DNA of 64,000 nucleotides from Eledone cirrhosa (Eukaryota): the NCBI GenBank assembly GCA_964016885.1, contig OZ024742.1, positions 1,488,001 through 1,552,000 on the forward strand, read 5' to 3'. Numbering within the stretch: position 1 is the first letter of the stretch; every line of letters starts with the position of its first letter. Position numbers and translations under genes: made by a program. The notes under the pieces were generated by a model. That model was not told where the DNA came from. It saw nothing but the letters and a program-made list of their open reading frames with translations, and did not search any database. Positions 1 through 64,000 of the stretch are shown here, piece after piece.

Positions 1-3000
1 CTTCTGCTGTCCAGCCCTCCTCAGAGTTTCTTCTCTGGAGACCTTCTGCTGTCGAGCTTTCCTCAGAGTTTCTTCTCACAAGACCTTTTGCTGTCTAGCC
101 CTCCTCAAAGTTTCTTCTCACAAGACCTTCTGCTGTCCATCTCTCCTCAGAGTTTCTTCTCTCAAGACCTTTTGTTGTCCAGCTCTCCTCAGAGTTTCTT
201 CTCTGAAGACCTTCTGCTGACCAGCTCTCCTCAGAGTTTCTTTTCTCAAGACCTTCTGTTGTCCAGCCCTCCTCAGAGTTTCTTCTCTCAAGACCTTCTA
301 CTGTCCAGCTCTCCTCAGAGTTTCTCCTCTCAAGTCCTACTGCTGTCCAGCTCTCCTCAGAGTTTCTTCTCACAAGACCTTCTGCTGTCCAGCTCTCCTC
401 AGAGTTTCTTCTCTCAAGACCTTCTACTGTCCAGCACTCCTCAGAGTTTCTTCTCTCAAGACCTTCTGCTGTCCAGCTCTCCTCAGAGTTTCTTCTCTCA
501 AGACCTTTTGCTGTCCAGCCTTCCTCAGAGTTTCTTCTCTCAAGTCCTTCTGCTGTCCAGCTCTCCTCAGAGTTTCTCTGTCAAGACCTTCTGCTGTCCA
601 GCTCTTCTTTGAGATTCTTCTCTCAAGACCTTTTGCTGTCCAGCCCTCCTCAGAGTTTCTTCTCTCAAGTCCTTCTGCTGTCCAGCTCTCCTCAGAGTTT
701 CTTCTCTCAAGACCTTCTGCTGTCCAGCTCTCCTTAAAGTTTCCTCTCACAAGACCTTCTGCTGTCCAGCTTTCCTCAGAGTTTCTTCTCTCAAGACCTG
801 CTGTCAAGCCCTCCTCAAAGTTTCTTCTCTCAAGACCTTCTGCTGTCCAGCCCTCCTCAAAGTTTCTTCTCTCAAGACCTGCTGTCCAGCCCTCCTCAAA
901 GTTTCTTCTCTCAAGACCTTCTGCTGTCCAACTCTCCTCAGAGTTTCTCTCAAGACCTTCTGCTGTCCATCTCTCCTCAGAGTTTCTTCTCTCAAGACCT
1001 TCTGCTGTCCAGCTCTTCTTTGAGTTTCTTCTCTCAAGTCCTTCTGCTGTCCAGCTCTCCTCAGAGTTTCTTTTCTCAAGTCCTTCTGCTGTCCAGCTCT
1101 CCTCAGAGTTTCTTCTCTCAAGACCTTCTGCTGTCCAGCTTTCCTCAGAGTTTCTTTTGTCAAGTCCTTCTGCTGTCCAGCTCTCCTCAGAGTTTCTTCT
1201 CTCAAGACCTTCTGCTGTCCAGCTTTCTTCAGTGTTTCTTCTCACAAGACCTTCTGCTGTCCAGCCCTCCTCAGAGTTTCTCTCTCAAGACCTTCTGCTG
1301 TCCAGCTCTTCTCAGAGTTTCTTCTCTCAAGACCTTCTGCTGTCCAGCTCTTCTCAGAGTTTCTTCTCTCAAGACCTTCTGCTGTCCAGCTGTTCTCAGA
1401 GTTTCTTCTCTCAAGACCTTCTGCTGTCCAACTCTTCTCAGAGTTTCTTCTCTCAAGACCTGTGGTCCAGCTCTCTTCAGAGTTTCTTCTCACAATAACT
1501 TCTACTGTCCAGCTCTCCTCAGAGTTTCTTCTCTCAAGACCTTCTGCTGTCCAGCTCTCCTCAGAGTTTCTTCTCTCAAGACCTTCTGCTGTCCAGCTCT
1601 CCTTATAGTTTCTTCTCTCAAGGCCTTCTGCTGTCCAGCTCTCCTCAGGGTTTCTTCTCTGGAGACCTTCTGCTGTCCAGCCCTCCTCAGAGTTTCTCTG
1701 TCAAGACCTTCTGCTGTCCAGCTCTTCTTTGAGATTCTTCTCTCAAGACCTTTTGCTGTCCAGCCTTCCTCAGAGTTTCTTCTCACAAGACCTTCTGCTG
1801 TCCAGCTCTCCTCAGAGTTTCTTCTCTCAAGACCTGCTTCTAGCTTTCCTCAGAGTTTCTTCTCTCAAGACCTTCTGTTGTCCAGCTCTCCTCAGAGTTT
1901 CTTCTCACAATACCTTCTACCGTCCAGCTCTCCTCAGAGTTTCTTCTCACTATAACTTCTACTGTCCAGCCCTCCTCAGAGTTTCTTCTCACAATAACTT
2001 CTACTGTCCAGCCCTCCTCAGAGTTTCTTCTCACAATACCTTCTACCGTCCAGCTCTCCTCAGAGTTTCTTCTCTCAAGACCTTCTGTTGTCCAGCTCTC
2101 CTCAGAGTTTCTTCTCACAATAACTTCTACTGTCCAGCTCTCCTCAGAGTTTCTTCTCACAATAACTTCTACTGTCCAGCCCTCCTCAGAGTTTCTTCTC
2201 ACAATAACTTCTGCTGTCCAGCCCTCCTCAGAGTTTCTTCTCACAATAACTTCTACTGTCCAGCCCTCCTCAGAGTTTCTTCTCTCAAGACCTTCTGCTG
2301 TCCATCTCTCCTCATAGTTTCTTCTCTCAAGACCTTCTGCTGTCCAGCCCTCCTCAAAGTTCCTTCTCTCAAGACCTTCTGCTGTCCAGCCCTCCTCAAA
2401 GTTTCTTCTCTCAAGACCTTCTGCTGTCCAGCTCTCCTCAGAGTTTCTTCTCACAAGACCTTCTGCTGTCCAGCCCTCCTCAGAATTTCTTCTCTCAAGA
2501 CCTTCTGCTGTCCAGCCCTCCTCAAAGTTTCTTCTCACAAGACCTGCTGTCCAGCCCTCCTCAAAGTTTCTTCTCTCAAGACCTTCTGCTGTCCAGCTCT
2601 CCTCAGAGTGTCTTCTCTCAAGACCTTCTGCTGTCCAGCTCTCCTCAGAGTTTCTTCTCTCAAGACCTTCTGCTGTCCAGCTCTCCTCAGAGTTTCTCTC
2701 TCAAGACCTTCTGTTGTCCAGCTCTTCTCAGAGTTTCTTCTCTCAAGACCTTCTGCTGTCTAGCCCTCCTCAAAGTTTCTTCTCTCAAGACCTTCTGCTG
2801 TCCAGCCCTCATCAAAGTTTCTTCTCTCAAGACCTTCTGCTGTCCAACTCTCCTCAGAGTTTCTTCTCACAAGACCTTCTGCTGTCCAGCCCTCCTCAGA
2901 GTTTCTTCTCTCAAGACCTTCTGCTATCTAGCCCTCCTCAAAGTTTCTTCTCACAAGACCTGCTGTCCAGCCCTCCTCAAAGTTTCTTCTCTCAAGACCT

Positions 3001-6000
3001 TCTGCTGTCTAGCCCTCCTCAAAGTTTCTTCTCTCAAGACCTTCTGCTGTCCAGCCCTCCTCAAAGTTTCTTCTCTCAAGACCTGCTGTCCAGCTCTCCT
3101 CAGAGTTTCTTCTCACAAGACCTTCTGCTGTCCAGCTCTCCTCAGAGTTTCTTCTCTCAAGACCTTCTGCTGTCCAGCTCTCCTCAGAGTTTCTTCTCTC
3201 AAGACCTTCTTCTGTCCAGCTCTCCTCATAGTTTCTTCTCTCAAGACCTTCTGCTGTCCAGCTCTCCTCAGAGTTTCTTCTCACAAGACCTTCTGCTGTC
3301 CAGCTTTCCTCAGAGTTTCTTCTCACAAGACCTTCTGCTGTCCAGCTTTCCTCAGTGTTTCTTCTCTCAAGACCATCTGCTGTCCGGCTCTCCCCAGAGT
3401 TTCTTCTCTCAAGACCTTCTGCTGTCCGGCTCTTCTCAGAGTTTCTTCTCTCAAGACCTTCTGCTGTCCGGCTCTCCTCAGAGTTTCTTCTCTCAAGACC
3501 TTCTGCTGTCCAGCCTCCTCAAAGTTTCTTCTCTCAAGACCTTCTGCTGTCCAACTCTCCTCAGAGTTTCTTCTCTCAAGACCTTCTGCTTTCCAGCTCT
3601 CCTCAGAGTTTCTTCTCTCAAGACCTTCTGCTGTCCAGCTCTCCTCAGAGTTTCTTCTCTCAAGACCTTCTGCTGTCCAGCCTCCTCAAAGTTTCTTCTC
3701 TCAAGACCTTCTGCTGTCCAACTCTCCTCAGAGTTTCTTCTCTCAAGACCTGCTGTCCAGCTCTCCTCAGAGTTTCTTCTCTCAAGACCTTCTGCTGTCC
3801 AGCTCTCCTTATAGTTTCTTCTCTCAAGACCTTCTGCTGTCCAGCTCTCCTCAGAGTTTCTTCTCTCAAGACCTTCTGCTGTCCGACCCTCCTCAGAGTT
3901 TCTTCTCTCAAGACCTTCTGCTGTCCAGCTCTCCTCAGAGTTTCTTCTCTCAAGACCTTCTGCTGTCCAGCCCTCCTCAGAGTTTCTTCTCTCAGACCTT
4001 CTGCTGTCCATCTCTCCTTTGAGTTTCTTCTCTCAAGACCTTCTGCTGTCCAGCTGTCCTCAGAGTTTCTTCTCTCAGACCTTCTACTGTCAAGCTCTCC
4101 TTTGAAGTTTCTTCTCTCAAGACCTTCTGCTGTGCAGCACTCCTCAGAGTTTCTTCTCTCAAGACCTTCTGTTGTCCAGCTCTCCTCAGAGTATCTTCTC
4201 ACAATACCTTCTACTGTCCAGCACTCCTCAGAGTTTCTTCTCTCAAGACCTTCTGTTGTCCAGCTCTCCTCAGATTTTCTTCTCTGGAGACCTTCTGCTG
4301 TCCAGCTTTCCTCAGAGTTTCTTCTCACGAGACCTTCTGCTGTCCAGCTCTCCTCAGAGTTTCTTCTCTCAAGACCTTCTGCTGTCTAGCCCTCCTCAAA
4401 GTTTCTTCTCTCAAGACCTTCTGCTGTCCAGCCCTCCTCATAGTTTCTTCTCTGGAGACCTTCTGCTGTCCAGCTTTCCTCAGAGTTTCTTCTCACAAGA
4501 CCTTCTGCTGTCCAGCTGTCCTCAGAGTTTCTCTCTCAAGACCTTCTGTTGTACAGCTCTTCTCAGAGTTTCTTCTCTCAAGACCTTCTGCTGTCCAGCC
4601 CTTTTCAAAGTTTCTTCTCTCAAGACCTTCTGCTGTCCAGCCCTCCTCAAAGTTTCTTCTCTCAAGACCTTCTGCTGTCCAGCACTCCTCAGAGTTTCTT
4701 CTCACAAGACCTTCTACCGTCCAGCTCTCCTCAGAGTTTCTTCTCACAAGACCTTCTGCTGTCCAGCTCTCGTCATAGTTTCTTCTCTCAAGACCTTCTG
4801 CTGTCCAGCTCTCCTCAGAGTTTCTTGTCTGGAGACCTTCTGCTGTCCAGCTTTCCTCAGAGTTTCTTCTCTCAAGACCTTCTGTTGTCCAGTTCTCCTC
4901 AGAGTTTCTTCTCACAATACCTTCTACCGTCCAGCTCTCCTCAGAGTTTCTTCTCACAGGACCTTCTGCTGTCCAGCTCTCCTCAGAGTTTCTTCTCTCA
5001 AGACCTTCTGCTGTCCAGCTCTCCTCAGAGTTTCTCTCTCAAGACCTTCTGTTGTCCACCTCTTCTCAGAGTTTCTTCTCTCAAGACCTTCTGCTGTCTA
5101 GCCCTCCTCAAAGTTTCTTCTCTCAAGACCTTCTGCTGTCCAGCCCTCCTCAAAGTTTCTTCTCTCAAGACCTTCTGCTGTCTAGCCCTCCTCAAAGTTT
5201 CTTCTCACAAGACCTTCTGCTGTCCAACTCTCCTCAGAGTTTCTTCTCACAAGACCTTCTGCTGTCTAGCCCTCCTCAGAGTTTCTTCTCTCAAGACCTT
5301 CTGCTGTCCATCTCTCCTCATAGTTTCTTCTCTCAAGACCTACTGCTGTCCATCTCTCCTCATAGTTTCTTCTCTCAAGACCTTCTGCTGTCCAGCCCTC
5401 CTCAAAGATCCTCCTCTCAAGACCTTCTGCTGTCCAGCTCTCCTCAGAGTTTCTTCTCACAAGACCTTCTGCTGTCCAGCCCTCCTCAGAATTTCTTCTC
5501 TCAAGACCTTTTGCTGTCCAGCCCTCCTCAAAGTTTCTTCTCACATGACATGCTGTCCGGCTCTCCTCAGAGTTTCTTCTCTCAAGACCTTCTGCTGTCC
5601 AGCTCTCCTCAGAGTTTCTCTCTCAAGACCTTCTGTTGTCCAGCTCTCCTCAGAGTTTCTTCTCACAGGACCTTCTGCTGTCCAGCTCTCCTCAGAGTTT
5701 CTTCTCTCAAGACCTTCTGCTGTCCAGCTCTCCTCAGAGTTTCTCTCTCAAGACCTTCTGTTGTCCAGCTCTCCTCAGAGTTTCTTCTCACGAGACCTTC
5801 TACCGTCCAGCTCTCCTCAGAGTTTCTTCTCTCAAGACCTTCTGCTGTCTAGCCCTCCTCAAAGTTTCTTCTCTCAAGACCTTCTGCTGTCCAGCCCTCC
5901 TCAGAGTTTCTTCTCACAATAACTTCTACTGTCCAGCCCTCCTCAGAGTTTCTTCTCTCAAGACCTACTGCTGTCCATCTCTCCTCATAGTTTCTTCTCT

Positions 6001-9000
6001 CAAGACCTTCTGCTGTCCATCTCTCCTCAGAGTTTCTTCTCTCAGACCTTCTGCTGTCCAGCCCTCCTCAAAGTTCCTCCTCTCAAGACCTTCTGCTGTC
6101 CAGCCCTCCTCAAAGTTTCTTCTCACAAGACCTTCTGCTGTCCAGCCCTCCTCAGAATTTCTTCTCTCAAAACCTTTTGCTGTCCAGCCCTCCTCAAAGT
6201 TTCTTCTCACAAGACCTGCTGTCCAGCTCTTCTCAGAGTGTCTTCTCTCAAGACCTTCTGCTGTCCAGCTCTCCTCAAAGTTTCTTCTCTCAAGACCTTC
6301 TGCTGTCCAGCTCTTCTCAGAGTTTCTTCTCTCAAGACCTTCTGCTGTCCAGCTCTTCTCAGAGTTTCTTCTCTCAAGACCTTCTGCTGTCTAGCCCTCC
6401 TCAAAGTTTCTTCCCTCAAGACCTTCTGCTGTCCAGCCCTCCTCAAAGTTTCTTCTCTCAAGACCTTCTGTTGTCCAGTTCTCCTCAGAGTTTCTTCTCA
6501 CAATACCTTCTACCGTCCAGCTCTCCTCAGAGTTTCTTCTCACAGGACCTTCTGCTGTCCAGCTCTCCTCAGAGTTTCTTCTCTCAAGACCTTCTGCTGT
6601 CCAGCTCTCCTCAGAGTTTCTCTCTCAAGACCTTCTGTTGTCCACCTCTTCTCAGAGTTTCTTCTCTCAAGACCTTCTGCTGTCTAGCCCTCCTCAAAGT
6701 TTCTTCTCACAAGACCTTCTGCTGTCCAACTCTCCTCAGAGTTTCTTCTCACAAGACCTTCTGCTGTCTAGCCCTCCTCAGAGTTTCTTCTCTCAAGACC
6801 TTCTGCTGTCCATGTCTCCTCATAGTTTCTTCTCTCAAGACCTACTGCTGTCCATCTCTCCTCATAGTTTCTTCTCTCAAGACCTTCTGCTGTCCAGCCC
6901 TCCTCAAAGATCCTCCTCTCAAGACCTTCTGCTGTCCATGTCTCCTCATAGTTTCTTCTCTCAAGACCTACTGCTGTCCATCTCTCCTCATAGTTTCTTC
7001 TCACAAGACCTTCTGCTGTCCAGCCCTCCTCAGAATTTCTTCTCTCAAGACCTTTTGCTGTCCAGCCCTCCTCAAAGTTTCTTCTCACATGACATGCTGT
7101 CCAGCCTCTTCAGAGTTTCTTCTCTGGAGACCTTCTGCTGTCCAGCTTTCCTCAGAGTTTCTTCTCTCAAGACCTTCTGCTGTCCAGCTCTCCTCAGAGT
7201 TTCTCTCTCAAGACCTTCTGTTGTCCAGCTCTCCTCAGAGTTTCTTCTCACAGGACCTTCTGCTGTCCAGCTCTCCTCAGAGTTTCTTCTCTCAAGACCT
7301 TCTGCTGTCCAGCTCTCCTCAGAGTTTCTCTCTCAAGACCTTCTGTTGTCCAGCTCTCCTCAGAGTTTCTTCTCACGAGACCTTCTACCGTCCAGCCCTC
7401 CTCAAAGTTTCTTCTCTCAAGACCTTCTGCTGTCCAGCCCTGCTCAGAGTTTCTTCTCACAATAACTTCTACTGTCCAGCCCTCCTCAGAGTTTCTTCTC
7501 TCAAGACCTTCTGCTGTCCATCTCTCCTCATAGTTTCTTCTCTCAAGACCTACTGCTGTCCATCTCTCCTCATAGTTTCTTCTCTCAAGACCTTCTGCTG
7601 TCCATCTCTCCTCAGAGTTTCTTCTCTCAGACCTTCTGCTGTCCAGCCCTCCTCAAAGTTCCTCCTCTCAAGACCTTCTGCTGTCCAGCCCTCCTCAAAG
7701 TTTCTTCTCACAAGACCTTCTGCTGTCCAGCCCTCCTCAGAATTTCTTCTCTCAAGACCTTTTGCTGTCCAGCCCTCCTCAAAGTTTCTTCTCACAAGAC
7801 CTGCTGTCCAGCTCTTCTCAGAGTGTCTTCTCTCAAGACCTTCTGCTGTCCAGCTCTCCTCAAAGTTTCTTCTCTCAAGACCTTCTGCTGTCCAGCTCTT
7901 CTCAGAGTTTCTTCTCTCAAGACCTTCTGCTGTCCAGCTCTTCTCAGAGTTTCTTCTCTCAAGACCTTCTGCTGTCTAGCCCTCCTCAAAGTTTCTTCCC
8001 TCAAGACCTTCTGCTGTCCAGCCCTCCTCAAAGTTTCTTCTCTCAAGACCTTCTGCTGTCCAACTCTCCTCAGAGTTTCTTCTCACAATACCTTCTACCG
8101 TCCAGCTCTCCTCAGAGTTTCTTCTCACTATAACTTCTACTGTCCAGCCCTCCTCAGAGTTTCTTCTCTCAAGACCTTCTGCTGTCTAGCCCTCCTCAAA
8201 GTTCCTTCTCACAAGACCTTCTGCTGTCCAGCCCTCCTCAAACTTTCTTCTCTCAAGACCTTCTGCTGTCCAGCTCTCCTCAGAGTTTCTTCTCACAAGA
8301 CCTTCTGCTGTCCAGCTCTCCTCAGAGTTTCTTCTCTCAAGACCTTCTTCTGTCCAGCTCTCCTCATAGTTTCTTCTCTCAAGACCTTCTGCTGTCCAGC
8401 CCTCCTCAGAGTTTCTTCTCTGGAGACCTTCTGCTGTCCAGCTTTCCTCAGAGTTTCTTCTCTCAAGACCTTCTGTTGTCCAGCTCTTCTCAGAGTTTCT
8501 TCTGACAATACCTTCTACCGTCCAGCTCTCCTCAGAGTTTCTTCTCACAAGACCTTCTGCTGTCCAGCTCTCCTCAGAGTTTCTTCTCTCAAGACCTGCT
8601 TCCAGCTTTCCTCAGAGTTTCTTCTCACTATAACTTCTACTGTCCAGCCCTCCTCAGAGTTTCTTCTCTCAAGACCTTCTGCTGTCCATCTCGCCTCATA
8701 GTTTCTTCTCTCAAGACCTTCTGCTGTCCATCTCTCCTCATAGTTTCTTCTCTCAAGACCTTCTGCTGTCCAGCCCTCCTCAGAGTTTCTTCTCTCAAGA
8801 CCTTCTGCTGTCCAGCTCTCCTCAGAGTTTCTTCTCACTATAACTTCTACTGTCCAGCCCTCCTCAGAGTTTCTTCTCTCAAGACCTTCTGCTGTCCATC
8901 TCTCCTCATAGTTTCTTCTCTCAAGACCTTCTGCTGTCCATCTCTCCTCATAGTTTCTTCTCTCAAGACCTTCTGCTGTCCAGCCCTCCTCAGAGTTTCT

Positions 9001-12000
9001 TCTCTCAAGACCTTCTGCTGTCCAGCCCTCCTCAGAATTTCTTCTCTCAAGACCTTTTGCTGTCCAGCCCTCCTCAAAGTTTCTTCTCACAAGACCTGCT
9101 GTCCAGCTCTTCTCAGAGTGTCTTCTCTCAAGACCTTCTGCTGTCCAGCTCTCCTCAAAGTTTCTTCTCTCAAGACCTTCTGCTGTCCAGCTCTTCTCAG
9201 AGTTTCTTCTCTCAAGACCTTCTGCTGTCCAGCTCTTCTCAGAGTTTCTTCTCTCAAGACCTTCTGCTGTCTAGCCCTCCTCATAGTTTCTTCTCTCAAG
9301 ACCTTCTGCTGTCCATCTCTCCTCATAGTTTCTTCTCTCAAGACCTTCTGCTGTCCAGCCCTCCTCAGAGTTTCTTCTCTCAAGACCTTCTGCTGTCCAT
9401 CTCTCCTCATAGTTTCTTCTCTCAAGACCTTCTGCTGTCCAGCCCTCCTCAGAGTTTCTTCTCACAAGACCTTCTGCTGTCCAGCTCTCCTCAGAGTTTC
9501 TTCTCACAAGACCTTCTGCTGTCCAGCCCTCCTCAGAATTTCTTCTCTCAAGACCTTCTGCTGTCCAGCCCTCCTCAAAGTTTCTTCTCACAAGACCTGC
9601 TGTCCAGCCCTCCTCAAAGTTTCTTCTCTCAAGACCTACTGCTGTCCATCTCTCCTCATAGTTTCTTCTCTCAAGACCTTCTGCTGTCCATCTCTCCTCA
9701 GAGTTTCTTCTCTCAGACCTTCTGCTGTCCAGCCCTCCTCAAAGTTCCTCCTCTCAAGACCTTCTGCTGTCCAGCCCTCCTCAAAGTTTCTTCTCACAAG
9801 ACCTGCTGTCCAGCCCTCCTCATAATTTCTTCTCTCAAGACCTTTTGCTGTCCAGCCCTCCTCAAAGTTTCTTCTCACAAGACCTGCTGTCCAGCTCTTC
9901 TCAGAGTGTCTTCTCTCAAGACCTTCTGCTGTCCAGCTCTCCTCAAAGTTTCTTCTCTCAAGACCTTCTGCTGTCCAGCTCTTCTCAGAGTTTCTTCTCT
10001 CAAGACCTTCTGCTGTCCATCTCTTCTCAGAGTTTCTTCTCTCAAGACCTTCTGCTGTCTAGCCCTCCTCAAAGTTTCTTCCCTCAAGACCTTCTGCTGT
10101 CCAGCCCTCCTCAAAGTTTCTTCTCTCAAGACCTTCTGCTGTCCAACTCTCCTCAGAGTTTCTTCTCACAATACCTTCTACCGTCCAGCTCTCCTCAGAG
10201 TTTCTTCTCACTATAACTGCTACTGTCCAGCCCTCCTCAGAGTTTCTTCTCTCAAGACCTTCTGCTGTCTAGCCCTCCTCAAAGTTCCTTCTCACAAGAC
10301 CTTCTGCTGTCCAGCTCTCCTCAGAGTTTCTTCTCTCAAGACCTTCTTCTGTCCAGCTCTCCTCGTAGTTTCTTCTCTCAAGACCTTCTGCTGTCCAGCT
10401 CTCCTCAGAGTTTCTTCTCTGGAGACCTTCTGCTGTCCAGCTTTCCTCAGAGTTTCTTCTCTCAAGACCTTCTGTTGTCCAGCTCTTCTCAGAGTTTCTT
10501 CTGACAATACCTTCTACCGTCCAGCTCTCCTCAGAGTTTCTTCTCACAAGACCTTCTGCTGTCCAGCCCTCCTCAGAGTTTCTTCTCTCAAGACCTTCTG
10601 CTGTCCATCTCGCCTCATAGTTTCTTCTCTCAAGACCTTCTGCTGTCCATCTCTCCTCATAGTTTCTTCTCTCAAGACCTTCTGCTGTCCAGCCCTCCTC
10701 AGAGTTTCTTCTCTCAAGACCTTCTGCTGTCCAGCTCTCCTCAGAGTTTCTTCTCACTATAACTTCTACTGTCCAGCCCTCCTCAGAGTTTCTTCTCTCA
10801 AGACCTTCTGCTGTCCATCTCTCCTCATAGTTTCTTCTCTCAAGACCTTCTGCTGTCCATCTCTCCTCATAGTTTCTTCTCTCAAGACCTTCTGCTGTCC
10901 AGCCCTCCTCAGAGTTTCTTCTCACAAGACCTTCTGCTGTCCAGCTCTCCTCAGAGTTTCTTCTCACAAGACCTTCTGCTGTCCAGCCCTCCTCAGAATT
11001 TCTTCTCTCAAAACCTTCTGCTGTCCAGCCCTCCTCAAAGTTTCTTCTCACAAGACCTGCTGTCCAGCCCTCCTCAAAGTTTCTTCTCTCAAGACCTACT
11101 GCTGTCCATCTCTCCTCATAGTTTCTTCTCTCAAGACCTTCTGCTGTCCATCTCTCCTCAGAGTTTCTTCTCTCAGACCTTCTGCTGTCCAGCCCTCCTC
11201 AAAGTTCCTCCTCTCAAGACCTTCTGCTGTCCAGCCATCCTCAAAGTTTCTTCTCACAAGACCTGCTGTCCAGCCCTCCTCAGAATTTCTTCTCTCAAGA
11301 CCTTTTGCTGTCCAGCCCTCCTCAAAGTTTCTTCTCACAAGACCTGCTGTCCAGCTCTTCTCAGAGTGTCTTCTCTCAAGACCTTCTGCTGTCCAGCTCT
11401 CCTCAAAGTTTCTTCTCTCAAGACCTTCTGCTGTCCAGCTCTTCTCAGAGTTTCTTCTCTCAAGACCTTCTGCTGTCCAGCTCTTCTCAGAGTTTCTTCT
11501 CTCAAGACCTTCTGCTGTCTAGCCCTCCTCATAGTTTCTTCTCTCAAGACCTTCTGCTGTCCATCTCTCCTCATAGTTTCTTCTCTCAAGACCTTCTGCT
11601 GTCCAGCCCTCCTCAGAGTTTCTTCTCTCAAGACCTTCTGCTGTCCATCTCTCCTCATAGTTTCTTCTCTCAAGACCTTCTGCTGTCCAGCCCTCCTCAG
11701 AGTTTCTTCTCACAAGACCTTCTGCTGTCCAGCTCTCCTCAGAGTTTCTTCTCACAAGACCTTCTGCTGTCCAGCCCTCCTCAGAATTTCTTCTCTCAAG
11801 ACCTTCTGCTGTCCAGCCCTCCTCAAAGTTTCTTCTCACAAGACCTGCTGTCCAGCCCTCCTCAAAGTTTCTTCTCTCAAGACCTACTGCTGTCCATCTC
11901 TCCTCATAGTTTCTTCTCTCAAGACCTTCTGCTGTCCATCTCTCCTCAGAGTTTCTTCTCTCAGACCTTCTGCTGTCCAGCCCTCCTCAAAGTTCCTCCT

Positions 12001-15000
12001 CTCAAGACCTTCTGCTGTCCAGCCCTCCTCAAAGTTTCTTCTCACAAGACCTGCTGTCCAGCCCTCCTCATAATTTCTTCTCTCAAGACCTTTTGCTGTC
12101 CAGCCCTCCTCAAAGTTTCTTCTCACAAGACCTGCTGTCCAGCTCTTCTCAGAGTGTCTTCTCTCAAGACCTTCTGCTGTCCAGCTCTCCTCAAAGTTTC
12201 TTCTCTCAAGACCTTCTGCTGTCCAGCTCTTCTCAGAGTTTCTTCTCTCAAGACCTTCTGCTGTCCAGCTCTTCTCAGAGTTTCTTCTCTCAAGACCTTC
12301 TGCTGTCCAGCCCTCCTCAAAGTGTCTTCTCTCAAGACCTTCTGCTGTCCAACTCTCCTCAGAGTTTCTTCTCACAATACCTTCTACCGTCCAGCTCTCC
12401 TCAGAGTTTCTTCTCACTATAACTTCTACTGTCCAGCCCTCCTCAGAGTTTCTTCTCTCAAGACCTTCTGCTGTCTAGCCCTCCTCAAAGTTCCTTCTCA
12501 CAAGACCTTCTGCTGTCCAGCCTTCCTCAAACTTTCTTCTCTCAAGACCTTCTGCTGTCCAGCTCTCCTCAGAGTTTCTTCTCACAAGACCTTCTGCTGT
12601 CCAGCTCTCCTCAGAGTTTCTTCTCTCAAGACCTTCTTCTGTCCAGCTCTCCTCATAGTTTCTTCTCTCAAGACCTTCTGCTGTCCAGCTCTCCTCAGAG
12701 TTTCTTCTCTGGAGACCTTCTGCTGTCCAGCTTTCCTCAGAGTTTCTTCTCTCAAGACCTTCTGTTGTCCAGCTCTTCTCAGAGTTTCTTCTGACAATAC
12801 CTTCTACCGTCCAGCTCTCCTCAGAGTTTCTTCTCACAAGACCTTCTGCTGTCCAGCTCTCCTCAGAGTTTCTTCTCTCAAGACCTGCTTCCAGCTTTCC
12901 TCAGAGTTTCTTCTCTCAAGACCTTCTGTTGTCCAGCTCTCCTCAGAGTTTCTTCTCACAATACCTTCTACCGTCCAGCTCTCCTCAGAGTTTCTTCTCA
13001 CTATAACTTCTACTGTCCAGCCCTCCTCAGAGTTTCTTCTCTCAAGACCTTCTGCTGTCCATCTCGCCTCATAGTTTCTTCTCTCAAGACCTTCTGCTGT
13101 CCATCTCTCCTCATAGTTTCTTCTCTCAAGACCTTCTGCTGTCCAGCCCTCCTCAGAGTTTCTTCTCTCAAGACCTTCTGCTGTCCAGCTCTCCTCAGAG
13201 TTTCTTCTCACTATAACTTCTACTGTCCAGCCCTCCTCATAGTTTCTTCTCTCAAGACCTTCTGCTGTCCATCTCTCCTCATAGTTTCTTCTCTCAAGAC
13301 CTTCTGCTGTCCATCTCTCCTCATAGTTTCTTCTCTCAAGACCTTCTGCTGTCCAGCCCTCCTCAGAGTTTCTTCTCACAAGACCTTCTGCTGTCCAGCC
13401 CTCCTCAGAATTTCTTCTCTCAAGACCTTCTGCTGTCCAGCCCTCCTCAAAGTTTCTTCTCACAAGACCTGCTGTCCAGCCCTCCTCAAAGTTTCTTCTC
13501 TCAAGACCTTCTGCTGTCCAGCTCTCCTCAGAGTGTCTTCTCTCAAGACCTTCTGCTGTCCAGCTCTCCTCAGAGTGTCTTCTCTCAAGACCTTCTGCTG
13601 TCCAGCTCTCCTCAGAGTTTCTTCTCTCAAGACCTTCTGCTGTCCAGCTCTCCTCAGAGTTTCTCTCTCAAGACCTTCTGTTGTCCAGCTCTTCTCAGAG
13701 TTTCTTCTCTCAAGACCTTCTGCTGTCTAGCCCTCCTCAAAGTTTCTTCTCTCAAGACCTTCTGCTGTCCAACTCTCCTCAGAGTTTCTTCTCACAAGAC
13801 CTTCTGCTGTCCAGCCCTCCTCAGAGTTTCTTCTCTCAAGACCTTCTGCTGTCTAGCCCTCCTCAAAGTTTCTTCTCACAAGACCTTCTGCTGTCCAGCC
13901 CTCCTCAAAGTTTCTTCTCTCAAGACCTTCTGCTGTCCAGCCCTCCTCAGAGTTTCTTCTCACAAGACCTTCTGCTGTCCAGCTCTCCTCAGAGTTTCTT
14001 CTCTCAAGACCTTCTTCTGTCCAGCTCTCCTCATAGTTTCTTCTCTCAAGACCTTCTGCTGTCCAGCTCTCCTCAGAGTTTCTTCTCTGTAGACCTTCTG
14101 CTGTCCAGCTTTCCTCAGAGTTTCTTCTCTCAAGACCTCCTGTTGTCCAGCTCTCCTCAGAGTTTCTTCTCACAATACCTTCTACCGTCCAGCTCTCCTC
14201 AGAGTTTCTTCTCACAAGACCTTTTGCTGTCCAGCTCTCCTCAGAGTTTCTTCTCTCAAGACCTGCTTCCAGCTTTCCTCAGAGTTTCTTCTCTCAAGAC
14301 CTTCTGTTGTCCAGCTCTCCTCAGAGTTTCTTCTCACAATACCTTCTACCGTCCAGCTTTCCTCAGAGTTTCTTCTCTCAAGACCTTCTGTTGTCCAGCT
14401 CTCCTCAGAGTTTCTTCTCAATAACTTCTACTGTCCAGCCCTCCTCAGAGTTTCTTCTCTCAAGACCTTCTGCTGTCCATCTCTCCTCATAGTTTCTTCT
14501 CTCAAGACCTTCTGCTGTCGATCTCTCCTCAGATTTCTTCTCTCAAGACCTTCTGCTGTCCATCTCTCCTCATAGTTTCTTCTCTCAAGACCTTCTACTG
14601 TCCAGCCCTCCTCAGAGTTTCTTCTCTCAAGACCTTCTGCTGTCCATCTCTCCTCATAGTTTCTTCTCTCAAGACCTTCTGCTGTCCATCTCGCCTCATA
14701 GTTTCTTCTCTCAAGACCTTCTGCTGTCCATCTCTCCTCATAGTTTCTTCTCTCAAGACCTTCTGCTGTCCAGCCCTCCTCAGAGTTTCTTCTCTCAAGA
14801 CCTTCTGCTGTCCAGCTCTCCTCAGAGTTTCTTCTCACTATAACTTCTACTGTCCAGCCCTCCTCAGAGTTTCTTCTCTCAAGACCTTCTGCTGTCCATC
14901 TCTCCTCATAGTTTCTTCTCTCAAGACCTTCTGCTGTCCATCTCTCCTCATAGTTTCTTCTCTCAAGACCTTCTGCTGTCCAGCCCTCCTCAGAGTTTCT

Positions 15001-18000
15001 TCTCACAAGACCTTCTGCTGTCCAGCTCTCCTCAGAGTTTCTTCTCACAAGACCTTCTGCTGTCCAGCCCTCCTCAGAATTTCTTCTCTCAAGACCTTCT
15101 GCTGTCCAGCCCTCCTCAAAGTTTCTTGTCACAAGACCTGCTGTCCAGCCCTCCTCAAAGTTTCTTCTCACAATACCTTCTACCGTCCAGCTTTCCTCAG
15201 AGTTTCTTCTCTCAAGACCTTCTGTTGTCCAGCTCTCCTCAGAGTTTCTTCTCACAATAACTTCTACTGTCCAGCCCTCCTCAGAGTTTCTTCTCTCAAG
15301 ACCTTCTGCTGTCCATCTCTCCTCATAGTTTCTTCTCTCAAGACCTTCTGCTGTCCATCTCTCCTCAGAGTTTCTTCTCTCAAGACCTTCTGCTGTCCAT
15401 CTCTCCTCATAGTTTCTTCTCTCAAGACCTTCTACTGTCCAGCCCTCCTCAGAGTTTCTTCTCTCAAGACCTTCTGCTGTCCATCTCTCCTCATAGTTTC
15501 TTCTCTCAAGACCTTCTGCTGTCCATCTCGCCTCATAGTTTCTTCTCTCAAGACCTTCTGCTGTCCATCTCTCCTCATAGTTTCTTCTCTCAAGACCTTC
15601 TGCTGTCCAGCCGTCCTCAGAGTTTCTTCTCTCAAGACCTTCTGCTGTCCAGCTCTCCTCAGAGTTTCTTCTCACTATAACTTCTACTGTCCAGCCCTCC
15701 TCAGAGTTTCTTCTCTCAAGACCTTCTGCTGTCCATCTCTCCTCATAGTTTCTTCTCTCAAGACCTTCTGCTGTCCATCTCTCCTCATAGTTTCTTCTCT
15801 CAAGACCTTCTGCTGTCCAGCCCTCCTCAGAGTTTCTTCTCACAAGACCTTCTGCTGTCCAGCTCTCCTCAGAGTTTCTTCTCACAAGACCTTCTGCTGT
15901 CCAGCCCTCCTCAGAATTTCTTCTCTCAAGACCTTCTGCTGTCCAGCCCTCCTCAAAGTTTCTTCTCACAAGACCTGCTGTCCAGCCCTCCTCAAAGTTT
16001 CTTCTCTCAAGACCTTCTGCTGTCCAGCCCTCCTCAGAATTTCTTCTCTCAAGACCTTTTGCTGTCCATCTCTCCTCATAGTTTCTTCTCTCAAGACCTT
16101 CTGCTGTTCATCTCTCTTCAGAGTTTCTTCTCTCAGACCTTCTGCTGTCCAGCCCTCCTCAAAGTTCCTCCTCTCAAGACCTTCTGCTGTCCAGCCCTCC
16201 TCAAAGTTTCTTCTCACAAGACCTTCTGCTGTCCAGCCCTCCTCAGAATTTCTTCTCTCAAGACCTTTTGCTGTCCAGCCCTCCTCAAAGTTTCTTCTCA
16301 CAAGTCCTGCTGTCCAGCTCTTCTCAGAGTGTCTTCTCTCAAGACCTTCTGCTGTCCAGCTCTCCTCAAAGTTTCTTCTCTCAAGACCTTCTGCTGTCCA
16401 GCTCTTCTCAGAGTTTCTTCTCTCAAGACCTTCTGCTGTCCAGCTCTTCTCAGAGTTTCTTCTCTCAAGACCTTCTGCTGTCTAGCCCTCCTCAAAGTTT
16501 CTTCCCTCAAGACCTTCTGCTGTCCAGCCTTCCTCAAAGTTTCTTCTCTCAAGACCTTCTGCTGTCCAACTCTCCTCAGAGTTTCTTCTCACAATACCTT
16601 CTACCGTCCAGCTCTCCTCAGAGTTTCTTCTCACTATAACTTCTACTGTCCAGCCCTCCTCAGAGTTTCTTCTCTCAAGACCTTCTGCTGTCTAGCCCTC
16701 CTCAAAGTTCCTTCTCACAAGACCTTCTGCTGTCCAGCCCTCCTCAAACTTTCTTCTCTCATGACCTTCTGCTGTCCAGCTCTCCTCAGAGTTTCTTCTC
16801 ACAAGACCTTCTGCTGTCCAGCTCTCCTCAGCGTTTCTTCTCTCAAGACCTTCTTCTGTCCAGCTCTCCTCATAGTTTCTTCTCTCAAGACCTTCTGCTG
16901 TCCAGCTCTCCTCAGAGTTTCTTCTCTGGAGACCTTCTGCTGTCCAGCTTTCCTCAGAGTTTCTTCTCTCAAGACCTTCTGTTGTCCAGCTCTTCTCAGA
17001 GTTTCTTATGACAATACCTTCTACCGTCCAGCTCTCCTCAGAGTTTCTTCTCACAAGACCTTCTGCTGTCCAGCTCTCCTCAGAGTTTCTTCTCTCAAGA
17101 CCTGCTTCCAGCTTTCCTCAGAGTTTCTTCTCTCAAGACCTTCTGTTGTCCAGCTCTTCTCAGAGTTTCTTCTGACAATACCTTCTACCGTCCAGCTCTC
17201 CTCAGAGTTTCTTCTCACAAGACCTTCTGCTGTCCAGCTCTCCTCAGAGTTTCTTCTCTCAAGACCTGCTTCCAGCTTTCCTCAGAGTTTCTTCTCTCAA
17301 GACCTTCTGTTGTCCAGCTCTCCTCAGAGTTTCTTCTCACAATACCTTCTACCGTCCAGCTCTCCTCAGAGTTTCTTCTCACTATAACTTCTACTGTCCA
17401 GCCCTCCTCAGAGTTTCTTCTCTCAAGACCTTCTGCTGTCCATCTCGCCTCATAGTTTCTTCTCTCAAGACCTTCTGCTGTCCATCTCTCCTCATAGTTT
17501 CTTCTCTCAAGACCTTCTGCTGTCCAGCCCTCCTCAGAGTTTCTTCTCTCAAGACCTTCTGCTGTCCAGCTCTCCTCAGAGTTTCTTCTCACTATAACTT
17601 TTACTGTCCAGCCCTCCTCAGAGTTTCTTCTCTCAAGACCTTCTGCTGTCCATCTCTCCTCATAGTTTCTTCTCTCAAGACCTTCTGCTGTCCATCTCTC
17701 CTCATAGTTTCTTCTCTCAAGACCTTCTGCTGTCCAGCCCTCCTCAGAGTTTCTTCTCACAAGACCTTCTGCTGTCCAGCGCTCCTCAGAGTTTCTTCTC
17801 ACAAGACCTTCTGCTGTCCAGCCCTCCTCAGAATTTCTTCTCTCAAGACCTTCTGCTGTCCAGCCCTCCTCAAAGTTTCTTCTCACAAGACCTGCTGTCC
17901 AGCCCTCCTCAAAGTTTCTTCTCTCAAGACCTTCTGCTGTCCAGCTCTCCTCAGAGTGTCTTCTCTCAAGACCTTCTGCTGTCCAGCTCTCCTCAGAGTG

Positions 18001-21000
18001 TCTTCTCTCAAGACCTTCTGCTGTCCAGCTCTCCTCAGAGTTTCTTCTCTCAAGACCTTCTGCTCTCCAGCTCTCCTCAGAGTTTCTCTCTCAAGACCTT
18101 CTGTTGTCCAGCTCTTCTCAGAGTTTCTTCTCTCAAGACCTTCTGCTGTCTAGCCCTCCTCAAAGTTTCTTCTCTCAAGACCTTCTGCTGTCCAACTCTC
18201 CTCAGAGTTTCTTCTCACAAGACCTTCTGCTGTCCAGCCCTCCTCAAAGTTTCTTCTCACAAGACCTTCTGCTGTCCAGCCCTCCTCAGAATTTCTTCTC
18301 TCAAGACCTTTTGCTGTCCAGCCCTCCTCAAAGTTTCTTCTCACAAGACCTGCTGTCCAGCTCTTCTCAGAGTGTCTTCTCTCAAGACCTTCTGCTGTCC
18401 AGCTCTCCTCAAAGTTTCTTCTCTCAAGACCTTCTGCTGTCCAGCTCTTCTCAGAGTTTCTTCTCTCAAGACCTTCTGCTGTCCAGCTCTTCTCAGAGTT
18501 TCTTCTCTCAAGACCTTCTGCTGTCTAGCCCTCCTCAAAGTTTCTTCCCTCAAGACCTTCTGCTGTCCAGCCTTCCTCAAAGTTTCTTCTCTCAAGACCT
18601 TCTGCTGTCCAACTCTCCTCAGAGTTTCTTCTCACAATACCTTCTACCGTCCAGCTCTCCTCAGAGTTTCTTCTCACTATAACTTCTACTGTCCAGCCCT
18701 CCTCAGAGTTTCTTCTCTCAAGACCTTCTGCTGTCTAGCCCTCCTCAAAGTTCCTTCTCACAAGACCTTCTGCTGTCCAGCCCTCCTCAAACTTTCTTCT
18801 CTCAAGACCTTCTGCTGTCCAGCTCTCCTCAGAGTTTCTTCTCACAAGACCTTCTGCTGTCCAGCTTTCCTCAGAGTTTCTTCTCACAAGACCTTCTGCT
18901 GTCCAGCTTTCCTCAGTGTTTCTTCTCTCAAGACCATCTGCTGTCCGGCTCTCCCCAGAGTTTCTTCTCTCAAGACCTTCTGCTGTCCGGCTCTTCTCAG
19001 AGTTTCTTCTCTCAAGACCTTCTGCTGTCCGGCTCTCCTCAGAGTTTCTTCCCTCAAGACCTTCTGCTGTCCAGCCTCCTCAAAGTTCCTTCTCTCAAGA
19101 CCTTCTGCTGTCCAGCTCTCCTCAGAGTGTCTTCTCTCAAGACCTTCTGCTGTCCAGCTCTCCTCAGAGTGTCTTCTCTCAAGACCTTCTGCTGTCCAGC
19201 TCTCCTCAGAGTTTCTTCTCTCAAGACCTTCTGCTCTCTAGCTCTCCTCAGAGTTTCTCTCTCAAGACCTTCTGCTGTCCAGCTCTTCTCAGAGTTTCTT
19301 CTCTCAAGACCTTCTGCTGTCTAGCCCTCCTCAAAGTTTCTTCTCTCAAGACCTTCTGCTGTCCAACTCTCCTCAGAGTTTCTTCTCACAAGACCTTCTG
19401 CTGTCCAGCCCTCCTCAAAGTTTCTTCTCACAAGACCTTCTGCTGTCCAGCCCTCCTCAGAATTTCTTCTCTCAAGACCTTCTGCTGTCCAGCCCTCCTC
19501 AAAGTTTCTTCTCTCAAGACCTTCTGCTGTCCAGCTCTCCTCAGAGTTTCTTCTCTGGAGACCTTCTGCTGTCCAGCTTTCCTCAGAGTTTCTTCTCTCA
19601 AGACCTTCTGTTGTCCAGCTCTTCTCAGAGTTTCTTCTGACAATACCTTCTACCGTCCAGCTCTCCTCAGAGTTTCTTCTCTCAAGACCTTCTGCTCTCC
19701 AGCTCTCCTCAGAGTTTCTCTCTCAAGACCTTCTGTTGTCCAGCTCTTCTCAGAGTTTCTTCTCTCAAGACCTTCTGCTGTCTAGCCCTCCTCAAAGTTT
19801 CTTCTCTCAAGACCTTCTGCTGTCCAACTCTCCTCAGAGTTTCTTCTCACAAGACCTTCTGCTGTCCAGCCCTCCTCAAAGTTTCTTCTCACAAGACCTT
19901 CTGCTGTCCAGCCCTCCTCAGAATTTCTTCTCTCAAGACCTTTTGCTGTCCAGTCCTCCTCAAAGTTTCTTCTCACAAGACCTGCTGTCCAGCTCTTCTC
20001 AGAGTGTCTTCTCTCAAGACCTTCTGCTGTCCAGCTCTCCTCAAAGTTTCTTCTCTCAAGACCTTCTGCTGTCCAGCTCTTCTCAGAGTTTCTTCTCTCA
20101 AGACCTTCTGCTGTCCAGCTCTTCTCAGAGTTTCTTCTCTCAAGACCTTCTGCTGTCTAGCCCTCCTCAAAGTTTCTTCCCTCAAGACCTTCTGCTGTCC
20201 AGCCTTCCTCAAAGTTTCTTCTCTCAAGACCTTCTGCTGTCCAACTCTCCTCAGAGTTTCTTCTCACAATACCTTCTACCGTCCAGCTCTCCTCAGAGTT
20301 TCTTCTCACTATAACTTCTACTGTCCAGCCCTCCTCAGAGTTTCTTCTCTCAAGACCTTCTGCTGTCTAGCCCTCCTCAAAGTTCCTTCTCACAAGACCT
20401 TCTGCTGTCCAGCCCTCCTCAAACTTTCTTCTCTCAAGACCTTCTGCTGTCCAGCTCTCCTCAGAGTTTCTTCTCACAAGACCTTCTGCTGTCCAGCTTT
20501 CCTCAGAGTTTCTTCTCACAAGACCTTCTGCTGTCCAGCTTTCCTCAGTGTTTCTTCTCTCAAGACCATCTGCTGTCCGGCTCTCCCCAGAGTTTCTTCT
20601 CTCAAGACCTTCTGCTGTCCGGCTCTTCTCAGAGTTTCTTCTCTCAAGACCTTCTGCTGTCCGGCTCTCCTCAGAGTTTCTTCTCTCAAGACCTTCTGCT
20701 GTCCAGCCTCCTCAAAGTTTCTTCTCTCAAGACCTTCTGCTGTCCAGCTCTCCTCAGAGTGTCTTCTCTCAAGACCTTCTGCTGTCCAGCTCTCCTCAGA
20801 GTGTCTTCTCTCAAGACCTTCTGCTGTCCAGCTCTCCTCAGAGTTTCTTCTCTCAAGACCTTCTGCTCTCCAGCTCTCCTCAGAGTTTCTCTCTCAAGAC
20901 CTTCTGTTGTCCAGCTCTTCTCAGAGTTTCTTCTCTCAAGACCTTCTGCTGTCCAGCCTCCTCAAAGTTTCTTCTCTCAAGACCTTCTGCTGTCCAGCTC

Positions 21001-24000
21001 TCCTCAGAGTGTCTTCTCTCAAGACCTTCTGCTGTCCAGCTCTCCTCAGAGTGTCTTCTCTCAAGACCTTCTGCTGTCCATCTCTCCTCATAGTTTCTTC
21101 TCTCAAGACCTTCTGCTGTCCAGCCCTCCTCAGAGTTTCTTCTCACAAGACCTTCTGCTGTCCAGCCCTCCTCAGAATTTCTTCTCTCAAGACCTTTTGC
21201 TGTCCAGCCCTCCTCAAAGTTTCTTCTCACAAGACCTGCTGTCCAGCTCTTCTCAGAGTGTCTTCTCTCAAGACCTTCTGCTGTCCAGCTCTCCTCAAAG
21301 TTTCTTCTCTCAAGACCTTCTGCTGTCCAGCTCTCCTCAGAGTTTCTTCTCTCAAGACCTTCTGCTGTCCAGCTCTTCTCAGAGTTTCTTCTCTCAAGAC
21401 CTTCTGCTGTCTAGCCCTCCTCAAAGTTTCTTCCCTCAAGACCTTCTGCTGTCCAGCCTTCCTCAAAGTTTCTTCTCTCAAGACCTTCTGCTGTCCAACT
21501 CTCCTCAGAGTTTCTTCTCACAATACCTTCTACCGTCCAGCTCTCCTCAGAGTTTCTTCTCACTATAACTTCTACTGTCCAGCCCTCCTCAGAGTTTCTT
21601 CTCTCAAGACCTTCTGCTGTCTAGCCCTCCTCAAAGTTCCTTCTCACAAGACCTTCTGCTGTCCAGCCCTCCTCAAACTTTCTTCTCTCAAGACCTTCTG
21701 CTGTCCAGCTCTCCTCAGAGTTTCTTCTCACAAGACCTTCTGCTGTCCAGCTTTCCTCAGAGTTTCTTCTCACAAGACCTTCTGCTGTCCAGCTTTCCTC
21801 AGTGTTTCTTCTCTCAAGACCATCTGCTGTCCGGCTCTCCCCAGAGTTTCTTCTCTCAAGACCTTCTGCTGTCCGGCTCTTCTCAGAGTTTCTTCTCTCA
21901 AGACCTTCTGCTGTCCGGCTCTCCTCAGAGTTTCTTCTCTCAAGACCTTCTGCTGTCCAGCCTCCTCAAAGTTTCTTCTCTCAAGACCTTCTGCTGTCCA
22001 GCTCTCCTCAGAGTGTCTTCTCTCAAGACCTTCTGCTGTCCAGCTCTCCTCAGAGTGTCTTCTCTCAAGACCTTCTGCTGTCCAGCTCTCCTCAGAGTTT
22101 CTTCTCTCAAGACCTTCTGCTCTCCAGCTCTCCTCAGAGTTTCTCTCTCAAGACCTTCTGTTGTCCAGCTCTTCTCAGAGTTTCTTCTCTCAAGACCTTC
22201 TGCTGTCCAGCCTCCTCAAAGTTTCTTCTCTCAAGACCTTCTGCTGTCCAGCTCTCCTCAGAGTGTCTTCTCTCAAGACCTTCTGCTGTCCAGCTCTCCT
22301 CAGAGTGTCTTCTCTCAAGACCTTCTGCTGTCCATCTCTCCTCATAGTTTCTTCTCTCAAGACCTTCTGCTGTCCAGCCCTCCTCAGAGTTTCTTCTCAC
22401 AAGACCTTCTGCTGTCCAGCCCTCCTCAGAATTTCTTCTCTCAAGACCTTTTGCTGTCCAGCCCTCCTCAAAGTTTCTTCTCACAAGACCTGCTGTCCAG
22501 CTCTTCTCAGAGTGTCTTCTCTCAAGACCTTCTGCTGTCCAGCTCTCCTCAAAGTTTCTTCTCTCAAGACCTTCTGCTGTCCAGCTCTTCTCAGAGTTTC
22601 TTCTCTCAAGACCTTCTGCTGTCCAGCTCTTCTCAGAGTTTCTTCTCTCAAGACCTTCTGCTGTCTAGCCCTCCTCAAAGTTTCTTCCCTCAAGACCTTC
22701 TGCTGTCCAGCCTTCCTCAAAGTTTCTTCTCTCAAGACCTTCTGCTGTCCAACTCTCCTCAGAGTTTCTTCTCACAATACCTTCTACCATCCAGCTCTCC
22801 TCAGAGTTTCTTCTCACTAAAACTTCTACTGTCCAGCCCTCCTCAGAGTTTCTTCTCTCAAGACCTTCTGCTGTCTAGCCCTCCTCAAAGTTCCTTCTCA
22901 CAAGACCTTCTGCTGTCCAGCCCTCCTCAAACTTTCTTCTCTCAAGACCTTCTGCTGTCCAGCTCTCCTCAGAGTTTCTTCTCACAAGACCTTCTGCTGT
23001 CCAGCTTTCCTCAGAGTTTCTTCTCTCAAGACCTTCTTCTGTCCAGCTCTCCTCATAGTTTCTTCTCTCAAGACCTTCTGCTGTCCAGCTCTCCTCAGAG
23101 TTTCTTCTCTGGAGACCTTCTGCTGTCCAGCTTTCCTCAGAGTTTCTTCTCTCAAGACCTTCTGTTGTCCAGCTCTTCTCAGAGTTTCTTCTGACAATAC
23201 CTTCTACCGTCCAGCTCTCCTCAGAGTTTCTTCTCACAAGACCTTCTGCTGTCCAGCTCTCCTCAGAGTTTCTTCTCTCAAGACCTGCTTCCAGCTTTCC
23301 TCAGAGTTTCTTCTCTCAAGACCTTCTGTTGTCCAGCTCTCCTCAGAGTTTCTTCTCACAATACCTTCTACCGTCCAGCTCTCCTCAGAGTTTCTTCTCA
23401 CTATAACTTCTACTGTCCAGCCCTCCTCAGAGTTTCTTCTCTCAAGACCTTCTGCTGTCCATCTCGCCTCATAGTTTCTTCTCTCAAGACCTTCTGCTGT
23501 CCATCTCTCCTCATAGTTTCTTCTCTCAAGACCTTCTGCTGTCCAGCCCTCCTCAGAGTTTCTTCTCTCAAGACCTTCTGCTGTCCAGCTCTCCTCAGAG
23601 TTTCTTCTCACTATAACTTCTACTGTCCAGCCCTCCTCAGAGTTTCTTCTCTCAAGACCTTCTGCTGTCCATCTCTCCTCATAGTTTCTTCTCTCAAGAC
23701 CTTCTGCTGTCCATCTCTCCTCATAGTTTCTTCTCTCAAGACCTTCTGCTGTCCAGCCCTCCTCAGAGTTTCTTCTCACAAGACCTTCTGCTGTCCAGCT
23801 CTCCTCAGAGTTTCTTCTCACAAGACCTTCTGCTGTCCAGCCCTCCTCAGAATTTCTTCTCTCAAGACCTTCTGCTGTCCAGCCCTCCTCAAAGTTTCTT
23901 CTCACAAGACCTGCTGTCCAGCCCTCCTCAAAGTTTCTTCTCTCAAGACCTTCTGCTGTCCAGCTCTCCTCAGAGTGTCTTCTCTCAAGACCTTCTGCTG

Positions 24001-27000
24001 TCCAGCTCTCCTCAGAGTGTCTTCTCTCAAGACCTTCTGCTGTCCAGCTCTCCTCAGAGTTTCTTCTCTCAAGACATTCTGCTGTCCAGCTCTCCTCAGA
24101 GTTTCTCTCTCAAGACCTTCTGTTGTCCAGCTCTTCTCAGAGTTTCTTCTCTCAAGACCTTCTGCTGTCTAGCCCTCCTCAAAGTTTCTTCTCTCAAGAC
24201 CTTCTGCTGTCCAACTCTCCTCAGAGTTTCTTCTCACAAGACCTTCTGCTGTACAGCCCTCCTCAGAGTTTCTTCTCTCAAGACCTTCTGCTGTCTAGCC
24301 CTCCTCAAAGTTTCTTCTCACAAGACCTTCTGCTGTCCAGCCCTCCTCAAAGTTTCTTCTCTCAAGACCTTCTGCTGTCCAGCTCTCCTCAGAGTTTCTT
24401 CTCACAAGACCTTCTGCTGTCCAGCTCTCCTCAGAGTTTCTTCTCTCAAGACCTTCTTCTGTCCAGCTCTCCTCATAGTTTCTTCTCTCAAGACCTTCTG
24501 CTGTCCAGCTCTCCTCAGAGTTTCTTCTCTGGAGACCTTCTGCTGTCCAGCTTTCCTCAGAGTTTCTTCTCTCAAGACCTCCTGTTGTCCAGCTCACCTC
24601 AGAGTTTCTTCTCACAATACCTTCTACCGTCCAGCTCTCCTCAGAGTTTCTTCTCACAAGACCTTTTGCTGTCCAGCTCTCCTCAGAGTTTCTTCTCTCA
24701 AGACCTGCTCCCAGCTTTCCTCAGAGTTTCTTCTCTCAAGACCTTCTGTTGTCCAGCTCTCCTCAGAGTTTCTTCTCACAATACCTTCTACCGTCCAGCT
24801 TTCCTCAGAGTTTCTTCTCTCAAGACCTTCTGTTGTCCAGCTCTCCTCAGAGTTTCTTCTCACAAGAACTTCTACTGTCCAGCCCTCCTCAGAGTTTCTT
24901 CTCTCAAGACCTTCTGCTGTCCATCTCTCCTCATAGTTTCTTCTCTCAAGACATTCTGCTGTCCATCTCTCCTCAGAGTTTCTTCTCTCAAGACCTTCTG
25001 CTGTCCATCTCTCCTCATAGTTTCTTCTCTCAAGACCTTCTGTTGTCCAGCTCTCCTCAGAGTTTCTTCTCACAATACCTTCTACCGTCCAGCTTTCCTC
25101 AGAGTTTCTTCTCTCAAGACCTTCTGTTGTCCAGCTCTCCTCAGAGTTTCTTCTCACAATAACTTCTACTGTCCAGCCCTCCTCAGAGTTTCTTCTCTCA
25201 AGACCTTCTGCTGTCCAGCCTCCTCAAAGTTTCTTCTCTCAATACCTGCTGTCCAACTCTACTCAGAGTTTCTTCTCTCAAGACCTTCTGCTTTCCAGCT
25301 CTCCTCAGAGTTTCTTCTCTCAAGACCTTCTGCTGTCCAGCTCTCCTCAGAGTTTCTTCTCTCAAGACCTTCTGCTGTCCAGCCTCCTCAAAGTTTCTTC
25401 TCTCAAGACCTTCTGCTGTCCAACTCTCCTCAGAGTTTCTTCTCTCAAGACCTGCTGTCCAGCTCTCCTCAGAGTTTCTTCTCTCAAGACCTTCTGCTGT
25501 CCAGCTCTCCTTATAGTTTCTTCTCTCAAGACCTTCTGCTGTCCAGCTCTCCTCAGAGTTTCTTCTCTCAAGACCTTCTGCTGTCCGACCCTCCTCAGAG
25601 TTTCTTCTCTCAAGACCTTCTGCTGTCCAGCTCTCCTCAGAGTTTCTTCTCTCAAGACCTTCTGCTGTCCAGCCCTCCTCAGAGTTTCTTCTCTCAGACC
25701 TTCTGCTGTCCATCTCTCCTTTGAGTTTCTTCTCTCAAGACCTTCTGCTGTCCAGCTCTCCTCAGAGTTTCTTCTCTCAAGACCTTCTGCTGTCCTGCAC
25801 TCCTCAGAGTTTCTTCTCTCAAGACCTTCTGCTGTCCAGCTGTCCTCAGAGTTTCTTCTCTCAGACCTTCTACTGTCAAGCTCTCCTTTGAAGTTTCTTC
25901 TCTCAAGACCTTCTGCTGTGCAGCACTCCTCAGAGTTTCTTCTCTCAAGACCTTCTGTTGTCCAGCTCTCCTCAGAGTATCTTCTCACAATACCTTCTAC
26001 TGTCCAGCACTCCTCAGAGTTTCTTCTCTCAAGACCTTCTGTTGTCCAGCTCTCCTCAGATTTTCTTCTCTGGAGACCTTCTGCTGTCCAGCTTTCCTCA
26101 GAGTTTCTTCTCACGAGACCTTCTGCTGTCCAGCGCTCCTCAGAGTTTCTTCTCTCAAGACCTTCTGCTGTCTAGCCCTCCTCAAAGTTTCTTCTCTCAA
26201 GACCTTCTGCTGTCCAGCCCTCCTCATAGTTTCTTCTCTGGAGACCTTCTGCTGTCCAGCTTTCCTCAGAGTTTCTTCTCACAAGACCTTCTGCTGTCCA
26301 GCTGTCCTCAGAATTTCTCTCTCAAGACCTTCTGTTGTACAGCTCTTCTCAGAGTTTCTTCTCTCAAGACCTTCTGCTGTCCAGCCCTTTTCAAAGTTTC
26401 TTCTCTCAAGACCTTCTGCTGTCCAGCCCTCCTCAAAGTTTCTTCTCTCAAGACCTTCTGCTGTCCAGCTCTCCTCAGAGTTTCTTCTCACAAGACCTTC
26501 TACCGTCCAGCTCTCCTCAGAGTTTCTTCTCACAAGACCTTCTGCTGTCCAGCTCTCGTCATAGTTTCTTCTCTCAAGACCTTCTGCTGTCCAGCTCTCC
26601 TCAGAGTTTCTTGTCTGGAGACCTTCTGCTGTCCAGCTTTCCTCAGAGTTCCTTCTCTCAAGACCTTCTGTTGTCCAGCTCTCCTCAGAGTTTCTTCTCA
26701 CAATACCTTCTACCGTCCAGCTCTCCTCAGAGTTTCTTCTCACAGGACCTTCTGCTGTCCAGCTCTCCTCAGAGTTTCTTCTCTCAAGACCTTCTGCTGT
26801 CCAGCTCTCCTCAGAGTTTCTCTCTCAAGACCTTCTGTTGTCCACCTCTTCTCAGAGTTTCTTCTCTCAAGACCTTCTGCTGTCTAGCCCTCCTCAAAGT
26901 TTCTTCTCTCAAGACCTTCTGCTGTCCAGCCCTCCTCAAAGTTTCTTCTCTCAAGACCTTCTGCTGTCTAGCCCTCCTCAAAGTTTCTTCTCACAAGACC

Positions 27001-30000
27001 TTCTGCTGTCCAACTCTCCTCAGAGTTTCTTCTCACAAGACCTTCTGCTGTCTAGCCCTCCTCAGAGTTTCTTCTCTCAAGACCTTCTGCTGTCCATCTC
27101 TCCTCATAGTTTCTTCTCTCAAGACCTTCTGCTGTCCATCTCTCCTCATAGTTTCTTCTCTCAAGACCTGCTGTCCAGCCCTCCTCAAAGTTCCTCCTCT
27201 CAAGACCTTCTGCTGTCCAGCCCTCCTCAGAGTTTCTTCTCACAAGACCTTCTGCTGTCCAGCCCTCCTCAGAATTTCTTCTCTCAAGACCTTTTGCTGT
27301 CCAGCCCTCCTCAAAGTTTCTTCTCACATGACATGCTGTCCAGCCTCCTCAGAGTTTCTTCTCACAAGACCTTCTACCGTCCAGCTCTCCTCAGAGTTTC
27401 TTCTCACAAGACCTTCTGCTGTCCAGCTCTCGTCATAGTTTCTTCTCTCAAGACCTTCTGCTGTCCAGCTCTCCTCAGAGTTTCTTGTCTGGAGACCTTC
27501 TGCTGTCCAGCTTTCCTCAGAGTTCCTTCTCTCAAGACCTTCTGTTGTCCAGCTCTCCTCAGAGTTTCTTCTCACAATACCTTCTACCGTCCAGCTCTCC
27601 TCAGAGTTTCTTCTCACAGGACCTTCTGCTGTCCAGCTCTCCTCAGAGTTTCTTCTCTCAAGACCTTCTGCTGTCCAGCTCTCCTCAGAGTTTCTCTCTC
27701 AAGACCTTCTGTTGTCCACCTCTTCTCAGAGTTTCTTCTCTCAAGACCTTCTGCTGTCTAGCCCTCCTCAAAGTTTCTTCTCTCAAGACCTTCTGCTGTC
27801 CAGCCCTCCTCAAAGTTTCTTCTCTCAAGACCTTCTGCTGTCTAGCCCTCCTCAAAGTTTCTTCTCACAAGACCTTCTGCTGTCCAACTCTCCTCAGAGT
27901 TTCTTCTCACAAGACCTTCTGCTGTCTAGCCCTCCTCAGAGTTTCTTCTCTCAAGACCTTCTGCTGTCCATCTCTCCTCATAGTTTCTTCTCTCAAGACC
28001 TTCTGCTGTCCATCTCTCCTCATAGTTTCTTCTCTCAAGACCTGCTGTCCAGCCCTCCTTAAAGTTCCTCCTCTCAAGACCTTCTGCTGTCCAGCCCTCC
28101 TCAGAGTTTCTTCTCACAAGACCTTCTGCTGTCCAGCCCTCCTCAGAATTTCTTCTCTCAAGACCTTTTGCTGTCCAGCCCTCCTCAAAGTTTCTTCTCA
28201 CATGACATGCTGTCCAGCCTCCTCAGAGTTTCTTCTCTGGAGACCTTCTGCTGTCCAGCTTTCCTCAGAGTTTCTTCTCTCAAGACCTTCTGCTGTCCAG
28301 CTCTCCTCAGAGTTTCTCTCTCAAGACCTTCTGTTGTCCAGCTCTCCTCAGAGTTTCTTCTCACAGGACCTTCTGCTGTCCAGCTCTCCTCAGAGTTTCT
28401 TCTCTCAAGACCTTCTGCTGTCCAGCTCTCCTCAGAGTTTCTCTCTCAAGACCTTCTGTTGTCCAGCTCTCCTCAGAGTTTCTTCTCACGAGACCTTCTA
28501 CCGTCCAGCTCTCCTCAGAGTTTCTTCTCTCAAGACCTTCTGCTGTCTAGCCCTCCTCAAAGTTTCTTCTCTCAAGACCTTCTGCTGTCCAGCCCTCCTC
28601 AGAATTTCTTCTCTCAAGACCTTTTGCTGTCCAGCCCTCCTCAAAGTTTCTTCTCACAAGACCTGCTGTCCAGCTCTTCTCAGAGTGTCTTCTCTCAAGA
28701 CCTTCTGCTGTCCAGCTCTCCTCAAAGTTTCTTCTCTCAAGACCTTCTGCTGTCCAGCTCTTCTCAGAGTTTCTTCTCTCAAGACCTTCTGCTGTCCAGC
28801 TCTTCTCAGAGTTTCTTCTCTCAAGACCTTCTGCTGTCTAGCCCTCCTCAAAGTTTCTTCCCTCAAGACCTTCTGCTGTCCAGCCCTCCTCAAAGTTTCT
28901 TCTCTCAAGACCTTCTGCTGTCCAACTCTCCTCAGAGTTTCTTCTCACAATACCTTCTACCGTCCAGCTCTCCTCAGAGTTTCTTCTCACTATAACTTCT
29001 ACTGTCCAGCCCTCCTCAGAGTTTCTTCTCTCAAGACCTTCTGCTGTCTAGCCCTCCTCAAAGTTCCTTCTCACAAGACCTTCTGCTGTCCAGCCCTCCT
29101 CAAACTTTCTTCTCTCAAGACCTTCTGCTGTCCAGCACTCCTCAGAGTTTCTTCTCACAAGACCTTCTGCTGTCCAGCTCTCCTCAGAGTTTCTTCTCTC
29201 AAGACCTTCTTCTGTCCAGCTCTCCTCATAGTTTCTTCTCTCAAGACCTTCTGCTGTCCAGCTCTCCTCAGAGTTTCTTCTCTGGAGACCTTCTGCTGTC
29301 CAGCTTTCCTCAGAGTTTCTTCTCTCAAGACCTTCTGTTGTCCAGCTCTCCTCAGAGTTTCTTCTCACAATACCTTCTACCGTCCAGCTCTCCTCAGAGT
29401 TTCTTCTCACAAGACCTTCTGCTGTCCAGCTCTCCTCAGAGTTTCTTCTCTCAAGACCTGCTTCCAGCTTTCCTCAGAGTTTCTTCTCTCAAGACCTTCT
29501 GTTGTCCAGCTCTCCTCAGAGTTTCTTCTCACTATAACTTCTACTGTCCAGCCCTCCTCAGAGTTTCTTCTCTCAAGACCTTCTGCTGTCCATCTCGCCT
29601 CATAGTTTCTTCTCTCAAGACCTTCTGCTGTCCATCTCTCCTCATAGTTTCTTCTCTCAAGACCTTCTGCTGTCCAGCCCTCCTCAGAGTTTCTTCTCTC
29701 AAGACCTTCTGCTGTCCAGCTCTCCTCAGAGTTTCTTCTCACTATAACTTCTACTGTCCAGCCCTCCTCAGAGTTTCTTCTCTCAAGACCTTCTGCTGTC
29801 CATCTCTCCTCATAGTTTCTTCTCTCAAGACCTTCTGCTGTCCATCTCTCCTCATAGTTTCTTCTCTCAAGACCTTCTGCTGTCCAGCTCTCCTCAGAGT
29901 TTCTTCTCACAAGACCTTCTGCTGTCCAGCCCTCCTCAGAATTTCTTCTCTCAAGACCTTCTGCTGTCCAGCCCTCCTCAAAGTTTCTTCTCACAAGACC

Positions 30001-31870
30001 TGCTGTCCAGCCCTCCTCAAAGTTTCTTCTCTCAAGACCTTCTGCTGTCCAGCTCTCCTCAGAGTGTCTTCTCTCAAGACCTTCTGCTGTCCAGCTCTCC
30101 TCAGAGTGTCTTCTCTCAAGACCTTCTGCTGTCCAGCCCTCCTCAGAGTTTCTTCTCTCAAGACCTTCTGCTGTCCAGCTCTCCTCAGAGTTTCTCTCTC
30201 AAGACCTTCTGCTGTCCAGCTCTCCTCAGAGTTTCTTCTCTCAAGACCTTCTGCTGTCTAGCCCTCCTCAAAGTTTCTTCTCTCAAGACCTTCTGCTGTC
30301 CAACTCTCCTCAGAGTTTCTTCTCACAAGACCTTCTGCTGTCCAGCCCTCCTCAGAGTTTCTTCTCTCAAGACCTTCTGCTGTCTAGCCCTCCTCAAAGT
30401 TTCTTCTCACAAGACCTTCTGCTGTCCAGCCCTCCTCAAAGTTTCTTCTCTCAAGACCTTCTGCTGTCCAGCTCTCCTCAGAGTTTCTTCTCACAAGACC
30501 TTCTGCTGTCCAGCTCTCCTCAGAGTTTCTTCTCTCAAGACCTTCTGCTGTCCAGCTCTCCTCAGAGTTTCTTCTCTCAAGACCTTCTTCTGTCCAGCTC
30601 TCCTCATAGTTTCTTCTCTCAAGACCTTCTGCTGTCCAGCTCTCCTCAGAGTTTCTTCTCTGGAGACCTTCTGCTGTCCAGCTTTCCTCAGAGTTTCTTC
30701 TCTCAAGACCTCCTGTTGTCCAGCTCTCCTCAGAGTTTCTTCTCACAATACCTTCTACCGTCCAGCTCTCCTCAGAGTTTCTTCTCACAAGACCTTTTGC
30801 TGTCCAGCTCTCCTCAGAGTTTCTTCTCTCAAGACCTTCTGCTTCCAGCTTTCCTCAGAGTTTCTTCTCTCAAGACCTTCTGTTGTCCAGCTCTCCTCAG
30901 AGTTTCTTCTCACAATACCTTCTACCGTCCAGCTTTCCTCAGAGTTTCTTCTCTCAAGACCTTCTGTTGTCCAGCTCTCCTCAGAGTTTCTTCTCACAAT
31001 AACTTCTACTGTCCAGCCCTCCTCAGAGTTTCTTCTCTCAAGACCTTCTGCTGTCCATCTCTCCTCATAGTTTCTTCTCTCAAGACCTTCTGCTGTCCAT
31101 CTCTCCTCATAGTTTCTTCTCTCAAGACCTTCTGTTGTCCAGCTCTCCTCAGAGTTTCTTCTCACAATACCTTCTACCGTCCAGCTTTCCTCAGAGTTTC
31201 TTCTCTCAAGACCTTCTGTTGTCCAGCTCTCCTCAGAGTTTCTTCTCACAATAACTTCTACTGTCCAGCCCTCCTCAGAGTTTCTTCTCTCAAGACCTTC
31301 TGCTGTCCATCTCTCCTCATAGTTTCTTCTCTCAAGACCTTCTGCTGTCCATCTCTCCTCATAGTTTCTTCTCTCAAGACCTTCTGCTGTCCATCTCTCC
31401 TCATAGTTTCTTCTCTCAAGACCTTCTGCTGTCCAGCTCTCCTCAGAGTTTCTTCTCACAAGACCTTCTGCTGTCCAGCCCTCCTCAGAATTTCTTCTCT
31501 CAAGACCTTCTGCTGTCCAGCCCTCCTCAAAGTTTCTTCTCACAAGACCTGCTGTCCAGCCCTCCTCAAAGTTTCTTCTCTCAAGACCTTCTGCTGTCCA
31601 GCTCTCCTCAGAGTGTCTTCTCTCAAGACCTTCTGCTGTCCAGCTCTCCTCAGAGTTTCTTTTCTCAAGACCTTCTGCTGTCCAGCTCTCCCCAGAGTTT
31701 CTTCTCACAAGACCTTCTGCTGTCCAGCTTTCCTCAGAGTTTCTTCTCACAAGACCTTCTGCTGTCCAGCTCTTCTCAGAGTTTCTCTCTCAAGACCTTC
31801 TGCTGTCCGGCTCTTCTCAGAGTTTCTTCTCTCAAGACCATCTGCTGTCCGGCTCTCCTCAGAGTTTCTT
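1..31870. repeat. 42-bp tandem satellite, ~760 units, consensus TCAAGACCTTCTGCTGTCCAGCTCTCCTCAGAGTTTCTTCTC, with 39/40/41-bp deletion variants and higher-order duplications; runs off the left edge
   Basis: Unit read directly; 14-aa periodicity in all ORF-track frames (SQDLLLSSSPQSFF etc.); abrupt end at ...agagtttctt|accacatt (31870). Confidence 0.99.
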
Positions 31871-31934
31871 ACCACATTAGGAATACGGTAAAGAAAGCGT
31901 TAAATAACAGCAATAATAATAATAATAATAATAA

Positions 31935-32092
31935 TGGTATCTACTTTAGGCACAAGGCCAGCAATTTTGGGATCAGGAGGCAGTTAATTATATCAAACCA
32001 GAAGTTGACTGGTTTCATACAATTTGTTGAGTTTGATAAGTAAAACTAGCTTCAGCAGGATTTGATCTCAGAATGTAAAGGGATGTAACAAA
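31935..32092 (-). mobile_element. Diverged copy of tRNA-derived SINE family B
   Basis: ctactttaggcacaaggccagca and caggatttgatctcag..taaaggga match the reverse-oriented copy at 51186-51370. Confidence 0.6.
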
Positions 32093-32136
32093 GATCACAA
32101 GGTATTGTGTCCTACACTAATGATTCTCTCATTTGA

Positions 32137-33412
32137 TACATACACACATACAAACACACACACACACACATACATATACAAACACAAACACATATACAAA
32201 CACACACACATTCATATACAAACACACACACACATATACAAACACTCACACATACATATACAAACACACACACATACACATACAAACACACATACACATA
32301 CAAAAACACACACATACATATACAAACACACACATACATATACAAACACACACTCTCTTTCTCTTTTTTTAATTTAATGAATTAGATTGAAAAGAAATAT
32401 TGATGAGGAGGATAATTGTATTCTCTCTCTTTCTCTCCCCACTCAATCCCCCCCCCCCACTGCCTCCCTACATTAATCTGTGAAGTGTGAAAAAAATAAT
32501 AAATTATTTGTTGTTTTGTACTTTATCTTTGTATGCCCCCCCCCCATTTGTTTGTTGTTGTTGCTATTGTTATTGTCTCTATTTGAACATGTGTGTGTGT
32601 GAATGTATGTGTGTATGAATGTGTGTGTGTGTATGAATGTATGTGTGAATGTATGTGTGTTAATGTGTGTGTGAATTTTGTGTGTATGTGTGTGTATGAA
32701 TGTATGTGTGTGAATGTGTGTGTGTGTGTGTGTGAATGTATGTGTGTGTGTGTGAATATATGTGTGTGTGAATGTGTGTTCATCCAGGTGACCAAACTTT
32801 CCACTTAAGTCTTATTAAAAGATTTGCTTCATTGCGTTTTAAATGGATGTCTATACATGTGTGTGTGTATATATATATGTATATATATATATATGTGTGT
32901 GTGTATGTATATATATATATATGTATGTGTATATATATATGTGTATGTGTGTATATATATATGTAGATATATATATATATATACACACACATACACATAT
33001 ATGTGTGTATATATATATATGTGTGTATATATATATATATATGTGTGTGTATATATATATATATGTGTATATATATATGTATGTGTATATATATATATAT
33101 GTGTGTATGTGTATATATATATATATGTGTGTGTGTGTGTATATATATATGTGTGTGTGTATATATATATGTGTGTATATATGTGTGTGTGTGTATATAT
33201 AGATATATATGTGTGTATATATGTGTGTGTGTGTATATATATGTGTGTATATATATGTATGTGTGTATATATATATGTGTGTATATATATATGTATGTGT
33301 GTGTGTATATATGTATGTGTGTATATATATATATATGTATGTGTGTGTGTATATATGTATGTGTGTGTATATATATGTATGTGTGTGTGGATATATATGT
33401 GTGTGTGTGTGT

Positions 33413-33465
<53 letters not shown>

Positions 33466-33476
33466 TGTGTGTGTGT
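32137..33476. repeat. Compound (CA)n/(TG)n/(TA)n microsatellite field with short unique spacers
   Basis: Direct reading: CA-rich 32137-32352, TG-rich 32590-32778, TA/TG 32853-33476. Confidence 0.95.
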
Positions 33477-33558
33477 AATATAATAACCCCCACACCAATA
33501 CTAAATGCTGTTCCATGTAGTTGTTTCCATTGCTATGTTTACCATGGTATGGTTCCAA

Positions 33559-35959
33559 ACCATTCTACTATTATACTGTTGTACCATTCTACTGTTGTAC
33601 CATTCTATTGTACCATTGTATTGTTGTACCATTCTACTGTTGTACCATTCTACTGTTGTACCATTCTACTGTTGAACCATTCTACTGTTGTACCATTCTA
33701 CTGTTGTACCATTCTACTGTTGTACCATTCTACTGTTGTACCATTCTACTGTTGTACCATTATACTGTTATACCATTCTACTGTTGTACCATTCTACTGT
33801 TGAACCATTCTACTGTTGTACCATTCTACTGTTGTACCATTCTACTGTTGTACCATTCTACTGTTGTACCATGGTACTGTTGTACCATTATACTGTTGTA
33901 CCATTATACTGTTGTACCATTCTACTGTTGTACCATTGTACTGTTGTACCATTGTATTGTTGTACCATTCTACTGTTGTACCATTCTACTGTTGTACCAT
34001 TCTACTGTTGTACCATTCTACTGTTGTACCATTGTACTGTTGTACCATTCTACTGTTGTACCATTATACTGTTGTACCATTATACTGTTGTACCATTCTA
34101 CTGTTGTACCATGGTACTGTTGTACCATTCTACTGTTGTACCATTATACTGTTGTACCATTCTACTGTTGTACCATTCTACTGTTGTACCATTCTACTGC
34201 TGTACCATTATACTGTTGTACCATTCTACTGTTGTACTATTCTACTGTTGTACCATTCTATTGTTGTACCATTGTACTGTTGTACCATTATACTGTTGTA
34301 CTATTATACTGTTGTACCATTGCATTGTTGTACCATTCTATTGTACCATTGTATTGTTGTACCATTCTACTGTTGTACCATTCTACTGTTGTACCATTCT
34401 ACTGTTGTACCATTATACTGTTGTACCATTCTACTGTTGTACCATTCTACTGTTGTACCATTGTACTGTTGTACCATTATACTGTTGTACCATTCTACTG
34501 TTGTACCATTCTACTGTTGTACCATTGTACTGTTGTACCATTCTACTGTTGTACCATTCTACTGTTGTACCATTATACTGTTGTACCATTCTACTGTTGT
34601 ACCATTCTACTGTTGTACCATTCTACTGTTGTACCATTCTACTGTTGTACCATTGTATTGTTGTACCATTCTACTGTTGTACCATTCTACTGTTGTACCA
34701 TTGTACTGTTGTACCATTGTATTGTTGTACCATTGTACTGTTGTACCTTTCTACTGCTGTACCATTCTACTGTTGTACCATTCTACTGTTGTACCATTGT
34801 ATTGTTGTACCATTGTATTGTTGTACCATTCTATTGTTGTACCATTGTATTGTGGTACCATTGTACTGTTGTACCATTCTACTGTTGTACCATTCTATTG
34901 TTGTACCATTGTACTGTTGTACCATTCTACTGTTGTACCATTGTACTGTTGTACCATTCTACTGTTGTACCATTCTACTGTTGTACTATTATACTGTTGT
35001 ACCATTGTACTGTTGTACCATTCTACTGTTGTACCATTCTACTGTTGTACCATTGTACTGTTGTACCATTCTATTGTTGTACCATTGTACTGTTGTACCA
35101 TTCTATTGTTGTACCATTCTACTGTTGTACCATTGTACCATTGTACTGTTGTACCATTCTATCGTTGTACCATTCTACTGTTGTACCATTGTACTATTGT
35201 ACCATTCTATTGTTGTACCATTCTATTGTACCATTGTATTGTTGTACCATTGTACTGTTATACCATTGTGCTGTTGTACCATTCTACTGTTGTACCATTC
35301 TACTGTTGTACCATTATACTATTGTACCATTGTATTGTTGTACCATTCTACTGTTGTACCATTCTACTGTTGTACCATTCTACTGTTGTACCATTGTACT
35401 GTTGTACCATTCTACTGTTGTACTGTTGTACCATTGTATTGTTGTACCATTCTACTGTTGTACCATTGTATTGTTGTACCATTCTACTGTTGTACCATTC
35501 TACTGTTGTACCATTCTACTGTTGTACCATTGTATTGTTGTACCATTGTACTGTTGTACCATTGTACTGTTGTACCATTGTATTGTTGTACCATTCTACT
35601 GTTGTACCATTCTACTGTTGTACCATTCTACTGTTGTACCATTCTACTGTTGTACCATTCTACTGTTGTACCATTCTACTGTTGTACCATTCTACTGTTG
35701 TACCATTCTACTGTTGTACCATTGTATTGTTGTACCATTCTATTGTTGTACCATTGTGTTGTACCATTCTACTGTTTTACCATTGTATTGTTGTACCATT
35801 CTACTGTTGTACCATTCTACTGTTGTACCATTGTATTGTTGTACCATTCTACTGTTGTACCATTCTACTGTTGTACCATTCTACTGTTGTACCATTGTAT
35901 TGTTGTACCATTCTATTGTTGTACCATTCTACTGTTGTACCATTCTACTGTTGTACCAT
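33559..35959. repeat. 16-bp minisatellite (CCATTCTACTGTTGTA)n, ~150 units
   Basis: Unit read directly; 16-aa (3 x 16 nt) period in the ORF track. Confidence 0.98.
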
Positions 35960-36019
35960 CAATATTACCAGATTATTTCAAATATTGATTTTATTTTACG
36001 ACTTCCTCTGTCTTTCTAA

Positions 36020-36315
36020 ATCACACTCTCCATCTTACACTCTCTCTCTCTCTCTCCTTCTCACACACACACTCTCTCTCACCCTCTCTTTCTTACACAC
36101 TCTCTCTCACACTCTCCTTCACCCTCTCCTTCTTACACTCTCTCACCCTCTCCTTCTTACACTCTCTCACCCTCTCCTCACACACTCTCTCTCTCTCTCT
36201 CTCATACACTCTCTCACGCTCTCCTTCTCACACTCTCTCTCACCCTCCCCTTCTCACATTCTCTCTCTCACCCTCTCCTTCTCACACTCTCTCTCACCCT
36301 CTCCTTCTCTCACTC
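36020..36315. repeat. CT/CA-rich low-complexity tract
   Basis: Degenerate (CTCTCACCCTCTCCTTCTCACA)-like repeats. Confidence 0.85.
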
Positions 36316-36353
36316 TTGGCATACCGCCTATGGACACAATTAACTTGCACCAG

Positions 36354-36428
<75 letters not shown>

Positions 36429-36433
<5 letters not shown>

Positions 36434-36636
36434 AACGAGTAGGACCCCGACAGCTGAGCTCAAGCCGTTTCGACGGCTAATTCTGGACTAAATTGATTTA
36501 GTCCAGAATTAGCCGTCGAAACGGCTTGAGCTCAGCCGTCGGGGTCCTACTCGTTCCTATTACCCACTCTACTACCCTAAGTATTGAGTACTTTGGTGCG
36601 TTATGGTCCACCTGGTTCCTTACCACATTTCCTCCG

Positions 36637-36640
<4 letters not shown>
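36429..36640 (+). mobile_element. Hairpin element family A, copy 1: 65-bp inverted arms + ~80-bp tail, containing the 3' half of a hammerhead ribozyme; Penelope-like terminal fragment in (TA)n
   Basis: Arms 36429-36493 / 36496-36560 (1 mismatch); GAAAC-GGC-ttgagctca-GCC-GTC at 36518-36540; flanked by (TA)n on both sides; related copies at ~44714 and 63066. Confidence 0.75.
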
Positions 36641-36695
<55 letters not shown>

Positions 36696-36823
36696 AAAGT
36701 TTTATTTAAAATTGTAGGGTTACAACGAGTAAATAATTTATAACTGATATAAAAGCACTCAACAGGTTTTGGAGTAGGTTTACGATATTAAACAAATGGA
36801 AACTATATTTATAAAACCATATT

Positions 36824-36889
36824 TACTTCGTTATATATATTTCAGGGATACCATATTAAAAATATGGTATGCCTTCCTCAGACAAAATA
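36824..36889 (-). ncRNA. Minimal type I hammerhead ribozyme (left inverted repeat)
   Basis: Minus strand: stem I UAUUUUGU / ACGAAGUA (all WC or GU), CUGAGGA, 14-position stem II with one C-C mismatch, GAAA, stem III AU-[AUAU]-AU, cleavage triplet AUA. Confidence 0.8.
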
Positions 36890-37933
36890 CAATATATAAA
36901 CCGTTTTATAAATAAATTTGACATACCTAGAACAGTGCAACTTCCATTTAAAAAGTTGATTTGGTAGTGAAAATGTTGAGGACAGTTAAAAAGAAGGACG
37001 AAGAGAAAAAAGAAAAAATGAAGCTTTTCATGAAAATATGATTTTACAGAGCCGATCACGTAAATTCACATGTGTGTCCATAATTGTCAACTTGAATTTG
37101 AGATAACCTTCTCTTTTCTCTTTTTCTTTTTTCATGAAAATACATATATACTTATGTATTTCAGTATTTTTGAAGTTTTATCTCAGATTTTGCTTATAAA
37201 CCTAAGAATTTTTAAACTAAACATGGGGTCATTATTTTTTCATTTTTTTCACACATTATTGATATGTGTCTCATTCATGAATATTGATATCTACATTGTA
37301 ATACCTAATTCATATGAATTGATAATTCAAATCGACGAGACATAATATTTTAAATATATTTTAAATATATCATCTTTCTTTCTTTTCTCCTCTACACTTG
37401 ACGGGACTTATATATCGGCTGTTTTTTTAACTGTATCTCTCCCACCTCGTATGATAGATATTACTCGATCTACCTCTTTTCTCCCACCACATATATCTCT
37501 CTCTACCTCTCTTTATTTATCATATTTCTCTCCGTATCCTTAACACTATAACTAAATAAATAAATAAATAAATTTACAGTACCCCCTTCCCTCCTTAATA
37601 TCTCATTTGTACGCTGCTCATCTGTCTCCAAGCTGCCTATCATTTTTCACTCCCTCAATATATTTCTCTCTCCCATATCTCTTTCTCTCTATCTCGCTCT
37701 GTTGCTTTCTTTGCATACATCTCTTCATCTTCTTCTCTAACTGTCCTTAGCGCTATACACTTTCTTTCTTCTCTTCTTTTTTTTTTTTTTTTCTCTTCGT
37801 CCTTTTTTTCCTTTTTTCTCTTCGTCCTTCTTTTTAACTGTCCTCAACATTTTCACTACCAAATCAACTTTTTAAATGGAAGTTGCACTGTTCTAGGTAT
37901 GTCAAATTTATTTATAAAATGGCTTATATATTG

Positions 37934-37999
37934 TATTTTGTCTGAGGAAGGCATACCATATTTTTAATATGGTATCCCTGAAATATATATAATGAAATA
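37934..37999 (+). ncRNA. Minimal type I hammerhead ribozyme (right inverted repeat)
   Basis: tattttgt-CTGAGGA(37942-37948)-aggcataccatatt-ttt-aatatggtatccct-GAAA-tatatata-atgaaata; predicted cleavage after 37991. Confidence 0.8.
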
Positions 38000-38039
38000 A
38001 ATATGGTTTTATAAATATAGTTTCCATTTGTTTAATATC

Positions 38040-38094
<55 letters not shown>

Positions 38095-38271
38095 CAAAGT
38101 TTAGCAAATAGAGAAAAAGTTTTAAAATAAATTTTAAAAAGTTTACTGTACCTACTATATTTACCCTTACCGCGCGGGATACCATTGAGAAGGAGAATTT
38201 CGTCAGAGGGTTCTTCTCACTCGGAGAATATAAAATATCCCTATATGCATTTTTTGCATGTAGGAAAACGG

Positions 38272-38454
38272 ATTGGCAGTATCGGTAAAGAGTCAAACGC
38301 CATGGTTTGAAGCATAGAGTTACGTCCCTTTATGGTCTGAGTTCAAATCCCGCCGAGGTTAACTTTGCCTTTCATCCTTACGAGGTCGATAAAATAAAGT
38401 ACCAGTAATGCACTGGGTATTTGCTGGCCTTGTGCCAAAAGTAGAAACAATTAT
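38272..38454 (+). mobile_element. tRNA-derived SINE family B
   Basis: Pol III A-box TGGCAGTATCGG (38274), B-box GTTCAAATCC (38341), then GCCTTTCATCCTTACGAGGTCGATAAAATAAAGTACCAG, which from recall resembles a conserved metazoan SINE central (Meta-type) domain; multiple copies in window. Confidence 0.85.
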
Positions 38455-38715
38455 ATTATATATATCAGTGATGCACCCATGATTAACAGGAAATAATTTA
38501 TGGTGGTGGTAGGGGGTATTAGTGAAGGTGGGTTGTTGTGGTGGTAAGGTAGCATTATTGGTGGGGGTGGTGTTAATGGTAGGGTGTGGCAGTGGCAGAG
38601 GTGCTGGTGGTACTGTCATTGTACTCTGTATACCTGGCTGCTGGTATTTAGGGTGGGTTTAGGGATTTCATGCTTATTCCTTTTGTGTGTGTGTGCCTGT
38701 GAGTTTCTGCACTTC

Positions 38716-38720
<5 letters not shown>

Positions 38721-38790
<70 letters not shown>

Positions 38791-38820
38791 TTATATATAT
38801 ATATACATTCATATATACAC
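38721..38820. repeat. (CT)n(TA)n microsatellite
   Basis: Direct reading. Confidence 0.95.
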
Positions 38821-39233
38821 ACACTCTTTGGTCCCAAATAATGGGGGGAGGATTTGTAATTTTTCTACATTGTCTCTGTTGATTTGTTTTTTTTAAACCA
38901 GAATTAGTGGTTTAGTTTACATACTGAGACCCCCAACCCATTCTATTTATTTTATAACATATGGGATTTCTACTAATGTACTTTTTTAGTCAAGTATAAT
39001 GTTTTTTTAAGATGAAAAAGACTTACCTCTTAATTTTTAGTTTTGAATCCTTATTAATTCTTTTTAATTGTAATACACAACATTTGATGAGATGAATTTC
39101 ACACTGATACATCGAAAGTGGTAATACTTTATATACTCTATATACTCTAACCCATGCTAGCATGGAAAAACGGACGTAAAATGGTGATGATACTCTATAT
39201 ACTTTATATGCATTATATACTTTATATATATAA

Positions 39234-39426
39234 AGGGTGGTGGTTTGGCAGTATTGGTAGAGGGTCGGACAACATGCTTTGTAGCACAGAGTTACACCCC
39301 TTTCTGATCTGAGTTCAAATCCTGCCGAGGTTAACTTTCCCTTTCATCCTTACGGGGTCGATAAAATAAAGTACCAGTAATGTACTGGGTAATTGCTGGC
39401 CTTGTGCCAAAAGTAGAAACAATTAT
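39234..39426 (+). mobile_element. tRNA-derived SINE family B
   Basis: A-box TGGCAGTATTGG, B-box GTTCAAATCC, same body and 3' end (gtgccaaaagtagaaacaattat) as the 38272 copy. Confidence 0.85.
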
Positions 39427-39444
39427 ATACTTTATATATTTGTC

Positions 39445-39781
39445 GAGGCATATGGCTTAGTGGTTAGAGCATTGGCCTTGCAATCGAAAGGTTGTGAGTT
39501 CAATTCTCGAACCGGGTGATGTGTTGTTTCCTTGAGCAAGAGACTTTATTTCACATTGTTCCAGTTTACTCAGCTGTAGAAATGAGATGGTAGGGACTGA
39601 GGTCCATATCATTCCACTGCAAAGTGGTCGTGGAGGTGCCACGGCAAAAAAAAGCACCCAGCACTCACTGTAAATGAGGTTGGTGTTAGGAAGGGCATCC
39701 AGCTGTAGAAATCAAGCCAGAATCAGTTCCCGTCCCACCCTTGCAAGCAGGGAAAAGCGGACGTAAAATGATGATGATGAT
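39445..39781 (+). mobile_element. tRNA-derived CORE-type SINE (family C) with RTE-like 3' tail and (GAT)n end
   Basis: A-box TGGCTTAGTGG, B-box GTTCAATTC, CORE-like CCTTGAGCAAG..ACTTTA..CTCAGCTGTAGAAATGAG, tail shared with the RTE-PHD 3'UTR; near-identical copies at 62615 and 63293. Confidence 0.88.
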
Positions 39782-39792
39782 ATACTCTATAT

Positions 39793-42700
39793 CCTTAATT
39801 CCTAACGTATTTTCAAACCTCAATCCCTAATTCTAGCGTATCTTCAAAACAAAAAAACAAAATCCTTTCCTTCTTCCTTCTTCGAAGGCATGGGGCGGTC
39901 AAACGCCTAACACACACAACCATCATGCGGCCCCCCCCCCCCCTCTCTCTCTCTATATATATATATATATGATAGGAATTCACTTCGCCAAATTTCATTG
40001 CTTGCTGTCTACCCCACGATATTCATGTAACGTAATGTACAGATTTTCCTTCATTTCTCTGCCTCCACAAATCCTAATTCTAGCGTATTTTAATCCTAAT
40101 TCTAGCGTATTTTCAAAACAATCCATATTTCGTATCAAGTCCAAATAGCCAACCTATCGCTAAAACAAACTACATTTTTTGTTTTTATTAATTGTTAAAT
40201 ACGAAAGTTTTTGGTCGTATTGAACAGAACAAATTTTGTATTTTTGTTAATCGCTTGTTAAATGCAAGGACCCCATTCAATCATTACCTTCTATCTAGCT
40301 ACCCAACACCCCTCCCTCCCACCCCCACGCACCACCATTGCTATTACGTGGACCAATCATAAAACAGAGCCCCCCACGCATCACCAGTATTATTACGCGG
40401 ACCAATCAGAAGCCAGAGGCCTATACTATCGCTTGCCTGGTTGCCTTTCGATATATGATGGATGGATGGACTGCGGAATCCTGGAGAGTGGAGGAGAGAG
40501 AGAGAAAAATCTGGACGCTCAGCGACAATGCCAAAGATAAAGACAAATTCACCTCTTGGACGAGAATGCGAGCACTCCTCATTGTTTCGACCGCGGACGG
40601 CTAACATAACCCCATCGCCCCCCGCCCCCCACCGCCCCCAACCCCCAAACGCAATCCAAAACTTCAGAGTTGGTACCATAAATGTAGGCACCCTAAAGGG
40701 TCACGCTAACGAGGTTGTAGAAATGCTTGAACGTAAGGAGGTTGATATTTGTTGTATTCAAGAGACCAGGTGGAGGGGTGGGTCTGCTAGGTTCATTGAG
40801 GGTAAAAAACGATGTTATAAGCTTTTCTGGGTGGGAAACGACGATGGGCTGGGTGGAGTAGGAATCATGGTAGCAGAAAAGTGGGCAGATAAGATAATAG
40901 AAGTAAATAGAGTGAACGACAGAATAATTAAAATACGACTTGTCCTCAATAGAACTACGGTGACAGTAATATCTGCGTACGCACCCCAATCCGGACTGCC
41001 CGGCACTATAAAAGACAGATTCTATGAGACACTGATGCTAACTACCTCCCAAATATCCGACAGTGACTATATAATTATCGCAGGCAACCTAAATGGTCAC
41101 GTTGGACAACATTGTGACGGCTACGACGAAATCCATGGAGGCTATGGGTTTGGTACTAGAAATGAGGAAGGCTCCAGAATCCTGGAATTCTGTGATGCAA
41201 ATAACCTAACTATCTGTAACACTAACTTCAAAAAACGTGACAATCACCTGATCACCTATAGATCCGGGTAACACACAAGCCAGGTAGATTATATCCTTAC
41301 CAGAAGACGTGACAGAGTGTCTGTTGTAAACACTAAATCCCTCCCCCATGAAGAATGCACCTCCCAACATAGACTGATAATTAGCGACCTCATAATCAGG
41401 ACGAGACGTACTCGACAGCAGAAGAGGACTATCCTCAGGAGAAAAATATGGAAGCTAAAGGACCCCACAGCCAGGAATAAATTTCAAAGCATATTACTTG
41501 ATGCTTTCGACAGTAAGGAAGAACATTTAGAGTCGGACAATATAGAGGGAGAGTGGGAATTTCTGAAAGCAAACCTGCTGTTGGCGACAGACGAAGTCTG
41601 TGGCTGGAGCAGGCCTGTAGGCAGGAGGAGAGTAACATGGTGGTGGAACAGTAAGGTGGAGGGGTCAATTAAGGCCAAAAAGCAGGCTTGGAAAGTATGG
41701 CGGGATGGGGGAAGTAGAGAAGACTATCAAGTGGCCAGGAGGGAAGCTAGGAGACAAGTGTACTTCGCAAGAAGGGAAGCTGAGGAAAGAAAGTTCAAGC
41801 ATGTTCTACAACGCGATGACCAAAAACGTGAGGTGTTCAGGATTGCTAGGCAATGCGTCAAGGAAAACCGTGATATTGTCGGGGAGAAGTGTGTACTAAA
41901 CGACGATGGCACACTTGCCATCACCGACGCTGATAAGAAGGTAGCTTGGAAGTGTCACTATGAAAGGCTACTAAATGAGGAGAATAAATGGGAGAAAGAC
42001 AGTCTCCCCCATATCGACCCAATAGAGGGACCAGCAGTGTTAGTCGAGGGGAGTATAATAAGTAAGGCAATCAAGGATATGAAGACGGGTAAGGCAGCTG
42101 GGCCTTCGGAAATAGTTGCTGAGATGCTGAAGGCATCTGGCACGGTGGGACACACCATGGTCACCCGCATAGTTAACCAAGTCGTACAGAATGGGGTTGT
42201 TCCGAAGGACTGGCATAGCAGCATCATCGTTAACTGTTATAAGGGTAAAGGAGACGCCCTAGATAGGAGTAACTATAGAGGCATTAAATTAATCGACCAG
42301 GTCATGAAGGTCACGGAAAAAGTAATAGCGCAACTAATCAGAGAGAGAATTGACCTAGATGAAATGCAGTTCGGGTTTGTGTCAGGCAAAAGTACCACAG
42401 ACGCTCTTTTCATAGTACGACAACTACAGGAGAAGTACCTAGCTAAAGGTAAACCCCTCTACTTAGCTTTTGTCGACTTGGAGAAAGCCTTCGACAGAGT
42501 CCCCCGCTCCATTATCTGGTGGGCTCTTAGAAAACTAGGCGTTGACGAATGGCTTGTGAGGGCTATACAAGCCATGTATAAAGAAACAGTCAGAAAGGTT
42601 AGAATTAACAACGAATATAGTGAAGAGTTTAGCGTAAAAGTTGGCGTCCATCAGGGCTCTGTTCTCAGCCCACTACTATTTATTATTGCCCTTCAGGCTA

Positions 42701-44097
42701 TAACAGAGGAGTTCAAGACAGGCTGCCCATGGGAACTCCTATACGCAGACGACCTGACACGCATAGCGGAATCAATGGCCGAGCTAGAGAAGAAATTCCA
42801 AACATGGAAGCACGGCCTAGAGTCAAAAGGACTTAAAATTAACCTGGCTAAGACCAAAGTACTAGTTTGTAGGAAAGAAAACAAGGCGGCGGTCCCTTCT
42901 GGGAAATGGTCGTGCTCGGTGTGTAGGAAAGGCGTAGGTAGAAACTCCATTTTATATCCTAAATGCAAAGTATGGGTGCATAAAAGATGTAGTGGGATCA
43001 CAGGTAAGCTAACTAAGAACATAGATTTTACATGTGGCCGGTGCTCTGGTGCAATAAGTAGCAGCAAGTGCCCACAAAATACTAGCTCTTTCAATTGTGC
43101 AGAGGGTTCTATAGAAATAGTGGACAGCTTCCGTTACCTGGGCGATAAAATCAGCAGTGGGGGAGGGTGCTCTGAAAGTACTGTAGCTAGAGTCAGAACT
43201 GGTTGGAAAAAGTTCAGAGAGCTTATACCACTATTAGCTGCTAAAGGGTTCTCCCTAAAAATGAAAGGCAGGTTGTACGATGCCTGCATACGAACAGCAA
43301 TGCTGCATGGCAGTGAGACCTGGGCATTGTGTGCAGAGGATATACGCAGACTAGAGAGGAACGAAGCTTGCATGCTCCGCTGGATGTGTAACAGTAATAT
43401 ACGTGAACGGCAAAGCATAAACGAACTAAGGAAAAAATTAGAGATAAGAGGGATCAGATGTTGTTTACTCGAGAGAAGGCTACGTTGGTATGGACACGTG
43501 ATGCGCATGAAAGTCGATAGCTGTATAACAAAGTGCAGGGCAATAAAGATAGACGGTAGTCACGGAATAGGCAGACCTAGAAAAACCTGGGACGAGCTGA
43601 TAAACTCCGACATCACACACTTACACCTCTCCAAGACAATGTCACTGGACCGAGACCTTTGGCGCTACTCAGTAACAGAGAAGACCCGCCTTACCTAAAT
43701 ATATAGTAAAACCTACTCCAGCCAGTAGGCATCTCTAACAAAATACACCCCGTCCCACCACCACCACCCCCACCCCATCCACACCACCCCGTTCTATGTA
43801 AAGTTATGTTGGTGCCGCGCCATCGAGGCCGAAACAAATGAGATCGTGTAGGTGTCACAACAAAAAAACACACAGTCCACGCTGTAATGTGGCCGTGTAG
43901 GCAACACGGTAAAAACCTCCCAGACCCACACTGTAAATGTGGTTGGTGTTAGGAAGGGTATCCAACTGTAGAAAACCTGCCAGACAGTCCTATGCGAGCA
44001 AGACAATCACTCTTGCCTCAAGTGGGACTACCCCCGTCCAAACCCATGCAAGCGTGGAACACGGACGTTAAATGTTGATGATGATGATGATGATGAT
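39793..44097 (+). mobile_element. RTE-clade LINE (RTE-PHD family), near full length; 5' boundary uncertain
   Basis: APE endonuclease + RT ORF, 3'UTR ending in (GAT)n at ~44097; possible imperfect target duplication atactctatat / atactttatat. Confidence 0.9.
40462..43698 (+). pseudogene. RTE ORF (APE endonuclease - RT - PHD finger) interrupted by one in-frame TAA at 41269-41271
   Basis: Motifs GTINVGTL, CIQETRW, SAYAPQ, G(N)LNGH, QVDYIL, QHRLI; [32 protein letters not shown]. ORFs 40462 and 41317 are in the same frame; the second copy has GAA where this has TAA. Confidence 0.93.
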
Positions 44098-44110
44098 ATA
44101 CTTTATATGC

Positions 44111-44260
44111 ATGGAGGTGCCACGGCAAAAAAGCACCCAGCACTCACTGTAAATGGGGTTGGTGTTAGGAAGGGCATCCAGCTGTAGAAATCAAGCCAGA
44201 ATCAGTTCCCGTCCCACCCTTGCAAGCAGGGAAAAGCGGACGTAAAATGAAATGATGATG
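44111..44260 (+). mobile_element. 5'-truncated family C SINE (3' half)
   Basis: Matches 39630-39781; even shorter 3' stubs at ~39150-39190, ~44586-44640 and ~46451-46488. Confidence 0.85.
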
Positions 44261-44664
44261 ATATACATTATAAAACTCTTTTTTAAAAGGATTGTCCCTC
44301 TCATCTTTTCAATAATGTCACTTTGACGAATCAAAGAAAGGGAAAAAAAAGAAGAAAAACAGACCCTAAAATATATTTTCCGTGCTATTTCCAACTTCAC
44401 CTTTTCTCTATATCCACTGTTTTGTATAGAACGTCACTTCCCTTTTCAAATATATATATACAAACTACTACAGACATACACACATATACTTGTACATTTG
44501 AGTTTACAAGCATGAGGAAAAAGTGCTCAATACCAATGTAGAGAGAATATTATTTATTATATTACGAGAATTACTCTTTTGCTGGCGTCCACCCTTGCAA
44601 GCAGGGAAAAGCGGACGTAAAATGATGATGATGATGATGATATGTGTGTCTATATATATATATA

Positions 44665-44709
<45 letters not shown>

Positions 44710-44713
44710 ATAC

Positions 44714-44908
44714 AATAAAGAATCAGGACCCTGGCTGAGGACTTGCCGTTTCAACAGCAAGTCCCAGACTCTGGAACTAGCTGTTGAAATGGCAAGTGCT
44801 CAGCTGTCGGGGTCCCGGCACTTTATAATATAACCATACTCTACTACCCCAAGTATTGAGTACTCTGTTCAGTAAAGGTCTAACTAGTTTGAAACTGAAT
44901 CCATCCCG
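44714..44908 (+). mobile_element. Hairpin element family A, diverged copy 2
   Basis: Imperfect inverted arms around ~44770, GAAATGGC..GCTGTC-GGGGTCC, tail actctactaccccaagtattgagtact shared with copies 1 and 3; in TA/TG tract. Confidence 0.7.
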
Positions 44909-44920
44909 ATATATATATAT

Positions 44921-45164
44921 ATGAGTAAATATCTTTAAGTCGTTTGGAAGCCTCGACAATGCAAATGGGTAAATCTCCGGGTAACAAGATCCGGTGGTGG
45001 AGAGAGAGATGTAAGTGGGTGTACGTTGAGATGCGTGGCGTGTATAAGATGTGTAGAAGAATGAAGGAAAAAGTATAAAGGATAAAATTAAAATAACAAC
45101 ACGAGAGAGAGTTACCTTGGGAGAGATTTAATTGTCCCTATATATTTCGGATTCACATCCATCA
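44921..45164 (-). mobile_element. Putative Penelope-like terminal fragment beginning with a 5'-truncated minimal hammerhead (45133-45164)
   Basis: Minus strand: ..UGA-U-GGAU-guga-AUCC-GAAA-UAUA-UA-GGGACA; the CUGA and 5' stem I strand are missing; 3' end runs into (TA)n. Confidence 0.5.
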
Positions 45165-46438
45165 ACTGGGGGTTTTCTACGGCTGGGTGCCCTTCCCAAC
45201 ACCAACCACGTTTACAGTGTGGACTGGGAAGTTTTTACCGTGTTACCTACACGGCCACATTACAGCGTGGACTGTGTCTTTTTTTGTCGTGACACCTACA
45301 CGACCTCATTTGTTTCAGACTGGATGTTGTAGTACCGACATAACTTCACATTTAAGAGGGGGGGGGGTTATTTTTGTTAGAGGTGCCTACTGACTAGGTT
45401 TTGTTTTGTACTTAGGCAAGGCGGGTCTTCTGTATTACTGTGTAGCGCCAAAGATCTTGGTCCAGTGACATTGTCTTGGAGAGGTGTAAGTGTGTGAGGT
45501 CGGAATTTATCAAGTCGTCTCAGGTTTTTCTGGGTCTGCCTACTCCGTGGCTACCGTCTATTTTTATTGCCCTGCACTTTTTTATACAGCTGTCGTCTTT
45601 CATGCGCATCACGTAACCATACCAACGTAGTCTTCTCTCGAGTAAACAACATCTGATCCCTCTTATTTCTAATTTTTCCCTTAGTTCGTTTATGCTTTGC
45701 CGTTCACGTATATTACTATTACACATCCAGTGGAGCATGCAAGCTTCATTCCTCTCCAGTCTGCGTATATCCTCTGCACACAATGCCCAGGTCTCACTGC
45801 CATGTAACATTGCTGTTCGGATGCAGGCATCATACAGCCTGCCTTACATTTTTAGAGAGAACCCTTTAGCGGCTAATAGTGGTATAAGCTCTCTGAACTT
45901 TTTCCATCCAGTTCTGACTCTAGCTACTGTACTTTCAGAGCACCCTCCACCACTGCTGATTTTGTCAGCCAAGTAACGGAAGGTGTCCACTGTTTCTATA
46001 GAACCATCTGTGCAATGGAATGAGCTAGTATTCTGTGGGCACTTGCTGCTACTTATTGCACCAGAGCACCGGCCACATATAAAATCTATGTTCTTAGTTA
46101 GCTTACCTGTGATCCCACTACATCTTTTATGCACCCATACTTTGCATTTGGGACATAAAATGGAGTTTCTACCTACTCCTTTCCTACACACTGAGCATGG
46201 CCATTTCCCGGATGGGACCGATGCCCTATTTTCCTTCCTACAAACTAGAACTTTAGTCTTAGACAGGTTAATTTTAAGGCCTTTTGATTCTAGGCCATGC
46301 TTCCATGTTTGGAATTTCTTCTCTAGTTCGGCCATTGATTCAGCTATGAGCGTTAGATCATCTGCATATAGGAGTTCCCATGGGCAGCCAGTCTTGAACT
46401 CCACTGTTATAGCCTGAAGGGCAATAATAAATAGTAGT
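45165..46438 (-). mobile_element. Diverged RTE-PHD fragment (RT C-half, PHD, part of 3'UTR), truncated at both ends
   Basis: ORFs 45844..46506(-) and 45520..45810(-) align to the RTE ORF (YADD, CSVC..CPKC..H..C..CGRC) with premature stops; no (GAT)n tail. Confidence 0.92.
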
Positions 46439-46572
46439 ATATATATATATTTGCAAGCAGGGAAAAGCGGACATAAAATGATGATGATAATTTTATATAA
46501 GAACAATGTTACTTAGTAATGAAATAACTTGAGTAAGCCTTCAACATTTTTCATTAATTAATTGAACTATGT

Positions 46573-47180
46573 ATCATCATCACCACCACCATCACCACCA
46601 TCACCACCACCACCATTACCACCATTACCACTACCACCATTACCACCATCACCACCACCACCACCACCACCACCATTACCACCACCACCATCACCACCAT
46701 TACCATCACCACCGTCACCACCACCACTACCACCACCACCACCATTACCTCCACCACCATCACCACCATTACCACCACCACCACCAACACCACCATTACC
46801 ACCACCAACACCACCATTACCACCATCACCACCATTACCACCACCATCACCACCATTACCATCACCACCACCATCACCATCATCACCACCATTACCACCA
46901 CCATCACCACTATTACCACCACCACCATTACCACCACCACCACCATCACCACCATTACCACCACCACCACCACAACCACCACCATGTCCACTTTTCCAGA
47001 GGTATTTCATTATATTTATATAATCACAAGAAATGTGACCCTTAAAAACTGCTTGTTGTTTAAGGTGGTGGTGGTGGTGGTGGTGGTGTTGGTGACAGTG
47101 GTGGTGGTGGTGGTGGGGATGATGGTGATGGTGGTGGTGGTGATGAGGGTGTTGGTGGTAGTGGTGGTGATGGTGTTTAT
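46573..47180. repeat. (CCA)n tract 46573-46984 followed by opposed (TGG)n tract 47063-47180
   Basis: Direct reading. Confidence 0.95.
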
Positions 47181-47259
47181 GATGATAATTATTCTTTACA
47201 TTATGTTGTATTTGTAACGTTGACTTCTAATTTCATTTTATGAATATTTTGTTTTTCAG

Positions 47260-47343
47260 AAGAAGATTTCATAATGCAGACAGCTTCTGAGATGCAGAAC
47301 CTTAAAGAATTGGAACCTATAATTAGTAGTGAACATATAAAAG
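47260..47343 (+). CDS. DCTN3: Internal coding exon (84 nt, phase 1/1) of dynactin subunit 3 (p22/p24)
   Basis: ttttgtttttcag acceptor, AAAG|gttcgt donor; translates (E)EDFIMQTASEMQNLKELEPIISSEHIK, gap-free against human DCTN3 [28 protein letters not shown] (recalled sequence); other exons not found in window. Confidence 0.75.
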
Positions 47344-47864
47344 GTTCGTCAATGTTGTTATACTATAGAATTATAAGAGAAAAGGTAAAAAAAAGATTAG
47401 TAATAATACCTGACCCTGCTCAGGTATATGTAAAATAAACACCTTTCAGTTGTGTCAATTACACAACAGCCGTGTTGGTGAGCTATATGATAAACACACC
47501 CAGTACATGTAAAGTATTTGGTGATAGGAAGGACCCTCCAGTTGTGTCAAAGACATGACAGCCTCTCTAGTGTTGGTGAACTACATGATAAATGCACCCA
47601 GTACACGGGCTCAGCATAGACAAATTTTTAAGGTCACCTAGCAATTGTAAGATTTTGCTTTGATCCCCTTCATAGTATCTTAGTGATGTATCACCTACAA
47701 CAATTTTGGGTCAACCAAAGCGTTGTGAGGGAAATTAGATAGAAAGTTTTGGGCAGCTTATCAGGTGGACTGTATCCGTAATTTAAAATATCAGTCTTCT
47801 CACAGCACACTGTGTCAAACTGATTCTGCCCAACAATTACATTAAAAGTATCCATGAAACCTTG

Positions 47865-48100
47865 TGGTAAAGGTGTTGGACTTAAGATAAAAAAATCATG
47901 GGTTCAATTCGTGGACTGGGTTGTGTGTTGTGTTCTTGGGCAAAACACTTCATTTCAAGTTGCTCCATATACACAGCTGAAAATGAGTACCAGCAATAGC
48001 TGCGGGTTTAACTCTGTGATGGACTGGCGTCCTTTCCAGGGGGATGTTTTGTATTTTCAGTCACTTAACACCACGGAAACCAAGATGAGCACCGGCCTGA
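47865..48100 (+). mobile_element. Old diverged CORE-type SINE
   Basis: B-box GGTTCAATTC, TGTTCTTGGGCAAAACACTT, CAGCTGAAAATGAGTACC, followed by GTGATGGACTGGCGTCCTTTCCAGGGG. Confidence 0.65.
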
Positions 48101-48109
48101 TAAGCTTTC

Positions 48110-51100
48110 ATATCACCTTAGACTATGTCCAGTCACCCTATCACCTTAGACCACTCTGCTACTATGTCCAGTCACCCTATCACCTTAGACCACTCTGCTA
48201 CTATGTCCAGTCACCCTATCACCTTAGACCACTCTGCTACTATGTCCAGTCACCCTATCACCTTAGACCACTCTGCTACTATGTCCAGTCACCCTATCAC
48301 CTTAGACCACTCTGCTACTATGTCCAGTCACCCTATCACCTTAGACCACTCTGCTACTATGTCCAGTCACCCTATCACCTTAGACCACTCTGCTACTATG
48401 TCCAGTCACCCTATCACCTTAGACCACTCTGCTACTATGTCCAGTCACCCTATCACCTTAGACCACTCTGCTACTATGTCCAGTCACCCTATCACCTTAG
48501 ACCACTCTGCTACTATGTCCAGTCACCCTATCACCTTAGACCACTCTGCTACTATGTCCAGTCACCCTATCACCTTAGACCACTCTGCTACTATGTCCAG
48601 TCACCCTATCACCTTAGACAACTCTGTTACTATGTCCAGTCACCCTATCACCTTAGACCACTCTGCTACTATGTCCAGTCACCCTATCACCTTAGACCAC
48701 TCTGCTACTATGTCCAGTCACCCTATCACCTTAGACCACTCTGCTACTATGTCCAGTCACCCTATCACCTTAGACCACTCTGCTACTATGTCCAGTCACC
48801 CTATCACCTTAGACCACTCTGCTACTATGTCCAGTCACCCTATCACCTTAGACCACTCTGCTACTATGTCCAGTCACCCTATCACCTTAGACCACTCTGC
48901 TACTATGTCCAGTCACCCTATCACCTTAGACCACTCTGCTACTATGTCCAGTCACCCTATCACCTTAAACCACTCTGCTACTATGTCCAGTCACCATATC
49001 ACCTTAGACCACTCTGTTACTATGTCCAGTCACCCTATCACTTTAGACCACTCTGTTACTATGTCCAGTCACCTTATCACCTTAGACCACTCTGTTACTA
49101 TGTCCAGTCACCCTATTACTTTAGACCACTCTGCTACTATGTCCATTCACCCTATCACCTTAGACCACTCTGTTACTATGTCCAGTCACCCTATCACTTT
49201 AGACCACTCTGTTACTATGTCCAGTCACCCTATCACCTTAGACCACTCTGCTACTATGTCCAGTCACCCTATCACCTTAGACCACTCTGTTACTATGTCC
49301 AGTCACCCTATCACTTTAGACCACTCTGTTACTATGTCCAGTCACCCTATCACCTTAGACCACTCTGTTACTATGTCCAGTCACCCTATCACCTTAGACC
49401 ATTCTGTTACTATGTCCAGTCACCCTATCACCTTAGACCACTCTGTTACTATGTCCAGTCACCCTATCACTTTAGACCACTCTGTTACTATGTCCAGTCA
49501 CCCTATCACCTTAGACCACTCTGTTACTATGTCCAGTCACCCTATCACCTTAGACCACTCTGTTACTATGTCCAGTCACCCTATCACCTTAGACCACTCT
49601 GTTACTATGTCCAGTCACCCTATCACCTTAGACCACTCTGTTACTATGTCCAGTCACCCTATCACCTTAGACCATTCTGTTACTATGTCCAGTCACCCTA
49701 TCACCTTAGACCACTCTGTTACTATGTCCAGTCACCCTATCACCTTAGACCATTCTGTTACTATGTCCAGTCACCCTATCACCTTAGACCATTCTGTTAC
49801 TATGTCCAGTCACCCTATCACCTTAGACCACTCTGTTACTATGTCCAGTCACCCTATCACTTTAGACCACTCTGTTACTATGTCCAGTCACCCTATCACC
49901 TTAGACCACTCTGTTACTATGTCCAGTCACCCTATCACCTTAGACCACTCTGTTACTATGTCCAGTCACCCTATCACTTTAGACCACTCTGTTACTATGT
50001 CCAGTCACCCTATCACCTTAGACCACTCTGCTACTATGTCCATTCACCCTATCACCTTAGACCACTCTGCTACTATGTCCATTCACCCTATCACCTTAGA
50101 CCACTCTGTTACTATGTCCAGTCACCCTATCACCTTAGACCGCTCTGTTACTATGTCCAGTCACCCTATCACTTAGACCACTCTGTTACTATGTCCAGTC
50201 ACCCTATCACTTAGACCACTCTGTTACTATGTCCAGTCACCCTATCACCTTAGACCACTCTTTTACTATGTCCAGTCACCCTATCACCTTAGACCACTCT
50301 GTTACTATGTCCAGTCACCCTATCACCTTAGACCACTCTGTTACTATGTCCAGTCACCCTATCACCTTAGACCACTCTGTTACTATGTCCAGTCACCTTA
50401 TCACCTTAGACCACTCTGTTACTATGTCCAGTCACCCTATCACCTTAGACCACTCTGTTACTATGTCCAGTCACCCTACCACCTTAGACCACTCTGTTAC
50501 TATGTCCAGTCACCCTATCACCTTAGACCACTCTGTTACTATGTCCAGTCACCCTATCACCTTAGACCACTCTGTTACTATGTCCAGTCACCCTATCACC
50601 TTAGACCACTCTGTTACTATGTCCAGTCACCCTATCACCTTAGACCACTCTGTTACTATGTCCAGTCACCCTATCACTTAGACCACTCTGTTACTATGTC
50701 CAGTCACCCTATCACCTTAGACCACTCTGTTACTATGTCCAGTCACCCTATCACCTTAGACCACTCTGTTACTATGTCCAGTCACCCTATCACCTTAGAC
50801 CACTCTGTTACTATGTCCAGTCACCCTATCACCTTAGACCACTCTGTTACTATGTCCAGTCACCCTATCACTTAGACCACTCTGTTACTATGTCCAGTCA
50901 CCCTATCACCTTAGACCACTCTGTTACTATGTCCAGTCACCCTATCACCTTAGACCACTCTGTTACTATGTCCAGTCACCCTATCACCTTAGACCACTCT
51001 GTTACTATGTCCAGTCACCCTATCACCTTAGACCACTCTGTTACTATGTCCAGTCACCCTATCACCTTAGACCACTCTGTTACTATGTCCAGTCACCCTA

Positions 51101-51130
51101 TCACTTAGACCACTCTGTTACTATGTCCAG
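48110..51130. repeat. 39-bp minisatellite (TATCACCTTAGACCACTCTGYTACTATGTCCAGTCACCC)n, ~77 units
   Basis: Unit read directly; 13-aa period in the ORF track. Confidence 0.99.
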
Positions 51131-51185
51131 ATGTTAATATTTTATTGTCTGCAGGCAAAATATTGTTTTACCAAGGATTATTGTA

Positions 51186-51370
51186 ATAATTGTTTCTACT
51201 TTAGGCACAAGGCCAGCAAAAACCCAGTGCATTACTGGTACTTTATTTTATCGACCTCGTAAGGATGAAAGGCAAAGTCGACCTCGGCGGGATTTGAACT
51301 CAGATCGTAAAGGGACGTAACTATGCTTGAAAGCATGGCGTCCAACCCTCTACCGATACTGCCAACCCAC
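51186..51370 (-). mobile_element. tRNA-derived SINE family B
   Basis: Reverse complement of the 38272 copy (ggatttgaac = B-box, ccgatactgcca = A-box). Confidence 0.85.
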
Positions 51371-51730
51371 AATAATAGAAACCAATTTTAGAAATACAAT
51401 AATAAATGTGGAATTATATTATATTTAATCAAATTTTCACATTGTTGGATTTTAATTAATTTTCTCATTGTTTCATGTGATCTAGTCTAGTCTAGTTTGG
51501 TTAGTAGTAGTAGTAGTAGTTAGCAGAGGAGGGGGAAGAGCTGTTCTATTTTAACCTTGGTGAATCATGTCTTGGCTATACTTTCATCTGAAGAAGTCAA
51601 CAAGAGAAATACCTGACGGCTTGCTAGAATAGGAATATAAACCAAATACAATGATTTCTAATTTAGGTACACGGCCAACAATTTGTGGAGGGGTGAGGAA
51701 GAGGGAGTTGATTACATTAACTGCAGTTAA

Positions 51731-52130
51731 TATATATCACCATCATATATACACACACACATATATATATATGTGTGTATATATGATGGTGATATATGTG
51801 TGTGTGTATATATGATGGTGATATATATATGTGTGTGTGTGTGTATATGATGGTGATATATATATATGTGTGTGTGTATATGATGGTGATATATATATAT
51901 ATATGTGTGTGTGTATATGATGGTGATATATATATATATGTGTGTATATATGATGGTGATATATATATATATGTGTGTATATATGATGGTGATATATATA
52001 TATATATGTGTGTATATATGATGGTGATATATATATATATATGTGTGTATATATGATGGTGATATATATATATATATGTGTGTGTGTATATATGATGGTA
52101 ATATATATATATCACCATCATATATATATA
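51731..52130. repeat. Variable-length (ATATGTGTGTATATATGATGGTGATAT)-like minisatellite
   Basis: About ten GATGGTGAT-anchored units with variable TA/TG spacers. Confidence 0.9.
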
Positions 52131-52455
52131 TTCACACACATAGCTGCCTTCATACATAATGGGATATAGTTGCATTCATTGTTTGGAGAAACATTCTTAT
52201 TTGTTGTTGTTGTTATTATTATTATTATTATTTGTTGTTGTTGTTGTTGTTATTCTTGAAGATGATGTAGTTATTGAATTAATGGAAGTTATCATCATTC
52301 AGCCATTGGCTGTTGTATTTGAATCCCTAAATAAATGTTTATCTTTATTTACACACAGGAGCTCCATACTTCTCATGTAAGTCCCCCACTGCAAATATTT
52401 CACTGCTTACTGGTTTTATATGCTTCAAACAAATCCCAGTGAACACCTACAGTCA

Positions 52456-52530
<75 letters not shown>

Positions 52531-52743
52531 CTACCTTTCCACCTTTCCTTCTACCTGTTCATCCATCTATCTACATACATACATATATATCTTGCATGTG
52601 TTGCAGCTTTAGCAGTGAGTGTGTTGTGTGTTCTATAACAGTTGTACAATTGCATGATGTGTGTTGAATTTCCTGAAGTTTTTCTCCAAGAGGACATTTC
52701 AATAATAAAGTCCTCAAAACATTTTGCTGTTGTTTATTCCTTT

Positions 52744-52801
<58 letters not shown>

Positions 52802-53124
52802 TGTTTACTTAATTATGTTTAATACAATTATGTAAGCATAACATCTGTCTTAATGTTATTTCTGTCATGAAAACTCCAAGTTTTATCATCGCAACAGTAG
52901 ACATATACGACTGACATGAAGTGCTTTTAACTGCTTCAATCTGTTTATCTTCATGACAACGCAATGCAACTTCCACTATAATAACCATATGTATATATAT
53001 ACATATAATTATGATAGTGGGTATCTATGAAAGTTGTATTATTATTAAATAACTAGGTGTAGATATGTTTGTGTTTAAAGTTGTATTATTATTAAATAAC
53101 TAGGTGTAGATATGTTTGTGTATT

Positions 53125-53256
53125 GCCCCTTTCTGATCTGAGTTCAAATCCTGCCGAGGTTAACTTTGCCTTTCATCCTTACGGGGTCAATAAAATAAAG
53201 TACCAGTAATGCACTGGTTAATTGCTGGCTTTGTGCCAAAAGCAGAAACAATTATT
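53125..53256 (+). mobile_element. 5'-truncated SINE family B within a ~47-bp local repeat (aaagttgtattattattaaataactaggtgtagatatg x3)
   Basis: B-box and body match the 39234 copy. Confidence 0.8.
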
Positions 53257-53356
53257 ACATAACTACATGTAGATATGTTTGTGTATAAAGTTGTATTATT
53301 ATTAAATAACTAGGTGTAGATATGTCTGTGTATATAACTATCATCATTAAGTGTAT

Positions 53357-53763
53357 ATATGTTGGTCCCACAACATCCAGGCCGAAACAAATGAGATCGT
53401 GTAGGTGTCACGACAAAAAAACACACAGTCCACGCTGTAAATGTGGCCGTGTAGGCAACACGGTAAAAACCTCCCAGCCCCACACTGTAAATGTGGTTGG
53501 TGTTAGGAAGGGCATCCAGCTGTAGAAAACCCGCCAGACAGTCCACGCTGTAATGTGGCCGTGTAGGCAACACGGTAAAAACCTCCCAGCCCCACACTGT
53601 AAATGTGGTTGGTGTTAGGAAGGGCATCCAACTGTAGCAAACCCGCCAGACAGTCCTATGCGAGCAAGACAACCACTCTTGCCTCAAGTGGGAAAACCCC
53701 CGTCCAAACCCATGCAAGCGTGGAACACGGACGCTAAACCTGATGATGATGATGATGATGATG
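53357..53763 (+). mobile_element. RTE-PHD 3'UTR fragment with internal ~113-bp tandem duplication and (GAT)n tail
   Basis: Matches 43805-44097; acagtccacgctgtaa.. block repeated at ~53425 and ~53538. Confidence 0.9.
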
Positions 53764-54089
53764 TTTTGTGTGTATAATAGTATTATCTGGATAAACTAGA
53801 CTATTTCTTCATCTCTTATCTTAATCAGTGACTCTAAAATAATAAAATATTAGAATATATTATTATATGTTGATCACCTTTTACTTCATTGTTTGCTTAG
53901 GGATGTGAAATTCTTGAATTCCTGACATGTTTTGTGATGTCAGATCTTTTTGGCTAAGTATCCACAGGAGGTTCTGCTTTGAAGTTAGTCAAGAGAGACA
54001 TTAACATATGCCGACAAGTTGAAATAAGTTCAGATCATTTTAAATTCATGTAGTTGTGATATATATCATTAGACTATTCTCTATCTATG

Positions 54090-56942
54090 TTACCCTGCCC
54101 AAAAGATTGAATGCTGCTTGTCTTAAGGATAAAAATGTGAAGAGGACATTGGAAGAAGAGATGCAGGCTGCAGATCTTGGTGAGGATTGGCTGACCCTTA
54201 AAAAGTCGGTTTATGATGTAGGCAGGCGTGTTCTGGGATTGGTGCAGAGAAAACATCAGGACTGGTTTAATGAGAATGATGTACATATAGAAGACTTGTT
54301 GGCTGATAAGAGGTGTGCTCTATCACGCTACTTGACGGCAAAACCACAGGAGAGGAATACGTTGCATGAGGAGCTCAGGGATGTAAAATCACGTGTTAGG
54401 CGGAGTCTTTCTCAGATGAAGGATCAGTGGTGGAGTGAGAAGGCTGGTGAGATACAAACCGCGTCTGATTCCAATAACACAAAGCTGTTGTACAGTTTCT
54501 TGCGTGAGGTTTATGGACCGTCTTCTTCTCTGGTGACACCGCTTCGCAGCAAGGATGGCAAAGAACTTCTTCGTGACTCACGGGGAATTCTACGAAGGTG
54601 GCGAGAGCACTTTGATGATCTTTTGAATCGGCTGTCTGTCGTCAGTGAAGATTTCCTCAATCTCATTCCAGAAAGTCCTGTGAAAGTAGGTCTTGCAGAA
54701 CCTCCGACGTTTGTGGAGGTTGCAGTGGCTATTTCGAAGCTGAACAGTGGAAGATCTCCAGATATGGATGGCATACATGCTGAGCTCCTACAATATGGTG
54801 GTGAGAGACTCCTGCAACATCTGCACTCTTTGTTTGGAAGGATATGGGCTAATGAATCCGTACCTGAGGACTGGAGAGATGCAGTAATGGTGGTCTTGTA
54901 CAAGGGAAAGGGTAACAGGAATGATTGTGGGAACTACAGAGGTATATCATTGCTTTTTGTCGTAGGGAAAGTTTTATGTAGGGTGCTTCTGGACCGTCTG
55001 CTGACACACATTGCAGATTGTGTCCTTCCTGAAAGTCAATCTGGTTTTCGTGCTGGACGCGGCACTACTGATATGATCTTCTCAGCCAGACAGCTCCAGG
55101 AGAAGTGCATTGAACAAGGCTTGGATCTGTATCAGGTTTTTGTCGATCTGACAAAGGCTTTCGATACTGTCAACAGAGATGCATTATGGAAGGTTCTCCA
55201 GAAACTTGGTTGCCCTGATAAGTTCCTTGCTTTAGTTAGGTCTTTCCATGACGACATGAAGGCTTGGGTTAATGTCGGAGGTAACATGTCGGAGCCTATC
55301 TCAGTAAAAAATGGAGTGAAACGGGGATATTCCAGCACCGACCCTGTTTGCCATATACTTTGCAATGGTTTTCTGTATTACATTCAGGAATTGCGAGCAT
55401 GGTGTTTACATTCGATATCGAACCTCAGGCAGCATATTTAACATCAGGCGCTTTGCTGCGAAGACAAAAGTATTTACATCAATCATAAGAGACCTCTTGT
55501 ATGCAGATGATTGCGATCTTGTAGCACACAGTGATATGCAGCACATTTTGAATGCATTTTCTGACGCTTGCACTGCCCTGGGTTTGACTGTCAGTCTCAA
55601 GAAAACCGTCATCATGTACCAACCTGCCCCTAGTAAGCAGTATACTGAACCAAACATCTATGTGTATGGCAAACGACTTGGAGTGGTTGATCAGTTTGTC
55701 TACCTGGGAAGCACTGTCAATCGATACGGCAACCGTGACAGTGAAATCTCACTTAGGATTAGGAAAGCAAGTGATGCTTTCGGAAAGCTAGAAAGGCGAC
55801 TCTGGGGTCGGCGAGACATATGCAGGAGGACAAAGGTAAAGGTGTACAGGGCATGTGTACTCTCTTGTCTTCTTTATGCCTGCGAGACCTGGGTCACATA
55901 TCGACACCACCTTAAGCAATTGGAGCGTTTCCATCAGATGTGTCTCAGATGGATCCATGGCGTTCACTGGAGGGACCACATCAGTGATGTTGAGATTTTG
56001 GAAAGCTCTATGTGTGACAGTATAGAAGCTCTTGTGCTTAAGCAACGACTCCGTTGGAGTGGTCACCTTGCCAGGATGAAGGATTCTAGAATACCAAAAC
56101 AACTCTTCTATGGAGAGTTGGTTAAAGGAAAACGACCGCCACATAAACCAAAAAAGAGGTATAAGGATTCCTTGAAAGCCTCTCTGAAAGACGCTAACAT
56201 CTCTGCTGATACATGGGAGAATATTGCTGCTGATCGTAATAAATGGAGAAAGACTGTATATGAGGGAAAAGTTGCCTTTGAGGCATCTCGAATCGCACAC
56301 GAGAAAGTAAAGCGGGATGTGAGGAAGGGCATTGCTGTTGCACTTCCAGACGGCGAGGGTCCTCCTATGGTGCTGACATGCAGCGTCTGTGCGAGACTCT
56401 GCCTAAGCAAAGCTGGACTCGAAAGTCATCTTCACAGTCATAAAGTAAGACCAGTGGTTGACTACCAGGCTGCTGTTGGAGATGCTACTCATCATGCTTG
56501 CCAAACATGTGGTAGAGAATGTAAATCAGCAGGAGGGCTCAAGCGATATGCAAAAGTACACGAACTCCAACCACAGCCGACTATTCCCAGTGAATGTTTT
56601 GGTTACCGACTGTGCAAGACATTTTAGATCATTGGCTGGGCTAAAAAGCCACATTCGATCGCAGCACTGTTAGTTGCTATCGTGTGTGTGTGTGTGTATA
56701 GATATGCTTATGTGTGTGCGTGTATATATATATGTATATTATTATTGTTGTTGTCGTTATTATTATTGTTGTTATTATTATTATTATTGTTATTAATGTA
56801 TGTGTGTATGTATATATATATATATGTGTATATATATATATATTTCTTTTTATTTTAATTTAATTTTTTATTTATTTATTAATTTTTTATTTTTTTTCTC
56901 ATCGTGCAATGGCCATACTCGATAACGAGGGGGCAGCCATCA
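54090..56942 (+). mobile_element. Second RTE-clade (BovB-like) LINE, 5'-truncated, with three C-terminal C2H2 zinc fingers
   Basis: PESQSGFRAGRGTTDMIFSARQLQEKC, FVDLTKAFD, YADD, FVYLGS, LRWSGH, RIPKQLFYGEL; 3' end tggccatactcgataacgagggggcagccatcat. Confidence 0.92.
54092..56673 (+). pseudogene. RT ORF of RTE-ZnF LINE, frameshifted at ~55322 (GVKQG motif) and ~56620
   Basis: ORFs 54056..55441, 55365..56627 and 56458..56673 join into one RT-ZnF protein after correcting two indels. Confidence 0.88.
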
Positions 56943-57016
56943 TATATGTATGTATGAATGTATATATGTAGTGTGTGTATGTATGAATGTATATATATAT
57001 GTATATATATATGTAT

Positions 57017-57078
57017 AAACCCATGCAAGCGTGGAACACGGACGCTAAACCTGATGATGATGATGATGATGATGATGA
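57017..57078 (+). mobile_element. RTE-PHD extreme 3' stub with (GAT)n tail
   Basis: aaacccatgcaagcgtggaacacggacgctaaacctgatgatg matches 53706-53763. Confidence 0.85.
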
Positions 57079-57380
57079 TATGTATATATATATGTATATA
57101 TATATGTATATATATATGTATATATATATATGTATATATATATGTATATATATATATGTATATATATATATGTGTATATATATATGTATATTATTTATGT
57201 ATATATATATGTATATATATATGTATATATATGTATATATATATGTATATATATATGTATATATATATGTATATATATATGTATATATATATGTATATAT
57301 ATATGTATGTATATATATATGTATGTATGTATGTATATATATATGTATGTGTATGTATATATATATATATATCTATATAT

Positions 57381-57992
57381 GTGTCAGGTCACCAGTTGGT
57401 GCTACTGGTAACATGTATCCCAGTACAACCTGTCTCATGGTCGGGCCGTTGGCGACTAAACTGGCAACCCCACCAAGGTTTCTTGGTGAGGAGGGTGACT
57501 TTGGACATCCTGCAGGACTAAAAACAAAACCTGTCAAAGGGCAAAGGAGCTCTTAAGAGTCAATGGCCATCCAAAATCACCGGGAGAGATGACCCCTTAG
57601 CCTTTGTCAAGGCAGAATTCTAGGAGAAGGAAAACTCTGATATAACACCTGCAACCCTGATGGTATCCAATGATGTTGACTTGTTCTTCTTTTTGGTAAA
57701 TATCATCTTGGTTAAGGGAGTGGGACTGGCTTTGTGCAGTGCCTTTGCTCACTAGAAAAGCTTCATGGCACAGGCATTGCTTTATATCTGGAGATCCCTC
57801 TGCACTTGTCGTTACATGGTACCATGGGCCCAGCACTATGTGTCAATAATTGTCACAGGTGTAGTGTTTGTACCAGAGTTTTCAAGTCGCTGGCTGGACT
57901 AAGAAGTCACACTCGTTCAGCGCATCGGTAGGGGTTCTCCTAGATGGATATAAAGTAGTGGCCGTACTCGAAACCGAGTTGGCGGCCACCAT
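57381..57992 (+). mobile_element. Short non-autonomous RTE-ZnF derivative, copy A
   Basis: RTE-like 5'UTR motif ctaggagaaggaaaactctgat; encodes remnant [22 protein letters not shown]; 3' end tggccgtactcgaaaccgagttggcggccaccat resembles the 56942 LINE end; second copy adjacent. Confidence 0.7.
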
Positions 57993-58019
57993 GTATATAT
58001 ATATGTATGTATATGTGTA

Positions 58020-58524
58020 TGTCCGGTCACCACTTGGATATGTCGGGTCACCACTTGGTGACCTGTCAAAGGGCAAAGGAGCTCTTAAGAGTCAATGGCC
58101 ATCCAAAATCACTGGGAGAGATGACCCCTTAGCCTTTGTCAAGGCAGAATTCTAGGAGAAGGAAAACTCTGATATAACACCTGCAACCCTGATGGTATCC
58201 AATGATGTTGACTTGTTCTTCTTTTTGGTAAATATCATCTTGGTTAAGAGAGTGGGACTGGCTTTGTGCAGTGCCTTTGCTCACTATAAAGGCTTCACGG
58301 CACAGGCATTGCTTTATATCTGGAGATCTCTCTGCACTTGTCGTCACATGGTACCAAAGGCAAAGCACTATGTGTCGATAATTGTCACAAGTGTAGTGTT
58401 TGTACCAGAGTTTTCGAGTCGCTGGCTGGACTAAAAAGTCACACTCGTTCAGCGCATCGGTAGGGGATCTCCTACATGGATATAAAGTAGTGGCCGTACT
58501 CGAAAACGAGTTGGCAGCCACCAT
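58020..58524 (+). mobile_element. Short non-autonomous RTE-ZnF derivative, copy B (lacks ~130 bp of the 5' part)
   Basis: From acctgtcaaagggc onward nearly identical to copy A. Confidence 0.7.
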
Positions 58525-58557
58525 GTATATATATATGTATGTATATATATATGTATG

Positions 58558-58604
<47 letters not shown>

Positions 58605-58621
58605 GTATGTATATATATATG

Positions 58622-58687
<66 letters not shown>

Positions 58688-58694
58688 TATACAT

Positions 58695-61160
58695 AAACGT
58701 GACAATCACCTGATCACCTATAGATCCGGGGAACACACAAGCCAGGTAGATTATATCCTTACCAGAAGACGTGACAGAGTGTCTGTTGTTAACACTAAAT
58801 CCCTCCCCCATGAAGAATGCACCTCCCAACATAGACTGATAATTAGCGACCTCATAGTCAGGACGAGACGTACTCGACAACAGAAGAGGACTATCCTCAG
58901 GAGGAAAATATGGAAGCTAAAGGACCCCACAGCCAGGAATAAATTTCAAAGCATATTACTTGATGCTTTCGACAGTAAGGAAGAACATTTAGAGTCGGAC
59001 AATATAGAGGGAGAGTGGGAATTTCTGAAAGCAAACCTGCTGTTGGCGACAGACGAGGTCTGTGGCTGGAGCAGGCCTGTAGGCAGGAGGAGAGTAACAT
59101 GGTGGTGGAACAGTAAGGTGGAGGGGTCAATTAAGGCCAAAAAGCAGGCTTGGAAAGTATGGCGGGATGGGGGAAGTAGAGAGGACTATCAAGTGGCCAG
59201 GAGGGAAGCTAGGAGACAAGTGTACTTAGCAAGAAGGGAAGCTGAGGAAAGAAAGTTCAAGCATGTTCTACAACGCGATGACCAAAAACGTGAGGTGTTC
59301 AGGATTGCTAGGCAATGCGTCAAGGAAAACCGTGATATTGTCGGGGAGAAGTGTGTACTAAACGACGATGGCACACTTGCCATCACCGACGCTGATAAGA
59401 AGGTAGCTTGGAAGTGTCACTATGAAAGGCTTCTAAATGAGGAGAATAATTGGGAGAAAGGCAGTCTCCCCCATATCGACCCAATAGAGGGACCAGCAGT
59501 GTTAGTCGAGGGGAGTATAATAAGTAAGGCAATCAAGGATATGAAGACTGGTAAGGCGGCTGGGCCTTCGGAAATAGTTGCTGAGATGCTGAAGGCATCT
59601 GGCACGGTGGGACACACCATGGTCACCCGCATAGTTAACCAAGTCGTACAAAACGGGGTTGTTCCGAAGGACTGGCATAGCAGCATCATCGTTAACTGTT
59701 ATAAGGGTAAAGGAGACGCCCTAGATAGGAGTAACTATAGAGGCATTAAATTAATCGACCAGGTCATGAAGGTCACGGAAAGAGTAATAGCGCAACTAAT
59801 CAGAGAGAGAATTGACCTAGATGAAATGCAGTTCGGGTTTGTGTCAGGCAAAAGTACCACAGACGCTCTTTTCATAGTACGACAACTACAAGAGAAGTAC
59901 CTAGCTAAAGGTAAACCCCTCTACTTAGCTTTTGTCGACTTGGAGAAAGCCTTCGACAGAGTCCCCCGCTCCATTATCTGGTGGGCTCTTAGAAAACTAG
60001 GCGTTGACGAATGGCTTGTGAGGGCTATACAAGCCATGTATAAAGAAACAGTCAGCAAGGTTAGAATTAACAACGAATATAGTGAAGAGTTTAGCGTAAA
60101 AGTCGGCGTCCATCAGGGCTCTGTTCTCAGTCCACTACTATTTATTATTGCCCTTCAGGCCATAACAGAGGAGTTCAAGACAGGCTGCCCATGGGAACTC
60201 CTATACGCAGACGACCTGACACTCATAGCGGAATCAATGGCCGAGCTAGAGAAGAAATTCCAAACATGGAAGCACGGCCTAGAGTCAAAAGGACTTAAAA
60301 TTAACCTGGCTAAGACCAAAGTACTAGTTTGTAGGAAAGAAAACAAGGCGGCGGTCCCTTCTGGGAAATGGTCGTGCTCGGTGTGTAGGAAAGGCGTAGG
60401 TAGAAACTCCATTTTATGTCCTAAATGCAAAGTATGGGTGCATAAAAGATGTAGTGGGATCACAGGTAGGCTAACTAAGAACATAGATTTTACATGTGGC
60501 CGGTGCTCTGGTGCAATAAGTAGCAGCAAGTGCCCACAAACTACTAGCTCTTTCAATTGCGCAGAGGGTTCTATAGAAATAGTGGACAGCTTCCGTTACC
60601 TGGGCGATAAAATCAGCAGTGGGGGAGGGTGCTCTGAAAGTACTGTAGCTAGAGTCAGAACTGGTTGGAAAAAGTTCAGAGAGCTTATACCACTATTAGC
60701 TGCTAAAGGGTTCTCACTAAAAATGAAAGGCAGGTTGTACGATGCCTGCATACGAACAGCAATGCTGCATGGCAGTGAGACCTGGGCATTGTGTGCAGAG
60801 GATATACGCAGACTAGAGAGGAACGAAGCTTGCATGCTCCGCTGGATGTGTAACAGTAATATACGTGAACGGCAAAGCATAAACGAACTAAGGAATAAAT
60901 TAGAGATAAGAGGGATCAGATGTTGTTTACTCGAGAGAAGGCTACGTTGGTATGGACACGTGATGCGCATGAAAGTCGATAGCTGTATAACAAAGTGCAG
61001 GGCAATAAAGATAGACGGTAGTCACGGAATAGGCAGACCTAGAAAAACCTGGGACGAGCTGATAAACTCCGACATCACACACTTACACCTCTCCAAGACA
61101 ATGTCACTGGACCGAGACCTTTGGCGGTACTCAGTAACAGAGAAGACCCGCCTTACCTAA
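58695..61160 (+). CDS. Uninterrupted but 5'-truncated RTE ORF (end of APE, RT, PHD finger)
   Basis: Open frame [14 protein letters not shown]...EKTRLT*; YADD at 60204; PHD 60375-60506; the ORF-track start in the microsatellite is artefactual. Confidence 0.88.
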
Positions 61161-61552
61161 ATATATAGTAAAACCTACTCCAGCCAGTAGGCATCTCTAA
61201 CAAATACACCCCGTCCCACCACCCCCACCCGATCCACACCACCCCGTTCTATGTAAAGTTATGTTGGTGCCGCGCCATCGAGGCCGAAACAAATGAGATC
61301 GTGTAGGTGTCACGACAAAAAAACACACAGTCCACGCTGTAATGTGGCCGTGTAGGCAACACGGTAAAAACCTCCCAGACCCACACTGTAAATGTGGTTG
61401 GTGTTAGGAAGGGCATCCAACTGTAGAAAACCTGCCAGACAGTCCTATGCGAGCAAGACAATCACTCTTGCCTCAAGTGGGACTACCCCCGTCCAAACCC
61501 ATGCAAGCGTGGAACACGGACGTTAAACGTTGATGATGATGATGATGATGAT
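58695..61552 (+). mobile_element. RTE-PHD LINE copy 2, 5'-truncated inside the APE domain, inserted in (TA)n
   Basis: Near-identical to 41233-44097; (GAT)n tail. Confidence 0.95.
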
Positions 61553-61560
61553 ATATATAT

Positions 61561-62272
61561 GTTGAAAAAAAAAAATGAAAACGAAATTTCATTTCTCACT
61601 CTTAGTATGGCACTTACTTAAATGTAAGTATGTATGTATACGTACATACATATATGTATACAGACGTATAAACTGATGCGTGCATATATGTATGTGTACC
61701 TGTATGCATATGTGTATATGTATATATATATGCATGCTACTGTACGTCTGTATACATATATGTATGTACGTATACATACATACTTACATTTAAGTAAGTG
61801 CCATACTAAGAGTGAGAAATGAAATTTCGTTTTCATTTTTTTTTTCAACTTATCGTTTTCGGTATGCCTGACCGATTTAACTCACTCAATATGCAAATTA
61901 GGCTGCTCAGCCGTTAATTTTCATAAGGAAAGTATATACTTTCGAACGTTCAACTATCTGGCAGATGGGTAAACGGTGCTGATGATAGCTAACAAGCTTG
62001 AAACTAGTACATCGTTCCTGTGTCAGTGTTGAACAAAAAGGTGACGTGGTTGCCTTAACACCGTACGGCATAAATTCAGGCTGTTCGCTTTGTTGACAAA
62101 CAAACGAACAAAGCGGCCGGCGTTATAATAAACGTCGGCTAAACTGATGCGTGCATATATGTATGTGTACCTGTATGCATATGTGTATATGTATATATAT
62201 ATATATATATATATGCATGCTACTGTACGTCTGTATACATATATGTATGTACGTATACATACATACTTACAT
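61561..62272 (+). mobile_element. Retrozyme/Penelope-like non-autonomous element: 471-bp monomer in partial tandem with 108-bp 5' inverted duplication and a hammerhead
   Basis: Arms 61561-61668 / 61743-61849; direct repeat starting 61669 and 62140; flanked by (TA)n. Confidence 0.75.
61972..62016 (+). ncRNA. Minimal type I hammerhead ribozyme
   Basis: Stem I AACGGUG / CAUCGUU, CUGAUGA (61979-61985), stem II AGCU-aaca-AGCU with U.U at its base, GAAA-[CUAG]-UA; predicted cleavage after GUA at 62009. Confidence 0.85.
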
Positions 62273-62300
62273 ATATATATATGTATATGTGTATATATAT

Positions 62301-62346
<46 letters not shown>

Positions 62347-62497
62347 GTATATATATATATGTATATATATATATATGTATATATATATGTATATATATAT
62401 GTGTATATATATATGTATATATATATGTATATATATATATGTATATATATATATGTATATATATATGTATATATATATATGTATATATATATATATG

Positions 62498-62528
<31 letters not shown>

Positions 62529-62614
62529 GTATATATATATGTATATACATATATACGTATATATATATGTATATATATATGTATATACATATATACGTAT
62601 ATATATATGTATAT

Positions 62615-62954
62615 ATCATCATCATCATCATCATCATTTTACGTCCGCTTTTCCCTGCTTGCAAGGGTGGGACGGGAACTGATTCTGGCTTGATTTCTAC
62701 AGCTGGATGCCCTTCCTAACACCAACCTCATTTACAGTGAGTGCTGGGTGCTTTTTTGTCGTGGCACCTCCACGACCACTTTGCAGTGGAATGATAGTGA
62801 CCCCAGTCCCTATCATCTCATTTCTACAGCTGAGTAAACTGGAGCAATGTGAAATAAAGTGTCTTGCTCAAGGAAACAACACATCACCCAGTCTGAGAAT
62901 TGAACTCACAACCTTTCGATTGCAAGGCCAATGCTCTAACCACTAAGCCATATG
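62615..62954 (-). mobile_element. CORE-type SINE family C
   Basis: Reverse complement of 39445-39781. Confidence 0.9.
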
Positions 62955-63017
<63 letters not shown>

Positions 63018-63065
63018 CTATATACATATATATGTATATATATATGTATATATATATGTATATAT

Positions 63066-63261
63066 ATAGGAACCAGTAAGACCCCGACGGCTGAGCTCAA
63101 GCCGTTTCGACGGCTAATTCTGGACATGAATTAACCGTCGAAACGGCTTGAGCTCAGCCGTCGGGGTCTTACTGGTTCCTATTACCCACTCTACTACCCC
63201 AAGTATTGAGTACTTTGGTGCGTTATGGTCCACCTGGTTCCTTACCACATTTCCTTCGTTA
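63066..63261 (+). mobile_element. Hairpin element family A, copy 3 (55-bp arms + tail)
   Basis: Arms 63066-63120 / 63128-63182; tail nearly identical to copy 1; in (TA)n. Confidence 0.75.
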
Positions 63262-63292
63262 TGTATATATATATGTATATATATATGTATAT

Positions 63293-63640
63293 ATCATCAT
63301 CATCATCATCATTTCATTTTACGTCCGCTTTTTCCCTGCTTGCAAGGGTGGGACGGGAACTGATTTTGGCTTGATTTCTACAGCTGGATGCCCTTCCTAA
63401 CACCAACCTCATTTACAGTGAGTGCTGGGTGCTTTTTTGCCGTGGCACCTGCACGACCACTTTGCAGTGGAATGATATGGACCCCAGTCCCTATCATCTC
63501 ATTTCTACAGCTGAGTAAACTGGAGCAATGTGAAATAAAGTGTCTTGCTCAAGGAAACAACACATCGCCCGGTCTGAGAATTGAACTCACAACCTTTCGA
63601 TTGCAAGGCCAATGCTCTAACCACTAAGCCATGTGCCTCC
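63293..63640 (-). mobile_element. CORE-type SINE family C
   Basis: Reverse complement of 39445-39781. Confidence 0.9.
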
Positions 63641-63653
63641 ATCATGTGCCTCC

Positions 63654-63671
63654 ATATATATATATATATAT

Positions 63672-63729
<58 letters not shown>

Positions 63730-63837
63730 TTATATATATATGTATATACATATATACGTATATATATATATGTATATATATATATATACGTATATATATG
63801 TATATATATATGTATATATATATATATGTATATGTAT

Positions 63838-63888
<51 letters not shown>

Positions 63889-64000
63889 CATATATACGTA
63901 TATATATATATGTATATATATATATACGTATATATATGTATATATATATGTATATATATATATGTATATATATATATGTATATATATATGTATATGTATA
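63654..64000. repeat. Degenerate (TA)n/(TATG)n tract; similar tracts at 57079-57380, 58525-58690, 62273-62614
   Basis: Direct reading. Confidence 0.95.

What the first reader, a model, noticed from the sequence alone, without database searches (positions are those of the whole stretch)
36429..36640. Hairpin family A: arms co-vary within each copy and the fold-back apex sits on the predicted hammerhead helix II loop
Seen: copy 1 has ggaacGagtaGgacc / ggtcCtactCgttcc while copy 3 (63066) has ggaacCagtaAgacc / ggtcTtactGgttcc; copy 2 (44714) has cttgccgtttcaacagc / gctgttgaaatggcaag. Both arms change together. The right arm reads helix II 3' strand-GAAAC-stem III (ACGGC/GCCGU)-GUC-GGGGUCC, but the 5' CUGANGA half is replaced by the mirror image. 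Inference: reverse transcriptase copies the long helix II, the cDNA snaps back on that hairpin and self-primes, so the left arm is made anew at each insertion. The ribozyme structure would then dictate the truncation/inversion point. Gene conversion between arms is the alternative.
Basis: partly seen in the sequence, partly recalled or inferred. Interest (0 to 1): 0.75.

Follow-up and report, generated by a model that had tools for sequence, protein, structure and literature searches.

The report
Penelope hairpins mark RNA start site
This hairpin is one of tens of thousands of tiny back-to-back stubs of a Penelope-type jumping gene, and their tips pile up at one spot carrying an extra G, which likely means the copying enzyme started from both sides of the cut DNA and ran off the start of the element's RNA rather than folding back on its ribozyme.

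Summary
The hairpin and the arm covariation are real. The family is the pLTR-plus-tail end of a Hydra-clade Penelope-like retroelement (at least 31,761 tail copies; intact RT/GIY-YIG ORFs in 3.5-kb tandem arrays). Uncut copies carry a type I hammerhead with U3-A8 or C3/A8 core, not CUGANGA; its true helix II is short and is not the long arm. Arms are made at insertion (91 distinct junctions in 107 hairpins; 219 one-arm against 23 both-arm variants), but snap-back on helix II fails: the tail-less arm is the longer one in 31 of 67, microhomology is at most 1 nt in 64 of 67, and exactly one arm has the tail in 56 of 58. Arm tips end at an initiator-like A, 29-31 nt past a TATA-like box, often behind an untemplated G (5,781 G against 959 A). 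Best reading: two cDNAs, primed from both strands of a (TA)n cut, run off the RNA's probably capped 5' end and are end-joined. No RNA data were available. The layout is published, with self-priming proposed for it; I did not find the run-off reading in print. This scan noted dual priming and an extra G before on other DNA.

The parts
36357..36431 (.). (TA)n target, left side
36432..36494 (-). Inverted, tail-less arm: copy of the element from its inner 3' end point (+58) back to about -5, counting the initiator-like A as +1
   Evidence: the same outer end is the commonest end of tail-less arms
36495..36495 (+). Junction G not present at this place in most uncut copies; candidate reverse-transcribed cap at the minor start (-4)
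   Evidence: 26 of 30 loci with this G are short copies ending there; 9 of the 26 can be read as the partner's mirror
36496..36559 (+). Tail-bearing arm, -4 to +60; main inferred transcription start is the A at 36500
36510..36545 (+). 3' half of a type I hammerhead: helix II 3' strand 36510-36517, GAAA 36518-36521, stem III 36521-36525/36535-36539 with a palindromic loop, cleavage site after 36540, stem I 3' strand 36541-36545; the 5' half is absent from this copy
36560..36639 (+). One-sided PLE tail; in tandem copies it runs on into the leader and ORF
36566..36589 (+). First of two bulged hairpins; its twin lies just past the tail end in tandem copies and is absent from short insertions
   Evidence: each weak alone: z about -1.7 in L261, -0.4 in this copy
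36638..36692 (.). (TA)n target, right side
44716..44910 (+). Copy 2: same layout, older diverged family (family B)
63069..63261 (+). Copy 3: same family, other subfamily; arms end at +2 and +7 with a 2-nt insert

Best explanation
The hairpin is a 5'-truncated head-to-head insertion of a Hydra-clade Penelope-like retroelement, likely made when two reverse-transcription events, primed from the two cut strands of a (TA)n target, ran off the 5' end of the element's RNA and were then end-joined. Shown: the element's anatomy (3.5-kb unit: pLTR with hammerhead, tail, RT/GIY-YIG ORF, UTR), the sharp 5' limit of short copies, the extra G, one tail per hairpin, varied blunt junctions, both arms from one source copy. 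Inferred: the RNA starts at the initiator-like A inside hammerhead loop II and is capped; the enzyme primes internally at the tail end (+140) on one strand and at the inner site (+58) on the other, both close to the RNA's 5' end, so most events give only 60- and 140-nt strong-stop cDNAs, probably from one RNA molecule. Such stubs lack the upstream promoter half and the ribozyme's 5' half and would be dead ends. Long copies would need the same start signals at the far end of a read-through RNA, or a template jump.
For: Cliff: of the first 100 tail-anchored copies in contig C1, 57 begin at -10..+15 by an ungapped walk (about 11 more on inspection, where indels stopped the walk), 1 begins further upstream, 8 are long, the rest begin further 3'. 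Extra G: 5,781 genome matches with G before +1 against 959 with A; 0 of 60 long arms have G there. Of 64 such arms in 60 fetched loci, 46 cannot be read as the partner's mirror, some abut host DNA or (TA)n, three hairpins have it on both arms, and the bases upstream of the G are not conserved. For L1, an extra G with little microhomology marks capped full-length ends (PMC11702581, passage). A TATA-like octamer lies at -28 to -32 in most of 81 long copies, TATTTAAA in 41; Penelope's start site lies in its pLTR (PMC2377424, PMC8557442 passages). Two primings: exactly one tail in 56 of 58 arm-anchored hairpins and in 16 of 18 long pairs; two internal RT start sites that bound the tail, both strands extended, and a predicted dimer are published for PAc (PMC11167929). 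End-joining: equal arm ends in 10 of 67 against 7.4 expected from independent trimming; inserts in 26 of 67. One source: the partner is first or second nearest among 65 long arms in all 11 pairs with full overlap. Sense mRNA as template: 3 of 30 leader-bearing loci read [inverted arm][+1 or +2 into the ORF][+1 or +2 to tail end](TA)n, so the same 5' end appears twice in one insertion. Family B stops at its own initiator-like A although its loop II differs in length.
Against: No RNA data: the start site and the cap are inferred from DNA. An RT may add C at any template end, capped or not. Family B has no TATA-like box in 3 of 3 long copies, and its G excess is weaker: 155 G against 172 A+T (24 A and 76 T in the first 100 listed), and 10 of 30 G loci are mirror-explainable by eye. 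The genome-wide T base before +1 in family A was not counted, and one long copy (L232) has G at -1. The T control for the minor start was invalid because T is templated in a subfamily (804 matches, 8 of 15 long). Other subfamilies have weaker TATA-like octamers. The junction sample excludes arms ending 3' of +15 by construction; 23 of the 100 copies scored as inverted start further 3'. One junction type (tail-less +1, tail arm +7) recurs in 6 of 67 and is unexplained.
Confidence: 0.68

Rival explanations
1. One reading: the cDNA copies helix II, snaps back on that hairpin and self-primes, so the ribozyme fold sets the apex.
For: The apex is inside loop II, a few bases from the tip of a predicted helix II extension. 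Self-priming is the published guess for inverted PLE junctions (PMC3846280 Discussion).
Against: Junctions lack most of loop II; tail-less arm longer in 31 of 67; 0-1 nt microhomology in 64 of 67; same stop without inversion; untemplated G on either or both arms; no reason for the second arm to stop at +58.
Confidence: 0.05
2. One priming only: the cDNA runs off the RNA's 5' end, folds back or is sealed into a hairpin, copies itself, the endonuclease trims the second arm at the tail boundary, and the tip is later opened and rejoined.
For: Explains one tail per hairpin and one source for both arms; the tail has been ascribed to endonuclease resolution (PMC8557442 passage); some junctions are perfect palindromes.
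Against: Needs extra processing to make the tail-less arm longer (31 of 67) or to put the G on the tail-less arm or both arms; perfect palindromes are about as common as independent trimming predicts (10 against 7.4); PAc initiates at both tail boundaries in vitro.
Confidence: 0.12
3. Two primings, but the stop is an uncapped end or RT barrier in loop II (nuclease cut or ribozyme-related fold), with the G from terminal transferase activity.
For: The stop lies in loop II in both families; family B lacks a TATA-like box; no cap data.
Against: The stop sits on an initiator-like A in both families, 29-31 nt from a TATA-like box in family A, with a second G-marked stop at a second initiator-like A. 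Ends at the hammerhead cleavage site are rare (about 4 of 100 at +41..+43).
Confidence: 0.12
4. Hairpins multiply as units from hairpin masters, or gene conversion makes the arms alike.
For: A few junction strings recur (up to 4 times); one hairpin (L107) has a 3-nt patch that disagrees with its own tail and partner.
Against: 91 distinct junctions in 107; 219 one-arm against 23 both-arm variants at 42 other columns, most of the 23 belonging to rare subfamilies; arm-to-arm divergence 4.9% against about 3% of each arm from the majority; each hairpin haplotype has long relatives.
Confidence: 0.03

Closest known systems
Hydra clade of C-terminal-endonuclease Penelope-like elements (Craig et al. 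2021, PMC8557442)
   Same: Single RT + GIY-YIG ORF with RW[K/R], DKT, CxCx5C linker, CxxC and CxH motifs; (TA)n target; hammerhead in the pLTR; inverted truncated copy plus one-sided tail.
   Different: Unit is 3.5 kb (most are under 3 kb); tail about 80 nt rather than 30-40; variant core; about two thirds of insertions are stubs ending at one point.
Inverted-pLTR insertions of Adineta vaga Penelope elements (Arkhipova et al. 2013, PMC3846280)
   Same: Head-to-head inverted pLTR, tail on one side, TATA plus initiator-like motif noted in a pLTR.
   Different: That paper reads the inverted junctions as self-priming, probably on an antisense template; here the junctions point to a sense template and two primings.
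Poseidon element PAc in vitro (Frangieh et al. 2024, PMC11167929)
   Same: Two internal RT start sites bound the tail; both strands cut and extended; dimer predicted; ribozyme cleavage not needed.
   Different: It does not treat inverted junctions, a 5' stop point or a cap G in the two parts I read.
PLE hammerheads including the U3-A8 variant (Cervera and De la Pena 2014, PMC4209133)
   Same: Type I motif in the pLTR, G10.1-C11.1, long or bulged helix II, palindromic loop 3, U3-A8 covariation, opposite-strand pairs.
   Different: Loop II here is about 40 nt and holds the inferred promoter and start; 20 of 65 long arms have C3/A8, which should impair cleavage.
L1 twin priming and capped full-length ends (PMC11702581); retroviral minus-strand strong stop (recalled)
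   Same: Second strand primes its own cDNA; extra G and blunt joining at RNA 5' ends; short run-off cDNA that can jump template.
   Different: In L1 the two cDNAs cover different parts of the RNA; here both cover the same 60 nt and start at fixed internal sites.

Membership tests
EN+ Penelope-like element | Single ORF with RT and C-terminal GIY-YIG domain | tested here: met
   784 open codons (about 715 aa from the first ATG) in tandem units, RT motifs with YRDD and a C-terminal IY..Y-IG motif read by eye; 2,215 unnamed homologues, best about 40-54% identical. Pfam and PDB gave no hit.
EN+ Penelope-like element | pLTRs from tandem or partial tandem arrangement | tested here: met
EN+ Penelope-like element | Inverted 5'-truncated copy and one-sided tail | tested here: met
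Hydra clade | RWK-type motif, DKT, CxCx5C linker, CxxC and CxH around E and N | tested here: met
   RWR, DKT, CNC-x5-C, CNLC and CKH in the ORF against the list
Hydra clade | (TA)n insertion | tested here: met
Hydra clade | Placement in the clade on an RT tree | not tested
   no reference sequences fetched
Neptune clade | CX2-5CxxC linker | tested here: not met
   linker is CxCx5C; my first assignment, dropped
Type I hammerhead ribozyme | Three-helix junction with GAAA and NUH site | tested here: met
   minimum-energy fold of L153 and of the L261 unit gives the junction; L151 and L159 fold otherwise; energies no better than shuffles
Type I hammerhead ribozyme | CUGANGA core (C3-G8 or compensated pair) | tested here: inconclusive
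   U3-A8 in 40 of 65, uncompensated C3/A8 in 20; CUGAUGA in 2 of 3 long family B copies; no Rfam hammerhead hit
Type I hammerhead ribozyme | Self-cleavage | not testable with these tools
   needs an in vitro assay
Non-LTR retrozyme | Short non-coding tandem units each with a whole hammerhead | tested here: not met
   hairpins are solitary and lack the 5' half; tandem units are coding
MITE or foldback DNA transposon | Fixed internal sequence copied as a unit | tested here: not met
   91 distinct junctions in 107

The most novel reading that the evidence does not exclude
Penelope-like elements transpose by a two-primer reaction on one capped sense RNA: a dimeric RT/endonuclease primes both target strands at two internal sites near the RNA's 5' end, makes paired strong-stop cDNAs, and either joins them head to head (tens of thousands of cap-marked hairpins) or jumps template to make long and tandem copies. 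The inverted pLTR, the tail and the tandems would then be outcomes of one reaction, and genomic hairpins would map PLE start sites to the base.
Probability: 0.5. Interest if true: 0.75.

Novelty: new variant of a known kind. Interest (0 to 1): 0.55.

Why it matters
How Penelope-like elements, the sister group of telomerase RTs, make their inverted and tandem ends is named as open in PMC8557442 and PMC2377424, and PMC3846280 leaves open self-priming on an antisense template against a sense template. This family gives a large genomic footprint favouring a sense, probably capped template, two primings and end-joining, and a young intact element on which to test it. It also places the promoter inside the hammerhead, so that the mRNA's 5' end could not carry a whole ribozyme.

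Tried and rejected
DNA search of the genome with copy 1 returned nothing because its words are too common. Rfam gave only hairpin and microsatellite noise, no hammerhead. Pfam and PDB had no hit for the ORF; the Atlas search did not run. No RNA holder listed; two unlabelled contig runs hold the family, with a dip at the apex, but may be the source sample. Two-RNA chimera idea: L107 looked chimeric, but its tail matches its left arm's subfamily, so it is a 3-nt patch; four or five single-site mismatches between related haplotypes are ambiguous. A genome-wide count of hairpins with arms from different subfamilies was not obtained, so a low rate of two-RNA events stays open. L158 looked full-length but its downstream ORF is another element. 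Splice-acceptor reading of the AG at +1/+2: bases upstream of the G are not conserved, so no upstream exon. Assembly artefact: arms carry private mutations and one tail. Neptune assignment dropped. Seven of 18 long pairs could not be ranked because one arm was shorter than the stretch aligned.

Full report
Observation. Copy 1 is a 126-nt hairpin with one internal mismatch, an 80-nt unpaired tail and (TA)n on both sides; copies 2 and 3 have the same layout and the quoted arm variants. The genome (3.0 Gb) holds 21,315 exact matches to a 32-mer of the arm and 31,761 to a 28-mer of the tail, controls 0, but only 2,690 to the hammerhead's 5' half. Positions below count the A at window 36500 as +1.

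What it is. Uncut copies continue upstream through about 1.2 kb of UTR into an ORF. Tandem arrays of a 3.53-kb unit read pLTR, tail, leader, ORF, UTR, pLTR, with 784 open codons in young arrays. [quoted passage not shown] I first took it for Neptune; notes of this scan pointed to Hydra and the motif check agreed. Pfam and PDB gave nothing; 2,215 unnamed homologues exist.

The ribozyme. In uncut copies the pLTR can fold as a type I hammerhead with a 6-9 bp bulged helix II and a loop II of about 40 nt; two of four family A copies tried give this as the minimum-energy fold and none beats shuffles. The core is U3/A8 in 40, C3/A8 in 20, U3/G8 in 2 and other in 3 of 65 long arms; none of the first 100 listed has C3 with G8. 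U3-A8 is a published PLE variant. Two of three long copies of copy 2's family have CUGAUGA. Rfam does not score any of them.

Are the arms made at insertion? In 107 hairpins from all loci held at that point, arms agree at 7 diagnostic columns in 75 (shuffles: mean 13, max 25); junction strings are distinct in 91; other columns show 219 one-arm and 23 both-arm variants, the latter mostly rare subfamilies. So the arms start identical and then drift apart; neither unit copying nor conversion fits. Among 18 head-to-head pairs of long arms, the partner is first or second nearest of 65 arms in the 11 pairs with full overlap; 7 could not be ranked. One apparent chimera (L107) proved to be a 3-nt patch.

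Where the arms stop. Of the first 100 tail-anchored copies in contig C1: 57 begin at -10..+15 (48 with an inverted arm, 9 without), 34 score further 3' (about 11 of them are indel or divergence artefacts of the ungapped walk, by inspection), 1 begins at -19 and 8 are long. In 67 hairpins not selected for a G, 133 of 134 arm ends lie at -6..+15, with the caveat that the detector requires the anchor at +16. The base before +1 is T or C in 58 of 60 long arms, 2 out of register, none G (one later long copy has G), yet G precedes +1 in 5,781 genome matches against 959 for A. In 60 loci fetched from the first 100 listed G matches, 46 of 64 such arms cannot be read as the partner's mirror; some abut host DNA; three hairpins have G on both arms with a 1-2 nt spacer; upstream bases are not conserved. 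+1 is the A of an initiator-like motif (consensus recalled), and a TATA-like octamer overlapping the helix II 5' strand lies at -28 to -32 (TATTTAAA in 41 of 81 long copies, weaker variants in most others). A minor G-marked stop at -4, used by copy 1, has 254 matches; 26 of 30 fetched are short copies ending there, 9 of them mirror-explainable; its T control was invalid. Copy 2's family stops at its own initiator-like A, without a TATA-like box and with a weaker G signal (155 G against 172 A+T). For L1 an extra G with little microhomology is read as the mRNA cap, and Penelope's start site is in its pLTR.

How the arms are joined. The tail arm is longer in 26, the tail-less arm in 31, equal in 10 of 67 (7.4 expected from independent trimming); microhomology is 0-1 nt in 64; 26 have inserts, some templated repeats. 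Exactly one arm has the tail in 56 of 58 arm-anchored hairpins. Tail-less arms end at +58 to +60, the same end as uninverted tail-less copies. Snap-back of a tail-primed cDNA predicts the reverse on each count. The PAc element initiates at two internal sites that bound the tail and extends both strands. Two bulged hairpins follow the two end points in this element, each weak alone; the second lies in the leader, so tail-bearing stubs would have to come from RNA that runs on into the ORF. In line with that, 3 of 30 leader-bearing loci read [inverted arm][+1 or +2 to ORF position 291, 339 or 971][+1 or +2 to tail end](TA)n, best read as a run-off cDNA that jumped onto the mRNA and ran off again; a fourth is a whole monomer with a short inverted arm.

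Mechanism. Shown: anatomy, cliff, extra G, one tail per hairpin, blunt varied junctions, common source of the arms. Inferred: capped start at +1 inside loop II; priming of both target strands at +140 and +58 near the RNA's 5' end, probably on one RNA; run-off; end-joining. Ends at the cleavage site are rare (about 4 of 100).

What is known. The inverted pLTR with tail is published, with self-priming on an antisense template as the proposed cause. Searches for a cap, strong-stop or twin-priming reading in PLEs found no such paper; the library lacks most subscription papers, and supplements were searched only for PMC8557442. Seen: PMC3846280 passages and whole Discussion; PMC11167929 parts 1-2 of 4; PMC4209133 parts 1-2 of 4; PMC8557442 passages, section 11 and supplement rows; PMC2377424, PMC11702581 and PMC10018344 passages (the last not relevant); bioRxiv 10.64898/2026.07.22.740005 part 1 of 5. 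This scan's own notes already record head-to-head PLE stubs, dual priming, twin start hairpins and, in another genome, an extra G; they are not independent support.

Verdict. Interest 0.55: the layout is ordinary, but the footprint bears on an open question and is testable on an intact young element.

Noticed in passing
L261-L264 (G000:C1:437.20-437.21 Mb and 91.47-91.49 Mb): Four-unit tandem arrays whose units alternate: in one array units 1 and 3 are identical, 2 and 4 identical, differing by one base; in the other lengths alternate 3542/3543 and units 1 and 3 differ by 2 against 5-7 for neighbours. Could reflect a dimeric or circular template, later duplication, or assembly.
   Followed up: partly
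L243 and L234 (G000:C2:105.17 Mb; C7:23.26 Mb): Copies ending at about +277 to +291 inside the ORF start; in L243 the downstream piece begins one base before the hammerhead cleavage site's 3' side. May be a third start site or RNA 3' end.
   Followed up: partly
hairpin junctions, e.g. L026, L101, L103, L119, L123, L161: One junction (tail-less arm to +1, tail arm from +7, no insert) recurs in 6 of 67, always in the same orientation; unexplained.
   Followed up: no
L065/L066, L113, L151:2226: Further diverged subfamilies of the same element, one with a U3.G8 core; 20 of 65 long arms have an uncompensated C3/A8 core, so a whole subfamily may have spread with a crippled ribozyme.
   Followed up: partly
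window 1-about 32000: A 42-bp tandem array of about 670 copies, strongly strand-skewed, with frameshifting indels and no long continuous ORF.
   Followed up: partly
window 42672-43718, 45392-46438, 60134-61180: Three 1,047-nt copies, 92% alike, in both orientations, overlapping long open frames; probably another retroelement.
   Followed up: no
window 62700-62950 and 63300-63640: Two copies of a repeat with a weak tRNA-like match (Rfam 28 bits, below cut-off) flanking copy 3; probably a SINE.
   Followed up: no
L122, L125, L127, L128: Arms with internal deletions between short direct repeats in the stem, as expected of hairpin instability.
   Followed up: no
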